From Bdellovibrionales bacterium (GTDB lineage Bacteria; Bdellovibrionota; Bdellovibrionia; Bdellovibrionales; UBA1609): 64,000 nt of DNA. Positions within the stretch are counted from its first letter, which is position 1. The number at the start of each line of letters is the position of its first letter. The notes beneath the pieces are model-generated. The model saw only the letters and a list, made by a program, of their open reading frames with translations. It did not search any database and was not told the DNA's origin. The translations under genes were made by a program, and so were the position numbers. The DNA lies in assembly GCA_965200875.1 (NCBI GenBank), contig OZ241456.1:1-64000 (forward strand). The letters are read 5' to 3'. Shown piece after piece: positions 1 through 64,000 of the stretch.

Positions 1-113
1 AAAACTAACCCCACTGAATTAAAAATCCCCTTGGAAGACGACCTTTACAGTCCTTTATTGCAAACGATAACCACCCGGAAAAGTTTATCATAGTGGAGAT
101 ATGGTTATGTGTT

Positions 114-1527
114 TTACTCTTGTTTGATGTATGTACAAGAACCGCCGGACGGTTGATAGGCAAGATGAATATCTGCTGGACCGATATCTGAAAGGTTTAT
201 ATTAGGGGTCGTGGTAAATTTTCGATATGTTGCGCCATCTCTTCCTTGGTATTCAAGGCTTGAGTGATTCAAGGTGTGACGAACTCCTGCAACATAAATA
301 TACCAAGAGGAATTGTTAAAATTAAAACCTGGTATTGCACTTATTCTTAACCAAACTGATGTCAAGTTTGGCCCATCTGTTCTGGGTATAAATCCTGGAA
401 GAGCGTTAATGGTAGTGGGAGTGCTACTCCCTTTAGTAGAGCCTATTCGAAGGTTGAGTGCAATATCAAAATAAGCGGGGTGATAGTAATATTGATTTTT
501 AACTGGTTGCTCGGAATTGTACTCAAAAGTAATGCTCGCAAGCTTTTCCTCTGATGGAGGATTACTTCCCGGACAGGGAGTCGGAGAAGGGGTGGGGGTC
601 AAAGAACCAGTGCTGGAACTGCTACTGGAGCTACTGCTGGAACTGCTACTGGAGCTACCACCACTTTCATCTTCATCAGAACAAAACTCTCGAAAACCTT
701 CTTCGTCATAATCAAAACCTGCTGTTTCTATCTCCCCTGAATACTCCTCCTCAAAATGATTGGCAGAATCCAAAAAATCCTCCAAATCATCATCACTTAA
801 CTTAATCAAAGCCTTACAGTAAGCCACCAAAGGTTCTTCATCGTCACCACAAAACGCATCTCCATCTCCGCAGGTTGAATCCACATAATCATCCAACCAG
901 TAAAATGCGTACTTGTTTTTTTCCTCCTCTTCTGCTATTTGCAAAAAAGTCTTACCAGATGCTATGGACTTGGTTAAAACACGATGCAAACTCTTGCTTC
1001 CCACTGCCTTTTGAAAAAGCTCTTCCAAAACATCAAAATCATCATCCTTATTTTCCAAAATCTCTGCCAAATCATCATCCTTTGCTACAGATACTAGAAA
1101 ATTCCGAACAGCTTGACGACTGGTATCTTGCACCAGATCAGCAAATTCCTCCGGATCAATCTCTAAAAAACAACCCAGGATTTTAGGATCAATATCCTGA
1201 ATTTTGTCCTTATCTTCCATTTGCTGAGTTAAAGTCTTAAAGGCTTCAACTGTGGAAGTGGTCAGCTCTTGGCATTTTTCTTCATTTTCTTTTTCAGAAA
1301 AAAGTTTGTTGCAATCCCGTTTGCAAGAGGATTTTTTTTCACAAGAATTTTCAGCACGGGCTTTATCACAAAACTGTATATCTTTTTTAACTCTATTTTC
1401 CTTAGGCGTGGGGGACCCCCTCTCTGGAGAATGGGGGGGGGGCGTCATAATCACAGCCTGCAAGAAAAATATAAAACAGGCTGAAAAAACTTAGGAACAT
1501 AAAAACTTGCAAAAATATTTTTTTCAT
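114..1527 (-). CDS. Cys-rich surface lipoprotein with Ser/Pro linker, frameshifted at a poly-C10 tract (putative phase-variable, OFF state)
   Basis: ATG at 1527 reads MKKIFLQVFMFLSFFSLFYIFLAGC (lipobox LAGC) but stops at 1402-1404. The 449-aa ORF 114..1463 is in the adjacent frame. Removing one base from G10 at 1433-1442 fuses them into a 470-aa protein. Confidence 0.75.
1433..1442 (-). repeat. Homopolymer C10 (G10 on +) slippage tract
   Basis: Ten consecutive G at 1433-1442, a few codons downstream of the lipobox Cys. Confidence 0.9.
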
Positions 1528-1611
1528 TTATTGAGTCCCTTGTATAATCTCTTTATTGACTTTTTCCAGCATAACATGATATATATTAAGGACAAACTCA
1601 AAGGAGAGACT

Positions 1612-1857
1612 ATGGGTTTTGATGCTTTAAAATATGTGGAAACTTTAAGAAAAGCCGGTATTCCTGACAGGCAGGCAGAAGCACAGGTGCGAGTATTGAA
1701 TGAGATTATTGATTCCAATTTAGCGACTAAAAGAGATATAAAAGAGCTGGAACAAAAAATCGTAATGATGGAACAAAGAATTGTAATCAAGCTGGGATCC
1801 CTTCTCACAGCCGGTCTCGTGGCCCTTGTCGCTTTATCTAAACTAAACTTAATTTAA
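1612..1857 (+). CDS. DUF1640/CCDC90-like small coiled-coil protein with C-terminal TM helix
   Basis: MGFDALKYVETLRKAGIPDRQAEA...LATKRDI motif and hydrophobic C-terminus. SD AAGGAG at 1601-1606 supports the ATG at 1612. Confidence 0.75.
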   Translation: MGFDALKYVETLRKAGIPDRQAEAQVRVLNEIIDSNLATKRDIKELEQKIVMMEQRIVIKLGSLLTAGLVALVALSKLNLI

Positions 1858-2052
1858 CAAACCATTGAACGGAAAATACGTTAGCAAGATAAACACCCAT
1901 ATAGTTATATGCTTTTTTTGACTTACACGCGTTCCTTTTTCAAGGAGATCCCACCTTTTCCTGTAATACTGTGAAATATCGAATGAATAAAAAAAATCAA
2001 TTTCAGCATAAAGAAGAAGGTAAAGGCAAATCAACAACCTATAAATAATAAA

Positions 2053-3069
2053 CTATAATTGCAAAGAAATTTGAACATCTTTATTTTCTTCCTCCCTTTC
2101 CAAGAGATTATAAAGCATAGGGATCTCTTTTTCAAATTGCAGAACAGTTAATAGCTGTCCATATTTTATTATTTTTTTATCATTATTGGAAAGAGAAAAA
2201 CCAGATAGGTCAAGACGATTTATTTTGTCCTCCGCTATTTTCAAAGCAGTTTCAATAGATGACTTCCCTTTTTGATTTCTATTTTTACGGCACACAATTA
2301 TAATATCCAACTGAATAGGGTTTTTTGCCTGAGATTTAGGAGTTGCAACAGACATTTCTGATTTTACAGGTTGTGAATTTACAACAAAAAAGCCAGACTC
2401 TAAAGTAGCTTTTATCACAGATTGCCAACCCTCACTTCTGGAATGATGATAAGTAAAAATTAACATTCCATCATCTTTTAAAACCCGATGACATTCCTGA
2501 AAAACATTTTTGAGTTTTTTCATAAAATTAATGGAATCATAACCCTGAACTTCCTCCTTTGGACGGCGAGTTGTCTTGTTGCCATTTATAAACCCTCGTG
2601 GAATCAGTTGTTGCCATGAATAAAAAAAGTCAGCTAATTCTGAATAATGAACATTATCAAAAAATGGAGGATCAGTAACTACAAGATCAATACTGTTATC
2701 CGGCAAGTAACTTGTAGAGGAACTACCACAAGATAAGTAGATTTTTCTGGATAAAGAAATCTTTTTTGTTGGCCACTGTGTATTAACTTGTTCCGTAAAA
2801 GCAGATGAACATTGTAACGGTGTATATCCTTTTATCTTATTTATTTCTGTTGGTTTTTGACGATATAATATAGCTCTTTTTATTCTATTTTGAAATAAAT
2901 TAAAAAATGAACCTGAACTTTTAGGTGTGCCCCAAATATTAGCTTCTATTGGCTTTCTTTCTGGCTTTAGAATATGATGAGAAAATATATGTCTTACTGC
3001 TCCTGTACCTTCACCTTTATAAGAAGCAAATATATTATTAAACTCAAGTGCACTTGAAAAAGCTAACAA
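2053..3069 (-). pseudogene. 5'-truncated adenine-specific DNA methyltransferase (C-terminal part only)
   Basis: SIDLVVTDPPFFDNVHYSELADFF and ECHRVLKDDGMLIFTYHH motifs. The reading frame runs into a stop near 3150 with no proper start and no N-terminal SAM-binding half. Confidence 0.7.
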
Positions 3070-3220
3070 AAAAAGATCACGAATGTCTGTATCTTTTATT
3101 TTTATAAAAGATAATCTCTGAAATAAAACTGGAAAATTACCACCTGTACTTTAAACATATTTCTCCCGGGCCATTTTTCAATCATTCCACACTCCTCATG
3201 AAACCATTATTCTTAATAAA

Positions 3221-5689
3221 TCAATTTCTTAAAGAGAAATTTAACACTTCTTCATGAAGTTTTTGTCGCAAATTTTTAAGCTTATCTAAACGAGGATGAG
3301 CTTTCACTCCTTTTTTCATTATATCCCACAAATTTTCCAAATAATCTTTTCTGGACTCATCATTTTTAATACCTGTTTTTGCCCATCGCAACCCTTGAGT
3401 CCCCAATACATGGTAAGGATAGGGGTCCTTTTTACCTCTTTCATTAATTAATTGAATAATACCATCATAAGCACCTTTTGCTGACTGATGTGCCTGTTCT
3501 GTATTCGGATTGGCAATAGCTTCTTTAAAAGATAGATGCGCTAAAGACAACTTCACCAATGGATCTGAAGAATTTAACCCGGATGATTGATTTAAATAAT
3601 TTCTGGCCAGATCCAAATTTCCATGTTCCAGCTCAAAACACCCTCTTTGCAACCAAAATTGGTGATTCCTTCCTAATAAATCAGCTACTGATTCATATAG
3701 CTTTTGAGCTTCCGAGATTTCAGAGCTTATCTTAAACAAAGCTTCGTGATTAATTAATTTTTTTAATAATCTTTTCATTCTCCCTTTTTCAGAACCTAGT
3801 TCATCAGATTTCACAGCAACTATATACACCAATCGTTCATAGTACATCATTAAATGTCCATCCGAATATAACCTTTCAATAATCTTTTCTGCAATCACTC
3901 CATGCCTGACTTTTAAACGATCCCTATCTTCTATAAAAAGTCCTCTTTTAACCAATTTATTAATGATATTTACAGTGCCGTTATCACGTCCTTCTCCCAT
4001 GCCTATTAAGATCTCTCCTTTCGATAGAGAAGAAAACTTTGCTGTTGCTAAAGCCACAAGACAATAAATATACCTGTCATTAGCCGGCAATTTTTCAAAT
4101 TCTTCGCATATTTTTTCAGTAAAACTCTTTCCAGAAGTAACCTCTATCATGGCAACAATAAGTTGTTTTTTATATTTGTTTTTAAAAAGCTCTACCTGCT
4201 GATTTCTTTTAATGTTTTTTAATGCACCTATCAGGTTTTTTTCTTCCAGCAAATCCAATAATTTATTGATTTCATTATCAGTTAATCTGTATGTATTAAA
4301 CTCTTTAGTATAAACAGACTGATCAAATAACGGGCTTTCAATAATCTGATCCACTTTAGTGTTTCTTGGAACCAAAGCAATAAATTTAAGTTTTTTACTG
4401 AGAGCCAAACTTGAGATTATTTGAGCAAATTCCCGGCCATACCTCTCCGGTGTATCTATAAAAAGCGATTCCAAATTTTCAGTGTTGCTTACAAGGTCAT
4501 CAATTTTATGAGGAGAAATTTCAGAGTCACGATCAATCCATCCAATAGTTTGTCCTTTATTTGAAAAATAAAGAGCGATTCTCATTGCAAAAGATGTTTT
4601 GCCGTCTCCGGCAGTCCCGGTAAAAATAAAAATCGGAGTGGAGTTTTTTTGTTTTGTTTTTACACTTTCCTTTATTGTTTTGATCCACTCCTTTTCTTTA
4701 TCTCTTTCAATCACTGTATTGGAATACACATCCTTCCAAGAAGGCTCAGCACCCAATAAATAAGGAATGGTGCGTGATGATTGATTTCTGGTTATTAAAT
4801 CTGAAACAACAGGAACAGTTTTAACAACAGACTCAGAAACAGATTGCTTTAGTTTTATAAAGCCTTTTTTAGTTTCTACCTCTAAAGGTATTAAAAATTT
4901 TTCGCAAAACTGCTCCCAAGTATGAGGAACCCAGATTATATTATATTCTTTTAAAAGCTCTATTTTAAATTGAGAAAGCTCAGGAGTGACAATAAGTGAT
5001 TTGGGACGATTCTCGTTATTCATCCCTCTTTTTTTTCTTAACTGAATATAATGCCATAATGCCTGTTCGTCCAATTTACTACCTATAAATACAAAAGGAA
5101 ACTGAAGAACTTCTGAAGCAAGATTGATATAATAGGCATCAAGATTGGCTGTTTTTTCAGAATATTGTTCCTGAGAAAAAGTCACTCCATCAGGAATATC
5201 CTCCAACATTCCATGTAGATATGTAACTATTAAATTTTTAGATATATGTCCCTGATTCCTTATATTATTGGATACACAAGTTACTTTGCGATCAAATTTG
5301 AACTTAACCTGAGCTGAAGTAAACAGACTGTCAATATTGATTGTATACACCTTTTTCCAAGGTTGATTAATAATAACTTTATATTCTTCTTTAAGGGTTT
5401 CAGGATTTACTGCAAATCGCTCCTTCAAATATAAACTGACTTTATTTTTCTTTTTGCGCATAGCTACCTGATACACTTCCTTTAAAGAATCCTCTCTTGA
5501 ATACGGCATTTCTATTCTTTGAGCAATTTCTTTAGCCAATTCATGGGATGTTGGTAAAGTTTTGCCTTGCCTATCTTTTGCCCCTGAAGAAAACCCCGCC
5601 CCTGTAAATAAGATTAAATTTCCTTCCGAAAGCTTACGGCCTAGATAGCTTTTTATACGACTTTCTTCCGCTTTGGTTATAGTGTGCAA
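3221..5689 (-). CDS. SIR2-like NADase + STAND-type P-loop NTPase + helical/TPR-like C-terminus (Avs5-like antiphage protein)
   Basis: LILFTGAGFS, YTINID, YLHG and FIGSKL SIR2 motifs; Walker A GTAGDGKT; TPR-like HQFWLQRG...LARNYLNQS region. Confidence 0.8.
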   Translation of the reverse strand: MHTITKAEESRIKSYLGRKLSEGNLILFTGAGFSSGAKDRQGKTLPTSHELAKEIAQRIEMPYSREDSLKEVYQVAMRKKKNKVSLYLKERFAVNPETLKEEYKVIINQPWKKVYTINIDSLFTSAQVKFKFDRKVTCVSNNIRNQGHISKNLIVTYLHGMLEDIPDGVTFSQEQYSEKTANLDAYYINLASEVLQFPFVFIGSKLDEQALWHYIQLRKKRGMNNENRPKSLIVTPELSQFKIELLKEYNIIWVPHTWEQFCEKFLIPLEVETKKGFIKLKQSVSESVVKTVPVVSDLITRNQSSRTIPYLLGAEPSWKDVYSNTVIERDKEKEWIKTIKESVKTKQKNSTPIFIFTGTAGDGKTSFAMRIALYFSNKGQTIGWIDRDSEISPHKIDDLVSNTENLESLFIDTPERYGREFAQIISSLALSKKLKFIALVPRNTKVDQIIESPLFDQSVYTKEFNTYRLTDNEINKLLDLLEEKNLIGALKNIKRNQQVELFKNKYKKQLIVAMIEVTSGKSFTEKICEEFEKLPANDRYIYCLVALATAKFSSLSKGEILIGMGEGRDNGTVNIINKLVKRGLFIEDRDRLKVRHGVIAEKIIERLYSDGHLMMYYERLVYIVAVKSDELGSEKGRMKRLLKKLINHEALFKISSEISEAQKLYESVADLLGRNHQFWLQRGCFELEHGNLDLARNYLNQSSGLNSSDPLVKLSLAHLSFKEAIANPNTEQAHQSAKGAYDGIIQLINERGKKDPYPYHVLGTQGLRWAKTGIKNDESRKDYLENLWDIMKKGVKAHPRLDKLKNLRQKLHEEVLNFSLRN

Positions 5690-5717
5690 ATTGATTCTCC
5701 TTGGTTTGGTGGGCTTT

Positions 5718-5921
5718 TTAGTTTGGCTTTCCTTTGGTGATATGAGTTAAAAAATGCTCTCCATCAAAATGAATAATATGATCAGGATTATCTGCTGTCC
5801 ATACTTCTGTCTCCCAAGCTATATCCATAAGAAATTGTTTAGCTTGAGTTAACTTTTTCTCTTTGTCCATAAGTGCTGAATTGAAAATCTTCGAATATTT
5901 AGCTCTTATTACTGTTTCCAT
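5718..5921 (-). pseudogene. C-terminal remnant of a BsuBI/PstI-family type II restriction endonuclease
   Basis: DIAWETEVWTADNPDHIIHFDGEHFL matches the characteristic C-terminus of this family. Only ~40 codons are recognisable. Confidence 0.7.
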
Positions 5922-5924
5922 TTA

Positions 5925-6593
5925 TTACCGGAGATTAAAAGTTAGAAAATCCTCTTCTCTGGGGAAGGAAAAAGAAACTTTGAGGTCTTTATTTGTGTTT
6001 TCTTTAATAAAACGAACCTCACTTAAAATCCATTTGTCGGGCCAACGAATGGACACATGACTGAACATTATAGTCATGTCTTTACTTTGAAATAATTGCG
6101 TATCCACCGGAGATTGTAAAATTTTCTGTTTGGGTATCACAAAAGGACCTATCCGAAGGGGCTGACTCAATTTGAATTTACATTTTGCTTTTATGATCAT
6201 TTTTGGCACATGACCATGAAGAGACATCCCTTCTGCTATAAAAGTCATATCTAGGGTTTGATACTCCTGACACGCCAATACGGATTCGCCGGATTTTGAT
6301 TTCACTAAAAGATGACCTAAGTAAAGCCAAATTTCATCTTTTTTGTTTTCCACGGCCCTAGGATGCACCAAGGTTTTTTGTCGCTCTCTTGTAAAACCCC
6401 TTCCTTCCACCACCGCAGGTGTCAAACTGGCAATACCTCTGACACTCTTATCAGGAAAATAGGAATCCCGGTTATTCAAACGGATAAACACCTGCCCATC
6501 CCAGGAATTTTGAGAAATAAAATAACCCGCAAAAAAAACCGAACAAAGAAAAACAAAACCCACATAAAACTGAAAGCTTTTAAATATTTTCAT
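5925..6593 (-). CDS. Hypothetical membrane-anchored protein
   Basis: ORF directly after pepA, N-terminal TM helix; ATG at 6593 preferred. Confidence 0.65.
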   Translation of the reverse strand: MKIFKSFQFYVGFVFLCSVFFAGYFISQNSWDGQVFIRLNNRDSYFPDKSVRGIASLTPAVVEGRGFTRERQKTLVHPRAVENKKDEIWLYLGHLLVKSKSGESVLACQEYQTLDMTFIAEGMSLHGHVPKMIIKAKCKFKLSQPLRIGPFVIPKQKILQSPVDTQLFQSKDMTIMFSHVSIRWPDKWILSEVRFIKENTNKDLKVSFSFPREEDFLTFNLR

Positions 6594-6600
6594 AAGAGTA

Positions 6601-8094
6601 TTATCGGATATATTGCTTAGCCAATTCAACAAAAGTTCTGACCATCACCCCTGAAGCAGATTTAGGGCGACAATAAGGCAAACGATGAGACACATTATAA
6701 GCCGTTCCAGCAATATCTAGGTGCGCCCAGGGAATGTTTTTATCCACAAAATGCTCTAAAAAAGCCGCGGCGGTGGAACTACCTCCTCCATAACCCGCTG
6801 AAATATTGGCTACATCAGCCACCTTGCTTTTAATGTCTTTCACATGAAAGTCATCCAAAGGGAGTCCCCATATCTTTTCACCGGAACTAAAACCCGCTTC
6901 TTTAATTCGTTTTTCCAACTCCTGATTTCTGGTAAAAAGTCCTGTATAAATATCGCTGAGAGCCACTACTATAGCCCCGGTTAAAGTGGCTGAATCCACA
7001 ATAAACTCAGGCTTTTGCTCACAGGCGTAAGAAAGTACATCCGCCAGCACCAAACGCCCCTCCGCATCTGTGTTCAACACTTCCATTGTTTTGCCGTTTC
7101 GGGCCGTAAGAACATCTCCTGGTTTAGTGGCAGACGCTCCGGGCATATTTTCCGTAGAACCTACCAAACCTATAACATTTACCTTTAATTGCAGACGAGC
7201 TATGGCCAACAAAGCACCAATAACAGCTACAGAACCACACATATCAAATTTCATTTCATCCATATTTTTAGAGGGCTTAATGCTAATTCCCCCCGAATCA
7301 AAAGTAAGGCCTTTTCCCACAAAACAAAGTGGTTTGGTTTTTTTACTTCCATTATTACCTTTATAGTCCATAATAATCATACGAGGTTCTTGGCTACTGC
7401 CTAAAGAGACCCCTAAAAGCCCACCCATTTTTTCTTTTTTAATTCGATCCTTGTTCCACACACTCACTTTAACATTTTTAAGGCCCCGAAATTTATTTTG
7501 TGTTTCCTGAGCCAATTTTACCGGGGTCATTAAATTAGCGGGAGTGTCCGCCAGACGACGGGCAAAGTTAACGCTGTCCGCTAAAACTTTAGCGGAATCC
7601 ATACTGGCTTTTAACTCTTTGGATAAAGGAACTCCGGTAAAAGAAATATTTTTAACAAATTTTTTATCTTTTTTCTTTTCCTGAAGTTCATCAAACTTAT
7701 AATGAGCCAAAGTAAAACCCTCACCAAGAGCACGCGCTACATCAGAAAGTGTATGAGAAAACCCCACACAAAAAGATAAATCCACTTCTGCTGTGGAAAG
7801 AGAGTGTTTTTCCAACTCTCTATAGGCACTGCCTGCCACTTGACGAAAAACTTCCAAGTTGATTTTTTTAGCCTCCCCTAAACCCACCAACAAAAGATGC
7901 GCGTATTTACCCACCTGCGTACAGGGTAAAAATAAAGTATCATTTTTTCCAGCCTTGAATATCTTGTCCCGAAAAACCTGCTCGTTAAGGCGAAAAAGGG
8001 CAGAAGAGGATTTTTTTTTCTCCAAGCCTTTTTTGGAAATCATTAAAATCAGACAAGCACCGGCACTCGGTGCGGATGTAAAAGAAAGTCTCAT
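6601..8094 (-). CDS. pepA: Leucyl aminopeptidase (M17)
   Basis: VGKGLTFDSGGISIKP, MKFDMCG and NTDAEGRL motifs. Confidence 0.95.
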   Translation of the reverse strand: MRLSFTSAPSAGACLILMISKKGLEKKKSSSALFRLNEQVFRDKIFKAGKNDTLFLPCTQVGKYAHLLLVGLGEAKKINLEVFRQVAGSAYRELEKHSLSTAEVDLSFCVGFSHTLSDVARALGEGFTLAHYKFDELQEKKKDKKFVKNISFTGVPLSKELKASMDSAKVLADSVNFARRLADTPANLMTPVKLAQETQNKFRGLKNVKVSVWNKDRIKKEKMGGLLGVSLGSSQEPRMIIMDYKGNNGSKKTKPLCFVGKGLTFDSGGISIKPSKNMDEMKFDMCGSVAVIGALLAIARLQLKVNVIGLVGSTENMPGASATKPGDVLTARNGKTMEVLNTDAEGRLVLADVLSYACEQKPEFIVDSATLTGAIVVALSDIYTGLFTRNQELEKRIKEAGFSSGEKIWGLPLDDFHVKDIKSKVADVANISAGYGGGSSTAAAFLEHFVDKNIPWAHLDIAGTAYNVSHRLPYCRPKSASGVMVRTFVELAKQYIR

Positions 8095-8289
8095 GGCAAT
8101 CTCCTTTATTTATAAAAAGTGACTTTTTAGCACATTCCATTCAGCTTGTCCACAAAACCCTTTAAACAATCCCTTAAAAATATTTTTTTAAATTAATAAT
8201 GTTATTTAAGTTGCGCTTATAAGAACCCGACAAATAAAATAATTAAACAAAAGAGTCTCTCGACTCTGGTCCTGAAAAAGGAGAACAAC

Positions 8290-8898
8290 TTGGCTCTTAT
8301 TCCTATTGTTATTGAACAAACTCCCCGCGGGGAAAGAAGTTATGATATTTACTCCCGTTTATTAAAAGATCGTATTGTTATGCTGGGAGCACCTATTACC
8401 AATGAAACCCTGAACAGTATCATGGCACAAATGCTGTTTTTGGAAAAAGAAAACCCGGAAAAGGATGTCCATTTTTATATCAGCTCTCCGGGAGGTTCTG
8501 TAAGCGCGGGTTTGGGCATATATGACATAATGCAGTTTATCAAATGTGATGTCAGCACTTATTGTATTGGTATGGCGGCCAGCATGGGTTCTTTGCTTCT
8601 TTGTGCCGGCACAGCTGGCAAAAGATATATATTGCCTCATGCGCGGGTTATGATACATCAGCCTTTAGTAGGGGGAGACGGCATTTCAGGTCAGGAAAGC
8701 GATATAGCGATTGAGGCTAAAGAAATGGCCATAACAAAGAAAAAACTAACGGAAATTTATGCCAAGCATACAAAAAAGGACTTAAAAACTCTCTCAACCA
8801 CTATGAATCGAAATCACTATATGAGTCCTCAAGAGGCACTTGACTTTAATTTGGTGGATCACATAGTTTTTCCTAGAAAGGAGAAAAAGGTGGCGTAA
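8290..8898 (+). CDS. clpP: ATP-dependent Clp protease proteolytic subunit
   Basis: [21 protein letters not shown] and MIHQP motifs; TTG start after AAGGAG. Confidence 0.95.
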
Positions 8899-9047
8899 AA
8901 AACAGCCAAGGTTTTCATTATTCAGATTCTGGTGTTATATTAACACTAGAAAAATGAAACAGGCTCTTTTTTTACCGACATCTCACATTAAGAGAAAAAT
9001 AATAATAAAAACATAAAGTTTTATTGCATTCCAGAAAGTAAAATAAC

Positions 9048-10388
9048 ATGAACACAAGAAGACAATATAATTGCAGTTTTTGTCAGAAAAACCAAAAAAG
9101 CGTAAAAAAACTGATCGCAGGACCAGGTGGTGTATATATTTGCTCCAGCTGTATTGAGCTTTGTAACGATCTTATTTCTGAAGAGGAAAAAAAAGCCAAA
9201 AAAAATATAAATATTCCCACCCCCATTGAAATTCATAAACACCTGAATGGATACATTATCGGACAACATGTCGCTAAAAAAATACTTTCCGTGGCTGTGC
9301 ATAACCACTACAAAAGAATACACTCCTCTTCCAAAAAAAGATCTTCAAAAAAAGAAGATGTGGAGATTGCTAAAAGCAATGTCCTCTTAATTGGCCCTAC
9401 CGGTTCCGGGAAAACTCTGCTGGCTCAAACCATTGCCCGGCTGTTGGATGTACCATTTGCCATATCTGACGCAACAGCACTGACAGAGGCAGGTTATGTG
9501 GGGGAAGATGTGGAAAATGTCATTCTCAATTTATTACAAGCCGCAGACTATAATGTAGAAAAAGCACAAAAAGGTGTCATTTACATTGATGAAATTGACA
9601 AAATCACTCGAAAATCAGAAAACCCATCCATTACCAGAGATGTAAGCGGAGAAGGGGTGCAACAAGCTTTATTAAAAATTCTGGAAGGGACAACAGCTAA
9701 TCTACCTCCAAAAGGAGGCCGAAAGCATCCTCAACAGGAGTTTATTCAAGTGAACACTTCCAATATATTGTTTATCGTGGGAGGAGCTTTTGTGGGTCTA
9801 GAAAATATTATTGAAAACAGAGTGTCCAACAAAACTATGGGTATCGCGGCAGACATTCAAACAGATGAAGAAAAGCTGAAAACCACACACAACTTACTTA
9901 AAAAAGTGGAACCCAGTGATTTGTCCCGATATGGCTTGATTCCTGAATTTATTGGACGCTTGCCTGTTGTCGCTGTCCTAGAATCCCTGGATGAAAAATC
10001 TCTTATCGAAATTTTACAAAAGCCAAAAAATGCCTTGGTCAAACAATTTCAAAAATTAATGCAATATGATGATGTGGAGCTTATTTTCGAAGAAAAAGCT
10101 CTAAAAGCCATAGCCCATTTGGCTATCCGAAAAAAAACCGGAGCGAGGGGGCTGAGAGGGGTAATTGAAAATTCCATACAAGATCTCATGTACAAAGTGC
10201 CTTCCGATCCTTCCATCCAAAAATGCGTGATTACCGAAGATGTTATCTTAAAAAACAAAGAACCTCATATTGTATATGAAAACAAAAAAAACAAAAAGCA
10301 AACAGAACTGGCAAAAAAAGCTAATTATTTGTATAATAGTAAGGTGAAGCGTAGAAAACAAGCAGTGGGTTCGGAAGAAAGCGCGTAA
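9048..10388 (+). CDS. clpX: ATP-dependent Clp protease ATP-binding subunit
   Basis: N-terminal C4 zinc finger, [22 protein letters not shown]. Confidence 0.97.
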
Positions 10389-10434
10389 CAAGTTAAACTG
10401 AACCTATAAGAAGCCACACATTAACCGGAATCCA

Positions 10435-12915
10435 ATGGAACAAGAAGAAACATTACCTTTACTGTCTTTACGGGATTTAGTGGTATTTCCACATATGATG
10501 ATGCCCCTTTTTGTCGGGCGTGAAAAAAGCATCAATGCTCTTCAACACGCAATGAACACAAAAACAGATATTGTTCTAGCCTCCCAAAGAGAAGCCAGAA
10601 ATCATAATCCCGCACCACAAGAAATTCATACAGTCGGCACTGTGGGAACCATCATCCAACACTTAAAACTGCCTGATGGTACTGTAAAAGCTCTCGTGGA
10701 AGGCAAATATCGCACACATATAGAAAAATTTGTTCAAGTGGATAATTTTTTCATTGTTCAAGTGAGATCGATTGTAGAAATCATTAAAGAGGAAACAGAA
10801 GCTAACGCCTTAAAAAGAATGGTTTATTCCTCTTTTGAAAATTATGTAAAGCTCAACAAACAAGTACCACCTGAGGTATTGGCCCGTATTTATACGATAG
10901 AGGATTTCAGTGAGCTGGCTGACAGCATTGCCTCACAACTCAATTTAAAAATGGAGGACAAACAAGTTATTCTGGAAACTTTTGATCCAGGAAAACGACT
11001 GAAGATGGTGTTAAAAAACATCACCAGGGAAATTGAAATTTTAAAAGTGGAAAAAAAACTCAGAACCCGGGTAAAAGAACAAATGGAACGTTCGCAAAAA
11101 GAATATTATCTGAACGAACAGCTTCAGGCCATTCAAAAAGAACTCGGGGAAAAAGATGATTTTCAAAAAGAAATTCAGGAGCTGGAACAAAAATCCCATA
11201 AAATGAAATGGCCTAAAGAAGCCTCTGATAAAACCGCTAGGGAAATAAAAAAACTAAAAATGATGTCTCCCATGAGTGCTGAGGCTGCTGTTATCAGAAA
11301 CTACATAGACTGGATGATCACACTACCTTGGCAAGACTATGTAAAAGAAAAAAAAGACATTCAGCAAGCCGAAAAAATTTTAAATGAAGATCATTGGGGG
11401 TTGAATAAAATAAAAGAAAGAATCTTGGAATATCTGGCCGTGAGAACCATTACAGAAAAGTCAAAAAGTCCTATCATCTGTTTTATTGGCCCTCCAGGAG
11501 TGGGAAAAACCTCGCTTGCCCGGTCTATCGCAAGAGCTTTGGAACGTCCTTTTTCGCGTATTTCTCTTGGAGGAATGCAGGATGAAGCGGAAATACGAGG
11601 CCACCGAAGGACTTATGTTGGTGCTCTGCCTGGAAAAATTATACAATGTCTGCGGAAAGTCAAACATGGAAACCCAATTTTTTTACTGGATGAGATTGAT
11701 AAAATCAGCACCAGTTTTCGGGGAGACCCTTCCTCTGCTTTATTGGAGGTTTTGGACCCGGAACAAAACAACACTTTTCAGGATCACTATTTAGAAGTGG
11801 AATACGATTTATCTTCTATATTGTTTATTACCACAGCCAATTCCATACATGGTATTCCCCGCCCGTTAATGGATCGCATGGAAATGATTTATATCGAAGG
11901 TTATACGGAAAATGAAAAACTGAATATTGCCTGTCAATACTTACTTCCTAAACAAATTAATAAACACGGGTTAAAGGAATACACTCCACAAATCAGTGAG
12001 GAAGTGTTACGGGAAGTGATTAGATATTATACAAGAGAGGCGGGAGTCAGAGAGCTGGAAAGACAAATTGCAAAACTCTGCCGAAAAATAGCCAAAGAAA
12101 TTGTGTTTGCGGACGCTAAAAATACAGCTGATAAAAATAACACCCATAAAACTGAAAGCAATAATAAACATACACTGGTAAAATCCTATATCAATTATTC
12201 TGTCACATCCGACAAAGTCAAAAAATACCTAGGAATACATCGGTTCAAATATGGAAAAACAGAAAAAAGAAACGAAGTGGGCCTTACAAATGGTCTGGCC
12301 TGGACAGAAACAGGAGGGGATTTAATGGCCATTGAGGCATCTGTTATTCCTGGCAAGGGAAAATTTACTTTTACAGGGCAACTGGGTGATGTTATGAAAG
12401 AGTCCTGCTCTGCGGCTTTAAGTTATGTGCGATCACGAGGTCCTTTATTCGATCTTCCATCTGAATTTTTTGAAAAACATGATTTTCATATTCATGTCCC
12501 GGAAGGAGCTGTCCCAAAGGATGGTCCGTCTGCGGGTATTGCCATCACTACTAGTCTGGTCTCAGCCAGTATGCGTCTTCCGGTAAAAAAAACAGTAGCC
12601 ATGACTGGGGAAATCACCTTAAGAGGCCGTGTATTGGCTATTGGTGGGTTAAAAGAAAAGATTTTAGCGGCTCACCGGGAAGGTCTTAAAACAGTGATTA
12701 TTCCCAAAGAAAATGAAAAAGATCTAAAAGACAAAGAAAAAGGTCTTTCTACAGAAATTTTAAAAAAAATGAAAATTATTACTGTTGATCATGTAGATCA
12801 AGCACTTGTAAATGCCTTAGAGATTAAATTGGTTCAAGATCTGTTTAAAAGACGTTTTAAGAAAGTTTTAGGTTTAAAAGCCCAATATACAGGACATATA
12901 CAGCAAAAACATTGA
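10435..12915 (+). CDS. lon: Lon protease
   Basis: [16 protein letters not shown] (catalytic Ser), GGLKEK. Confidence 0.97.
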
Positions 12916-12944
12916 TGTTATTTTTCCCCGGAAAAAATTGATTT

Positions 12945-13020
12945 AGGAGGTTAGCTCAGCTGGTAGAGCGCCACCCTTACAAGGTGGATGTCGTCGGTTC
13001 GATCCCGGCACCTCCTACCA
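12945..13020 (+). tRNA. tRNA-Val(TAC)
   Basis: AGGAGGT/ACCTCCT acceptor stem, CCACC-CTTACAA-GGTGG anticodon arm, GTTCGA T-loop, encoded CCA. Confidence 0.95.
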
Positions 13021-13036
13021 TTCTTGACTTATAAAA

Positions 13037-13681
13037 TTATTCCACCAGATACAGCAAAGGGAAAAGATAAATCCAAATTAAATCCACCAAGTGCCAAAAA
13101 AGCCCAACACACTCAAGAGGAGTATAGTAAGAAGGGCTGAAATGTTTTTTATAAGAGCGAATAATAAGCCAAAAAATTGCCACCATACCGGCCAGAACAT
13201 GGGTTCCATGAAGCCCTGTCATACAGTAATAAAAAGAAAAATAAAGAGGAAGATTTTTTAAAGTCTCTGTTTCCGTGTAAGAAAAAAAAGAACCAGGGGC
13301 AAGACCTGTATGCAGTTTATGCGAATATTCAATATACTTTACCCCTATAAAAACAAACCCGCAAAGAAGAGTCAGCCAAAGACAGGTTTTGGATTTTGAG
13401 TTTTGTCCTTTTTGAACATAGTAAATGCTTAAGGCCATAGTAAAAGAACTAACAAGCAAAACCACTGTGTTTAAAGCTCCTAATTTCCAGTCCAAAAAAG
13501 TAGAACCCTGAAGAAAAATATCCGGGTACATTCTTTTGTAAATGGCATAGCCCACAAAAAGCCCGCCAAACATAAGAATCTCTGTGCATAAAAAAAGCCA
13601 CATCCCAAGCTTGCAGGCGGACTTTTCCTGCGTGGTGCTTTCAAAATGATGCGCTGGATGATGCACTTTTGCTTCACTCAT
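13037..13681 (-). CDS. coxC: Cytochrome c oxidase subunit III
   Basis: GMWLFLCTEILMFGGLF, TGLHGTHV and GLFWHLVDLIW motifs. Confidence 0.93.
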   Translation of the reverse strand: MSEAKVHHPAHHFESTTQEKSACKLGMWLFLCTEILMFGGLFVGYAIYKRMYPDIFLQGSTFLDWKLGALNTVVLLVSSFTMALSIYYVQKGQNSKSKTCLWLTLLCGFVFIGVKYIEYSHKLHTGLAPGSFFSYTETETLKNLPLYFSFYYCMTGLHGTHVLAGMVAIFWLIIRSYKKHFSPSYYTPLECVGLFWHLVDLIWIYLFPLLYLVE

Positions 13682-13759
13682 AATTAAAAACCTCTTTTAC
13701 CATCTTAAAATGATGGGCTGTTGCTTCCGCAATATTCATAAAAAAATCCTAACCCTCGA

Positions 13760-15940
13760 TCAAAACCCTTGGCAAGCTCTTAAAAATAATATTTGTTTTC
13801 CCTGACTTCTTTTTGTAAAAACTTCCTGAGTTTTTCCATTGCTCACCTGGTATTTCCGACCACTCACCTCTGATAAAATATAATTTTTTTGGTTTTTAGT
13901 GAAAGAAAACTGATCCATAATATAATCATCCAATTCCTGAAACTTACTTTGATTTTGCATCACTTTATCCACTGATTTTTTTATTTTGGAAAAAACATTC
14001 TTGTCCCATAAAGGAAGTGGCAAAGACTCAATATGACTTCTTAAAACTTTTATACTGGAAAATTTTTTCTGAAAAACAAATTGATACAAAGAAGAATTAA
14101 AAAGCGCGACTATGACTTTTATAGGATAATCAGAAATCTCAGGGATAAGTATATTGGCACTGTTTAAAGTAAGCCTTTTCTTATTATCGTAAGCAAAAAT
14201 CAAGTATTTTGAAATAAACCTGTAAATCAGTTTCTCCCGCACACGATATTTTTCCAAATGTGCCATTTGTTGAAATTTATCCGGCTGAAATTTAATATAC
14301 CTTGAAGGTTCATCCAATAAAAACTTTTTTACTTCTTTTCCTGTGTAAATAGGCTCAAACCCGGGTTTTTTATTATCACTGATAAACTTTTTGTTATCAC
14401 CTGTCACAATGCCCAAAGCCCAATTAGCTCTTTTTTTTAAGGTAATGTGTTTGACTTTATACACTTCATCAATAATTTTACGATCATAAGGATTTGCATG
14501 AATATTAAATATAAAGTCAGGGGTTTCCAACCATTTCATTTGTGATAAACAATATTTTTTCTTAGGGATATATACACTTGTTAAATGAGTTTTCTTAACC
14601 TTGGTTTTTTGGCTTTCTTTTTTTAAATCTATTTTAATCACCGGCGTAAAAATATTTTTAAAAATACGACCCAAATAAGTAATGTTTATAATACGAGTTT
14701 TTGTTAAAATAATTTTCCTTATATCTTTATGGGTCCTCACATTTAAAAAAGCTTCCGGCAAAATAAAAGAAGCCACACCATTATTTTTTAACCAGCCAAG
14801 GCTTTTGTTTAAAAAATAAGAAAAAGACTCAGCAGAACTTATTTCCGGGTAAATATTTTGTAAAATTTTTGTTTCTGTTTTTGAAAAACGCGCCCCCCAG
14901 GGAGGATTAGTCGCTATAATATCAAAATTTTTCATACCTTTATCATAACAATTTCGTCCATTAAACAAATTGGCACTTTTTGAAAGCTTATGTTTCAAAA
15001 TCTGATGGAAAGGATCCTGTGCAAAACCCGGAGAGGTTTTTAAATAGTCTCTTAAAACTTGTGAATCAAACAAAGTGTTTTTACAAAAAATATTTGGAAC
15101 AAAATTTTTATTTTTAAATTTTGTTAAGAGATTAAGCCTAGCTATTTTAACAGCGATTTCGTCACAATCTATACCATAGATGTTTAAAGGATTTTGGACT
15201 TTATCCGAAAAAGCCAATAAAAACTGCCCAGTTCCTGAGCAAGGATCTAAAACCCTAGAGTCCGGTTTTACATAAGGTTTTATCATGTCATATACTACAT
15301 CTGAGGGAGTGTAATAAGATCCACTATAGGATTTTTCCCCCTCAAAAAGTAAAGACTGATATAAAAATCCAAGGCAGTCTTTTTGATCCGGCAGATCACA
15401 ATCCAAAAGAAAAGAGTAATGTGTTTTAATATTTTTCTGATTAATTGTCGATAGCCATGAAAAAACTTCTTTTCGGATTTGTGGGTTAAAAAAACATAAT
15501 TTTTTTCTTTGCAAAAGATCTGAAATCTTGACTGAAGATAATACATTTTTTGTCTTTAGAAAATTTAAACTGAGCAGAAACAAAGCTTCGGATACATTGA
15601 TATTGTTTTCCTTTATAAAGAAAATAATATTGTTTAATTTGTCCTGATTGAATACGCCGGGCGCATACTCTGAAGGAACAAAGGTTTTATGAGATTTTAT
15701 CTTATTAACACGCTTGTTTAACTTATTTAGCTTTCCAGTTAAAATTTTCTGTTTAATATTTTCAATATCCTCTTTGTAAAAAAAATATCCTTTAGTATTT
15801 CGCTGAAACAAAGGCAGATGACCACACTTCACCCAATTACGGACTGTAGCTTTTGAAATATTTAACAGCAAAGCCACGGCCTCAATATCTAACAAATCCT
15901 TATAACTATTTATGGATTTATCGTGCATACTTGGATCCAT
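13760..15940 (-). CDS. Orphan gamma-class N6-adenine DNA methyltransferase (TaqI-like) with N-terminal HTH
   Basis: HTH (VALLLNISKATVRNWVKCG), GSYYTP, DPCSGTGQF, NPPWG and TaqI_C-like C-terminus (KLIYRFIS, LNSANI). Confidence 0.85.
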   Translation of the reverse strand: MDPSMHDKSINSYKDLLDIEAVALLLNISKATVRNWVKCGHLPLFQRNTKGYFFYKEDIENIKQKILTGKLNKLNKRVNKIKSHKTFVPSEYAPGVFNQDKLNNIIFFIKENNINVSEALFLLSLNFLKTKNVLSSVKISDLLQRKKLCFFNPQIRKEVFSWLSTINQKNIKTHYSFLLDCDLPDQKDCLGFLYQSLLFEGEKSYSGSYYTPSDVVYDMIKPYVKPDSRVLDPCSGTGQFLLAFSDKVQNPLNIYGIDCDEIAVKIARLNLLTKFKNKNFVPNIFCKNTLFDSQVLRDYLKTSPGFAQDPFHQILKHKLSKSANLFNGRNCYDKGMKNFDIIATNPPWGARFSKTETKILQNIYPEISSAESFSYFLNKSLGWLKNNGVASFILPEAFLNVRTHKDIRKIILTKTRIINITYLGRIFKNIFTPVIKIDLKKESQKTKVKKTHLTSVYIPKKKYCLSQMKWLETPDFIFNIHANPYDRKIIDEVYKVKHITLKKRANWALGIVTGDNKKFISDNKKPGFEPIYTGKEVKKFLLDEPSRYIKFQPDKFQQMAHLEKYRVREKLIYRFISKYLIFAYDNKKRLTLNSANILIPEISDYPIKVIVALFNSSLYQFVFQKKFSSIKVLRSHIESLPLPLWDKNVFSKIKKSVDKVMQNQSKFQELDDYIMDQFSFTKNQKNYILSEVSGRKYQVSNGKTQEVFTKRSQGKQILFLRACQGF

Positions 15941-15996
15941 TTACTGGCCTTTTTTTGTGTGTTTCCCCCATTATCAAGAAACCTGTATGGGTAGAG

Positions 15997-17568
15997 TTAA
16001 TGATAATGGTATGGGTTTTTATCTGTCACCACTGGGGCTTCCCGAAAATTTTCATGCGGAGGAGGGGAGTCTGTTTTCCACTCCAAAGTGACCGCGCCCC
16101 AAGGATTGGATGTCGCTTTTTTTCCCTTTAACAGAGCATGGATAATTACGAAAAACACCACTAAAAAACCAAGACCAATCATCCAAGAACCGGCTGTGGA
16201 AAGCTGATTTAAGGGCTGATAAGCCGGGGCATAATCATGATATCTACGAGGCATTCCCATAAAACCCAAAATAAATTGAGGAAAAAAAGTAACATTAAAG
16301 CCCACAAAAATCAGGACAAAGCTGACCTGCGCCCAACACTCATTATACATCCGACCAAACATCTTGGGGAACCAATAATAAAGCCCTCCAGTAATGGCCA
16401 TTAAAGTCCCCCCCACCATTACATAGTGAAAGTGCGCTACCACAAAATAAGTATCATGTACATGCACATCAAAAGCGAGAGTGGCCAGCATAATGCCTGT
16501 CACTCCTCCAATCACGAATAAAAACAAAAAACCCATAGCATAAAGCATGGGAGCATCAAATTTAATAGAACCTTTATACATAGTGGCCACCCAGTTAAAA
16601 ACCTTAATAGCCGTGGGAACTCCCACCAGCATCGTCAGAAAAGAAAACAAAATCCCTATCCACTCGGACTGGCCACTTACAAACATGTGATGGCCCCACA
16701 CAAAAAAACTCACTGCCGCAATTCCCACACTAGAAAAAGCAATGGCCTTATAGCCAAATATGGTTTTTCGGGAAAATACTGTAATAAGCTCACTGACAAT
16801 CCCCATAGCCGGCAAAATCATAATATAAACCGCCGGATGAGAATAAAACCAAAAAAAGTGCTGAAAAAGCACAGGATCTCCTCCCAATTTAGGATCAAAA
16901 ATACCTATACCCATGATTCTTTCTGCGGAAAGCAGAAGTAAAGTAATTGCCAACACAGGAGTAGCCAGCACCTGAATAATAGCTGTGGAGTAAAGCGACC
17001 AGACAAAAAGTGGCATTTGAAAAAAACCCATGCCCTTAGCTCTAAGTTTATGAACCGTTACAATAAAATTAAGCCCTGTCAAAATGGAAGAAAACCCCAT
17101 GATAAAAGCTCCAAGAACCACCCACACTGTTCCATTATCTGTTCGGATGCTGTAAGGAGTGTAAAAAGTCCAGCCTGTATCCACACCATTAAAAAAAAGA
17201 GAACAAAGGGCCACTATCGCACCCACAATCAAGCAGTACCAAGAAAGAAGATTAATTCTTGGAAAAGCCACATCTTTTGCGCCAATCTGTAAGGGCAAAA
17301 AAAAGTTTCCGAGAAAAGCAGGAATGCCAGGGATAATAACCATGAACACCATAATGGCTCCATGAAAAGTCATAAACTGATTATACACTTTGGCAGAAAC
17401 TAGGGTTTCCCCAACTCCAAAAAGCTCCAGTCGCATAAGAAGAGCAAAAACACCTCCCACTAAAAAAAAGGTAAATACAGTTATCATGTATAAAATACCG
17501 ATTCGTTTATGATCCAAAGTAAAAAGCCAGGATAAAAGCCCTTTTTTTTCATTTAAATAGTTCTTCAT
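15997..17568 (-). CDS. coxA: Cytochrome c oxidase subunit I
   Basis: [21 protein letters not shown] and [13 protein letters not shown] motifs. Confidence 0.97.
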
Positions 17569-17582
17569 AGCTTCATATCTTC

Positions 17583-18656
17583 CTATTGTTGTTTATCCGC
17601 CGGAGCGGGGGTTTTCTTTTCCTCCAAAGATTTAATATATTCTATTAAACCTGTCATTTCCTCTTCTTTCAAAAGCCCGGCAAAGGGTGTCATTGCGTCT
17701 GGATATCCTTTTACAACACGAACGGAAGGATTTAAAACAGATTCTCTAATATAATTTTCATCCGCTGTAAGACTTCCGCCTTTTTCAAATTGTCGGTTTT
17801 TTCCAAAAAGACCTGCCAAACCTGGACCAATTCTTTTTTCCTGAGTGGCCGTATGACAGACCATACACTGTTTTTGAAAAACACTTTCTCCTATTTGAAA
17901 CATACTCATTCCTTTATAAGGATCTTCAACCAGCCACTGCTCCCATTCTGCAAGACCCATGACATGCACTTCAGCCAACATACTGGAATGACCTGTGCCA
18001 CAAAATTCCGCGCAAAACACAGGAAACTTTCCCTTCTTTTGAGCTGTAAAAGATAAAGCCGTGTAAGTGTTTGGCAAAACATCCTGTTTAATACGAAAAG
18101 AGGGAATAAAAAAACTATGTAAAACATCTCTGGAACTCATGACCAATTTAACGGGTTTTCCCACCGGCACAGTTAAAATACGAGAGCTTTTTCGCCCATT
18201 TTTATATACAAAATCCCAATTCCACATTTGCCCGTACACATGAATTTCCAAAGCGTCTTTAGGATGATCTCTTATTTTATCATATAAAAGCCACCCCCAC
18301 CCAAAAACAAACATAAAAATCAGGAAGGGAATAAAACTCCACAAAAACTCTAGGAAATAATTATGTGTAATGACTGGAGGTTTATCTTTCTCTGATTTTC
18401 TGCGAAAACGAATAGAAAAATAAACAAAACCACCTATCACCAAAACAGAAGCTAAAGTACTGATTTCCACTAAAAAATAAGTTAGATGATCCAGCTCTTC
18501 GGCCAGTTTTGTGCCAGGGACAGGAAGAAAACCTGCACACGCAGGATTTGTAAAAAATGAAACCCCAAAAAAAACAAACTTTACCCATAAAAGCCCTAAA
18601 AGCCCTTTTTTTTCCTGTAATAAATCTCTTGAGAGACAGTTTGAAAACCCTGACAT
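17583..18656 (-). CDS. coxB: Cytochrome c oxidase subunit II with fused cytochrome c (caa3 type)
   Basis: CuA motif [12 protein letters not shown] plus C-terminal CMVCH heme motif. Confidence 0.95.
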
Positions 18657-19472
18657 TTAATCTGCCTTCTGTTTTGATTTTCTATTTTCTCTTATCCACA
18701 CCGGGAGCAAAAAACAAACCAACAATAAAAGAGTAATCAGCCCCCCCGCCCGCATAATATTATAAGCATACCAAGAATATCTCCTCCGCTTAGGATCAAA
18801 CTGGAAGCAAAAAAGCAAAACTTTATCCATAATGGAGCCTATCTTCCCCTGGCTTGCCTCCACGAGGGAAAGACGCAAGGTCTGAACCTGAAACACCACC
18901 CCGTAAAGATAACGGGAGATTTGTCCCTGAGGGGTTAAAACATAAGCCACCGGCAAATGGGCAAATATTTTCTGACTGTCATCCCATCTGAAACGAAACC
19001 CCACTTGTTCACTTAAAGACAAAATATTTTTTTTATCTCCCGTGAGAAAATGAACATTCTCCGGCAGTAAGTCATATTTTTCCACATAATTTCTCTTTTT
19101 CTGCAAAGCGAGAGCTGGTGTTTCCGTTTCATCCATGCTGAGAAGAACAAAGTTAAACTTTTTCTTAAAATCCCGGGGCATGTCTTTTAACTCTCTGGAA
19201 AGGCCATTTAAATGCAAACCACATAAATTAGGACACTGATAATACACAATGGAAAATAAAACCGGTTTTTCAAAATATTTCCCAAACTTTACTTTTTTTC
19301 CCTGTTCATCTGTAAAATCCAAACTTAAATCCAAAACCGTGCCGGCTTTTTCCTGAATTTCAAGCCCTTTTAATTCCTCCGGTGTCCGGGAAGGGGAAAA
19401 CTCCCTCTCCGGGTTATATGCCACAGCGGAAAAAACACTAAAAAACAAAATTTTTATTATTATTGATCTCAT
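18657..19472 (-). CDS. SCO1/SenC family copper chaperone
   Basis: YYQCPNLC (CxxxC) motif and position in the oxidase operon. Confidence 0.9.
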   Translation of the reverse strand: MRSIIIKILFFSVFSAVAYNPEREFSPSRTPEELKGLEIQEKAGTVLDLSLDFTDEQGKKVKFGKYFEKPVLFSIVYYQCPNLCGLHLNGLSRELKDMPRDFKKKFNFVLLSMDETETPALALQKKRNYVEKYDLLPENVHFLTGDKKNILSLSEQVGFRFRWDDSQKIFAHLPVAYVLTPQGQISRYLYGVVFQVQTLRLSLVEASQGKIGSIMDKVLLFCFQFDPKRRRYSWYAYNIMRAGGLITLLLLVCFLLPVWIRENRKSKQKAD

Positions 19473-19584
19473 AATTCTTCAATCCACAAATTTATTTACT
19501 GCGAGTAACTTATTCCTGCCCCCGTGCATGCCACCAGCTAAGACCGGAATAAAAAAGGAAACAACACACTTTTTCAGGCCCGAC

Positions 19585-20118
19585 TTATTTGGCCGTTTTG
19601 GCAAATTCCTCCAATTTTTCCATATCATCTTTTACCTTATTCTCTGTAATAGAGCGTATATAGTGTACCAAAGCCCAACGATCCTCTACAGACAAATAGG
19701 AAAAAGAAACCATTGAACTACCTTCAATACCTTGGGCCAAAGTCTTGTAAAGCGATATGGAATCCCCTCCTTGTTTCCAATCCCCTTCCACGAAACTCCT
19801 AGGAGGAGGTTTTAAACCCACTGAAGCCAGACCATCTCCAAGCCCTGTTTTTCCGTGGCAAGAAGCACAATAAATTTGATAAACCTTTCCACCTTGTTTC
19901 ACCATAGTTTCCCTGAAAATCCAGGGTTTTTCTGCATGAATATCCGGTGAAGTTTTTCCTGATGGATCCACCCCTTCCCCTGAAAAGCCCTTTAATTCTG
20001 TGGGATCCAGCTTAGCCAGCTCCATCTCCGGCGAAAAAAAGATTAAGTAAGCAAACCAGACAAAGCTAAAGAAAACAGAGGCCAGTAAAACCATTAAGCC
20101 ACTTTTATTATAGTTCAT
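19585..20118 (-). CDS. Membrane-anchored monoheme cytochrome c
   Basis: N-terminal TM helix, CASCH, GSSM. Confidence 0.9.
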   Translation of the reverse strand: MNYNKSGLMVLLASVFFSFVWFAYLIFFSPEMELAKLDPTELKGFSGEGVDPSGKTSPDIHAEKPWIFRETMVKQGGKVYQIYCASCHGKTGLGDGLASVGLKPPPRSFVEGDWKQGGDSISLYKTLAQGIEGSSMVSFSYLSVEDRWALVHYIRSITENKVKDDMEKLEEFAKTAK

Positions 20119-20245
20119 AAATTTTCCTTATCTTTTTTTTCTCAGTTTTTCAAATAAAGCTTTTCAAAACCGGATATTTTATTTAAAATTTTCTTAATTG
20201 CCTAAGAAAATTTTAAACTAGTCAAACTTTATCAGTAAATTCAAT

Positions 20246-20944
20246 ATGAAAAAAAAAATTAAGCGCGTTTTGCTGTTCAAAGCTCTTTTTTTAAACTCTG
20301 TTTTTTTTGTTGCCTGCACAAGCACTTACAAAGCTTTACAGGAAATAGAACCTGGCCTCACTAAACAAGAGACACGAATTGAGCTTGGAAAGCCAAATTC
20401 TGTGGGTCGTTCAAAGGGCTGGGATCGCTGGACCTATAAATTTAAAAAAGAGTCAGAGGAGTACACACAGGATGTATTTTTTGATGATGGAAGGCTGATA
20501 AAAGTAGGCCCTCTAACACCTTACCCAAACTACAAAAAGAAAATGACAGAAGCAGAAACTCTGGAAGAGTATGAAATTCATGCCCTACTCTATCAAAAAC
20601 AAAAGTCTGCCGGATTTCGAGAAATCAACTCTGTTAAAAAAAACAATATAAAAGATTTTTGCAAAGACTTGTTTTCTCTTTCCAAAAGAAGGGTGGAATG
20701 CGAAAACAATATGACCGGCAAAAAATTCTGGTATCCCGCTTTGGCTTTTTGCCAAGAAGAGATATGGGGCTATGGTGCAAAGCTAAGTTGTTTTTCCAAA
20801 GTGGCAAATAAAATATTTTCTCTTTCTACACTTGAATTTTGCGCGGAAAGTAATTTTTTAAATGGCAACATTCAAAAATTACAATGCCTTGGAAACTCTA
20901 ATTCTGATCCTCTTGCTTTCCAGTCAAAAGAAACACTCCGCTAA
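20246..20944 (+). CDS. BamE/SmpA-like lipoprotein with Cys-repeat C-terminal extension
   Basis: Lipobox FVAC; EPGLTKQETRIELGKP...WTY BamE-like motif. Confidence 0.65.
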   Translation: MKKKIKRVLLFKALFLNSVFFVACTSTYKALQEIEPGLTKQETRIELGKPNSVGRSKGWDRWTYKFKKESEEYTQDVFFDDGRLIKVGPLTPYPNYKKKMTEAETLEEYEIHALLYQKQKSAGFREINSVKKNNIKDFCKDLFSLSKRRVECENNMTGKKFWYPALAFCQEEIWGYGAKLSCFSKVANKIFSLSTLEFCAESNFLNGNIQKLQCLGNSNSDPLAFQSKETLR

Positions 20945-20971
20945 AACAAATAAAAGTATCATACACGATAA

Positions 20972-21111
20972 TACTGCTTAATCGCCCGTGAAAAACCCAT
21001 AGTACTTCAACTATCACACTCTTTTTTCATGTACTTTCCCAAGGGGTGTCATTCCCGTGAAAATGGGAATCCAGGAAAATTACATACTTTTTCACGGACT
21101 ACTACTTAATC
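20972..21111. mobile_element. MITE-like element with dRS3/REP-like core
   Basis: 10-bp inverted repeats CCGTGAAAAA (20986-20995) and TTTTTCACGG (21088-21097); internal ATTCCC-N8-GGGAAT (21051-21070); flanking 12-bp direct repeats with one mismatch. Confidence 0.55.
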
Positions 21112-21131
21112 CTTTTATTTTGCTTTTATTA

Positions 21132-21159
21132 TTGCGCACTATTTTAGATCTGTTATAAT
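21132..21159 (+). promoter_or_regulatory. Sigma70-type promoter, probably giving a leaderless mRNA
   Basis: TTGCGC-N16-TATAAT with extended TGn. The ATG of the next gene is only 6 nt past the -10 box. Confidence 0.5.
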
Positions 21160-21165
21160 AGAGAG

Positions 21166-21411
21166 ATGAGTAAGTTAAAAGATGTATGGCCCTTGGTCAC
21201 TTGTATTCTACTTTATACCGGCTTTATATTTGGTGGTTTTAATTGGATGCTTAACTCTAAAATAGAGCTGGTAAATGCTCAAATAGAGCTGGTAAATGCT
21301 CAAATTAAGCCAATAAATGAAAAGCTAGGTAATCATATTACTGAGACAGATAAAAAGATTGATTCTTTAATAAAGGATGTGCAAGAGATAAAGGCCTCTT
21401 TAAAAAAATAG
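21166..21411 (+). CDS. Small TM + coiled-coil protein with 21-bp tandem duplication
   Basis: N-terminal hydrophobic helix; IELVNAQ x2 (21260-21301). Confidence 0.7.
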   Translation: MSKLKDVWPLVTCILLYTGFIFGGFNWMLNSKIELVNAQIELVNAQIKPINEKLGNHITETDKKIDSLIKDVQEIKASLKK

Positions 21412-21540
21412 CTTAATCCCCTTATTTCATATTCAAAGATATCGAAATTTTAAAAAAAACCGGATTTTATCTGAATTTAGGGCTAAAGCCTCAATACCAA
21501 AAAAATTAAATGATTGATAATCAAATGCCGTACTGATTAT

Positions 21541-24500
21541 ATGGCATCTCAAATACTAACAGAGCAAATTAAAATACTTCAAAGTAGACCTGGGCATGAA
21601 AAGGTCAAGCATATTTTATGTAATATTCTAAAAGAACAACTTGAAGCTAAAGATGATGAAATCACTTTGGAAGAAAGACTCTTATGTAGAGGTCGTATTG
21701 ATGCCCTATGGGGTCGTACCATTTTTGAAGTAAAAAGAGACTTAAGAAGAGAACAACGAGATACAGAACATCAAATTAAACAATACATTCAGTCCAAGGA
21801 AAAAGAAACAAACACAAAATATGTGGGAATCACGACTGATGGAAAAGAATATACCGCCTATTGCCTTCTTTATAATGAATTAAAAGAAATAAATAAATTT
21901 TCTATAAATAAAGACAAACCTTCTGATTTTATACAATGGCTGGAAAGTGTAATTCTTATTAAAGAACAGTTACAGGCAACACCTGAAATTATTTGCAAGG
22001 AGATAGGGCAGGGCAGTCCACTCTGCAAAAACTCACTTCTTCAAATAAATATTTTATGGAATCAGGCAAAAAATAAACCAGACATAAGACTAAAATACAA
22101 TTTATGGAAAAAATCTGTTGATATTGTATACGGAAAAGATGGCTCTGATGAATCTTTATTTATTGAACATACTTATTTGACTATTATATCTAAAGCTATA
22201 GCCCATATTGCTTTTTTTGAAGAATCACCTTTGGGAAATGCACTATTGAATGGAAAAAAATTTGAGGATTCCAATGTTTCTGGAGTCATTGAGGATGATT
22301 TTTTTAGCTGGATAACTTATTGCAATAAAGGGAATGAGCTAGTTCAGAAAATTGCAAGCCATATAAAACGATTTAATTTTTCCACTATTGAAGCAGATAT
22401 TCTAAAAGGCTTGTATGAAGGATTGATACGTCAGGAGCAAAGACATAAAATCGGAGAGTACTATACTCCTGATTGGCTGGCTGAAAGAATCTGTAAAGAA
22501 GTCATAAAAAAACCGCTTGAACAAAGAGTAATTGATCCTGCCTCAGGATCCGGTACTTTTTTGTTTCATGCGATAAGACTACTTATCTCAAAGGCTAAAA
22601 CAGAAAAAATAAATACTAAAGAAACAATTAAACTGGTATCTGAGAAAATAGCCGGAATCGATATTCATCCCGTTGCTGTTATTTTTTCAAGGATCACTTA
22701 TTTATTGGCACTGCTAAGTAAAATAAAAGAAATAGAAACAAACCGACCAGATAAAATTACTATTCCTGTATATTTAGGGGATTCCCTGCAATGGAGCAAA
22801 GATGAAATACTTGGAAAGTATGAATTAAAGATACAAGTTCCTGAAGATAAACAAACAAACGCAAGAAGAAGAGAATTGATTTTTCCACAGTCAATATGTG
22901 AAAAATCTGACAAATTTGATACAATATTGTATAAAATGATTGAGCTGGCCGGGAAATACAAAGAAAAATCCATTTTCTCAGCTTGGATAGAAAACGAGGG
23001 AGTGGATGACAATGAACATAAAAGGCTTTCAGAAACTTATGAAAATTTATTGAAACTTCAACAAGAAAACAGAAATCATATATGGGGTTATGTGGCCCGA
23101 AATCTCACCCGGCCGATATGGCTTTCCTCTGAAAGACAAAAAGCAGATGTGGTAATCGGAAACCCTCCGTGGCTGAGATTTAACGCTATGAACCAAGATA
23201 TGCAACAAAAATTTAAAAGTGAATGTAGATCCACTTTATTATGGGAAACAGGAAACACTACAAAGTTTCAAACCAGCCAAGATATTTCCACCTATTTTTT
23301 TATTATGTCTGCTTACCTATATATGAGAAAAAAAGGAACTTTAGCTTTTGTTATGCCATACGGAGTAATGAATGGAGAGCATCATTTTAATTTTAGAGCC
23401 GGACGATTTGAAATTTCCAGAAGTGAAATAAACCTAAAATTTAAAACCGCTTGGGTTTTTGATTCCAGAGTAAAAAATCTTTTTAAAGTACCTTCCTGTG
23501 TTTTGTTTTCAAAGAGACGAAAACAAAATGAAGAACCATTACCAAAAAATATAATATCCTTTAAAGGAAAATTACCTGTGAAAAATTGCAATTTAGAAGA
23601 AGCGAAAAAACACTTATCATCTCAAAGGGCAATATGGCCTCAAGATGATTTTGAAAATCGTTCTTACTATTTTGATAAATTCAAACAAGGTGCTTCTTTA
23701 GTTCCCAGAAGATTTTGTTTTGTTGAGAAAATACAAAGAGGACGACTTGGAAGTTCAAGCACAACACCTTTAGTGAAAAGTGTTGTTTCAAATTTGGATA
23801 AAGCACCTTGGAAAGATATTAACCCACTGGAATTAAAAATTGAATCTCAGTTTTTAAAACCAGTTTACACAGGAAAGTCCATTGCCCCATTTAGAATACT
23901 TAATCACAACACAGCTATTATTCCTTGGGATAATGAAAAAGGCGTGCTGGATTCCTCAATGGCAGAAAGAAGTGGCTATACAAATTTAAGCAATTATCTC
24001 GAAAAAGTTGAAAAGCTATGGAGCGACAATAGCAATGGAAGTATGATTTTTAAACGAAGAATAAACTACAATGCAACTTTAGAAAATCAATTTCCTATAT
24101 CAAAACTCAAAGTGGTTTATACAGCTTCCGGGACAAATGTAGCATCTGTGTTATTGGAAGATTCTACAGGAATAATTGATACATCTTTGTATTATACAAC
24201 AGTAAATAACAAGAATGAAGGAATATATCTGGAAGGTATTTTAAACAGTGATTTCCTTATAGAAAAAATCAGAAACTTACAAGCTCAAGGACAATGGGGG
24301 GCAAGACACATATCCAGACACTTATTAAAACCACCCATTCCAAAATACAACCCACAAGACCCATTACACCAAGATATTGTAAGCCAAACCCAAGAAATCA
24401 AAATCATTGCTCAAAAAGTAAAATTAGATCTTTCATGTTCTTTTATAAAAACACGTAGGCAAATAAAACAGAAAATAAAAAATACTGGAACAGTTTGGAA

Positions 24501-24561
24501 ACATTTGAATCAGAATGTAGAAACTTTGTTAAACAACCAACCTTTTAAAAAGACTTCTTAA
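21541..24561 (+). CDS. Type IIG/IIL restriction-modification fusion (endonuclease-N6 MTase-TRD)
   Basis: PD-(D/E)xK-like RIDALWGRTIFEVK, then GEYYTPDW, DPASGSGTF and GNPPW; ~1000 aa; ATG at 21541. Confidence 0.85.
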   Translation: MASQILTEQIKILQSRPGHEKVKHILCNILKEQLEAKDDEITLEERLLCRGRIDALWGRTIFEVKRDLRREQRDTEHQIKQYIQSKEKETNTKYVGITTDGKEYTAYCLLYNELKEINKFSINKDKPSDFIQWLESVILIKEQLQATPEIICKEIGQGSPLCKNSLLQINILWNQAKNKPDIRLKYNLWKKSVDIVYGKDGSDESLFIEHTYLTIISKAIAHIAFFEESPLGNALLNGKKFEDSNVSGVIEDDFFSWITYCNKGNELVQKIASHIKRFNFSTIEADILKGLYEGLIRQEQRHKIGEYYTPDWLAERICKEVIKKPLEQRVIDPASGSGTFLFHAIRLLISKAKTEKINTKETIKLVSEKIAGIDIHPVAVIFSRITYLLALLSKIKEIETNRPDKITIPVYLGDSLQWSKDEILGKYELKIQVPEDKQTNARRRELIFPQSICEKSDKFDTILYKMIELAGKYKEKSIFSAWIENEGVDDNEHKRLSETYENLLKLQQENRNHIWGYVARNLTRPIWLSSERQKADVVIGNPPWLRFNAMNQDMQQKFKSECRSTLLWETGNTTKFQTSQDISTYFFIMSAYLYMRKKGTLAFVMPYGVMNGEHHFNFRAGRFEISRSEINLKFKTAWVFDSRVKNLFKVPSCVLFSKRRKQNEEPLPKNIISFKGKLPVKNCNLEEAKKHLSSQRAIWPQDDFENRSYYFDKFKQGASLVPRRFCFVEKIQRGRLGSSSTTPLVKSVVSNLDKAPWKDINPLELKIESQFLKPVYTGKSIAPFRILNHNTAIIPWDNEKGVLDSSMAERSGYTNLSNYLEKVEKLWSDNSNGSMIFKRRINYNATLENQFPISKLKVVYTASGTNVASVLLEDSTGIIDTSLYYTTVNNKNEGIYLEGILNSDFLIEKIRNLQAQGQWGARHISRHLLKPPIPKYNPQDPLHQDIVSQTQEIKIIAQKVKLDLSCSFIKTRRQIKQKIKNTGTVWKHLNQNVETLLNNQPFKKTS

Positions 24562-24617
24562 TCTCCATAAAATGAATAAAAAATAATATTCTATTTTGTG
24601 GCCTGTGAAAAACTTGT

Positions 24618-24649
24618 TAACACACTGTTATCACTTGATTGTTTTATAA
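24618..24649 (+). repeat. 32-bp direct repeat, left copy
   Basis: TAACACACTGTTATCACTTGATTGTTTTATAA, 29/32 identical to 29530-29561. Confidence 0.85.
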
Positions 24650-24793
24650 AAGGTTCGGAAAAAATTGCAAAGTTTTATAACGAAACACTTTGTTTTTTTG
24701 CAAAATAAAGCCAGCTAAAAGCTGAATAAAACCCAAATTTTTGACATTTTATAATTGACTTTTAGACCAAATCTCTGATATAAATAATTCACT

Positions 24794-25021
24794 ATGGCAA
24801 CAGATCTTATTCAACAAGCTCAATACCTAAAAGAAAATGGCTTTACAGCACAGCAAGCCAATACCCTTATTTACTTCCATAAAGATAGTATCGAAAACAC
24901 ATTAGCCACTAAAAAAGATATCGAAATTTTAAAAAAAGATCTTATATTAAAACTGTCAGGTATTATGGGTAGTATGATAACAATTGGAATTATTATACTA
25001 GGACTCCTGATTAAATTTTAA
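24794..25021 (+). CDS. DUF1640-like small coiled-coil/TM protein
   Basis: LKENGFTAQQA...LATKKDI motif and C-terminal TM; paralog of 1612..1857. Confidence 0.75.
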   Translation: MATDLIQQAQYLKENGFTAQQANTLIYFHKDSIENTLATKKDIEILKKDLILKLSGIMGSMITIGIIILGLLIKF

Positions 25022-25074
25022 GCTATTAAAAAAATCGACAATAACATCCCTCTATCGGTTTCGACTGGGAGGTG

Positions 25075-25110
25075 CGAGGCGATCGGAAGGTCGCTTTCGT
25101 TTTTTTTTTT
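25075..25110 (+). terminator. Intrinsic terminator
   Basis: AGGCGATC-GGAA-GGTCGCTT hairpin followed by T11. Confidence 0.75.
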
Positions 25111-25113
25111 GAA

Positions 25114-25236
25114 ATGTCAGAACAAATAAGAAAATGCAATGACAATACAAACACTTTAAAATGGATCGTGGCCGTATTGGCTTTAACTGTCTTTGTTCTC
25201 TTTGGCATTGTCTTAATGCTTTATCTTCAAAAGTGA
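25114..25236 (+). CDS. Putative 40-aa single-TM peptide
   Basis: MSEQIRKCNDNTNTLKWIVAVLALTVFVLFGIVLMLYLQK; below the ORF-track cutoff; no clear SD. Confidence 0.4.
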   Translation: MSEQIRKCNDNTNTLKWIVAVLALTVFVLFGIVLMLYLQK

Positions 25237-25253
25237 AAATAAGTGTAAATCAT

Positions 25254-27422
25254 TTAATCACAGCGAATATTAGTATTATATATGTAACTATTACCTTGCT
25301 GAGAGCATTCAGCTGTTACCTCACAATAAGCTTTACGGCTTCTTATCCAGCGTTTTGGTGTTACTCCTTGAGGACAAAGTCTTCTGTCAAAATATGCCGC
25401 ACAGTTGGCGTCTTGGTTGTTATTGGTGTTTGTATATGTACAACAATACCCGGTGCTAAGTAGATTTTCAGGAGGGCAACAGTGGCCACTGTTACCTAGT
25501 ACTGCCCCAGAAGGGCAGCATCCTCTAAATCCCCTTTGACTGCGTACTCCATATTCTCCATCGGGGCAACATTTATTAACGGACCGTTGATAATGTGTAT
25601 TGATTGGGCAACATTTCCCATTTGAATTGTGCCAACCATTTTGGCAACAAAGTCCTTGTGAATTGTGATAGCCATCTCGGCAACAAATTCCATTTGCATA
25701 GTGCTTGCCTTTCGGGCAACATCTCCCATTTGAATTATGATAGTTATTCGGGCAACAAATCCCATTTGAATTATATCTCCCATGCGAGCAACATTTTCCA
25801 TTTGAATTGTGGTAGCCATTCCGGCAACATTTCCTATTTGAATTGTGATAGCCATTCCGGCAACAAATCCCATTTGATTGATGATGACCATAAGGACATG
25901 GCCCGTCCAAACATGTCCACCCATCAGTAGGAGTATAATGTATCTCACAATAAGCTTTACGATCCCTCATCCACCATTTTGGAGCTATGCCTGGAGGACA
26001 ACGGGAGGCTTGTGGACCTCTAGTATTGTCACTTCTATATGTGCAACAGTATCCATTGCTAAGTAGATTTTCAGGAGGGCAACAGTGGCCACTGCTAGAG
26101 CGTCTTCCACCAAGTGGGCAACACCCTAAACTCCCATGTTGACTGCGTATTGCAGATTCTCCTGTTGGGCAACAAAGTCCTTGTGAATTGTGCCAACCAT
26201 TTTTGCAACATTTTCCATTTGAATTGTGGTAGCCATCTCGGCAACAAAGTCCTTGTGAATTGTGCCAACTCTGCCAGCAACAAATTCCATTTGAATTATA
26301 TCTTCTTGGATCCCACGAGCAACAAATTCCATTTGAATTATAGTCGTTTATATTGCAACAAATCCCATTTGAATTTCGCCAACCACTTTTGCAACAAATT
26401 CCCCTTGAATTATATTTATTAGGGGGGCATTTACATCTTTTAGATATTGGATCAAATCTTAATCCTGTTCGACTTGTATCACATGAAATACAATTCCCAT
26501 CAGCGTTTTTATTATATCCTGCTAGACAAACACATTGATTTTCTATTTTTTCTTGATTAACAGGGCATACTGCTTGGCATTTTCCTTTTATGAATACTGG
26601 TTTATTTCTATCTTTGCATTCACACTGCTTATTTTCAGTATTATAAGTGCTTCCACCTGTGCATAGAATCTGACACTCAACTGTCCCGTCTTCTTGTCTT
26701 ACAGGATATTGTCCAGGTATGTTGCATGCTTTTGTTAGTATTATATTATCAGGGATTATCTCTTCATTATCGTCTTTTAAAAAACCGGACAATGTGTGTA
26801 CATGTTGTGGAGACATATCCAGATTCACTGTTTGAAAAAAAGAGGTGGGGATAGGAGTACAAGAATTTGTACTGGTAAGATACATTGTATTTTGGGGGCA
26901 ATATATAGGTGGTTTTGTAGTATCAAAAACATTACAATTTTCTGTGGTACAACTATTTATATTATAAGTTATATTGCATGTAATGTAATAACATCCTTTT
27001 TTATCACCACTTGCTTTGCATTCCTTGCCTTTCCTTGTCTTTTGTTCTCCTGCTAATAAAGGCTTACTGTAATATACATAAAACTTTCGATGATCTTCTG
27101 TACCTGTAAGAGCCATATCCACAATATGTATATTCCCTTCATTAAAAGGTTTATCCATATTGATTTCAACGCCATTTGATTTTATCTTTGTAACAGGAAG
27201 TTTTGACGGTTGCAGGTTCTCCCAGCAATTTTGTGATAAAATATTTGTTATTGTTTGTGTTAAGACTTTTTCTGAAAAATTTGTACTTTTAACCTTTGCT
27301 ATATTTATTGACTGTGTACTGTGTTTTAAAGAACCTATGGTAATAACAAGGCTACCCAAGGTAAAAGCCAGCGTTCCTATAAGCCCACCTCCTGTAAAAC
27401 CTTTATTACCTTTTATTCTCAT
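25254..27422 (-). CDS. PilX-like minor pilin with large Cys-rich repeat domain (putative pilus-tip adhesin)
   Basis: MRIKGNKG|FTGGGLIGTLAFTLGSLVI prepilin-like N-terminus without Glu5; EGF-like Cys spacing; 22 CC doublets. Confidence 0.7.
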   Translation of the reverse strand: MRIKGNKGFTGGGLIGTLAFTLGSLVITIGSLKHSTQSINIAKVKSTNFSEKVLTQTITNILSQNCWENLQPSKLPVTKIKSNGVEINMDKPFNEGNIHIVDMALTGTEDHRKFYVYYSKPLLAGEQKTRKGKECKASGDKKGCYYITCNITYNINSCTTENCNVFDTTKPPIYCPQNTMYLTSTNSCTPIPTSFFQTVNLDMSPQHVHTLSGFLKDDNEEIIPDNIILTKACNIPGQYPVRQEDGTVECQILCTGGSTYNTENKQCECKDRNKPVFIKGKCQAVCPVNQEKIENQCVCLAGYNKNADGNCISCDTSRTGLRFDPISKRCKCPPNKYNSRGICCKSGWRNSNGICCNINDYNSNGICCSWDPRRYNSNGICCWQSWHNSQGLCCRDGYHNSNGKCCKNGWHNSQGLCCPTGESAIRSQHGSLGCCPLGGRRSSSGHCCPPENLLSNGYCCTYRSDNTRGPQASRCPPGIAPKWWMRDRKAYCEIHYTPTDGWTCLDGPCPYGHHQSNGICCRNGYHNSNRKCCRNGYHNSNGKCCSHGRYNSNGICCPNNYHNSNGRCCPKGKHYANGICCRDGYHNSQGLCCQNGWHNSNGKCCPINTHYQRSVNKCCPDGEYGVRSQRGFRGCCPSGAVLGNSGHCCPPENLLSTGYCCTYTNTNNNQDANCAAYFDRRLCPQGVTPKRWIRSRKAYCEVTAECSQQGNSYIYNTNIRCD
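25430..26430 (-). repeat. Coding 36-bp (12-aa) tandem repeat CCxxGxHNSNGx arranged in two ~600-bp super-repeats
   Basis: Repeated CAACA...CCATTTGAATT units; exact 38-bp duplication at 25454-25491 and 26057-26094. Confidence 0.9.
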
Positions 27423-27430
27423 ACTTGTCC

Positions 27431-28744
27431 TTAATCAATGTCTCCTTCTTCACATGGGTGATTGAAGGTAGATTCACTCACCGGTCTTTCATCTCCTTCT
27501 ATGTGCCACTCACCACCCGGGTGTGTACGCCGAACATTAGCGCATCTTGTTCTATTTAAGTGTCCATACATATACTGATCGGTAGGATCAGTTTGTCCAG
27601 TGTCTGTATACACTTGAGTTTCTGGGAAACCATATTTACATGTACATTCCCCGGCTACAAAACATTTTCCAAATCCACAAAAACACCCTCCATCTGGGTT
27701 TTTCGCCCTTCCATGTTTACATATACATTCTCCATCATTCCGTTGCTCCATCCCAGATATACACTCACATGATCCAGTAACGGGGTTTATTTTCTTATTT
27801 GTTGAACACTTACAATTTCCGTTACTGTCTAGTATTTGACTATCATCAGGACAACTACAAGCTAAATCATTTTGTTTGTATACTTGACCACCATGACAGA
27901 TTTTTTTACATACATTCCTCTTATTTCCGTTAACATCTTCTTCTAACACAATATGTTCTCCTTCTGGACATGCAAAAATTGTACAATCCACCCTTGGCTT
28001 CAGTGTTCCGTCAGCTTTCATACCAAAACCAGTAGCCACCTGCCCTTCAGGACACTTTATATCAAAACATATAGCTTTTGGTGGGTCTCCTGGGTTGTCC
28101 CCTGCTTTTGTTCCTATTAAAATCCCATCATCATCACATCCGTCTATACAATCTTTTTCTTCTCTCCCTGTAGTCCCCACTAAAATTTTACCCGGATCAC
28201 AAGAGACATCTAAAAAATTACCCGCAGTATCAGGAATACTACAGTTTACGGGGTTACATGTTTGGGCGGTTGATATGTTACAGGAAATTCGAAAACATCC
28301 GCTTAAGTTATTTGCTGTACAAGTATTACCTCCTTTTGTTTTTTGCTGTTCTCTCATTCCTTGAGCACTATATTTGTAATATAAATTAAAAATTTTAGTT
28401 TCTGGTGGTGAGGTGGGAGTGTATAAAGTCTTCTCCACCACAGTAATAGTATTGAAGGCATCATCATCAAAAGTAGGTAACACAGCCCTTTGTAATGTAC
28501 CACCATCAGCAGGAGGAGGTAAATTTGTAAGGTCGTTTGTTACTAAATCGGTGCAATAGTTATTGTTATTTAAAATTGTATAGACTTGATTTTTTAGTTT
28601 CAATGTATCTTGATGAGTATTTAAAACTTGTGTGTTTAAAGATACTTGTTGAGAAGTGTTTATAAGACCGAAAACTGCAACACTTCCAACAGTGAGCATA
28701 ATTAAAAGCTCAACAAGACTTCCGCCCTTATTGTTTATTTTCAT
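27431..28744 (-). CDS. Prepilin-type N-terminal cleavage domain protein, Cys-rich (minor pilin)
   Basis: MKINNKG|GSLVELLIMLTVGSVAVFGL with Glu5; ATG 2 nt after the upstream stop; Cys-rich C-terminal half. Confidence 0.8.
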   Translation of the reverse strand: MKINNKGGSLVELLIMLTVGSVAVFGLINTSQQVSLNTQVLNTHQDTLKLKNQVYTILNNNNYCTDLVTNDLTNLPPPADGGTLQRAVLPTFDDDAFNTITVVEKTLYTPTSPPETKIFNLYYKYSAQGMREQQKTKGGNTCTANNLSGCFRISCNISTAQTCNPVNCSIPDTAGNFLDVSCDPGKILVGTTGREEKDCIDGCDDDGILIGTKAGDNPGDPPKAICFDIKCPEGQVATGFGMKADGTLKPRVDCTIFACPEGEHIVLEEDVNGNKRNVCKKICHGGQVYKQNDLACSCPDDSQILDSNGNCKCSTNKKINPVTGSCECISGMEQRNDGECICKHGRAKNPDGGCFCGFGKCFVAGECTCKYGFPETQVYTDTGQTDPTDQYMYGHLNRTRCANVRRTHPGGEWHIEGDERPVSESTFNHPCEEGDID

Positions 28745-28746
28745 AT

Positions 28747-29417
28747 TTATTTCCAACAATCATTATCTTGTTTAAATCCCTCTGTATTCTCTAAATTATG
28801 TAAACCTCCACCCCAGCCTTTACTCGCTTTGCAAGTAGTAGGGCCTAAAACTAAATAAGAAGTTCTATCATCATGACACCATATTTGATATTCCCCAGTT
28901 TTATATGAGACACGGGATAATACCTGAAGTTTTTTTCCTGAAACTTCTTTCTGTATACTTAAACAATGATATTGATGCCTTGAGGCGTTATTATTTTTAG
29001 TAAAAAGAATACAATCTGCTCCAGCAGGGCAGGTAAAATCCAGCTTTTTTTTTAAATCATCTTTTAGAGGTCTTTGTGGTGTGTCTTTTGCCTCGCAAGG
29101 AGTGTCTGGTGTCGCACTCGGATCGGGTAGTCCATTAGAACCCAATAGAGTAATCGCCCACCCACCATTTACGGAAATACAGTTTCTTACAGCATTAGCA
29201 AAAAGGACGCCGTGGAGCTTTAGGTCTTTTTTATTTACAGCAAGTGTATAACCTTTATAGGAGACATAAGCGACACCGCTTATTATAGAAAGAATGCCTA
29301 TTGTTAACAGAATCTCAACAAGCGTATAGCCTGTTGCATTTGAGAATATTCGAATCAGCTTATAACGCAGAGCATGAGGGGGGGGGTAGAGAGGGTTTTT
29401 CTTTGGATTTCTTTCAC
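28747..29417 (-). CDS. Type IV pilin-like protein frameshifted at a poly-C9 tract (putative phase-variable, OFF state)
   Basis: The frame of ORF 28747..29145 extends upstream through NATG|YTLVEILLTIGILSIISGVAY but has no start codon. GTG at 29417 with AAGGA SD is one base out of frame across G9 at 29378-29386. Confidence 0.8.
29378..29386 (-). repeat. Homopolymer C9 (G9 on +) slippage tract in prepilin leader
   Basis: Nine consecutive G. Confidence 0.9.
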
Positions 29418-29529
29418 ATTTACTTCCTTATTAAGATTTATGGTCTTTAAAATTAATCGGCCTTTATCGTAAAACACTTTATTTTTTTAATATTCCAATA
29501 CTCTATACAAGTTGGCACGGAACAAGTGA

Positions 29530-29561
29530 TAACATACTGTGATCACTTGATTTTTTTATAA
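29530..29561 (+). repeat. 32-bp direct repeat, right copy, overlapping palindrome CAAGTGAT-N11-ATCACTTG
   Basis: TAACATACTGTGATCACTTGATTTTTTTATAA; palindrome spans 29523-29549. Confidence 0.85.
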
Positions 29562-29618
29562 TTTTCCGGGGAAATTTGTCAGTGAAAAAAATTTTATCAC
29601 GCCCTCTGGTTTTGTTTT

Positions 29619-30605
29619 TTACTCTGGGGGTTCTTCTTCAGCGGGATTTTCCTCTTCCACCTCTGAAGGAACATTTAAAGCCATGTATTGTTTCCAACTC
29701 AACTCCACAGATACAAAAGATAAACCCGACACCAAACACATGGCCTTTACAGGATTGAGATTTTTAATTTCCAATACACCTTCTTTTTGAGATTCCAATA
29801 TTTCCTTGGCGTCCCATTTAAAACGAGGGTCTTCCAAAATCGACAACACCTCTTGCTCTATTTCCAAAGAATCCAAACCGGAAATCCGTAAATCATAACG
29901 CAAAAAACCTTTTTCTGAGCTAGCCTGTGCATTTCCGTATTTTTCCACATCAGAAAAATCCTGATTGACCTCCTGAGAGCTTGGACTATCCCACTGATCC
30001 TCCTCAGATGGTAACTCCTCTTCTTCTTTTACTGAGGTTTCATTATGTTCCATATCCGGTGGTGCCTGAACAACCCCAGCATCTTCTGAAGAATCCCCTA
30101 AAGACGCCTCTTCTCCCTCTGAATTTGATTCAGCTGACAAAAAGTCTTCCGAGGGGTTATGTTCTTCGGCTTCTTCCTTTGAGGGTAAAAATTCACCAGC
30201 ACCTTCTGAAAAATCCTCTTTCTCCAATTCTTTCTCGCCACCAACCACGGGAGATACTTCCTCACCAACCACGGGAGGAGATACTTCACTTTCCGCTGGA
30301 GGAGATATTTCCTCACCTTCTGCTCCCGAAAAGAGGTCATCTGCTGATTGAGAGTTTTCCAGATTCTCTTCTGCTTGATGAAGCAAGCTTTGTTGCTCTG
30401 CCGGTGAGGTATCGGAGGCAGATTCCGGTTCAGAAGAAAAAAAATTCTCTTTCGATTCGTGTACCACCTTGAGGCTACCTGCCTCCCATTTGAGAACAGA
30501 CCTGCAATAATCACAGGATAACAGGGCATCCATATCACTTAATCCATCCGATGGAACCGGGGGAGGACTAAACTCTTTTTTACAACAAGGGCATACCTGT
30601 TTCAT
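29619..30605 (-). CDS. Hypothetical protein with N-terminal zinc ribbon and acidic disordered linker
   Basis: CPCC...CDYC; Glu/Ser/Pro-rich centre; ATGA overlap with the secA stop. Confidence 0.75.
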
Positions 30606-33301
30606 ATTTTTATTTTTTTCTTTTTTAACTGTTGTTTTTGCTTTCTTCGTTGGGCCCGGTTAAGGGCGCGAGGAGGTGCGGAGGTTTGAGGAGCTTTTGA
30701 CTGGTTGGAAGGAAGAGAGACTTTTACCTGCGGACGTTCATAATCCCAGCCGGTTTCATCGTAATCTCTTTGCATTTTAAAATCTTCTTCCGTTTCATCT
30801 ATCTGAATTTGAATTTTAAAAAGCTTTTCAATAGCCTCAGTGGCTACCTGAAAGGTCATACTCTCAAATAAGGCAAAAGATTCTTTCTTATATTCCACCA
30901 AAGGATCTTTTTGGGCATAAGCTCTAAGATTAATTCCTTCTTTCAAACGATCTATATTTTCCAAATGTTCTTTCCATCTGGCATCTAAAGTCTGAAGTAA
31001 AATCAGCTGAGAAACAGGTTTAAAATGTTCCTTCATTTCCTCTTTTTTCAAATCATAATGTTTTTTTACTTCTGATTTTACTAAAGAAACCAAAGGATCA
31101 GCATTGATTTTCTGACCTTCCCACTTGCCTTCAAGAGATTCCTGAATGTTCAATTCTTGATTTCCCATAGAAAAACTTTCAGGAAGAGAAAAACCAAACT
31201 GCTGATAAACCGACTGATTAAGCCCTTTTAAATTCCAATGCTCAGGTTTCGTTTGCTCCCCCACATAAGTATCCAAAACATTGGATGTGATCTCACTTAG
31301 AAAATCCAGGCTCTGCTTTTCCACTTTTTCCAGATTCATAATATTCCGGCGCATTTTGTAAATAACGGTTCTTTGCTGATTCATCACATCATCGTATTCT
31401 AGGAGACCTTTCCTGATATCAAAGTTATGCCCTTCCACTCTTTTTTGAGCACGAGCAATGGATTTGGTTACAGGTCTGGCTATGATAGCCTCTTCATCAG
31501 GCACTTTCAGCATATCCATTATTTTTTGCATATTTTGTCCGCCAAAAATCCTCATCAGGTCATCTTCCAGAGATAAGTAAAAGCGGGAGGCACCCGGATC
31601 TCCCTGTCTACCGGATCGGCCTCTTAATTGATTATCAATGCGTCTGGATTCATGTCTTTCTGTACCAATAATATAAAGCCCTCCGGCAGATAACACCTTT
31701 TGCTTTTCCTGTTCGCAAAGCTGATTGAATTTCAAGAGAGATTTCTTTTTTAACTCTTCTTCAGCTGACTCGCTCAATTCCGCACGAGACAAAAATTCAG
31801 GGTTGCCACCCAAGACAATGTCCGTTCCCCGACCGGCCATATTTGTGGCAATGGTAACTGCCTTGAATCTTCCCGCCTGTGCCACAATTTCCGCTTCTCT
31901 TTCATGGTGTTTGGCATTCAAGACATTATGCTTTATACTTGCTGACTTTAAAACCGCAGAAAGTTTTTCTGAAGTGTCAATACTCACTGTCCCCACTAAA
32001 ACTGGTTGTCCTTTTTCATGTGCAACTTCTATTTCCTCCACAATCGCATCAAATTTGGCCTTTTGGGTTTTATAAACAACATCATTCCAATCTTCCCGGC
32101 GAATGGGTTTATTGGTGGGAACCACAAAAACCTTTAACTTATAAATTTTTTCAAATTCAACCGCTTCTGTTTCTGCTGTTCCTGTCATACCCGCCAGCTT
32201 GGAATACATTCTGAAATAATTTTGAAAAGTCACAGAAGCCAAAGTTTGATTTTCTTTCTTTACCCGCACATTTTCCTTGGCTTCAATAGCCTGGTGCAGA
32301 CCATCACTCCATCGCCTACCTGGCATGAGACGCCCTGTAAACTCATCCACAATGATCACCTCATTATCCTTGACCATATAATCCACATCCCTTTTAAAAA
32401 GATGATGCGCTTTCAAGGCCTGATAAATATGATGCACTAGCTCAATATGAGCAATATCATAAAGATTTTTTATCTTTAACAGTTGCTCCACTTTGGAGTT
32501 ACCCTCTTCTGTAAGAGAAACAGTTCTGGATTTTTCCTCCATAGTAAAATGCTGATCTTTGACCAGCTCAGGAATAACACGATTGATATAATGATATTTT
32601 TCTGTGGAATCCTCTTTGGGGCCGGAAATAATAAGAGGGGTCCGCGCTTCATCTATTAAAATGGAATCACATTCATCCACAATGGCAAAGTTAAGCTCTC
32701 TTTGCACACAATGACCAAGGTCAAATTTCATATTATCTCTTAAATAATCAAAACCAAATTCGTTATTTGTGCCATAAGTGATATCCGCCCCATAAGCCTT
32801 TTTTCGCTCCTGATCCGTCAAGTCATGCAAAATAGCACCTGTGCTAAGTCCTAACCAATTATAAATCTGCCCCATCCACTCCGTATCTCTCCTAGCCAGA
32901 TAATCATTTACGGTTACCACATGCACTCCTTTGCCTTCTAAAGCGTTTAGATAAACCGGCAAGGTTGCCACCAATGTTTTTCCCTCCCCCGTCTTCATTT
33001 CCGCAATTTGACCTCTGTGCAAAACCACACCTCCGATAAGTTGCACATCATAATGTCTCAATCCCAGCACTCGGCGGGCAGACTCCCGACAAACGGCAAA
33101 ACTCTCTGGCAGTAATTCCTCCAAAGAACGGCCTTTTTCCATTTGTTCCTTAAATTGTCTGGTTTTTCTTTTGAGATCTTCATGGGACAAAGCCCGCATA
33201 CCCTGTTCCAAAGAATTGATTTTTTCCACTAAAGGAGCAAAACTCTTCAACTCTCTTTCATGGTGAGTACCAAAAAGGCGGGTAAGAAAAGACTCTATCA
33301 T
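30602..33301 (-). CDS. secA: Preprotein translocase subunit SecA
   Basis: [40 protein letters not shown]. Confidence 0.97.
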
Positions 33302-33363
33302 TTTGAAATATACTCCTATGGATGAACGGTTTGTCCTCTAGGAAAAATTCAACCGGCAGGTTT

Positions 33364-34080
33364 TTATTTAAGCCAAAAAACAGGTCTAAAATCCTGAGGT
33401 ATTTTGACAGAGAATAAATTATCATCCACAGGAAAAGAAAACAAAGAATACTGAAAAGTAAAATGAAAATCAGTGCTTTTTAATGAGAGCGATCTCTTTT
33501 TTCCTCTTTCCCACTTAATCACCCAGACTGGATCCTGGCATTCCACCGGAAGGTTTTCTTTATCCGTCTTACAGGCCCAAGCTTTCCCAACAGGCTTTCG
33601 ATCAAAAAATACTTCCTTAAATAAGGAAGGACTAAAATTTTTCGGGAAAAAATCAGGAAAAACAGCCTTAATATCATGGCCTTTATAAAATTCCTTTCTT
33701 CGCAAAAACAACACAATAATATCATTTTTATTCCACAACATGGTGAAAACAGGAATCCCCAAAGAAGCGCGTACATCCATCCGCAGAGCATTTTCACGGG
33801 ATATAAAAATATCTCCTGAAAAATAATGTTTTTTCTTTTTCTGAACAATCAACATTGTGCCTGAAAAACCACCAGCTTGGTATGAACTCAGATCATGAGG
33901 AATGGCTGTTTTTTTTTTTAAAAAGGTCTGGCAGGATAAAACACTTGCCAAAAGAATGAAAAAAACTAAACAACTACACAGCCAACTGAATATACAACAG
34001 TTTTTTCTCCAGTTTTTTCCTTCTGTTCTCATCGGCCTCCAACCCAATAGCTTTTTTGTACAAAGAAATGGATTTGTCAA
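33364..34080 (-). CDS. Putative LolB/DUF4292-like lipoprotein (true start probably downstream of 34080)
   Basis: Hydrophobic stretch ending VLSC; beta-rich body; follows a TPR gene. Confidence 0.55.
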   Translation of the reverse strand: MTNPFLCTKKLLGWRPMRTEGKNWRKNCCIFSWLCSCLVFFILLASVLSCQTFLKKKTAIPHDLSSYQAGGFSGTMLIVQKKKKHYFSGDIFISRENALRMDVRASLGIPVFTMLWNKNDIIVLFLRRKEFYKGHDIKAVFPDFFPKNFSPSLFKEVFFDRKPVGKAWACKTDKENLPVECQDPVWVIKWERGKKRSLSLKSTDFHFTFQYSLFSFPVDDNLFSVKIPQDFRPVFWLK

Positions 34081-35500
34081 TCATATTCAAGTGATAATAA
34101 ACTTCCGCAAGATGTTCAGCAATCAAACCTTCGGCAGTGTTACCCTGATAAGCTCTTTTAAGATATTCCAGAGCCTTCTCTGTTTTCCCTCTTTTGAAAA
34201 ACACCCACCCTGCTGTATCCAGAATATAACTATCATTGGGAGAAAGAGAAAGTGCTTTTACAACCATTTTTTCCGCGGACTCCAGATTTTCATTTATTTC
34301 TGCATAAACAAAAGCAAGATGATTAAGAGCTTCCACATGATTAGTGTCAATTTTTAATACAGCTTTCATCCACTTGATAGCTTGATCTGTTTGGCCGGAT
34401 TGATCATATACAAAGCCTTTATAAAATAAAATATCCACATCTTTTGGAAAAATTTTGGAAGCCTGTGAAAGTATTTCCAAAGCTTTTGAAAAATTCTTTT
34501 TTCTTTCAAACAAGCTGGCGTACAAAGTATAAATATGCGAAGACACTCGTGGATATGTGGCCACTGTTTTCTCTAAAATAGAAATGGCTTTGCTATATTC
34601 CTTCTTTTGCCCCCACATCCAAGCCAAATGTGCCTGAAGCATCCAGTTTTCTGGCTGAGCTGACACAAAAGGTTCAAAATATCCAATAGCTTTTTCCCAA
34701 TGAGCTTTTTCTGCATAAAAACGAAATAAAATCAGAGAAACTTGTGGATAAAAACCCGAATTTTCATAAAAATCCTCTAAAACTGAAATCGCTTGCTCCC
34801 TTTTCCCCGCCTGTTGATAAAAAGAAAAAAGCTCCATCGCCGGGGCCAGAAAATCAGGTTGAAAATAAAGGGACTTCCTTAAATGAAACAAAAATTTTTG
34901 AACTTGGTCTTCCTGCTTATTAATCTGAGCCAGCAGATAGTGGATTTTATGCAGATTTTTTTTCCCTACCTGACTTAAAGTGACAAAGATCGGACGAGCC
35001 AGCGCGCTCTCACCTTTTTTTATATATAATAAGCCTTTCCTGTATAAAGCCTCTATATGATATGGTTTTTTTCTTAACACCCAGCTGTATTCAACAAGTG
35101 CTTTATTATACATAAGGTTTTTTTCATATATTTTCCCCATTTTTAAATGCAAAGCTAGGTTATCCGGCCACTTTTTCAAAAGCCTTGTGCATTGTGCAAA
35201 AGCCTCTAAATAAAGTTTTGCCTGAAAGTACTCATTCATTAAACGAAACTGCAGAAAAAAAGAATGAGGATGATAAACAAGAGCTGATTTAAAAGCCTCG
35301 ATAGCCTGCTCCCGCAAACCTTGGGAAGATTTTCCTTCTCCTCTTATATAGTGCCAATCCGCTTGGGATTGAAGATAATGATGATCCAGTATAAATTTTT
35401 GAACTGGTTTTTCTGAATTTTTGCCGGTTTTTTTAATAGACAAACTATGACAAGCTGTTATAAAAGGGATAAGAAACAAAAGAAGATATATTTTTTTCAT
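33974..35500 (-). CDS. Tetratricopeptide repeat lipoprotein
   Basis: MKKIYLLLFLIPFITAC lipobox; ALNHLAFVYAE and ILDTAGWVFFK TPR motifs. Confidence 0.85.
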   Translation of the reverse strand: MKKIYLLLFLIPFITACHSLSIKKTGKNSEKPVQKFILDHHYLQSQADWHYIRGEGKSSQGLREQAIEAFKSALVYHPHSFFLQFRLMNEYFQAKLYLEAFAQCTRLLKKWPDNLALHLKMGKIYEKNLMYNKALVEYSWVLRKKPYHIEALYRKGLLYIKKGESALARPIFVTLSQVGKKNLHKIHYLLAQINKQEDQVQKFLFHLRKSLYFQPDFLAPAMELFSFYQQAGKREQAISVLEDFYENSGFYPQVSLILFRFYAEKAHWEKAIGYFEPFVSAQPENWMLQAHLAWMWGQKKEYSKAISILEKTVATYPRVSSHIYTLYASLFERKKNFSKALEILSQASKIFPKDVDILFYKGFVYDQSGQTDQAIKWMKAVLKIDTNHVEALNHLAFVYAEINENLESAEKMVVKALSLSPNDSYILDTAGWVFFKRGKTEKALEYLKRAYQGNTAEGLIAEHLAEVYYHLNMIDKSISLYKKAIGLEADENRRKKLEKKLLYIQLAV

Positions 35501-35821
35501 ACCTAGTGTATCGGCATGAAAAAAAAACACTTTACTTAAAAAAAACAAAATAACAGAAAATACAGTAAGTGTCTGTATTTACTTGAAGTAAAAATATTTT
35601 TTTTGGATTCGCTGAAAATCCTATACTTTAATTCTGTAAATATTTTTTTCAGTTTTTATCCTCCTTAATCTAACACAAAAAACACCATCAAAAAAATTAC
35701 AAAAAATAAAAACATATCTTGACAAATTGAGAAAATTCTCTTTATCATACGCTCCAATAAAAACAAGAAAGTTCTTATACATTCCACGGACGATTTAAAC
35801 CTTAACAATAAGGAGGAAAGA

Positions 35822-36409
35822 GTGGACCAAAACATCATCCACAGAACAGCATCCATGAGTAACTCTCCAAGACAATCAAAAGCCAAAGTCATTAAACGAT
35901 ATGGCAATCGCAAGCTTTATGATACGGAAAAAAGCTCGTATGTCGTATTGAATGACATAGCCAAAATGATCCGCAACGAAGAGGAAGTACAGATCATTGA
36001 CAATGAAACAAAAGACGACATCACATCCGCCACCTTAATTCAAATCATTTTCGGATCTGAAAAAAAAGCCTCCCTGCCAGCACCTTTGCATGTTCTCAAG
36101 TCCATCATTAAAAAAGGGGATGGAAGTTTTTCCAATTATCTGTCCGAAATAGGTGTGTTAAAAAATCAAATAACAGATGAAGAAATAACTATAGAGGAAG
36201 ACGAAGATGAAGATGAAGACGAAAGTGACACAGATGATGACGACCTTTACAGTTCCTCAGCAAATCATCAGTTTCATTCACCTGAGACTTTGCCAGAAAG
36301 AATTGTGAATGCCATGAAGAAAAACTCTTCAGCGGAGAATGAAAAAACCATTCTTCCCGGTTCAAACAGCAACTTAGTGAAAGAAAAAGAAGAAGAAGAT
36401 AAAGACTGA
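35822..36409 (+). CDS. PhaR-like (PHA synthesis regulator) DNA-binding domain protein
   Basis: VIKRYGNRKLYDTEKSSYV...DNETKDDIT motif. Confidence 0.85.
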   Translation: MDQNIIHRTASMSNSPRQSKAKVIKRYGNRKLYDTEKSSYVVLNDIAKMIRNEEEVQIIDNETKDDITSATLIQIIFGSEKKASLPAPLHVLKSIIKKGDGSFSNYLSEIGVLKNQITDEEITIEEDEDEDEDESDTDDDDLYSSSANHQFHSPETLPERIVNAMKKNSSAENEKTILPGSNSNLVKEKEEEDKD

Positions 36410-36430
36410 AAAGCTTTAATGGAAAAAATT

Positions 36431-36506
36431 TGGCTGTGGTGGAGGGACTCGAACCCCCGACCAAGTGGTTAACAGCCACCTGCTCTACCAGCTGAGCTAC
36501 ACCACA
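36431..36506 (-). tRNA. tRNA-Asn(GTT)
   Basis: Cloverleaf with GGTGG-CTGTTAA-CCACT anticodon arm; encoded CCA. Confidence 0.95.
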
Positions 36507-36521
36507 ATCCTATAAACTCAG

Positions 36522-36550
36522 AGCTTAAAGAAGGGATATTTTTCTGTCAA
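36522..36550 (-). promoter_or_regulatory. Sigma70 promoter of tRNA-Asn
   Basis: TTGACA-N17-TAAGCT on the minus strand. Confidence 0.6.
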
Positions 36551-36555
36551 TAAAC

Positions 36556-36852
36556 TTATTTCTTGATGAATTTTTTCGATGAATTTTCAGAATTTGTCTT
36601 TATCCGGAAAGACCGTTCCCTAGGCGGTGGATTTGTCACAGAAAACACTCCCTTTAAACCCGCCTTAAAACCTGGAGTATTTGTCTGCTTTATAAGAAAA
36701 AGCACAAATAAAAAACCCATTACCATAATATTGAGTTTTATATACCAAGAAATTCCTATTTTTCTTTTATTCCAAAAAGCCGGACGAGAGCCTGGAGAAA
36801 ATTCTTTTGATTCTTGTTCTCTGTCTGATTCCACCAAGCTGTTTAAAAACAT
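36556..36852 (-). CDS. Hypothetical single-TM protein
   Basis: 98-aa ORF with one hydrophobic helix, between two tRNAs. Confidence 0.4.
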   Translation of the reverse strand: MFLNSLVESDREQESKEFSPGSRPAFWNKRKIGISWYIKLNIMVMGFLFVLFLIKQTNTPGFKAGLKGVFSVTNPPPRERSFRIKTNSENSSKKFIKK

Positions 36853-36973
36853 AACATACCCTTTTTTTTTAACTTACTTTGAAAGTTTTAGTCCCCAGAC
36901 ATACAAAGCCTTTGAATAATCAATCGGTTTAAAATCGACAGAGGAGTGCCCATTATCCACCACTATAAACATA

Positions 36974-37060
36974 CGGAGAGGGTGAGATTCGAACTCACGA
37001 GACCTGTGAAGGTCTGCCGGTTTTCAAGACCGGTGCATTCAACCACTCTGCCACCTCTCC
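36974..37060 (-). tRNA. tRNA-Ser(TGA), CCA not encoded
   Basis: GGAGAGG acceptor, CCGGT-CTTGAAA-ACCGG anticodon arm, long variable arm. Confidence 0.93.
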
Positions 37061-37143
37061 AGTTTTTTCTGGACCTTATTTTTTACACTCGGAGAGATTA
37101 TAAATACAAAACCCGTCTAGCTCGGGATTCAAATATATATTAT

Positions 37144-37419
37144 TTATCCACTGTCTGCTATCAGTATGTATGCTTTCATAAGAAAAATTATCAAAATAAA
37201 AAACACATCAACCAATAAAACACTTAAAAATCCCATTTTTTTTACCAAAGTAAAGAAAGCAAAACTCACTGTCAAAAAAATAAACATAAAGGAAAAGTAA
37301 CCATAATCCATCAAGGACTGACCTATTATGGAAAGGAAAATCCCGGTTAAAACTGCGGAAAAAAGCTTAAAAAGAAAAGTAATATATTTTTTAATAAGCA
37401 ATTTTTTTGGCTGTAACAT
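37144..37419 (-). CDS. Small hypothetical membrane protein (3 TM)
   Basis: Strongly hydrophobic 91-aa ORF. Confidence 0.65.
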   Translation of the reverse strand: MLQPKKLLIKKYITFLFKLFSAVLTGIFLSIIGQSLMDYGYFSFMFIFLTVSFAFFTLVKKMGFLSVLLVDVFFILIIFLMKAYILIADSG

Positions 37420-37499
37420 TTTTTTCTCTCAAAATTACAGGGATTTTTCTCTCCCTTTTATACAGAAAAACCAAGGTTTCAGAAACTTCTTTTCCCCAT

Positions 37500-40445
37500 T
37501 TAACCACAGTTTTCCTCTGTCTTCCCAGTCAGTTTAGACAGTTTTTTCATTCTTTTTTCAATATCCCTACGATCAGGTGCTCTGGGCATCAAATTTAAAT
37601 AATTACAATAAGAACCTGTAGCTTCCTGATAATCCCCTCTGATTTCATAGATAATTCCAAACTCTTTGTACAACAAAGGATCACCTGACTTTGTATCACC
37701 ATCCTCTCCTTTGGCTTTTTTAAGAATTTTCACAGCTAAATCCAAGTGGCCGGAACCTCTATAACAACGTGCTGTTTTGACATAAAAGTTCATATTATCC
37801 GGGTTTAATTCAACAGCTTTTTGGTATTCCACAGCACAATCTAAAAACTTTCCCATTTTTTCATACGATTCTCCCGCCAGCAAATAAGGGGTAATGAGTT
37901 TTGGATTGGAGCGACTTTCTAAACGAGCTTGGTTAATAGCTGTTTCATAATCTCCTTTTAAAAAAGCAATTCTTCCCAGATAATAATGAGCTTTTGGATA
38001 TAATTTGTTTAAAGCCAGAGCTTTTTCAAAATGTCTTTTGGCCTCTGGATATCTTTTTTCTTTCAAGCGAAGCTGACCTATATAAAAGGTAGGTAAAGGA
38101 TCTGAAGGATTTATAATAGCAGACTTTAAAAAGGCTTCATAAGCACTTTTAAAGTCTCCATTAAACATAAAAATCCGACCCAGATAAAAATAAGCTTCAT
38201 TATATTTGGGTTCAATATCAATAATTTTAAGCAACGCAGACTGCGCTCTGCCATACTGTTCATCCGTAAATAAATATTTCACCAGTTCCATACGATACTT
38301 GATAGCAAGCGGATAATTTTCCACCAACTTTTGAAAGTAGTTTACTCCTGTATCCACTCCATAAACATTTCCCAGTGCTTTTGCATAAGCAATTTGTGTT
38401 TTTGTCGCGTTAGGATCCACCTCCAACCCTCGCGTGGCAAAAGCTAGGGCTTCATCCACATCACCTGTTTTTCCATAAGCTTCAGATAAAATCACATACG
38501 ATTCCATATCCGCTTCATATATTTTTAAAGCCATTTTAGCGTACCGAATGGCTTTATTGTAATCCTCTCTTTTCATGGATACATAAGCTTTTCCCCGGTA
38601 AAGCTCATAACTTCTGGGCACTTTTCGAAAAGCTATTTCTAAAATCCTATTGGCATTATGAAAATCATACTTCTCAGAATAATATTCTGACATTAACACA
38701 TAAGCCTCCATCATAACGGGATTGATATTAATAGCCTTTTTCAACCAAGAAAGAGCCTGAGCAGAAAAACTTAAAGCCCAGTAACTTTTTGCCACTTTAA
38801 CCGCGACCATTGCATTTTGCCCTCTATCCACTTCAAAAGCCTCTTCATAATATCCAATCGCCTGACGAAATTTGTTATCTAAAACCAGCTGATCCGCCTC
38901 GTAAATCAGCTGATGACTTCTTACCTGTGTCTGTTTGAGTGTTTCCACACCTCCAATCTGAATAATTAAATTCCGAATGGTTTTATTGGCAGGATTATAG
39001 CTATAAGCCCGGCGGGCGTATTCAAGGGTTTTTCCCATATCCTTTTTTTTCATACTAATTTCCGCCAAAGCAAAATAAGCTTCTGAGAGAGTTCTATAGG
39101 AAACAATTTCCGGATCACTTAAAGCTGTTTTTAATGTGCTTTCCGCTTTAGCTGTTTTATGGAAATATTTATATTCCATCAAACCTATTTTAAGTTTGAC
39201 CTCTTTATGTCCGGGTTCCAAGCTTAAAACTTTTTTATATATGGCCAAAGCTCTAGCCGGTTTATTTTGTTTCACCAAAACATCACCCATTATCATATAA
39301 GGAGCACTCCATTTAGGCAGAATTGTTTGAACTGTATTCAAATAACTGATCATATTTGCGTAATCATTCAAATAATACAAAACCCTAGCTTTCAAGTAAT
39401 AAAAAAGAGGCACAAGTTTTTGTGATTCCACATCTTTTACAGATCCGCTTAACCCATCCAGAGAACTTTCCACCATTGTCTTGGCATCCTCATATTTCCC
39501 TTTGATAAGTAGCCCCACAGAGTGGCACAAACCAGATCTGACACCTCCTTTATTTAAAAGCCCTGCTCTATTAATTAACAGAGATACAGCATTTGTGGCT
39601 TTCAGGTCTTGTCGAGTAAAAGGCCATAGCTCCAAATACACAAGACAAAGCATGGCCATTGTGTAAGTGTCTTTAGGGTCCCCTTCTATCGCGCTCACGA
39701 ATAAAGTTTGCGCTTTCCCATAAGAAGAAACAGTGCCCCGCAAATAATTCAAAAGACCTTGTTTTATCAACAGGTCTTTTTGCTGAGGGGAAATGGATGG
39801 TTGTCTTTTTTTAGCAACCGCCAGTGTAACATATTCCTGTACAGATTTTTGCTCCGTTTCATACTGAAAAAAGAAAAACACCAATATTCCCAAAACTCCC
39901 AACAAAAAGATCAGTCTTTTTTTTCGAAAAGAAGGAGGTTGATTTTCACTCACTCCCTCTTCACTCAAAATCTCTTCCGGTTCCAAAAGATCGTAGCTCT
40001 CCTCTTCTGGGTGATAAAGGACTGTTTTTTCCACCGAAGATTTCGTTTTTTTCTTTACCCGAAAAGAATCTTTTTTTCTTTGTTTTTCCTTATACTTACG
40101 AAGAGATTTTAATTCATTCACATCAATCATTACTGTCGCAGAAGACCTACTCACACTCTCCGGAAAAGAAGAAGACTTCCGGGAAGAACGTCCAACAGAA
40201 GGAGCAGAAGCAGAAGAAACCGTATTCCCATCCTGGCCATCTACCTGGGATAAAACCTGCAAAAGCTGTTCATAAAACTGGGGTTCAACAGATACAGGCT
40301 TCCACTTACCACCGGGATATTCAGCAATAGTTTCTTCACCTTCAATTGTTTTTTCCTTAATAAGCTTAATAATGTCGTCTGAAGACAAAGGTCCCTGAAT
40401 ACGACCATTTTTACTTTTAATCAGCCAAAGCTTTTTTGAACTCAT
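37500..40445 (-). CDS. Large TPR protein with N-terminal GYF-like domain and TM anchor
   Basis: WLIKSKNGRIQGPLS; one TM helix; many TPR repeats. Confidence 0.85.
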   Translation of the reverse strand: MSSKKLWLIKSKNGRIQGPLSSDDIIKLIKEKTIEGEETIAEYPGGKWKPVSVEPQFYEQLLQVLSQVDGQDGNTVSSASAPSVGRSSRKSSSFPESVSRSSATVMIDVNELKSLRKYKEKQRKKDSFRVKKKTKSSVEKTVLYHPEEESYDLLEPEEILSEEGVSENQPPSFRKKRLIFLLGVLGILVFFFFQYETEQKSVQEYVTLAVAKKRQPSISPQQKDLLIKQGLLNYLRGTVSSYGKAQTLFVSAIEGDPKDTYTMAMLCLVYLELWPFTRQDLKATNAVSLLINRAGLLNKGGVRSGLCHSVGLLIKGKYEDAKTMVESSLDGLSGSVKDVESQKLVPLFYYLKARVLYYLNDYANMISYLNTVQTILPKWSAPYMIMGDVLVKQNKPARALAIYKKVLSLEPGHKEVKLKIGLMEYKYFHKTAKAESTLKTALSDPEIVSYRTLSEAYFALAEISMKKKDMGKTLEYARRAYSYNPANKTIRNLIIQIGGVETLKQTQVRSHQLIYEADQLVLDNKFRQAIGYYEEAFEVDRGQNAMVAVKVAKSYWALSFSAQALSWLKKAININPVMMEAYVLMSEYYSEKYDFHNANRILEIAFRKVPRSYELYRGKAYVSMKREDYNKAIRYAKMALKIYEADMESYVILSEAYGKTGDVDEALAFATRGLEVDPNATKTQIAYAKALGNVYGVDTGVNYFQKLVENYPLAIKYRMELVKYLFTDEQYGRAQSALLKIIDIEPKYNEAYFYLGRIFMFNGDFKSAYEAFLKSAIINPSDPLPTFYIGQLRLKEKRYPEAKRHFEKALALNKLYPKAHYYLGRIAFLKGDYETAINQARLESRSNPKLITPYLLAGESYEKMGKFLDCAVEYQKAVELNPDNMNFYVKTARCYRGSGHLDLAVKILKKAKGEDGDTKSGDPLLYKEFGIIYEIRGDYQEATGSYCNYLNLMPRAPDRRDIEKRMKKLSKLTGKTEENCG

Positions 40446-40460
40446 AGTTCCACCATATTC

Positions 40461-41717
40461 TTACTTTAATCTCTTAATATCCGCCCCTAAGCCAGATAAT
40501 TTTTCTTCCAGACACTCATATCCACGATCTAAATGATAAACTCTATGCAAAACAGTTTCTCCAACAGCCACCAAACCTGCCAAAACGAGACAAGCACTGG
40601 CCCGAAGATCTGTCGCCGTCACCGGAGCACCCTGCAACGGCCTTCCGGCTTTCACTAAAGCCGTATGAGCATCTAAATGAATATCCGCTCCCAATCGAAC
40701 CAACTCCTGAATATGCATAAAACGATTCTCAAAAATAGTTTCCCGAATGGAAGACACTCCTTTTGTTATCTGCGTCATCAATGCCATAAACTGAGCCTGA
40801 AGATCTGTGGGAAACCCTGGATAAGGGGATGTCACAATATCCACACCGGTAAAATCAGAAGGAGAAGAAAGTTTCACGGATGTTTCACTCATTTTTATAA
40901 AAAAACCGGCTGTTTCCAACTTCAAAAGCAAAGCATCCAGATGACTCGGAATACAGGAGGAAACGAGAATATTTCCTTTTGTAATCGCTCCTGCCAGCAG
41001 AATTGTGCCCGCTTCAATGCGATCGGGAATCACTGTATGCTCTGCCGGAAACAAAGTTCCTTTTGGAGTAATTTGAATTAAATCTGTTCCCGCACCTTTT
41101 ACCAAAGCCCCCATTTTATTTAAATATTCTGCGAGATCCAAAATTTCTGGCTCCCGTGCCGCATTTTCAATGACAGTGTCCCCTTCCGCCAGACAAGCCG
41201 CCATCATAAGATTTTCTGTTCCTCCTACAGTAGGATAATCCAGCAAAATCCGTGCACCAGTAAGTTTTTTTTCTACTTTAGCAGAAATAACCCCTTTAAT
41301 TACTTCAATACGCGCACCCATTTTTTTTAAACCCTTTAAATGCAAATCAACAGATCTGGTTCCAATGGCGCACCCTCCCGGCAAACTCACTGCCGCAAAA
41401 TTATACCGGGCCAATAAAGGTCCCAGGGAAAGCACTCCCGCTCTCATTTTCCGAACCAAATGATAAGGAGCTTTTAAAGATTTTAACTTTTTGGTTTTTA
41501 TTTTTAAAGTATGACCATCCCTTTGAATATCAGAACCAAAATGCTGTAACAGTAGACAAGAGGTTTCCACATCCTTTAAAACCGGAACATTATGAAAAAT
41601 ATGTTCCCCTTCTGCCAATAAACTGGAGAAAAGCAACGGCAAAGCGGAATTTTTTGAACCACTTACATGCACTTCCCCATTTAACTGTTTGCCACCTGTA
41701 ATACTGATTTTATCCAT
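40461..41717 (-). CDS. murA: UDP-N-acetylglucosamine 1-carboxyvinyltransferase
   Basis: [34 protein letters not shown]. Confidence 0.97.
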
Positions 41718-42651
41718 TGCACTTTTGAAGTTGAATAACACGAACTACATGAGACAGATCCCTAAACTCTCTCACTTTCCGCATTTTGTTTTGAATCAGT
41801 TTCAAAAAAGACATATCCTGCCCGGCCCCAATTTCAAAAAAATACTGTCCTCCGGGTTTTAGCAATTTAATGGCCAAATTCAACCAAGAACGAATATGAT
41901 AAAGACCTTCTTCTTTGGAAAATAAAGCCAAAGCGGGTTCAAAAGCCACCACTTCTTTTTGCACTCTGCTGTCATCAAAGGCAATATATGGCGGGTTTGC
42001 CACAATAATATCCATTTTCCCGTATCCGGTTTGTTCCCACTTTAAGAGATCTTTTTTTAAAAACCGCACTCGATCTGAAACTCCACTTCTTATTGCGTTA
42101 GCTTTACTCACTTCCAACGCACATTCATTCAAATCAATGGCTGTTAAAAAAGCCTTCGGCAAACTGGCCAAAAGACTTAACCCCACACAACCACTGCCAC
42201 TGCCAAAGTCCATAATATTCAGTTTTTCCTCTTTCCCATAGCAGGATAACACAGCGGAAACAAGAGTCTCCGTCTCCGGGCGGGGAATAAACACACCGGG
42301 TTTCACCATAAACTCATATCCATAAAAATCTTTTTTACCGGTTATATAAGCCAGAGGCTGGCCTGTTATTCGCTGTTTAAAAAATGAATGAAACTGTCGA
42401 ATTTGCCTCTTGTTTAACCTTTGATCCCAATGAATATAAAGCTCAGATCTATTACAGCACAAAACATAACTTAAAAGCAATTCCACTTCCAACCGACTGA
42501 CTTTTTTAGGAATATAAGAAGAAAAAAATTGAATCATTTCCCCACGAGTAAAAAGCTCCTGCTCCTGCAAGAGTTTTTTTTTAAGACAGGAGAACTGCTT
42601 TAAATTTTCTGCAAACTTCAAATCCAAACAGTTTAAACTCCCCATAGTCAC
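41710..42651 (-). CDS. prmC: Release factor glutamine methyltransferase
   Basis: FIPRPETE, DFGSGSG, NPPY; follows prfA. Confidence 0.93.
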   Translation of the reverse strand: MTMGSLNCLDLKFAENLKQFSCLKKKLLQEQELFTRGEMIQFFSSYIPKKVSRLEVELLLSYVLCCNRSELYIHWDQRLNKRQIRQFHSFFKQRITGQPLAYITGKKDFYGYEFMVKPGVFIPRPETETLVSAVLSCYGKEEKLNIMDFGSGSGCVGLSLLASLPKAFLTAIDLNECALEVSKANAIRSGVSDRVRFLKKDLLKWEQTGYGKMDIIVANPPYIAFDDSRVQKEVVAFEPALALFSKEEGLYHIRSWLNLAIKLLKPGGQYFFEIGAGQDMSFLKLIQNKMRKVREFRDLSHVVRVIQLQKCNG

Positions 42652-43724
42652 TCCGAAATCTCTTGCTTTAAAAACTGTTTTACCCGCCAGGCTTTTAAGG
42701 ATTCAATCAGCGGGCCTAAATCCCCTATCATCACCTGGTCTAGCTGATATAAAGTGAACCCTGCACGATGATCTGTTATACGAGATTGTGGAAAGTTATA
42801 GGTTCTCATTTTTTCCGAGCGATCACCGGCACCCATTTGAGATAATCTGGTTTGAGATTCTTTTTTCTGTTGTTTTTTCCTCTCCAAATCGGATAAACGA
42901 GCATAAAGCACTTTCAGGGCTTTTTCCTTATTGGCATGCTGGGATTTTTCATCCTGACACTGTACTGTGATTTTAGTCGGTAAATGCACAGCCCTTATTG
43001 CACTATCTGTGGTATTCACATGCTGTCCACCGGAACCACTGGAACGAAAAGTATCCACCCTGATATCTGAAGGATTGATTTTCAAAGCCTTTGCAGATCC
43101 TGAAGGCAATACAACCACTGTTACGGTGGAAGTATGCACCCGGCCCTGAGTTTCTGTTTTGGGCACTCTTTGCACACGATGCACTCCACTTTCATATTTT
43201 AAGTTTTCATACACGCAAGAACCTGAAACAGAAAAAATAATTTCCTTAAATCCTCCACTGTTTCCCGGAGAAGAAGATAAAATATCTACTTTCCAGTTTC
43301 TTCTCTCTGCATAACGGGAATACATCATAAACAAATCTTTACAAAACAAACCCGCTTCATCCCCTCCGGCTGCTGGGCGAATCTCCATGACAACATTTTT
43401 TTCATCCCATTCCTCTTTAGGAATTAGAGCTTGTTTTAACTCCATGACCAAATGCTTCTCTTTTTCCTTTAAGACACTTAATTCCTCTTTCGCCAAAATC
43501 AAAAAATCTGGTTCGGAATTATCAGACAATAAAATATCCTCATAATTTTGAATATTTTTTTTCACATCTTTATATTGCGTGTACATATCCATTATTTTTT
43601 CAAGAAAAGAGTATTCTTTCATGAGTTTTGCGTGCTCTTCCTGGTCGAAAGAAGAAGATATCTTTTGCAAGTGGTCTTCCAGCTCATGGTATCTGGACTG
43701 CATTTTATTTAATTTTTCAAACAT
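42648..43724 (-). CDS. prfA: Peptide chain release factor 1
   Basis: ESGVHRVQRVPKTE (PxT motif), GGQHVN. Confidence 0.96.
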   Translation of the reverse strand: MFEKLNKMQSRYHELEDHLQKISSSFDQEEHAKLMKEYSFLEKIMDMYTQYKDVKKNIQNYEDILLSDNSEPDFLILAKEELSVLKEKEKHLVMELKQALIPKEEWDEKNVVMEIRPAAGGDEAGLFCKDLFMMYSRYAERRNWKVDILSSSPGNSGGFKEIIFSVSGSCVYENLKYESGVHRVQRVPKTETQGRVHTSTVTVVVLPSGSAKALKINPSDIRVDTFRSSGSGGQHVNTTDSAIRAVHLPTKITVQCQDEKSQHANKEKALKVLYARLSDLERKKQQKKESQTRLSQMGAGDRSEKMRTYNFPQSRITDHRAGFTLYQLDQVMIGDLGPLIESLKAWRVKQFLKQEISE

Positions 43725-43814
43725 ACTGGCTTTGTATGAGCAAAAAGCTCTTTACATCCTTACCGGAAAGACACTTTGAAAATAAAATCCTTTTTTGCCA
43801 TTCTCTGGATTTTT

Positions 43815-45359
43815 CTAACCACTCATATTATCTAAAAAATCCTGATTGGTTTTGGCTTTTTTAAGCTTATCTAAAAGAAATTCCATACTATCCACTACAT
43901 TCATGGGAGCCAAAACTTTCCGCAAAATCAAAAGCCGATTCAGTTCACTTTCCGGCATTAAAAGATCTTCTTTCCGTGTTCCTGATCTATTAATATCCAT
44001 ACAAGGAAAAATGCGTCTTTCCATAAGCTTTCTTTCCAGATGAATTTCTGAGTTTCCCGTTCCTTTAAATTCCTCAAAAATCACCTCATCCATACGAGAA
44101 CCTGTATCTATTAAAGCCGTGGCAATGATGGTCAGACTTCCCCCTTCCTCTATGTTTCTTGCAGCTCCAAAAAATCTTTTTGGCTTATGAAGGGCACTGG
44201 AATCCACCCCCCCGGAGAGAATCTTTCCAGAAGGCGGAACCACCGTGTTATAAGCCCGTGCAAGCCTTGTAATGGAATCCAACAGAATAACCACATCTTT
44301 TTTGTGCTCCACAAGCCTTTTTGCTTTTTCAATCACCATTTCCGCCACCTGAACATGTCGTGTGGGTGGTTCATCAAAGGTGGAGGAGATCACCTCTCCT
44401 TTGACACTTCTCAACATATCTGTCACTTCTTCAGGACGCTCATCAATAAGCAAAACAATTAAAAACACCTCTTCATGGTTTTTAGATATGGCATTGGCGA
44501 TATTTTGAAGCAAAACAGTTTTCCCGGTACGAGGAGGTGCCACAATCAAAGCTCTTTGGCCTTTGCCCAGAGGAGACATAAGATTTACCACACGGGTAGT
44601 GTATTCCGCTGGACGCCATTCTAGGCTAAGTCTTTCATCTGGGTAAAGAGGAGTTAGATTATCAAATAAAATTTTCTCTTTGGCTTTTTCCGGGGATTCA
44701 AAATTTATGCTGTCTGTTTTCAAAATCGCAAAATATTTTTCATCACCTTTGGGAGGACGAATAGTGCCTGTAACACTGTCTCCTGTTCTCAAACCACAGC
44801 GACGAATTTGAGAGTGACTGACATAAATATCATCAATTCCCGGTAAATAATTATAATCCGGCGAGCGTAGGAAACCATAACCATCAGGCAGTATTTCCAG
44901 CACTCCTCCTCCATAAATATCTTCCAGCTGAGCCGCCCTCTTAAGTATTTCAAAGACCATATCCTGTCTTTTCATACCGGCCGGGCTTTCGATTTTCAGC
45001 TTATGAGCTAGGCCCATCACTTCTCTTATATCCTTGGATCTCAAATTCTTAAAATCCAGACCTTTTCTTTCCTGTTCCGTCAAATTAATATCAGAGAGAT
45101 CCACTTGATCAGCGTGAGCAGAAGAAGAAACATCCTCCCGAAAAAAACGATGAGAACGGCTTTGGGATTTATGACCACTATTATCACTGTTGCCATTGTT
45201 GCCATTTCCATGATGGCTACTATTCCGATATCGTCCACGAACACGATTGCCGGATCGGCGATTGGTTTTTCGATCCGTTCGATCGATGGATGCGTAATTT
45301 TCTCCACTTTTTTTAGCGGAATACGCTTTATTATTTTTATCTGTTTCAGAATTACTCAT
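43815..45359 (-). CDS. rho: Transcription termination factor Rho
   Basis: [26 protein letters not shown]-terminal low-complexity extension. Confidence 0.97.
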
Positions 45360-45546
45360 ATATTTTTACTGATTTTAGATTAACACAGATGAAGAAAGAA
45401 TGTTCTTTTTTCCTTAATTCCCTTTACCCAACATAACCTCTTTTTTGCGAATTACACGGGTAATGACATATTTTTATAGATATTTTTGATAACTTAGTAT
45501 AAGGGTATCCAAATTTCATTTTATTTGTCAATATGAAATCTGTTTT

Positions 45547-46821
45547 TTATTCCTCTAGTTCAAAATTAGCGGCTGTATAATCAAATTCTTTCTTTTTTCT
45601 CCGCTTTTTGATAATGGCAAACGCACAAATTAAGGCAATAAAAGCCAAAGCCGCGCCAGCCGTCATATCTGTTTGAGAAAAAAGGTTCAAAAACTTGTCC
45701 TCGCCTTCTCCTTCCGCCGGATGAGAGGTTTCTGATAAATGTTGATCGGATGGAGGTTTAGGAGGCACTTCCCCTGCATTTTCTTCATAAGAAGACCCTG
45801 TATCATCCGAAGGAGGTTCTGGTAACTCTTCCTCTGGTTCTCCTGGAGAAGAAATTTCGGCTATTTGCTCCACATCCTGTTCTTCATCTGGTACTTCCGA
45901 AGTAGGAGAAGGTTGTTCTGGAGAGACCGGGATGCTTTCCCCGCCCGATGGCCAATATCTGACAGTCAAAGCAGAATCCAAAATCCCTTTGGATTGTAAA
46001 TCGGAATTGGTCGCCCAAATTTCTTTCCAACTATTGGAGTGTCCCAGTAATTGCCTAGCAATTTGACGAATATTTTCCCCGACTGAAACCTGATAAAAAC
46101 TGGGTTGAATTCCCCTATCCTCAAAATAAAACAGTAACTGATTGGAATCCTGCGGACGATTAGGAGAAGAATAATAAATTTTATCACCCACTTTTACTGT
46201 TCGAGCTTTTAAATGAGGATTAATGGCATAAAGTTGACTGATTTGATCAGAGCCAAAAATTTTATTGCTGATGCTTTCAATACTTTCTCCGGATCTTGCT
46301 ATATAAACCGCATTGACCAAAAATCCTGCCATTTGATAAGGTTCCGCTTTAATTTTTTTATACGGAATATTCTGCCTTAAAGGCTCATCAGAAGAAATAT
46401 CTGAATCCCCCATACCGGATGCAAAAAAGCCTTTATTTTGATCATCTTCTTCGGTTCCTTCTTCAGTTCCTTCTTCAGCTAAGGCTGACGATTCTTCTGA
46501 CTCTTCTAGTCCCTCTGATTCCACTATTATATTTTCCGCTTGTTCCTCCACCAGATAATCTTCATCCTCTTCATCAATATACTCAACTTCCTCATCCCCT
46601 GAATCCGCCGAGTAAGATTCATTATCTGCTGAATCAGTTATTTCCTCCTCACTGGAAATTTCTGCTTCTGCTTCTTCTTCCTCCGCTCCTTCTTCCTCCG
46701 CGTAATAATCCTCCTCTCCTGCACCGTCCTCGGAAACCTCATCAGAACTAAAAATAGTACAAGACGAAAACACACAAAGAAAAAAAGAAAGAAAAAAGAT
46801 ATTTATTAGATGTTTTATCAT
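45547..46821 (-). CDS. Acidic lipoprotein with LysM-like domains and C-terminal TM
   Basis: Lipobox FSSC; YIARSGESIESIS and YQVSVGENIRQIA...WKEIWATN. Confidence 0.7.
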   Translation of the reverse strand: MIKHLINIFFLSFFLCVFSSCTIFSSDEVSEDGAGEEDYYAEEEGAEEEEAEAEISSEEEITDSADNESYSADSGDEEVEYIDEEDEDYLVEEQAENIIVESEGLEESEESSALAEEGTEEGTEEDDQNKGFFASGMGDSDISSDEPLRQNIPYKKIKAEPYQMAGFLVNAVYIARSGESIESISNKIFGSDQISQLYAINPHLKARTVKVGDKIYYSSPNRPQDSNQLLFYFEDRGIQPSFYQVSVGENIRQIARQLLGHSNSWKEIWATNSDLQSKGILDSALTVRYWPSGGESIPVSPEQPSPTSEVPDEEQDVEQIAEISSPGEPEEELPEPPSDDTGSSYEENAGEVPPKPPSDQHLSETSHPAEGEGEDKFLNLFSQTDMTAGAALAFIALICAFAIIKKRRKKKEFDYTAANFELEE

Positions 46822-46956
46822 AGTTGCTATATTTTGATATTAACCTGAAATTTATTTCCAGGTCAGTTTGTGTAAATATTACATATAATATTGAATCAGG
46901 ACTGAAGTATAAAGTCCAATACAGAAGTTCCTAATCTGGACTATAGGTTAGTCTTT

Positions 46957-47862
46957 TTAAAATTGACATAGCAAGCCATATCTCAATCCGGTGATTGAAA
47001 CAACGCATTCTCTCCACTGAAATTGATTCATAATTTGTTTCAATATCCCAAGACCTGCCGGTAAAACATCAGCTCGATAAAGAGGCATGCCCTTTAAGGT
47101 TTTTCTTTTTTCAAGAGAGAGCCTAAACAAATATTCCCACCATTTCTGCACCTGCTCAGCACTCAGTTTTTTTCCATGTAATCCTTTCAATTTATCCGTT
47201 CCCTGGATTAAAGTCGCTAAAGTCGTGGGGGTTCCTGCTGTCGCCACTAAAGTCATATTTTTGGAAAAAGAAAATGGTATGGATTGTATTTCCCGTTGAA
47301 TAGCCTCCATGAGAAAGAGTATTTCTTTTTCCTTCGGGGGATCTGTATGCAAAAACTTTTCCATTAAATTGACAGACCCTATGGGCAGGCTAAACACTTG
47401 ATGAGCTGTGCTGATCTCCGTGGAAGCTCCACCGATATCCAACACAACAACTTCTTCCTCCGGCGGAAATGACATTTGAAACAAAGCCCCCTTGCGACTG
47501 ACTTTAGCCTCCTCCTCCGCGGAAATAATTTTAAGGGAAAAACCATATTTTTCTGCTAGGGAAAAAAGCTTCTTAGCGTTCATGGCTTTACGACCTGCCT
47601 CTGTGGCAACACATTTTATTTTTTCCACTGAATATTGATAAACCAGCTTGCGGGATTTTTGAAAAAAAAATTCCTGACGCTTTAAAGCCTCATCTGTAAT
47701 TTCAGGACCAGCCAATGTCTTTTTAGAAGAAAATCCTTCTGCCAATCTGGTAAAAAATATTTGATCTTCTAATATCTTCGGTGGTTTGGATCGGTTTTTA
47801 ACAATCTGCGCTATCAACAATAAGGAAGTATTGGAACCTATGTCCATAACCGCAACCTTCAA
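46957..47862 (-). CDS. ppx: Ppx/GppA phosphatase family protein
   Basis: DIGSNT, ATEAGR, DIGGASTE, GLRYG. Confidence 0.9.
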   Translation of the reverse strand: MKVAVMDIGSNTSLLLIAQIVKNRSKPPKILEDQIFFTRLAEGFSSKKTLAGPEITDEALKRQEFFFQKSRKLVYQYSVEKIKCVATEAGRKAMNAKKLFSLAEKYGFSLKIISAEEEAKVSRKGALFQMSFPPEEEVVVLDIGGASTEISTAHQVFSLPIGSVNLMEKFLHTDPPKEKEILFLMEAIQREIQSIPFSFSKNMTLVATAGTPTTLATLIQGTDKLKGLHGKKLSAEQVQKWWEYLFRLSLEKRKTLKGMPLYRADVLPAGLGILKQIMNQFQWRECVVSITGLRYGLLCQF

Positions 47863-49319
47863 CTTTTCAACTTCTCCTTTAAAATCTTGTTTAAGCCTAC
47901 CGGATCCGCCTGACCTTTGCAGGCTTTCATAATTTCCCCCACAAAAAAACCAAAAATTTTTTCTTTTCCATTTTTATAGTCTGTCACCTGTTTTGGAAAT
48001 TTTTTTATCACTTCCTCCACCATTTCTGATAAAACCGCCGTATCACTTATTTTCTTTAATCCAAGCTTCTTGACGATTCCCCGGGCACTTTCCTTTGTAT
48101 TCCACATTTCCGCAAATACTTTTTTTCCCATTTTTCCTGAAATCTCTTTTTTCTCAATCATTTTAATCATCTCCCCTAACTGCTCTGGTGCTACAGGACA
48201 GGAAATGATGCTTTTTTTCTCCTCGTTGAGACGAGCTAGGACTTCATTAATAAGCCAATTTGCAGACATTTTAGCACCAGCTTTGGTTTTTACTGTATTT
48301 TCAAAATAATCTGCCCGGTCTTTTTCCTCTGTAATTAAAAAAGACTCTCCGGCTAGCAATCCATATTGTTGCTGAAAACGATCTGTTTTTTGCAAAAAAG
48401 ACTCCGGTATGGTTTTTTTCTGCTCTTCAATCCATTGCTCGGATAAAACAACCGGGCGCAAATCCGGGTCGGGAAAATAACGATAATCACTGGCCTCCTC
48501 TTTAGAGCGCAAAGAAAAAGTTTTATTTCTGGTGGAATCATAGAGACGGGTTTCCTGAATCACTTTATTTCCTTCATTTAAAATACAAACCTGTCTTTTG
48601 ACTTCGTACTCAAGAGCTTTTTCAATAAACTTAAAGGAGTTAAGGTTTTTCAATTCCGCCCTGACACCAAGTTGAGTATCTGACATTTTTTGCAAACTGA
48701 TATTACAATCACAACGTAAAGAACCTTCTTCCAAATTGCCATCACATACTTCCAAATATTGTAAAATTTTTCTTATAGAACGAACCATTTCCGCCGCTTC
48801 TGCCGGAGAATTTATATCCGGTTCAGAAACAATCTCCACCAATGGCTGACCAGCGCGATTAAAATTAACCAAGGAACAATGCCCTTTATGATGAAACCGG
48901 CCTGCGTCTTCTTCTATATGCACTCTTCGAATATTTACTTTTTTTCTCACACCTCCGCATTCAAATTCCACATACCCTTTTTCACAAATCGGCTTTTCGT
49001 ACTGAGATATTTGATATCCTTTCGGTAAATCAGGATAAAAGTAATTCTTCCTAGCAAAAACAGATCTGCGATTAACATGGCAATTTAATGCCAACCCCAC
49101 CCGCAAAGCATATTCCAAAGCCTTACTGTTTAAAACGGGAAGTGTCCCAGGAAGACCCAAACTAACCGGATGAATATGTTTATTTTCCTCTTCCACAAAA
49201 TGAGCGGGATCAGAAGAAAAAAGCTTACTTTTTGTTAAAAGTTGAGCATGTATCTCTAAACCAATAACTACCTTCCAACCCTTTAAAAGAGACGAAGCAA
49301 TTTTTTTTTCCATCAACAC
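47859..49319 (-). CDS. gatB: Asp/Glu-tRNA amidotransferase subunit B
   Basis: IGLEIHAQL, RKNYFYPDLPKGYQISQ, DYRYFPDPD. Confidence 0.97.
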   Translation of the reverse strand: MLMEKKIASSLLKGWKVVIGLEIHAQLLTKSKLFSSDPAHFVEEENKHIHPVSLGLPGTLPVLNSKALEYALRVGLALNCHVNRRSVFARKNYFYPDLPKGYQISQYEKPICEKGYVEFECGGVRKKVNIRRVHIEEDAGRFHHKGHCSLVNFNRAGQPLVEIVSEPDINSPAEAAEMVRSIRKILQYLEVCDGNLEEGSLRCDCNISLQKMSDTQLGVRAELKNLNSFKFIEKALEYEVKRQVCILNEGNKVIQETRLYDSTRNKTFSLRSKEEASDYRYFPDPDLRPVVLSEQWIEEQKKTIPESFLQKTDRFQQQYGLLAGESFLITEEKDRADYFENTVKTKAGAKMSANWLINEVLARLNEEKKSIISCPVAPEQLGEMIKMIEKKEISGKMGKKVFAEMWNTKESARGIVKKLGLKKISDTAVLSEMVEEVIKKFPKQVTDYKNGKEKIFGFFVGEIMKACKGQADPVGLNKILKEKLKS

Positions 49320-49338
49320 CCATCCTGAACTATCACTT

Positions 49339-50808
49339 TCACTCCTTTGGCCTCTGACCAGCTACTCGCAGACTTTCCTGAATGAACAAAGCGGAATCAA
49401 AAAGTGTCTGTTCCTCAAAATGCCCCGCTATCAGCTGTACCCCCACCGGCAAAGAACGGGAAAAGCCCGCCGGTACAGAAAGTGCTGGAAGACCTGACAA
49501 ATTGGCCAATACAGTAAAACCGTCAATCAAGTAAGAAGATAAAGATCCTGCCGGATTTTCTCCCAATTTAAAAGCTGTAGAAGGAGCAACAGGAGCTATC
49601 AATAAAGAGTATTCCGAAAATATTTTCCGAAACTCATCTCTGATTTGTCTCCGAATCTCTGATGCCTTATTGTAATACTCATCATAATAGCCACTGGAAA
49701 GGCAATAAGTTCCCATAAGAATTCTTCTTTTAACCTCACTGCCAAAACCCTTTCCTCGATTTTGGCTGTAAAACTCTTCTAGGCTAACAGGTTTTTTATC
49801 CTGAAAATCAAATCGTCGCCCATAACGAATGCCATCGTAGCGCGCTAGGTTGCTGGAAGCCTCACTGGTGGAAATAAGATAATAAACGGGAACAGATACT
49901 TTCATTAAAGGAAAAAAAACATCCTCTACTGTCGCGCCATGAGATTTAAAAAGCTCTGCCACTTCCTGTAAAATTTTAACAGTTTCCGGGGAACAGAATT
50001 TTTCCGTATCCTCCCTGTTAAACCAGCCTATCTTCAAATTTTTAATATTTTCTCTGTTAAGCTTTTGAGACCAATTTGCCACTTCCCGCCCGGAAGAGGT
50101 GCTGTCTTTTTCATCTTTTCCGGCAAGAACTTCCAACATAAGAGCACTATCTTCCACATACATAGTCATAGGACCTGCTTGATCCAAACTGGACGCATAA
50201 GCAATCATACCATAGCGACTCACCCGGCCATAGGTGGGCTTTACACCCACTAGGTTACAAAAAGAAGAAGGTACTCGAATAGAACCTCCGGTATCTGTCC
50301 CGACAGAAGCCACACAAAGCCCAGCAGAAACAGCAGCTGCAGAACCTCCACTGGAACCTCCGGGAACATAAGCTCTGTTCCAAGGATTGAGGGCCGGACC
50401 AAATGCAGAGTTTTCATTGCTATTTCCCATTGCAAATTCATCCTGATTGCATTTGCCCAAAATAACCGCACCAGCTCTTTCCAACCGCTTAGCCACTTCT
50501 GCGGAATAGGGAGCCACAAAGTTTTCCAAGATCTTTGAGCCTGCCGTGGTTTTTGTGTGTTTCACACAAAAAATATCCTTTAATAAGACCGGAAGCCCCA
50601 CCAGAGGTCGCTCCTTATATTCCTGAAAACGAGTGTCTATTTCTTTGGCTTTTTTCTCCGCTAGGGGATTAAAGTTCAAAACAGCATTCAGCTTGGGGTT
50701 AAGTTTTTCAATACGAGCTTTATAAAACCGACAAAGTTCTTCAGCGGAAATTTTTTTATTCCGAATTAAAGAAATAATATCTTTTATTTTATAATCAAGA
50801 AGTTCCAC
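49339..50808 (-). CDS. gatA: Asp/Glu-tRNA amidotransferase subunit A
   Basis: GGSSGGSAA, GTDTGGSIR, SSNLARYDG. Confidence 0.97.
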   Translation of the reverse strand: MELLDYKIKDIISLIRNKKISAEELCRFYKARIEKLNPKLNAVLNFNPLAEKKAKEIDTRFQEYKERPLVGLPVLLKDIFCVKHTKTTAGSKILENFVAPYSAEVAKRLERAGAVILGKCNQDEFAMGNSNENSAFGPALNPWNRAYVPGGSSGGSAAAVSAGLCVASVGTDTGGSIRVPSSFCNLVGVKPTYGRVSRYGMIAYASSLDQAGPMTMYVEDSALMLEVLAGKDEKDSTSSGREVANWSQKLNRENIKNLKIGWFNREDTEKFCSPETVKILQEVAELFKSHGATVEDVFFPLMKVSVPVYYLISTSEASSNLARYDGIRYGRRFDFQDKKPVSLEEFYSQNRGKGFGSEVKRRILMGTYCLSSGYYDEYYNKASEIRRQIRDEFRKIFSEYSLLIAPVAPSTAFKLGENPAGSLSSYLIDGFTVLANLSGLPALSVPAGFSRSLPVGVQLIAGHFEEQTLFDSALFIQESLRVAGQRPKE

Positions 50809-50842
50809 TGGTTATCCTGTTTAAAGCGACCGGCCAAAAAAC

Positions 50843-51133
50843 TTATTCTACCACCGGAGGCACTTTATATTCATTTCCCAACCGCTCTGGGGCTAGGCTT
50901 AAAAAGTTTTCTTTATCTTCCACAGGCTGAATTTGATCCAATCTGAGAGATATTTTCTCCTCCATATCATCCAGAGGGTACACCAAAGGTTCAGTATGTT
51001 GAGTGTCTACAGAGGAGATTTGACTAAAATAATCAAATACCACTCTTAATTGCTCTGTAAATTCAGATTTCTCTTTTTCAGAGAGTTTAAGCCTTGCCAA
51101 ACGCGCAGTTTTTTCCAATTGCTTTCTATCCAT
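50843..51133 (-). CDS. gatC: Asp/Glu-tRNA amidotransferase subunit C
   Basis: ARLARL...YKVPPV; upstream of gatA. Confidence 0.9.
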   Translation of the reverse strand: MDRKQLEKTARLARLKLSEKEKSEFTEQLRVVFDYFSQISSVDTQHTEPLVYPLDDMEEKISLRLDQIQPVEDKENFLSLAPERLGNEYKVPPVVE

Positions 51134-51203
51134 AATAAAATCTCCGGTTTTTATTCCATTTAATACTGGCTTTTCTGGAACAGAAAAACTCTTTAAGCCT
51201 TAA

Positions 51204-53642
<2,439 letters not shown>

Positions 53643-53710
53643 AAAAAACTCTATTGATGTTTGAAACTTCAAAAAAAGATGATAAAAAGTTCCGGAAAAA
53701 AGGATAAACT

Positions 53711-54766
53711 ATGTATTCAACTTCTTTAAACCTGATTTTGTCATTTCCTGCCAAATACATAACCATTTTCTGTATTATGGGCACTTGTCTTATTCCTTCC
53801 ACTGGTTTTGGAGGTCAAAAACTATCTGCAAATCTTGGAAATAAAGAACAAACCCTAGAGGACAAATCTGAATGGTTAAAACATTTGATAGCCTCTATTC
53901 CCTTTCAAAGAATTAAAAAAGGAAAATTTGTAATGGGCAGTCCCTTTAGTGAAAGAGGGAGAGATTCTGATGAAAACCAACGATCCGTGGAAATAACCAG
54001 ACCCTTTGAGATAATGGAAAAAGAAGTGACTCAATACCAGTGGATGCTTGTAATGGGCAAAAACCCTGCAGAATTTAAATCCAAAGATGACTGTGATGAC
54101 TATGAAAATGACATGTGTCCGAATAACCCGGTGGAAAGTGTTTCTTATGATGATGTTCAAAGTTTTATAAAGAGGATTAATGATTTTCTGGAATTAACGA
54201 ACTGTGATGGAACCCCCGACAGTCAGATGGGATGTTATCGTTTGCCGACAGAAGCTGAGTGGGAATATTCTGTGAGAGCGGACACGACTTTGGCTTATTC
54301 ATTCGGGGATGATCCTTCGGAGCTTAAGGACTTTGCCTGGTATTTGGATAATGCCAAAGGGAGAACTCATAAGGTTGGGATGAAAAAAGCAAATCCTTGG
54401 GGACTTTATGATGTTCATGGAAATGTATGGGAGTGGGTGCAGGATAGCTATGCAAAGAAGTTACCGGGAGGAAAAGACCCTTTGAATAATTTTGATAGGT
54501 ATCGCCTTATTCATGGAGGGGATTTGAAAATCAGTGCGCAATATCTGCACTCTGTATTTTATAACATAACTCCTGTACGGCTTTCAGAATCAACAGAAAG
54601 TATACCAGAAGAAAAAAAACCTTTGAACAATACCGGCTTGTTTCGTGTTATTCGCGGGGGCAGTTTAGATGTCAGCTGGCGAGGGCTACGTTCTGCTTAT
54701 CGTGGTATTGTTTATCCGGATCTTAAATTCAATGATATTGGCTTTCGCCTAGTAAAGACCCTTTAA
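53711..54766 (+). CDS. Secreted FGE-sulfatase (formylglycine-generating enzyme-like, CLec-fold) domain protein
   Basis: FVMGS, EVTQ, PVESVS, RLPTEAEWEY, NPWGLYDVHGNVWEW, RGGS, GFRLV. Confidence 0.9.
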   Translation: MYSTSLNLILSFPAKYITIFCIMGTCLIPSTGFGGQKLSANLGNKEQTLEDKSEWLKHLIASIPFQRIKKGKFVMGSPFSERGRDSDENQRSVEITRPFEIMEKEVTQYQWMLVMGKNPAEFKSKDDCDDYENDMCPNNPVESVSYDDVQSFIKRINDFLELTNCDGTPDSQMGCYRLPTEAEWEYSVRADTTLAYSFGDDPSELKDFAWYLDNAKGRTHKVGMKKANPWGLYDVHGNVWEWVQDSYAKKLPGGKDPLNNFDRYRLIHGGDLKISAQYLHSVFYNITPVRLSESTESIPEEKKPLNNTGLFRVIRGGSLDVSWRGLRSAYRGIVYPDLKFNDIGFRLVKTL

Positions 54767-54795
54767 ATTGGTAAAAAAAACTTTGTCACGAAGGA

Positions 54796-55956
54796 CTAGT
54801 TTAATTCCGTTCCTTTATCCAAAAGCTCTATATAATTTTTATAAATAAAAATTCTATTTTTGTATCTGCCTGTTACTTCCTTCACCAAACCTATCTCTTT
54901 CAAAACTTTTAAAGATCTTAAAACTGTTTGCAAAGAAGACTTTGATTTTTGCTTAATATTTTTTGTACGGGATATGGGATGCTTTTTCAAGCAGTGAAAA
55001 GTTTTTAATACACCAGCTGTATCTTTATTAAGGTTTTTTATTTTTTCTTCATCTCGTTCAAAAAGAATAACTATTTTTTCTGCCGTATCAAAAGCTTGAT
55101 GGGCCGTCTCATAAACACCGGTTAAAAAAAACTGAATCCAGGCTTCAAAATCTCCTGTTTCTCTCACACTTTGAAGCAGATTATAATATTCTTTTCTATG
55201 TGTTTTAAAGTAAAGACTTAGATAAAGCAGAGGCTCTTTTAAAAGACCTGTCAAACATAACATAAAGGTAATGAGCAAGCGTCCCAGTCTTCCGTTGCCA
55301 TCTAAAAAAGGATGTATTGTTTCAAATTGAACATGGGCAATGGCTGTTTTGATCAAAGTGGGAAGGAGAATTTTCTCATTATGCAAAAATTTTTCAAAGT
55401 TTCCCAAACAATCCGAAACATACTCTGGGGGAGGGGGAACAAACAAAGCATTGCCGGGACGGGTCCCGCCTATCCAATTTTGTGAAGTTCTGATTTCACC
55501 GGGAGATTTTTCCTGTCCCCGGCCACGGGCGAGTAATTTACCATGAATTTCACAAAGCAATCTTCGAGACAAAGGAAGTTTATGAATTTTTTTCAAGCCG
55601 TAATTCATAGCAGAAATGTAGTTGGCCACTTCTATATCATCACTGTTTGTTTTTTTATGTTTTTGCTCATTCTCAAAAAGCAGAAAGTCCGATAAAGAAG
55701 ATTGAGTGCCCTCAATTTGTGAAGATAAAACCGCTTCTTTTCTGGTAAAGGTATGTAAAAATAAATCAGCATTTGGCAAATTTGTTCGGATGCCGTTCAG
55801 CTCCCCTAAAGAAACATTTGCTTTATCCAACAAAGCATAAAATCTTTCTGTTTGAATGGGAGGACTGGGAGGCAGATCATTTGGGATATAACATTTATAG
55901 CTTTCTTCCCCGAAAGATTTTGTAATAAATTTTCCCACTCTTTTAAGCTTATTCAT
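54796..55956 (-). CDS. Fic family protein (N-terminal inhibitory motif, probable C-terminal HTH)
   Basis: HPFLDGNGRLGR Fic motif; SSQIEG inhibitory motif. Confidence 0.93.
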   Translation of the reverse strand: MNKLKRVGKFITKSFGEESYKCYIPNDLPPSPPIQTERFYALLDKANVSLGELNGIRTNLPNADLFLHTFTRKEAVLSSQIEGTQSSLSDFLLFENEQKHKKTNSDDIEVANYISAMNYGLKKIHKLPLSRRLLCEIHGKLLARGRGQEKSPGEIRTSQNWIGGTRPGNALFVPPPPEYVSDCLGNFEKFLHNEKILLPTLIKTAIAHVQFETIHPFLDGNGRLGRLLITFMLCLTGLLKEPLLYLSLYFKTHRKEYYNLLQSVRETGDFEAWIQFFLTGVYETAHQAFDTAEKIVILFERDEEKIKNLNKDTAGVLKTFHCLKKHPISRTKNIKQKSKSSLQTVLRSLKVLKEIGLVKEVTGRYKNRIFIYKNYIELLDKGTELN

Positions 55957-56003
55957 AATAAAACCCTTATAAAAAATACAATATCAGTGATATCTTTTAT
56001 ATA

Positions 56004-56172
56004 TAACTTCCAAAAAGTCAATATTTGGAAGTTTAAAAATGTTAACTCACAACTTTGGAAGTTTAATGAATGTAACTTCCAAAAAACCAATTTATGGAAG
56101 TTTAAAAATGTTAACTCATAACTTTGGAAGTTTAATGAATGTAACTTCCAAAAAACCAATTTATGGAAGTTT
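56004..56172. repeat. 69-bp tandem repeat (~2.4 copies) containing AACTTCCA-N13-TGGAAGTT palindromes
   Basis: Units start at 56004, 56073 and 56142. Confidence 0.92.
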
Positions 56173-57371
56173 TAAAGCGTTAACTCAGAGGAAATAAATT
56201 CTTTTATACGGGAACAGGCAGAAGCCATTAATTTTTCATCAGTGGCAAAATGTATACGCACATAACCTGGATAATGAAATTCCTCTCCAGGAACACAAAG
56301 TACAAATTTTTCCTGAAAAAGAGCAGTTACAAAATCTGCGGAAGAACGAATCACTCCCTTCCTCCAAGAAGAACCATATAGTTTTTGTACACTCACCCAT
56401 AGATAAAAAGTTCCCTCAGGAGGAAACACTTTCAAACCTTCAATCTCCTGAAAAGCTTTTAAAGCCAAAGCTTTTTTTTTCAATAAGTTTTGGCGGGTTT
56501 CCTCCAATTCTTTGTCACACTGGGTGAGAGCATAAGCAGATGCAGTTTGTGAAATAGAGCTGGCACAACTTACGGACTGACTTTGAAATTTGGACATGGC
56601 ACTTATAATGTTTTCATGGCCCACAGCCCAGCCCACGCGCCAGCCGGGCATGGAGTAGTTTTTGGAAACAGCATTGATACATAACACACGATCTTTTAAA
56701 TCTGGAGCGACCTTTAGTAAATGAGGAGCCATAGAACCCGAAAAATACAAATGATTGTAAATATCATCACTCAACACATATATCTCTGGATAAAGCCTTA
56801 ATACATCCGCCAAGGCTTTTAAATCAGACTCACTAAAAACAGCACCGGAAGGGTTATTGGGAGAGTTTAAAATCAATATTTTGGATTTTTTCGTGATATA
56901 TTTTTTTAAAACTTCAGGCTGAAGTTTAAAGTTTTTTTCCACGCAAGTAGGAACAGGGATGAGGCGAGCTTGAGCTAACTCCACCATAGATGGATAGCTC
57001 ACCCAATAAGGTGTGGGCAAAAGGACTTCATCATCTGGATCACAAAGAGTCTGAATAGCGGAAAACAAAATAAACTTGGCACCAATGGAAACTGTTACCT
57101 GAGAAGGTTTTAAAGTTAGATCCAACCATTTTTTTGTATTGGCTATGATAGCTTCTTTTAAAATATGAGAACCGCTTGCAGGAGTGTACTTTGTGTCCCC
57201 GGCTTTTATCGCCTCAATGCCGGCAGAACATATAGCCTCTGGAGTGGCCCAAGTGGGTTCTCCTAGGGACAGGGAAATCACATCTTTTCCCTCATCTTTC
57301 AGTTTACGAGCTTTTACCCCTAAGGCCATAACAGCAGAAGGTTTTAAATTAAGCGATCTTTTCGAAAGCAT
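56172..57371 (-). CDS. PLP-dependent class I/II (aspartate-type) aminotransferase
   Basis: LSLGEP, NSPNNPSG, SDDIY, SKNYSMPGWRVG. Confidence 0.92.
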   Translation of the reverse strand: MLSKRSLNLKPSAVMALGVKARKLKDEGKDVISLSLGEPTWATPEAICSAGIEAIKAGDTKYTPASGSHILKEAIIANTKKWLDLTLKPSQVTVSIGAKFILFSAIQTLCDPDDEVLLPTPYWVSYPSMVELAQARLIPVPTCVEKNFKLQPEVLKKYITKKSKILILNSPNNPSGAVFSESDLKALADVLRLYPEIYVLSDDIYNHLYFSGSMAPHLLKVAPDLKDRVLCINAVSKNYSMPGWRVGWAVGHENIISAMSKFQSQSVSCASSISQTASAYALTQCDKELEETRQNLLKKKALALKAFQEIEGLKVFPPEGTFYLWVSVQKLYGSSWRKGVIRSSADFVTALFQEKFVLCVPGEEFHYPGYVRIHFATDEKLMASACSRIKEFISSELTL

Positions 57372-57500
57372 GGCTCTCCCTCTCTCTTTTTTTCTTAGAC
57401 CGGTTTTTCACCCTGAACCTGATCCATTAAAAAGTTTCAACGACATAAAAAATAAAATCTCAATCGTATAAAGATATTATCAAGTATTTTCCCGAAAACA

Positions 57501-58010
57501 TCAAAGAGGTTCCGGCTTAAATTTTTTCTTCAGAGCTTTTGCCACAGATTCTGGAATCCACTCACTTAAATCCTCTCCATGAGAGGCAATTTCTTTGACC
57601 ACCTGCGAAGATAAATGAGTATATTCCGGGCGGGTAAAGGCAATAAAGGTTTCACACTCCTTAAAAAGCTGTTTGTTGGCGGCCGCCATAGTCAACTCAT
57701 ATTCAAAGTCAGATACAGCTCTCACCCCTCTGATAATAACCTTAATATCCTGTTTTTTAGCATACTCCACAGTCAGCCCTTCATAAGAGGCCACTATCAC
57801 CCCTTTTATGTCCTGAAGACAGGCACGAGCCAGATCCACTCTTTCCTTCAGGGAAAAAAGATACTGTTTGCTGGCTGAAGTGGACACCAGCAAAACTAGA
57901 GGATCAAAAAACTGTCCAAGTCTTTTTACCAGATCAACATGACCTTTTGTAATAGGATCAAAACTTCCCGGATACACCGCTTTTCTGTTCAAATTGGACT
58001 TTTTTTCCAT
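57501..58010 (-). CDS. coaD: Pantetheine-phosphate adenylyltransferase
   Basis: YPGSFDPITKGH, IRGVRAVSDFEYE. Confidence 0.96.
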   Translation of the reverse strand: MEKKSNLNRKAVYPGSFDPITKGHVDLVKRLGQFFDPLVLLVSTSASKQYLFSLKERVDLARACLQDIKGVIVASYEGLTVEYAKKQDIKVIIRGVRAVSDFEYELTMAAANKQLFKECETFIAFTRPEYTHLSSQVVKEIASHGEDLSEWIPESVAKALKKKFKPEPL

Positions 58011-58123
58011 ATCATGTCTCTTTTCCTCTGAGAATTTCCAATCATAGATTGTTTTGCTAGTCAGCGCCAGTCATAAGCGACTTGAAGACAAAAAATATTT
58101 ATGGGTATTTTTAAAGTTGTGTT

Positions 58124-59344
58124 ATGGCAATTCTGACATCAGGCGAGAACAACGAGAAAAAACATCTGAAACAATTAAGTTTTAATATTATGAAAAAACA
58201 GAAAAAAAACCTCTCAGAAAGTACCCTGAACACAAAATATCTGGGACAGGTATTCACTCCAAAGGATATTGTGCAGGAGATGATTGCATTGCGTCGCAAC
58301 AAAGGTTTGGTGTTGGAACCTGCTTGCGGGAATGGAGCTTTTTTAAACCAGCTGGATAAGGCTTTAGGGATTGAGCTGGATAAAAATATCATAACCAACA
58401 AAAAAGTTTTACAGTGTGACTTTTTCGCATATTCCACTAAAAATAAATTCAGCTCCATTATCGGCAACCCCCCGTATGTGCGGTTTCAGGATATACTGCC
58501 AGAAACAAAAAAATTACTTCCAATGGAATGGTTCGACCGAAGAAGCAATCTTTATCTGTTTTTTATAGCAAAGTGCCTAAAGCATTTAAAAAAAGGAGGA
58601 GAGCTTATCTTTATCACTCCCCGGGATTTTTTAAAGGCCACCAGTGCCAGAATCTTGAACTCTCATCTCTATGAGCAAGGCTCTATCACCTATTACCGAG
58701 AACTGGGTGATTTACCGGTATTTTCCGGCTATACCCCTAATTGTGCTATCTGGCGGTGGGAAAAAGCCTGCTATAATCGCCATGTCTCAAGCGGACAGGG
58801 CTGGTTCAACCATCACAGGGGACAGCTTTGGTTTGGTTCTCCAAGTGGAGGACACTTATCCGATCTGTTTGATGTGAAAGTGGGGGCCGTAAGTGGCGCA
58901 GACCATATATTTACCAATGAAAAACATGGCAACGCGGATATGGTGTGTTCTTTTACCGCCGGCACGGGAAAAACCCGAAAAATGATTTACAACCGAAAAG
59001 ACCAATATCTTCTGCCCTACAAAAATGAGCTAATAAAGCGCCGGATCAGAGTATTTAATGAAAACAACTGGTGGGAATGGGGACGCAAATATTGCAAAAG
59101 AGATGGGCCACGCGTGTATGTGAACTGCAAAACCAGAAATTCAAAACCTTTTTTTACACACAAATCCAGAGCATACGATGGTTCGGTAATGGCTCTTTTT
59201 CCAAAAGACCCTCATACAGATGTGGAAAAAGCAGTTTTCAAGCTTAATGAAATCAGCTGGAACAATCTGGGGTTTGCCTGTGATGGAAGACTGATTTTTA
59301 CACAACGTAGCCTAGAAAATGCTCCCGTGGAGCTTTCCCTGTAA
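58124..59344 (+). CDS. Orphan N6-adenine DNA methyltransferase resembling H. pylori HP0910/M.Hpy8I type
   Basis: LGQVFTP, LEPACGNG, GNPPY, ITPRDFLK, VKVGAVSG, NNWWEWGR, QRSLENA. Confidence 0.85.
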   Translation: MAILTSGENNEKKHLKQLSFNIMKKQKKNLSESTLNTKYLGQVFTPKDIVQEMIALRRNKGLVLEPACGNGAFLNQLDKALGIELDKNIITNKKVLQCDFFAYSTKNKFSSIIGNPPYVRFQDILPETKKLLPMEWFDRRSNLYLFFIAKCLKHLKKGGELIFITPRDFLKATSARILNSHLYEQGSITYYRELGDLPVFSGYTPNCAIWRWEKACYNRHVSSGQGWFNHHRGQLWFGSPSGGHLSDLFDVKVGAVSGADHIFTNEKHGNADMVCSFTAGTGKTRKMIYNRKDQYLLPYKNELIKRRIRVFNENNWWEWGRKYCKRDGPRVYVNCKTRNSKPFFTHKSRAYDGSVMALFPKDPHTDVEKAVFKLNEISWNNLGFACDGRLIFTQRSLENAPVELSL

Positions 59345-59362
59345 TACCAAAAAAATATTGTA

Positions 59363-59935
59363 TCAGTGATCAAAAAAAGAATAAAACAGTATTTGTTTGT
59401 CACCAAATTTCTTTTTAAGTGTCAAAAAATAAAAATCAGTTTCTTCCTGAGTTTTTTCCTGAGTGGAAATTTCCAACACCAGTGTCGTGCCCTTTCTAAA
59501 AGCTTTAGAGGAAACAGAAGCTTTTAAAATTTTTTCTCCGTAGTGCTTTTTAAAAGGAGGATCTGCAAAAATTAAATCAAAACCTTCACCCCTGTAAGCA
59601 GAGAGAAAACGAAACACATCTTTTTGAAAAACTTTTACATTATTAGGGTAGAGAGGGAGAAGATTTAAAACCTGACAATTTTTTTGAATAATCTGGATCG
59701 CTTTTTTATGGGAGTCCACCATATACACCTCCCTAGCACCTCGGGACAAAGCCTCCAAGGCCAGGTTGCCTGTGCCGGAAAAAAGATCCAAAACTCTTTG
59801 ATTCTCCATTCCCCTAAGCCGGGAATAGAGACTGTTAAAAACAGAGGTTTTTACCCGATCCGTCATAGGACGAACAAAATCCGCAGAAAAAGAACAAAGT
59901 CGCCGGCCCTTATAATAACCGGAAATAATTCTCAT
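59363..59935 (-). CDS. rsmD: 16S rRNA (guanine966-N2)-methyltransferase
   Basis: MRIISG...RPMTDRVK, LDLFSGTG, EALSRGA, DPPF. Confidence 0.93.
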   Translation of the reverse strand: MRIISGYYKGRRLCSFSADFVRPMTDRVKTSVFNSLYSRLRGMENQRVLDLFSGTGNLALEALSRGAREVYMVDSHKKAIQIIQKNCQVLNLLPLYPNNVKVFQKDVFRFLSAYRGEGFDLIFADPPFKKHYGEKILKASVSSKAFRKGTTLVLEISTQEKTQEETDFYFLTLKKKFGDKQILFYSFFDH

Positions 59936-59941
59936 TATCGA

Positions 59942-60313
59942 TTACAGCACTATATCCCTAGGTGGTGGCCTGAACAAGTCTTCCGCCCGGTCAAAAAACC
60001 GAACAATATCCTGAAAAGGTTTAGAGACAAACAAGTCCACACCTGGAATAGATGCTCCCTCAGAAAAAGCCCTGTGAGCGGACATCATTACCACTTTCTC
60101 ATTGTTTTTTTTACCCGCCTCCTGCAATAAAGAAGGACCATCTAAACCCGGCAAAAAAATATCCAAAAACACCAAATGTGGCTGAAACTTACGCCAAACC
60201 CTCAAACCCCTTAAGCCATTATTTTCTGTTTTCACTATATGCCCCCTAGAAAGTGCCACTCGTGCCAGACACTTTTCAATCAAAACTTCATCATCCACAA
60301 TCAAAACCCTCAT
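59942..60313 (-). CDS. Single-domain response regulator
   Basis: LIVDDE, FLDIFLPGLDG, KPF. Confidence 0.9.
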   Translation of the reverse strand: MRVLIVDDEVLIEKCLARVALSRGHIVKTENNGLRGLRVWRKFQPHLVFLDIFLPGLDGPSLLQEAGKKNNEKVVMMSAHRAFSEGASIPGVDLFVSKPFQDIVRFFDRAEDLFRPPPRDIVL

Positions 60314-60332
60314 TTTATCGTTATACCATATC

Positions 60333-61808
60333 TTATATGGATTCCAAAGGCAGTGTCATGGTAAAACAAGCACCCCCTAACCCGGAACGACCAGCTGTTA
60401 AACTTCCTTCAAAACTTTCCACAATATTTTTACTCATACTCAGCCCCAACCCTGTCCCCTGAGACTCACTTTTTGTCGTAAAAAAAGGCTTAAACACATT
60501 CTCATAATCCTTAAACGGAATGCCTGATCCACTGTCTTCCACATATAAAAAAGCTTTTTCTTTCTCCCTTAAAACCCTAACTTTTACAGTCTGCCGAGAA
60601 CCTTTCAAACCCGATACAGCCTGACAGGCGTTTTTCATTAAATTAAAAATCACCTGTCTCAGCAAACAAGCCTGAGTTTTCACCAAAACCGGTACAGAGC
60701 AAAGTTCTATTTGAAGATCAGAAAAATGTATAAGAGATTTTAAAAGCGGTACGGTTTTTTTAACCCCTTCATTTAAATCACACACATCCAGCTGACTGCC
60801 CTGCCGGGAAAAATCCAGAAGATTGGAAATAATCTCCTGTGAACGAGAAACCCCTTCAGCAATATCCTGCATATCCTTTCGCTCCTCATTGTTTAATTTA
60901 TGAGAGCTTAAAAGCCATTGCGCCATAGATAACACACCGGCAAGAGGATTATTTAATTGATGGGCGACTGATTCCCCCAGCTCCCCTAAAGCAGACATTT
61001 TCCGATTTTGAATCATTTGTGTTCTTAAACTCAAAGACTCGCTAATATCCGCATAATGACAAACAATATACTCACTGCCCTTAATAAGAACCGGATAAGA
61101 ATGTTTTTCAAAAATCCGTCCTTCTCTTTGTAAAGTCTGATCCAAAGAAATATTTTTCACATTATCAAACAGACGCTCAAAAGCGGAGTTCGCATTACTT
61201 AATCGGTTTTGTTCGTCAAAAACAGCCAAAGGTTCATTTAACTCATCAAAAGTGGAGGTTAAAAGCTCTAAGCCGGTTTCCAAATGAAACTGCCATAAAA
61301 GGCGATCCAAACACTTTGTGATCAATGTTAAATAAGACTCATAAAAACTCTTAAGTTTCTTAGGATCTTTTATAAAAAATTCCACAAAAATATAACTAGG
61401 ATAATCTACACTATACTGACTGGTATAAATAGGCACAGTTAAAATATTCTGAACTGGCCGACCTAAGGATTTTGTCCAATATTGGATATCTGTTCTGTCT
61501 CCTATTCTAAGATTTTGTCTCTCATGCTCATTAAATCGTTTGTACTTAGAGGAAGACTTGTAAATTCTTTTGGAATGACACAGATACTGAAGAGGGCCGA
61601 AATGACCTGAGTGCCAACAGAAAAAAAAACTTCTTACTTTAAACTGCCGAACAGTCTCTTTATAAAGAAGGAATAAAAAGTCGGCAAGAGAAGAAACTTT
61701 AAAAAGTTTATCACAAAACTTCAAATGAGATTTGATTTCCCGAATCTGATTTTCCAGTTTTTTTCTCTCTCCGGGTCTGAAAGAGGACTTGTACAGTTCA
61801 TCAGGCAA
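60333..61808 (-). CDS. Sensor histidine kinase
   Basis: AHQLNNPL H-box, NLMKNA, DSGSG, PFFTTK, GTGLGL. Confidence 0.92.
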   Translation of the reverse strand: MPDELYKSSFRPGERKKLENQIREIKSHLKFCDKLFKVSSLADFLFLLYKETVRQFKVRSFFFCWHSGHFGPLQYLCHSKRIYKSSSKYKRFNEHERQNLRIGDRTDIQYWTKSLGRPVQNILTVPIYTSQYSVDYPSYIFVEFFIKDPKKLKSFYESYLTLITKCLDRLLWQFHLETGLELLTSTFDELNEPLAVFDEQNRLSNANSAFERLFDNVKNISLDQTLQREGRIFEKHSYPVLIKGSEYIVCHYADISESLSLRTQMIQNRKMSALGELGESVAHQLNNPLAGVLSMAQWLLSSHKLNNEERKDMQDIAEGVSRSQEIISNLLDFSRQGSQLDVCDLNEGVKKTVPLLKSLIHFSDLQIELCSVPVLVKTQACLLRQVIFNLMKNACQAVSGLKGSRQTVKVRVLREKEKAFLYVEDSGSGIPFKDYENVFKPFFTTKSESQGTGLGLSMSKNIVESFEGSLTAGRSGLGGACFTMTLPLESI

Positions 61809-62139
61809 TTTGATCTTCCACTATATCGTATTGCAGATCATTTAAATAAGAATGAATAAGAATATCTTTTTGCAAAATCGCCAATGTCACTTCCCGTTTT
61901 TTCCGCAAGAGCTGGATTACTGTTTTTTTTTCCTTTTCAGAAATTTTCTCTGGGTTATATTTTTTCAGCTGAATATCTAGGTTTTCAATAGCATCCAGAA
62001 TAATTTGACGACTGTAATAAAATTGCTTGATATGACTGTAATCCCCCTTTTGCAAACGCTGACATTCTAAAGTGCTGATTTTTTCAAATTGAAAAAGATA
62101 ATTATTTTTCTGCCGTAATAAATCAATAACCAATTTCAT
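61801..62139 (-). CDS. Hypothetical helical protein
   Basis: 112-aa ORF with GAGG SD, overlapping the kinase start. Confidence 0.65.
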   Translation of the reverse strand: MKLVIDLLRQKNNYLFQFEKISTLECQRLQKGDYSHIKQFYYSRQIILDAIENLDIQLKKYNPEKISEKEKKTVIQLLRKKREVTLAILQKDILIHSYLNDLQYDIVEDQIA

Positions 62140-62309
62140 ACTTAACCTCTAATATCAAATGATTACATTTTATATTATGCCAGATATTTTGAAAAAAAAA
62201 GAGTCAATAATATAACTTGTCTAAAGATGAGACACTAAAAAAAACTTTTTATCCCAAATGCTTATAAATGGTGAAAAACACTTGACAGGGTATTGGTCCA
62301 GTCGAGTTT

Positions 62310-63998
62310 TTAATCTAAAATCTTCATCATATATTCCTGCATAAAATTTTTTGTGTGATCCGGGTTGACCTTTAGTTCCACTACAGCAGGAGAGGAAAAA
62401 GAAAGTGTTTTCGGCCACTCTTCAACAAAATAATAATTTAACCCCCACATTTCTGCCCATTTTCCAAATTGTAAGGCATGCGCATTCAGGAATATTGGAT
62501 CAGAAAACAAAGAGGAAAAAATCTGCCCACCACTGTTATTAATAATCCCCAAAAAAATTTTCATATTGACATCCATTTGTTTTAAAATCCACGGGGCGGA
62601 GAGATCATATAAACAACTTAAGTCTCCTATCAGACACCAGTTTTGTCTATCTGGTTCAGAAGAACCTAAAAAAGAGGATAAAAGCCCGTCAATACCGTTA
62701 GCTCCTCTGTTACATAAGTATTTTAACTCTTTATCCGGGTGATAAAGACCGGCCAGATTCCACTCCCTTATGGGGAGGCTGTTTCCTAAGAACAAAAGAG
62801 AACGAGAAGGGATTTTTTGAGAGAATTTTCTTATAAGAGCAGGTTCACTTAAAGGATATTTTTTCAACAACTCATTTAAAACCTGGGTTTGTTTTTTATC
62901 TTTTTTAAGTATGTCCAAAGTGTTTTTTTTCAAGGTTTTTCGGTAGCGGGTTTTCCGGTCTCGAAAATCATATTCTTCCTTACTCCATTCAAAAAAATCA
63001 AAAAAAGAAACTACGGGGTGAGTACGGCCAAGCCCTGAATAATGCTGCTCACTCACGGATAAAACAGGTATATGTGTTTTTTCCAAATCTATCCAGAACC
63101 GGGCACAAGGTCTTCCCCCTATACGCAAAACCCCATCTATTTTTTTATTTGAGATCAGCCACGATAAAAACCTATCCCCAGACTTTAAAATAACAGATTT
63201 TAATTTTTGAGATTCCCGCAGGCCGGAAGGGGCTTCCGCATAAACCGGCCAAGAAAAATCACTTAAAACTTTTTCTGTATTTTCTCTCACACTTTCCGAA
63301 AGTTCAGCTACAATACACAAAGGTTTTTTTACTTTTGAAAAAAAAATTTTTATACGGCTTGCTGGTGCAAAAGCAAGAGGGAGGGAGGGCTGAGAAGCTG
63401 GCAAAGAAGGAAATGGAGAAGAAAATACAAGCGGTTTTATTTTTTTATCCATCAAAGGCTCAGAAAAACAAATATTGATATGACAGGGAATCTTTCTTCC
63501 CCAAGAAGACAAATCAAATTTCTGAGGACTTTCCAAATCCCATGTTTTTTCCACATAATGAGAAAAGATCCCCACCTGCTCAATACTTTGAGGAGCACCA
63601 GTTCCACGGTAAGAAGAAGGACGATCAGCCGTAATCAGTACTAAAGGAAGATGAGAGTAATAAGATTCAATAACAGCCGGAAGAAGCTCTGCTACAGCTG
63701 TGCCGGAAGTGGTAATGACCGCTAAAGGGGCTTTATCTCTTCGACATCTCCCCATTGCGAAAAAACCCGCTGATCTTTCTTCAAAAAAGGAAAACACTTT
63801 TAAACCTTTGGCTTGAGAAACAACAGAAACAAGAGGGGCATTTCTACCTCCTGGACAGAGGCAAAAAGTAAAGACACCATGTATTTTCACAAGCTGAGCA
63901 ATCACTCCCTCAGAGAAAGCAATATTTCCACTCATAAAATCAGACTTTTTCACCGAAACAAGTTTTTTCATTGATGCTTTCCTCTTTTCCATACTCAC
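62310..63998 (-). CDS. menD: SEPHCHC synthase (menaquinone biosynthesis); start uncertain
   Basis: PGGRNAPL, EERSAGFFA, TSGTA, TADRP, NRGANGIDG, GDLS...NNSGG. Confidence 0.93.
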   Translation of the reverse strand: MSMEKRKASMKKLVSVKKSDFMSGNIAFSEGVIAQLVKIHGVFTFCLCPGGRNAPLVSVVSQAKGLKVFSFFEERSAGFFAMGRCRRDKAPLAVITTSGTAVAELLPAVIESYYSHLPLVLITADRPSSYRGTGAPQSIEQVGIFSHYVEKTWDLESPQKFDLSSWGRKIPCHINICFSEPLMDKKIKPLVFSSPFPSLPASQPSLPLAFAPASRIKIFFSKVKKPLCIVAELSESVRENTEKVLSDFSWPVYAEAPSGLRESQKLKSVILKSGDRFLSWLISNKKIDGVLRIGGRPCARFWIDLEKTHIPVLSVSEQHYSGLGRTHPVVSFFDFFEWSKEEYDFRDRKTRYRKTLKKNTLDILKKDKKQTQVLNELLKKYPLSEPALIRKFSQKIPSRSLLFLGNSLPIREWNLAGLYHPDKELKYLCNRGANGIDGLLSSFLGSSEPDRQNWCLIGDLSCLYDLSAPWILKQMDVNMKIFLGIINNSGGQIFSSLFSDPIFLNAHALQFGKWAEMWGLNYYFVEEWPKTLSFSSPAVVELKVNPDHTKNFMQEYMMKILD

Positions 63999-64000
63999 TA

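Follow-up and report, generated by a model that had tools for sequence, protein, structure and literature searches.

The window analysed here, a stretch of 64,000 nucleotides from a Bdellovibrionales bacterium, carries three prepilin-like genes, the first of which is interrupted at a run of cytosines. A sequence-only reading had described this block, lying between two 32-bp direct repeats, as an exchangeable pilus-tip cassette varying in three ways: by ON/OFF slippage, by repeat shuffling and by gain or loss of the cassette. The question raised by this locus is which of these layers exist, and what would be varied by them. Our answer, which we hold to be probable, is that the block belongs to a repertoire of minor type IV pilin modules that exists in many copies and varies by slipped-strand mispairing, the repeat lying between the start codon and the prepilin cleavage site. 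The features discussed are listed in Table 1.

Table 1 Features of the pilin locus and its surroundings (positions in the window)
Feature	Position	Strand	Remark
Pair of degenerate IS5 terminal-repeat-like sequences	20981..21102	.	6-7 mismatches in 24, weak; far island edge
Type IIG-like restriction-modification (RM) gene	21514..24561	+	beyond the repeats, same accessory island
IS5-family left-end remnant with left 32-bp repeat	24598..24722	+	79% identical to intact G009 IS
DUF1640/CCDC90-like gene	24794..25021	+	75 aa; dispersed paralogue family
Terminator-like hairpin	25076..25099	+	between convergent DUF1640-like gene and pilin 3; consensus match only
Pilin 3	25254..27422	-	722 aa; G/FTGGG; without Glu5
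CC-doublet repeat of pilin 3	25428..26420	-	22 CC doublets; ~12-aa repeat; two duplicated blocks
Pilin 2	27431..28744	-	437 aa; G/GSLVE; Glu5; 30 Cys
Pilin 1, mature part	28747..29328	-	193 aa; Glu5 present; type IV pilin fold
Pilin 1 prepilin leader-coding region	29329..29417	-	GTG start (29417) to Gly-1
C9 slippage tract	29378..29386	-	frameshifts pilin 1; OFF as assembled
Shine-Dalgarno-like AAGGAAG	29423..29429	-	5 nt before GTG start of pilin 1
IS5-family left-end remnant with right 32-bp repeat	29513..29608	+	followed by right-end-like sequence (mini-element)

The three-gene pilin block

The three genes are coupled as had been described: all lie on the minus strand, with a 2-nt gap between the stop of pilin 1 and the start of pilin 2 and an 8-nt gap between pilins 2 and 3, and their cleavage motifs (marked by a slash) are G/YTLVE, G/GSLVE and G/FTGGG. 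In pilin 1 the G-1 codon is at 29331-29329 and the stop codon at 28749-28747. A class III signal peptide, with a leader ending in Gly and then about 21 hydrophobic residues, is present in all three, in line with the definition of type IV pilins in the part of PMC4471445 available. Pilin 1 scored above cut-off against PF07963 (25.7 bits) and TIGR02532. The profile search gave no Pfam match for pilins 2 and 3, nor an NCBIfam match over cut-off for pilin 3; the neighbours of pilin 2 in the Atlas are N_methyl-bearing Bdellovibrionota clusters. Glu5, absent in pilin 3, is invariant in 20 of 20 pilin-1 homologues. In the predicted model of pilin 1 (pLDDT 80) a long N-terminal helix packs against an antiparallel sheet, and its top 11 VIA rows are pilins or pseudopilins throughout (PilA4 6xxd: Z 7.8, rmsd 3.4, 122 aligned); this fold is weaker in pilin 3. 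Neither pilin 1 nor pilin 3 had a Foldseek match in the PDB at E<=0.001. Complex prediction for the three pilin domains stayed at the 'no answer' level (0.21 against a mark of 0.32) and argues neither for nor against such a complex. A promoter scan was at chance level (16 vs 17.8).

The window lacks pilus assembly genes and a recombinase, as had been stated: own-genome searches for T2SSE ATPases, secretins, PilM and tyrosine and serine recombinases returned no match inside 1-64000. Outside the window, the genome encodes a PilB/PilT/PilC-like cluster, PilM, four secretins, a GspE cluster and Rho. The search for the PilY1 family found no match in any control genome and is uninformative. The small DUF1640-like gene had been counted with the block. 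Its resemblance to PF07798 (CCDC90-like/DUF1640) stands, as a weak match below cut-off (E 3.6e-4); its membership of the module does not, since the family is dispersed, and it is a bystander outside the pilin module.

The C9 tract and the pilin 1 leader

The interruption of the first gene at poly-C was confirmed: the C9 tract is one unit off frame, the frame from the GTG ends after 20 codons (ORF end 29355), and one additional C joins the GTG frame to the pilin frame. Neither ATG, GTG nor TTG occurs between the tract and the cleavage site. The Shine-Dalgarno-like motif is kept in paralogues at C1:648900, 722866 and 1303886. The leader is 91-94% identical to three paralogous leaders, with pilin bodies 69-75% identical, and the tracts of the four near-identical leaders measure C9, C10, C9 and C11. 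One pair of leaders differs by 4 synonymous and 9 non-synonymous changes, and the leader is free of selection on its amino acid sequence, a point against the switch model. In-frame leaders (about 30 aa in the window, 83 aa at C1:648869 and >300 aa in G003) exceed the 6-26 residues that serve as a type IV pilin criterion in the available part of PMC4471445. We propose that the leader tolerates poly-Pro and lengths from ~30 to >300 residues because it is cleaved off.

Leader repeats in paralogous loci and related genomes

A check of the remainder of the genome for paralogous cassettes bore out their existence. Ten related pilin loci occur in the window's genome (G000), and in seven of them a C9-11 tract follows the start codon of the head pilin; the genome has 23 G/C tracts of >=9 against 0.77 expected. 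G003, G005 and G009 contain 54 C>=11 tracts, of which 30 are in sense orientation <=1.6 kb upstream of a pilin-2/3-family match, against 0.34 expected and 0 antisense; because these genomes are kin, this enrichment is no test over independent events. A search of genome contigs for loci related to the window block gave no confirmed relative.

Other relatives have eight further non-triplet repeat units (2-8 nt) in place of the C tract. The units at the leader position are CATT/TCAT, TACA, CAAC, CA, TCACCAA, CACCCAA, ATCGTTTT and GTTACAGC-type. No leader repeat unit is a multiple of three, and all nine that were tested are free of stops on the pilin strand, while the opposite strand has stops in five of the nine. 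One open frame runs from repeat to pilin in 19 of the 20 non-C repeat loci of G002, G003, G006, G007, G009 and G011. Control secA regions held 5 repeats in 178 kb, one of these being itself a pilin leader. Two observations count against the switch model: leader repeats were absent from the loci of G001 (0/3) and G010 (0/5), and in G014 (5 loci) there was none except one lying 962 nt away; and MutS was found in 15 of 15 genomes. The placement of the repeat between start and prepilin cleavage site recurs across loci and genomes.

Both states occur. Near-identical duplicates in G005 differ in tract and state (C31 off, C23 on), and 10 of the 39 loci with a C tract read in frame, near the one-third expected. 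At the window locus itself the contigs showed no switching event, since paralogues cross-map to the tract. The idea that one module is ON at a time was abandoned, with 2-3 C-tract loci in frame per genome. A non-triplet 5' repeat long enough to slip, together with ON and OFF copies, would characterize these genes as contingency loci, and the window block appears to be one of many dispersed copies among related Bdellovibrio-like bacteria with small genomes, most of the copies having a slippable repeat close behind the start codon. The ON/OFF layer of the sequence-only reading is strongly supported, as a genome- and genus-wide feature.

The frameshift could instead be a homopolymer error of the assembly, with pilin 1 simply intact. 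The near-complete single-contig genomes suggest long reads, and a one-base error at C9-C10 is plausible; C10 and C12 forms occur among contigs at 29377, where paralogues cross-map, and the C15-C31 lengths in relatives may be miscalled. However, 17 of the 37 G/C tracts of >=8 in G000 lie inside intact ORFs of >=200 aa, and a 151-letter record from another study equals the window allele over 29353-29412 without a gap, with flanks of just 25-26 letters (bar 31). An error also leaves unexplained why pilin leaders harbour the tracts, and 4-8 nt repeats with as many as 76 units. We regard this explanation as quite improbable, and the locus remains a switch even with a miscalled tract length.

Alternatively, the tracts could work through transcription, or through coupling to an internal start, instead of by frameshifting the pilin, or represent unselected decay of dispensable genes in an IS-littered genome. 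In G000, three paralogous leaders contain an internal ATG that stands five codons ahead of the cleavage site and, in two of them, comes with an SD-like AGGGG; a start there could bypass the switch. At C1:1407444, in G008 and in G012 the repeat belongs to a distinct upstream ORF; a second poly-C family of G000 sits in a promoter spacer; and breaks or truncations affect some of the paralogous cassettes in G000. Against an internal start stands the window locus itself, which has no candidate codon there. In addition, leaders in G003 stay open for up to ~340 codons past the tract, and in many loci the repeat begins a few codons after an SD-preceded start; decay fails to predict the fixed strand and position of the repeats. 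This family of explanations seems unlikely to us.

In the slipped-strand model, slippage at replication would alter repeat length and flip every module ON or OFF independently. The repeat would lie in the cytoplasmic leader that the prepilin peptidase removes, leaving the mature pilin unaffected. In the OFF state, as with C9 here, translation would end after the 20 codons, and the coupling across the 2-nt gap together with Rho would probably silence pilins 2 and 3. In the ON state the subunits would be assembled by machinery encoded elsewhere, most likely T4aP and possibly T2SS. A Glu5-less subunit at the tip would then display a disulfide-stacked rod, and the population would show a changing set of pilus tips.

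The flanking 32-bp repeats

The direct repeats at 24618 and 29530 are real and 29/32 identical. The proposed tie between the 32-bp motif and the pilin cassette was not borne out by a genome search, which identified a dispersed IS5 left end with 64 copies in G000. The motif lies within the first 120 nt of intact 1.6-kb IS5-family (DUF772 transposase) elements in G009. Of 16 loci found, 14 were examined, and in 12 of these the motif precedes an IS5 transposase; the intact 445-aa transposase copies L077 and L082 have terminal inverted repeats. The left remnant matches bases 16-120 of an intact G009 IS at 79% identity over 106 nt. Whereas intact elements carry the motif near their left end, the window has stumps only, without a transposase, and the single sizeable IS5-type transposase found in G000 is truncated. 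There are 8 same-orientation pairs at a spacing of 1-6.5 kb, where chance alone would give 6.0. The repeats are non-random as sequence, and their placement around the block is at chance. The palindromic repeat had also been considered as a dif-like or Fur-like site, an interpretation dropped once the IS link was found.

Movement of the block as an exchangeable cassette, by recombination at these repeats or as a composite transposon between outer IS ends, has some points in its favour. The repeats are in direct orientation, none of the 13 relatives examined has the block at this position, an IS end lies just upstream in 3 of 4 loci with a pilin 1-type leader, and the right repeat copy ends in right-end-like sequence, so that outer ends exist in form. 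The comparison with relatives upheld the expected absence, but not its limits: the missing DNA extends ~3.6 kb past the left repeat, and the island takes in the RM gene. The copy number and the chance-level pairs speak against an exchange, and among the matches listed none of the paralogous cassettes is followed by a second copy in direct orientation. A search for sequences joining 24618 to 29530 gave no joint at a depth of ~16 in contigs, which drop rare forms, and unbroken contigs span both repeats in run X1. For a composite transposon, the truncated transposase and the lack of an evident target duplication around the IS5 ends are unfavourable. For a site-specific excision cassette or shufflon, no dedicated recombinase was found nearby and the sites are not confined to the module. 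Cassette exchange is, in our judgement, very improbable, and its claimed gain or loss via the repeats falls away; the flanking repeats appear to be IS5 scars without a present role.

Two kinds of joint were set aside. Those from 29561/29567 to 24658-24675, considered as circles, contain intervening letters of several kinds, 3 of 4 of which match other genomic repeat copies. The 25236-26633 joint is unreliable (depth 2, 24 letters on one side).

The Cys-repeat rod of pilin 3

Pilin 3 consists of a pilin-like N-terminal domain, a Cys-rich linker and a CC-repeat rod. The earlier count of 22 CC doublets is correct; they are part of 74 Cys, are spaced mostly by 12 aa, and form two blocks that are 51% identical. 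The repeat was modelled as a stacked, granulin-like beta-hairpin rod (granulin 6cku in VIA: Z 4.6, rmsd 1.7 over 50 residues), in a weak model (pLDDT 56) for which GspK 3ci0_K headed the ranking with Z 5.6, level with PilA (Z 5.3). The Galaxin-like repeat PF24748 had no match in pilin 3 at E<=1; among 15 homologues one (P0009) was over cut-off and one more below it. Pilin 3 and its paralogues at C1:650762, 724629, 1300493 and 349649 lack Glu5 and stand last in their minor pilin clusters, which we take to be the PilX/GspK pattern. Pilin 3 may sit at the tip, and may have a role in prey or host recognition. CC doublets range from 0 to 35 across paralogues and genomes; the proposed repeat variation holds at that level only.

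Comparison with known systems

In Neisseria pilC1/pilC2 a homopolymer in the signal-peptide-coding region likewise switches a pilus-associated adhesin, and the paralogues switch separately. The available parts of PMC13190605 and PMC5953494 describe slipped-strand mispairing in a tract of G9-20, a range that includes the C9 of the window. PilC is of the PilY1 type and has two copies; the switched genes studied here are class III prepilins at the head of modules of 1-3 genes, and the number of switched loci in a genome reaches 13 or more. The Neisseria opa genes are also dispersed multi-copy surface genes, 4 to 12 loci each with its own CTTCT repeat switch (PMC5953494, in part). They encode outer-membrane proteins and use one repeat unit, whereas the pilin family uses nine kinds of unit, differing between species.

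Myxococcus xanthus has Kil/Tad Tips (kilLMN 1-4) and three T4aP minor pilin/PilY1 clusters. According to the portions of PMC12075869 and PMC13190605 available, these comprise a number of paralogous clusters, each of three minor pilin genes, which vary in their C-terminal domains and are combined against different prey. The Kil Tips are Tad-type, and 'phase variation' does not occur in the available main text of PMC12075869; the window family, in contrast, has type IVa-like subunits with Cys-rich rods and is repeat-switched. Streptococcus sanguinis PilB/PilC and the GspI/J/K or PilV/W/X trimers share the pilin domain with a grafted C-terminal module and the heterotrimer (PMC12075869, PMC4471445, both in part). 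The module of the window differs in being a CC-doublet, granulin-like rod, and in that pilins 2 and 3 are paralogues and gene order is rotated in relatives. The IncI plasmid shufflon also makes tip variants, of PilV, by inversion, as far as the source consulted describes it, but it needs a recombinase and inverted sites, and the window locus has neither. By analogy, the model is best read as opa/pilC switches of Neisseria applied to interchangeable tips of the Myxococcus type. A literature search over few subscription journals and without supplements found no report of leader-repeat-switched pilin modules.

Biological significance

How prey or host recognition varies in Bdellovibrio-like bacteria has no settled answer; in Myxococcus, interchangeable tips of pili were first demonstrated only recently. 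Switched pilin genes are liable to mis-annotation as pseudogenes or assembly errors. A prepilin leader is an economical switch site because the product keeps no scar. The ON/OFF state of tip modules would be readable from DNA, so that tip usage could be compared across hosts, tissues and phage exposure without culture. Repertoires of such size are typical for long-term animal colonisers under selection, e.g. Neisseria (PMC5953494, in part), and repertoire size hints at the lifestyle of this uncultured genus. Tentatively, and with real doubt, we suggest that this reduced-genome Bdellovibrionota genus may possess a combinatorial pilus-tip switchboard of up to a dozen or more dispersed modules per genome, each with its own leader repeat. 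The switch would have arisen anew with at least nine kinds of unit, and the tips with their Cys rods would set engagement with prey, host surface or phage. If true, this switchboard would amount to opa-style antigenic variation in a predator lineage.

The pilin block and its leader tract

The genome holding the block (2 contigs, 1.87 Mb) appears Bdellovibrionota-like by gene content and by the Atlas protein clusters nearest gene 2. The three prepilin genes with class III cleavage motifs described in the sequence-only reading were recovered on the minus strand, spaced by 2 and 8 nt. The 22 CC doublets of gene 3, arranged as two duplicated blocks, and the similarity of the flanking repeats (29/32 identical) were likewise borne out. 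Gene 1, which had been read as interrupted at a poly-C tract, starts at a GTG at 29417 preceded by AAGGAAG. From this codon the C9 frame indeed ends after 20 codons, one base off the pilin frame, and no internal start codon (ATG, GTG or TTG) was found from the tract to the cleavage site. The module is OFF in the assembly, no switching event being seen here among the contigs; a short record from another study is concordant with this allele and falls below the bridging threshold.

Putatively switched pilin loci in the genome and its relatives

Ten related pilin loci were found in this genome (G000), namely seven pilin 1 copies and three loci headed by a pilin-2-type gene. A C9-C11 run follows the start codon in seven of them, while the 600 nt preceding the loci C1:1511750, 1275807 and 353236 contained no such run. 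Base composition predicts 0.77 G/C runs of at least 9 in the genome, where 23 are present. Tract lengths in four near-identical leaders are 9, 10, 9 and 11 cytosines; these leaders are 91-94% identical, compared to 69-75% for the pilin bodies of the loci. Three of the seven C-tract loci are in frame, one of them with a separate leader ORF whose stop lies 3 nt before the pilin ATG. Three paralogues have an internal ATG, where bypass of the switch is possible, and decay is seen in some of the cassettes. Directly upstream of a GspE-like gene sits a lone unswitched pilin-1 paralogue, a possible T2SS link. Another poly-C family (C9-C11), 5' of small secreted or lipoprotein genes, is placed between -35-like and -10-like hexamers, i.e. 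putative promoter-spacing phase variation with a spacer of 15-17 nt by tract length.

Pilin-1 relatives occur in 12/14 same-genus genomes versus 0/26 more distant genomes searched, and the pilin-2/3 family in 12/14 same-genus genomes. Of the runs of at least 11 C, 13/19 in G003, 9/18 in G005 and 8/17 in G009 lie on the sense strand no more than 1.6 kb before a family match, where 0.34 are expected; none was antisense. Gene order in these three relatives is rotated, with Cys-rich genes leading and pilin 1 last, and the tract is still in the first gene. Over four genomes 10 of the 39 C-tract loci read in frame, or 11 if an alternative start is allowed (a locus with no open start was scored off); long tract lengths are possibly miscalled.

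The 1.8 kb preceding each of 50 family matches was surveyed for other repeat units (see table). One frame was open from the repeat to the pilin in 19/20 of these repeat loci (G002, G003, G006, G007, G009, G011), and 4 to 6 of them are in frame. Each of the nine tested units is of non-triplet length and lacks stops on the pilin strand; control secA regions (178 kb) held 5 repeats. In G001 (3 loci) the survey found no leader repeat, nor did it in five loci of G010 except for one distant C9 amid a high background of C runs; G014 showed one repeat, 962 nt off, among 5 loci. G010 has 262 C/G runs of at least 9, versus 1-40 in the other relatives searched. Although these genomes are kin, the differing units at one position suggest that a frameshift switch has been selected for repeatedly.

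Several arrangements in the relatives were observed besides. Of two paralogous cassettes of G003, L060 has (CATT)14 and is in frame, and L132 has (CATT)27 and is out of frame; both repeats begin six bases past the ATG. Prepilin leaders at G003 L092-L099 and L112-L117 span about 60 to over 340 codons with repeated segments, all open in frame, and are far longer than the 6-26 aa of textbook prepilins. The G012 array holds 14 pilin-2/3-family members in tandem, whose open frames measure about 700-1450 aa; five of them are preceded by a short ORF containing a C9-C12 tract, and a long 12-nt tandem repeat is found inside the array. In the L131 array of G002 small pilins alternate with Cys-rich pilin fusions and leader repeats are absent; it would represent an unswitched form of the family.

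Features of the pilin loci and surrounding region
Feature	Location	Strand	Remarks
C9 tract	window 29378-29386	-	inside gene 1 leader
Type IIG-like restriction-modification (RM) gene	window 21514-24561		1015 aa; missing here in 13/13 relatives
328-aa protein	window 29619-30605		N-terminal CxxC..CxxC zinc finger, long acidic linker
Unswitched pilin-1 paralogue	G000 C1:1275768-1276367
Tandem DUF1640-like genes	G000 C1:1721090-1724398
Second poly-C family	G000 C1:851146, 861313, 906735, 912071, 1181582, 1252027
(CATT)14 cassette	G003 L060:1429-3078
Pilin-2/3-family array	G012 C7:822598-886219 (L126, L170, L171)
L131 array	G002 C1:822500-841500
TCACCAA x13-37, TCAT x9-23	G011		8/8 loci
CATT x14, x27	G003		upstream of family matches
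ATCGTTTT x21, x32	G009
CAAC, CAATCAC	G006		2/3 loci
TACA, CA	G007		3/4 loci
CACCCAA	G002		1/4 loci
Repeat in upstream ORF	G008		4/4 loci
Repeat in upstream ORF	G012		5/5 loci, picked for their tracts among 14 matches

Pilin models and the CC repeat

Pilin 1 scored over the PF07963 and TIGR02532 cut-offs, and its model (pLDDT 80) matched type IV pilins best (Z 7.8 to 5.9). The pilin 3 model was poor (pLDDT 56); in this low-confidence model the N-terminal part weakly matched GspK (Z 5.6) and PilA (Z 5.3), and the repeat stretch matched zebrafish granulin with a middling score (Z 4.6, rmsd 1.7, 50 residues). The CC repeat of pilin 3 matched no Pfam family. Its 15 other matches include similar pilin fusions, eukaryotic proteins and two TadE-type pseudopilins (P0010, P0013), P0013 being labelled Bdellovibrionota at source; the repeat, a putative rod, is thus grafted on two pilus classes. 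CC doublet counts range from 0 to 35 across paralogues and relatives, and pilin 1 shares a 60-bp patch at 97% identity with a distant paralogue, which indicates that modules swap pieces in the course of evolution. T4aP, T2SS and Tad-like machineries encoded elsewhere in the genome are candidate assemblers of these pilins.

Flanking repeats and the accessory island

A profile search of the whole genome returned 64 repeat copies at E<1e-3 and 81 at E<1, mostly intergenic; the reversed genome gave one match (E 0.85). One copy lies directly upstream of a truncated DUF772 transposase, and the motif was found 5' of a transposase in 12 of 14 loci inspected (16 returned). The left window copy shares 79% identity over 106 nt with the left terminus of a complete 1.6-kb element of G009. 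By these likenesses the 32-bp repeats are IS5 transposon stumps. Same-orientation pairs at 1-6.5 kb spacing numbered 8 versus 6.0 at random (5-95%: 2-10). Unbroken contigs of the sequencing-run set X1 span both repeats, and no deletion joint between them was listed in these contigs, which drop rare forms.

The secA-side region was compared in 13 of 14 relatives (G014, at a contig end, was left out). The pilin block, the DUF1640-like gene and the RM gene were absent from this position in all 13; the flanking genes are adjacent in five, separated by a single unrelated gene in three, and in the remaining five the locus is rearranged or without the bamE-like gene. These absences indicate an accessory island from ~20950 to 29610, exceeding the repeat-bounded block. 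A related two-gene cassette lies ~10 kb beyond the secA-side position in G003. The exchangeable repeat-bounded cassette proposed earlier is therefore abandoned, given the dispersed copies, the chance-level pairs, the missing joint and the wider island. A dedicated cassette mechanism appears to be absent, and IS activity may have aided placement of the island.

At least ten dispersed relatives of the DUF1640-like gene are present in the genome, and about six such genes stand in tandem with coiled-coil repeats of varying length. The zinc-finger protein gene overlaps the secA stop and adjoins secA in 12/13 relatives; a family search with the protein gave no match.

A probable switched pilin repertoire

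The prepilin leader is cytoplasmic and cut after a conserved Gly, as described in PMC4471445. This accounts for a leader sequence that is free while the frame is maintained. Slippage in the leader, where the tract is observed, would toggle translation of the first pilin, with polarity onto genes 2 and 3 suggested by the 2-nt gap, together with a Rho encoded in the genome. By analogy, the modules may occupy the pilus tip and recognize a target there. The switch mode is like that of Neisseria pilC and opa, and in payload the modules are similar to the interchangeable tips of Myxococcus. A literature search covering main texts in part returned no paper combining a Neisseria-type switch with Myxococcus-type tips, or reporting such a combination in Bdellovibrionota. 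What stands of the sequence-only reading is the proposed slippage switch, whose placement in the leader recurs across loci and genomes, and not the repeat-bounded cassette. Judged from the genomes, the switched pilin repertoire appears to be real and larger than the single cassette first proposed.

Follow-up and report, generated by a model that had tools for sequence, protein, structure and literature searches.

A Probable Slipped-Strand Translational Switch in the Leader of a Type IV Pilin-Like Gene of a Bdellovibrionales Bacterium

Organization of the Pilin Locus

The window, i.e., the whole stretch of DNA analyzed here (64,000 nucleotides of contig OZ241456.1 of a Bdellovibrionales bacterium, genome G000, 1.87 Mb), carries on its minus strand a cluster of three prepilin-like genes, the first of which is read out of frame at a run of nine C in its leader. 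The features of the cluster, in window coordinates, are as follows.

29527..29561, no strand assigned: dispersed AT-rich intergenic repeat, upstream of the promoter (53 blastn hits genome-wide)
29454..29481, minus: predicted sigma-28 (FliA)-like promoter TAAAG-N16-CCGATT (pattern match)
29425..29429, minus: Shine-Dalgarno-like AAGGA, 7 nt 5' of the GTG, present also in three paralogs
29414..29419, minus: ATG-TGA start-stop, overlapping the GTG (sequence)
29329..29417, minus: leader-coding region from the GTG to the cleavage Gly, 30 aa at C10
29378..29386, minus: poly-C tract, assembled as C9 (off); in frame at 7, 10, and 13
29362..29373, minus: 12-nt motif of the GCAC[CT]GCGT[CT]AT type with one change, directly 3' of the tract
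29355..29357, minus: TGA closing the 20-aa off-state peptide (sequence)
28747..29328, minus: mature type IV pilin-like protein, 193 aa, 8 Cys, beginning YTLVEILL, intact (profile and fold match)
27431..28744, minus: gene 2, prepilin-like N-terminus MKINNKG/GSLVEL, Cys-rich C-terminal part, intact
25254..27422, minus: gene 3, 722 aa, prepilin-like N-terminus without Glu5, 74 Cys, intact

On the minus strand, AAGGA (29429–29425), GTG (29417–29415), and nine C (29386–29378) follow each other exactly where the sequence-only reading had placed the start of a frameshifted pilin gene; the ATG-TGA start-stop that overlaps the GTG may lower initiation. This start-stop, the sigma-28-like promoter, and six paralogous tracts elsewhere in the genome go beyond that reading. 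Scripted variation of the tract shows that translation from GTG 29417 yields (M)KEIQRKTLSTPPLMLCVIS and a stop at C9 (20 aa, TGA 29357–29355), a 223-aa prepilin with a 30-aa leader at C10, and 222 aa at C7; the 223 aa given earlier for both in-frame lengths are thus right for C10 and one residue too many for C7. C8 and C11 readings end after 18–19 aa, and the other out-of-frame lengths between 5 and 14 after 17–21 aa. The pilin frame has 32 open codons 5' of the cleavage Gly, and the earlier claim that none of them is ATG, GTG, or TTG is correct; CTG, ATT, and ATA codons occur in this frame 3' of the tract. A motif of this type follows the tract at 27 sites in G000 and two relatives (G005 and G009), and is read in differing frames among paralogs.

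The hidden product matches Pfam N_methyl (PF07963, 22.7 bits vs. a cut-off of 21.2), the only Pfam family in the 223-aa prepilin, and TIGR02532 (19.4 vs. 16.3). Class III signal peptides have a hydrophilic leader ending in Gly and a hydrophobic tract with Glu5, and are cleaved on the cytoplasmic side after the Gly (PMC4471445, partial text); the product has this arrangement, G/YTLVEILLTIGILSIISGVAY, with Gly at −1, the hydrophobic tract, and Glu5. Its 30-aa leader is longer than the range of 6–26 aa given for type IV pilins, although the same review states that traditional length parameters no longer hold (PMC4471445, partial text). A low-confidence structure model (pLDDT 59.8) has a helix at 19–68 and then strands, which would correspond to the long N-terminal helix and antiparallel sheet head of a type IV pilin. 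With this low-confidence model, the top 11 rows of VIA-align are all pilins, the best being Thermus thermophilus PilA4 (Z 8.2, rmsd 3.4, 119 aligned), and Foldseek against PDB returns zero matches at E<=0.001.

Gene 2 has 30 Cys and an ATG 2 nt past the pilin stop; gene 3 contains 36-nt repeats and has its own Shine-Dalgarno sequence. A Pfam search with gene 2 gives no family, and the additional Cys-rich repeat modules of genes 2 and 3 have no Pfam match. The AT-rich repeat has a second copy at 24615–24649, so that the cluster is flanked on both sides, and is not specific to it. Convergent with the cluster, a plus-strand gene at 21514–24561 encodes a protein of 1015 aa that matches N6 methyltransferase and Eco57I and, weakly, TaqI_C, and is likely a restriction-modification fusion. 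An Rfam search of the window finds three tRNAs and nothing else.

Predicted Promoter

The FliA attack-phase consensus of Bdellovibrio bacteriovorus is TTAAG-N16-CCGATA, and transcripts of FliA-dependent promoters start about 7 nt downstream (PMC3627812, partial text). The boxes TAAAG-N16-CCGATT of the predicted promoter fit this pattern, with the same 16-nt spacing. G000 encodes FliA, and the strict sigma-28 pattern precedes six of seven tract loci among 22 sites genome-wide. Given FliA and boxes at 29481–29455, the tract falls within both the transcript and the coding region as predicted. A role of the tract as a promoter spacer is therefore rejected, as it sits downstream of both the −10 box and the start codon. 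A sigma-70-like site was sought near the C9 tract, and none was found. As a separate observation, ATG is frequently found 7–8 nt past the sigma-28 −10 box (L020, L021, L023, L025, L035, and C1:1407524 of G000), which suggests leaderless transcripts in this lineage.

Long Tracts and Paralogous Cassettes in the Genome

Open reading frames of at least 120 aa span 86% of C1, and G/C runs of nine or more are strongly over-represented on it (23 observed vs. about 1.1 expected by extrapolation of the run-length spectrum), with only three of the 23 in ORF interiors. Seven of the 23 are poly-C tracts within 330 nt 5' of a prepilin motif, vs. about 0.05 expected. The C9 tract is beyond chance, and over-long in the sense used for SSR phase variation. 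For A/T runs of eight or more, 661 lie in intact ORF interiors vs. 16 frameshift-like cases, seven of which are one repeated element (C1:513736, 1263108, 1321484, 1324231, 1638868, 1782618, and 1796804), where +1 at A8 joins 98 and about 298 codons; we take it to resemble an insertion sequence with a programmed frameshift.

A cassette of sigma-28-like promoter, start codon, poly-C tract, and leader heads seven prepilin loci in G000, with tract lengths of C9 (window), C10, C9, C9, C11, C10, and C10. In four close paralogs the distance from tract to Gly is 46, 205, 208, and 208 nt, and all are in frame at 7/10/13; the leaders hence differ by whole codons. The long leaders comprise 83–84 aa. Of the codons that differ between two of them, 3 are synonymous and 9 non-synonymous, which fits a frame that is maintained and a sequence that is free to vary. 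An ATG lies five codons before the Gly in three long-leader copies, and in all of them its Shine-Dalgarno sequence or AUG is paired in predicted hairpins; on these predicted hairpins the tract dependence of the long-leader paralogs would rest. At C1:1407444 the upstream frame stops two codons before the pilin ATG, likely a translational-coupling variant. Two near-identical single-gene copies, at C1:868293 and 1447917, differ by 2 nt 3' of the tract. In each, an ATG and a GTG start overlap in separate frames, which could give three expression states; the copy at C1:868293 is additionally broken by a second frameshift about 690 nt downstream. A short-leader pilin with a strong Shine-Dalgarno sequence at C1:169432 has no tract and is a candidate for the major pilin.

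As for the pilus machinery, G000 encodes an A24 peptidase domain, two PilT-family ATPases over the cut-off, and four secretin matches; a search of the genome with the PF06750 profile found no match. Rho, EF-P, MutS, and MutL are encoded as well.

Other long tracts in G000 have different contexts. A second family of C9–C11 runs is flanked by TTGA(C/T)T and TAGTCT boxes (C1:851146, 861313, 906735, 912071, 1181582, and 1252027), with spacers of 15–17 nt depending on tract length and genes for exported-looking proteins downstream; this looks like promoter-spacer switching. Runs of C15 (C1:805727–805741) and C16 (806889–806904) split two adjacent divergent ORFs, and removal of one base from the former joins 183 and 339 codons. 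In the window, a further candidate switch is a G10 run at 1433–1442, read as C10 on the minus strand; it lies close to the beginning of a minus-strand ORF, behind a possible lipoprotein-like N-terminus.

Tract-Gated Prepilin Loci in Relatives

The tract-plus-prepilin pattern matches 14 of 109 family genomes. On inspection, G009 and G065, the latter of another genus, were kept, G006 and G010 were rejected, and G014 is unclear; single hits in G005, G064, G077, G093, G105, G113, G120, and G123 lay outside this inspection, and G003 and G005 were added via regions upstream of pilin hits. The resulting table contains 32 tract-prepilin loci in five genomes (seven in G000, nine in G009, nine in G005, five in G003, and two in G065), i.e., 25 cassette loci in four relatives, three of which are labeled Bdellovibrionales. 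Loci L065, L099, and L116, with tract and motif, were left out of the 32; the first, a G009 copy, is a broken gene.

At all 32 loci the tract is poly-C on the coding strand, from C9 to C31, although long tracts in relatives may be mis-called; conserved tracts of variable length in homologs, which the sequence-only reading had proposed as a check, are thus present at the same position. Leaders in frame range from 27 to 247 aa, and at 15 of the 32 loci there is no ATG, GTG, or TTG within 25 codons of the Gly. As the table admits at most one stop per locus, its stop count of 1 vs. 181 is partly built in. An unfiltered reverse test starts from 95 prepilin motifs: C8 or longer occurs within 900 nt upstream of 33, and G8 or longer upstream of one. 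The frame is open from tract to Gly in 24 of the 33; the other nine comprise four second genes of gated operons, two cases of a stop directly followed by an internal ATG, and three incidental runs. As assembled, and with the best start taken at each locus, nine of the 32 loci are on, 14 need +1, and nine need −1, with the proviso that long tracts may be mis-called and that at a few loci two start frames are candidates. Since both needs are common, there is no single direction of error. The loci are related by descent, and the counts are not independent trials.

The on-state leaders in G003 are 156–247 aa long, stop-free, strongly basic (+28 to +44), and contain in-frame repeats; a search of them for hydrophobic segments and for internal starts linked to a Shine-Dalgarno sequence found neither. 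In one G003 copy the C run is interrupted and in frame, and the gene looks locked on. A palindrome ATTCCC-N7..9-GGGAAT is inserted in frame in giant leaders of G003 (L075, L077, L087, and L090) and G005 (L084); presumably it is akin to the dRS3/REP-like repeats of Neisseria.

The tract-gated system is patchy within the genus. Long C runs are scarce in several members (0–5 per strand in six genomes), and the single loci examined in G002, G008, G010, and G011 contain no tract-gated prepilin. G010 has 262 C/G runs of nine or more, vs. 1–43 in other genus members; its two pattern hits are not prepilin loci on inspection. The G006 hit (L062, on C2) is not a prepilin locus either: the 12.8-kb contig consists of five tandem 2.37-kb units with TTAGGG-like repeats, has no long ORF, and is probably not bacterial DNA. 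L021, in which C8 is in frame, is a protease-like gene and not a gated prepilin.

Two Tract Lengths in Sequencing Data

Sequencing run X1 has a contig of 110 bp specific to the locus, at depth 17, which breaks off at the ninth G and forks into two 45-bp contigs, one with C9 at depth 10 and one with C10, i.e., one additional G, at depth 7; neither has any other letter change. The contigs belong to the window locus, as base 29371 differs in six of six paralogs. To either side of the tract the 45-bp contigs extend for fewer than 31 letters, below the bridging rule, and the two-allele reading rests on simulation: at k=31, the graph built from the assembly by itself contains one unitig of 125 bp here, and addition of C10 gives exactly 110+45+45. 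The mixture of 9 and 10 that had been named as support for phase variation is therefore seen, and both C9 and C10 exist in the sequenced population. The X1 data are of low depth, comprise eight listed contigs out of 20 aligned, and may come from the assembly's own sample. Among the matches listed there is no C8 or C11 branch at the window locus. The flanking contigs (2570, 358, 110, and 2830 bp) have depths of 16.6–18.8 and no other letters where aligned; the unbroken A9 run in the 358-bp contig was not used as a control, since contig building may remove simple bubbles. The paralog at C1:1303886 behaves similarly: simulation with C10 and C12, but no C11, reproduces the X1 contigs of 52, 45, and 46 bp.

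Run X4 has a 60-nt C9 piece at depth 3, too short for bridging; in run X2 the pilin body is uncovered; and sponge metagenome run X3 contains cassette pieces with several differing letters. A metagenome scan with alignment A2 gives no relatives among 128 pattern matches, and none of 14 motif matches has a prepilin downstream.

Phase variation at SSR loci is characterized by variation at a single locus, an over-long tract, reversibility in the absence of selection, and a rate above about 1 in 100,000 (PMC11868660, partial text). The sequenced snapshot is one population, and the two alleles at this single locus translate to 20 and 223 aa; the X1 depths of 10 and 7 are an allele frequency and not a switching rate.

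Interpretation

Mononucleotide tracts change length by strand slippage. We consider a slipped-strand translational phase switch at the pilin locus to be the probable explanation of these data, with slippage as the likely cause of the two tract lengths. Replication slippage would flip the first gene of the three-gene prepilin cluster between off (C9) and on (C10). In the on state, translation from GTG 29417 would produce a prepilin with a 30-aa cytoplasmic leader, which prepilin peptidase is predicted to remove. With the predicted cleavage after the Gly, any in-frame tract length gives the same mature pilin; the length and sequence of the leader would be of little consequence provided that the frame is kept, making it a disposable site for a mutable tract. 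In the off state (C9, C8, or C11), ribosomes would halt within seven codons of the tract, which may also lower gene 2, through its coupled start, and possibly gene 3, through Rho polarity. Such polarity on genes 2 and 3 is plausible, as the gene 2 start is 2 nt past the pilin stop and Rho is present.

A rival possibility, unlikely in our estimate, is that two near-identical strains coexist, fixed at C9 and C10, with an ordinary low mutation rate of the tract. The data come from a community sample, flanking SNPs can be hidden by contig building, and X1 and the assembly do differ at one paralog (57-bp contigs vs. a simulated 47 bp); however, the flanking contigs show one set of letters where aligned, a second locus is likewise split in X1, and long tracts occupy the same position in 32 loci.

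It is quite improbable that the pilin is made at any tract length, by a non-canonical start, a second promoter at the motif, or ribosomal slippage, with the tract tuning its level. The in-frame CTG, ATT, and ATA codons would allow it, the post-tract motif is kept across three genomes in different frames, and other G000 tracts sit between −35-like and −10-like boxes. Yet none of these codons is preceded by a Shine-Dalgarno sequence, no sigma-70-like site was found near the tract, phase is kept across paralogs of differing leader length, and the 156–247-codon leaders of G003 are stop-free.

Homopolymers are prone to sequencing error, the platform is unrecorded, and the C11 of the assembly at the paralog is absent among the X1 contigs listed; C9 might thus be a sequencing or consensus error for a true C10. 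We give this very little weight, as C9 is the deeper branch, C8 and C11 branches are absent at the locus among the X1 contigs listed, almost all A/T runs within genes leave them intact, and among relatives the off loci require +1 about as often as −1. Decay of the locus to a pseudogene, for which the small genome of 1.87 Mb and the broken copies C1:868293 and L065 might speak, is scarcely credible with the mature pilin and both downstream genes intact and the in-frame allele accounting for 7 of 17 depth units.

If slippage switches each cassette, independent switching of the seven loci would produce varied combinations of accessory Cys-rich pilus-tip subunits, while the major pilus subunit, whose candidate has no tract, would stay outside the switching. 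The assignment of the gated genes as accessory tip subunits would follow from their likeness to modular pilins. As for the use of poly-C rather than poly-G, our own idea is that exposed C-rich RNA would load Rho and so silence an out-of-frame operon. More tentatively, and as a possibility that we find less convincing than the switch itself, a portable module of sigma-28 promoter, start, tract, and leader may switch 7–10 interchangeable tip operons independently in small-genome Bdellovibrionales, the peptidase may cut leaders of up to about 250 residues, and C-rich RNA may load Rho.

Comparison with Known Systems and Implications

Phase variation has been studied mostly in pathogens; that of pilC in Neisseria gonorrhoeae is reportedly credited to Jonsson and colleagues in 1991. 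In pilC1/pilC2 of this species, poly-G within the part encoding the signal peptide shifts the frame of a pilus adhesin (PMC13017665, partial text). The locus described here is similar in that a homopolymer in a signal-peptide-coding region, between the start and the cleavage Gly, would toggle a pilus-associated gene with more than one paralog. However, PilC is a non-pilin adhesin, gated by poly-G and present in one or two copies, whereas here the homopolymer is poly-C and part of a pilin's class III leader, and about 7–10 multi-gene clusters per genome stand behind a sigma-28-like promoter; the gated product, a 223-aa prepilin, differs from the large non-pilin tip adhesins of the PilC/PilY1 type. 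Frameshift variants of pilE arise by a separate route, antigenic variation (PMC4877100, partial text). Single-locus variation, a mononucleotide tract over chance, and surface-protein genes are shared with SSR contingency loci (PMC11868660, partial text).

The Gly/Glu5 design and the predicted lollipop fold agree with class III signal peptides and their pilins, but the leaders of 30, 83–84, and 156–247 aa compare with 6–26 aa in the described cases. Genes 2 and 3 resemble PilB of Streptococcus sanguinis (PMC8179133, partial text) in that a large additional module is attached to a pilin-like N-terminus, as in the architecture of tip adhesins; unlike the modules of such modular minor pilins, theirs are Cys-rich repeats without Pfam match, and the partial text of PMC8179133 mentions no phase variation. 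Our searches of mainly openly accessible literature turned up neither a description of phase variation in Bdellovibrionota nor one of a homopolymer switch located in a class III leader. Three features set the system apart from the described cases: its position within such a leader, how many multi-gene clusters are gated, and the very long leaders.

To gene callers, about two thirds of the gated genes appear as broken or truncated ORFs, and the pilin repertoires of these genomes are hence under-annotated. Leaders of 80–250 residues would show the tolerance of prepilin peptidase, which, should the portable-module reading be true, would accept leaders roughly ten times the reported range; 7–10 independent switches would then allow a hundred or more tip combinations per lineage. 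If true, a multi-locus pilus-tip switch would offer a handle on variation in prey or host attachment, or on the avoidance of pilus-binding phages, in these relatives of a bacterial predator.
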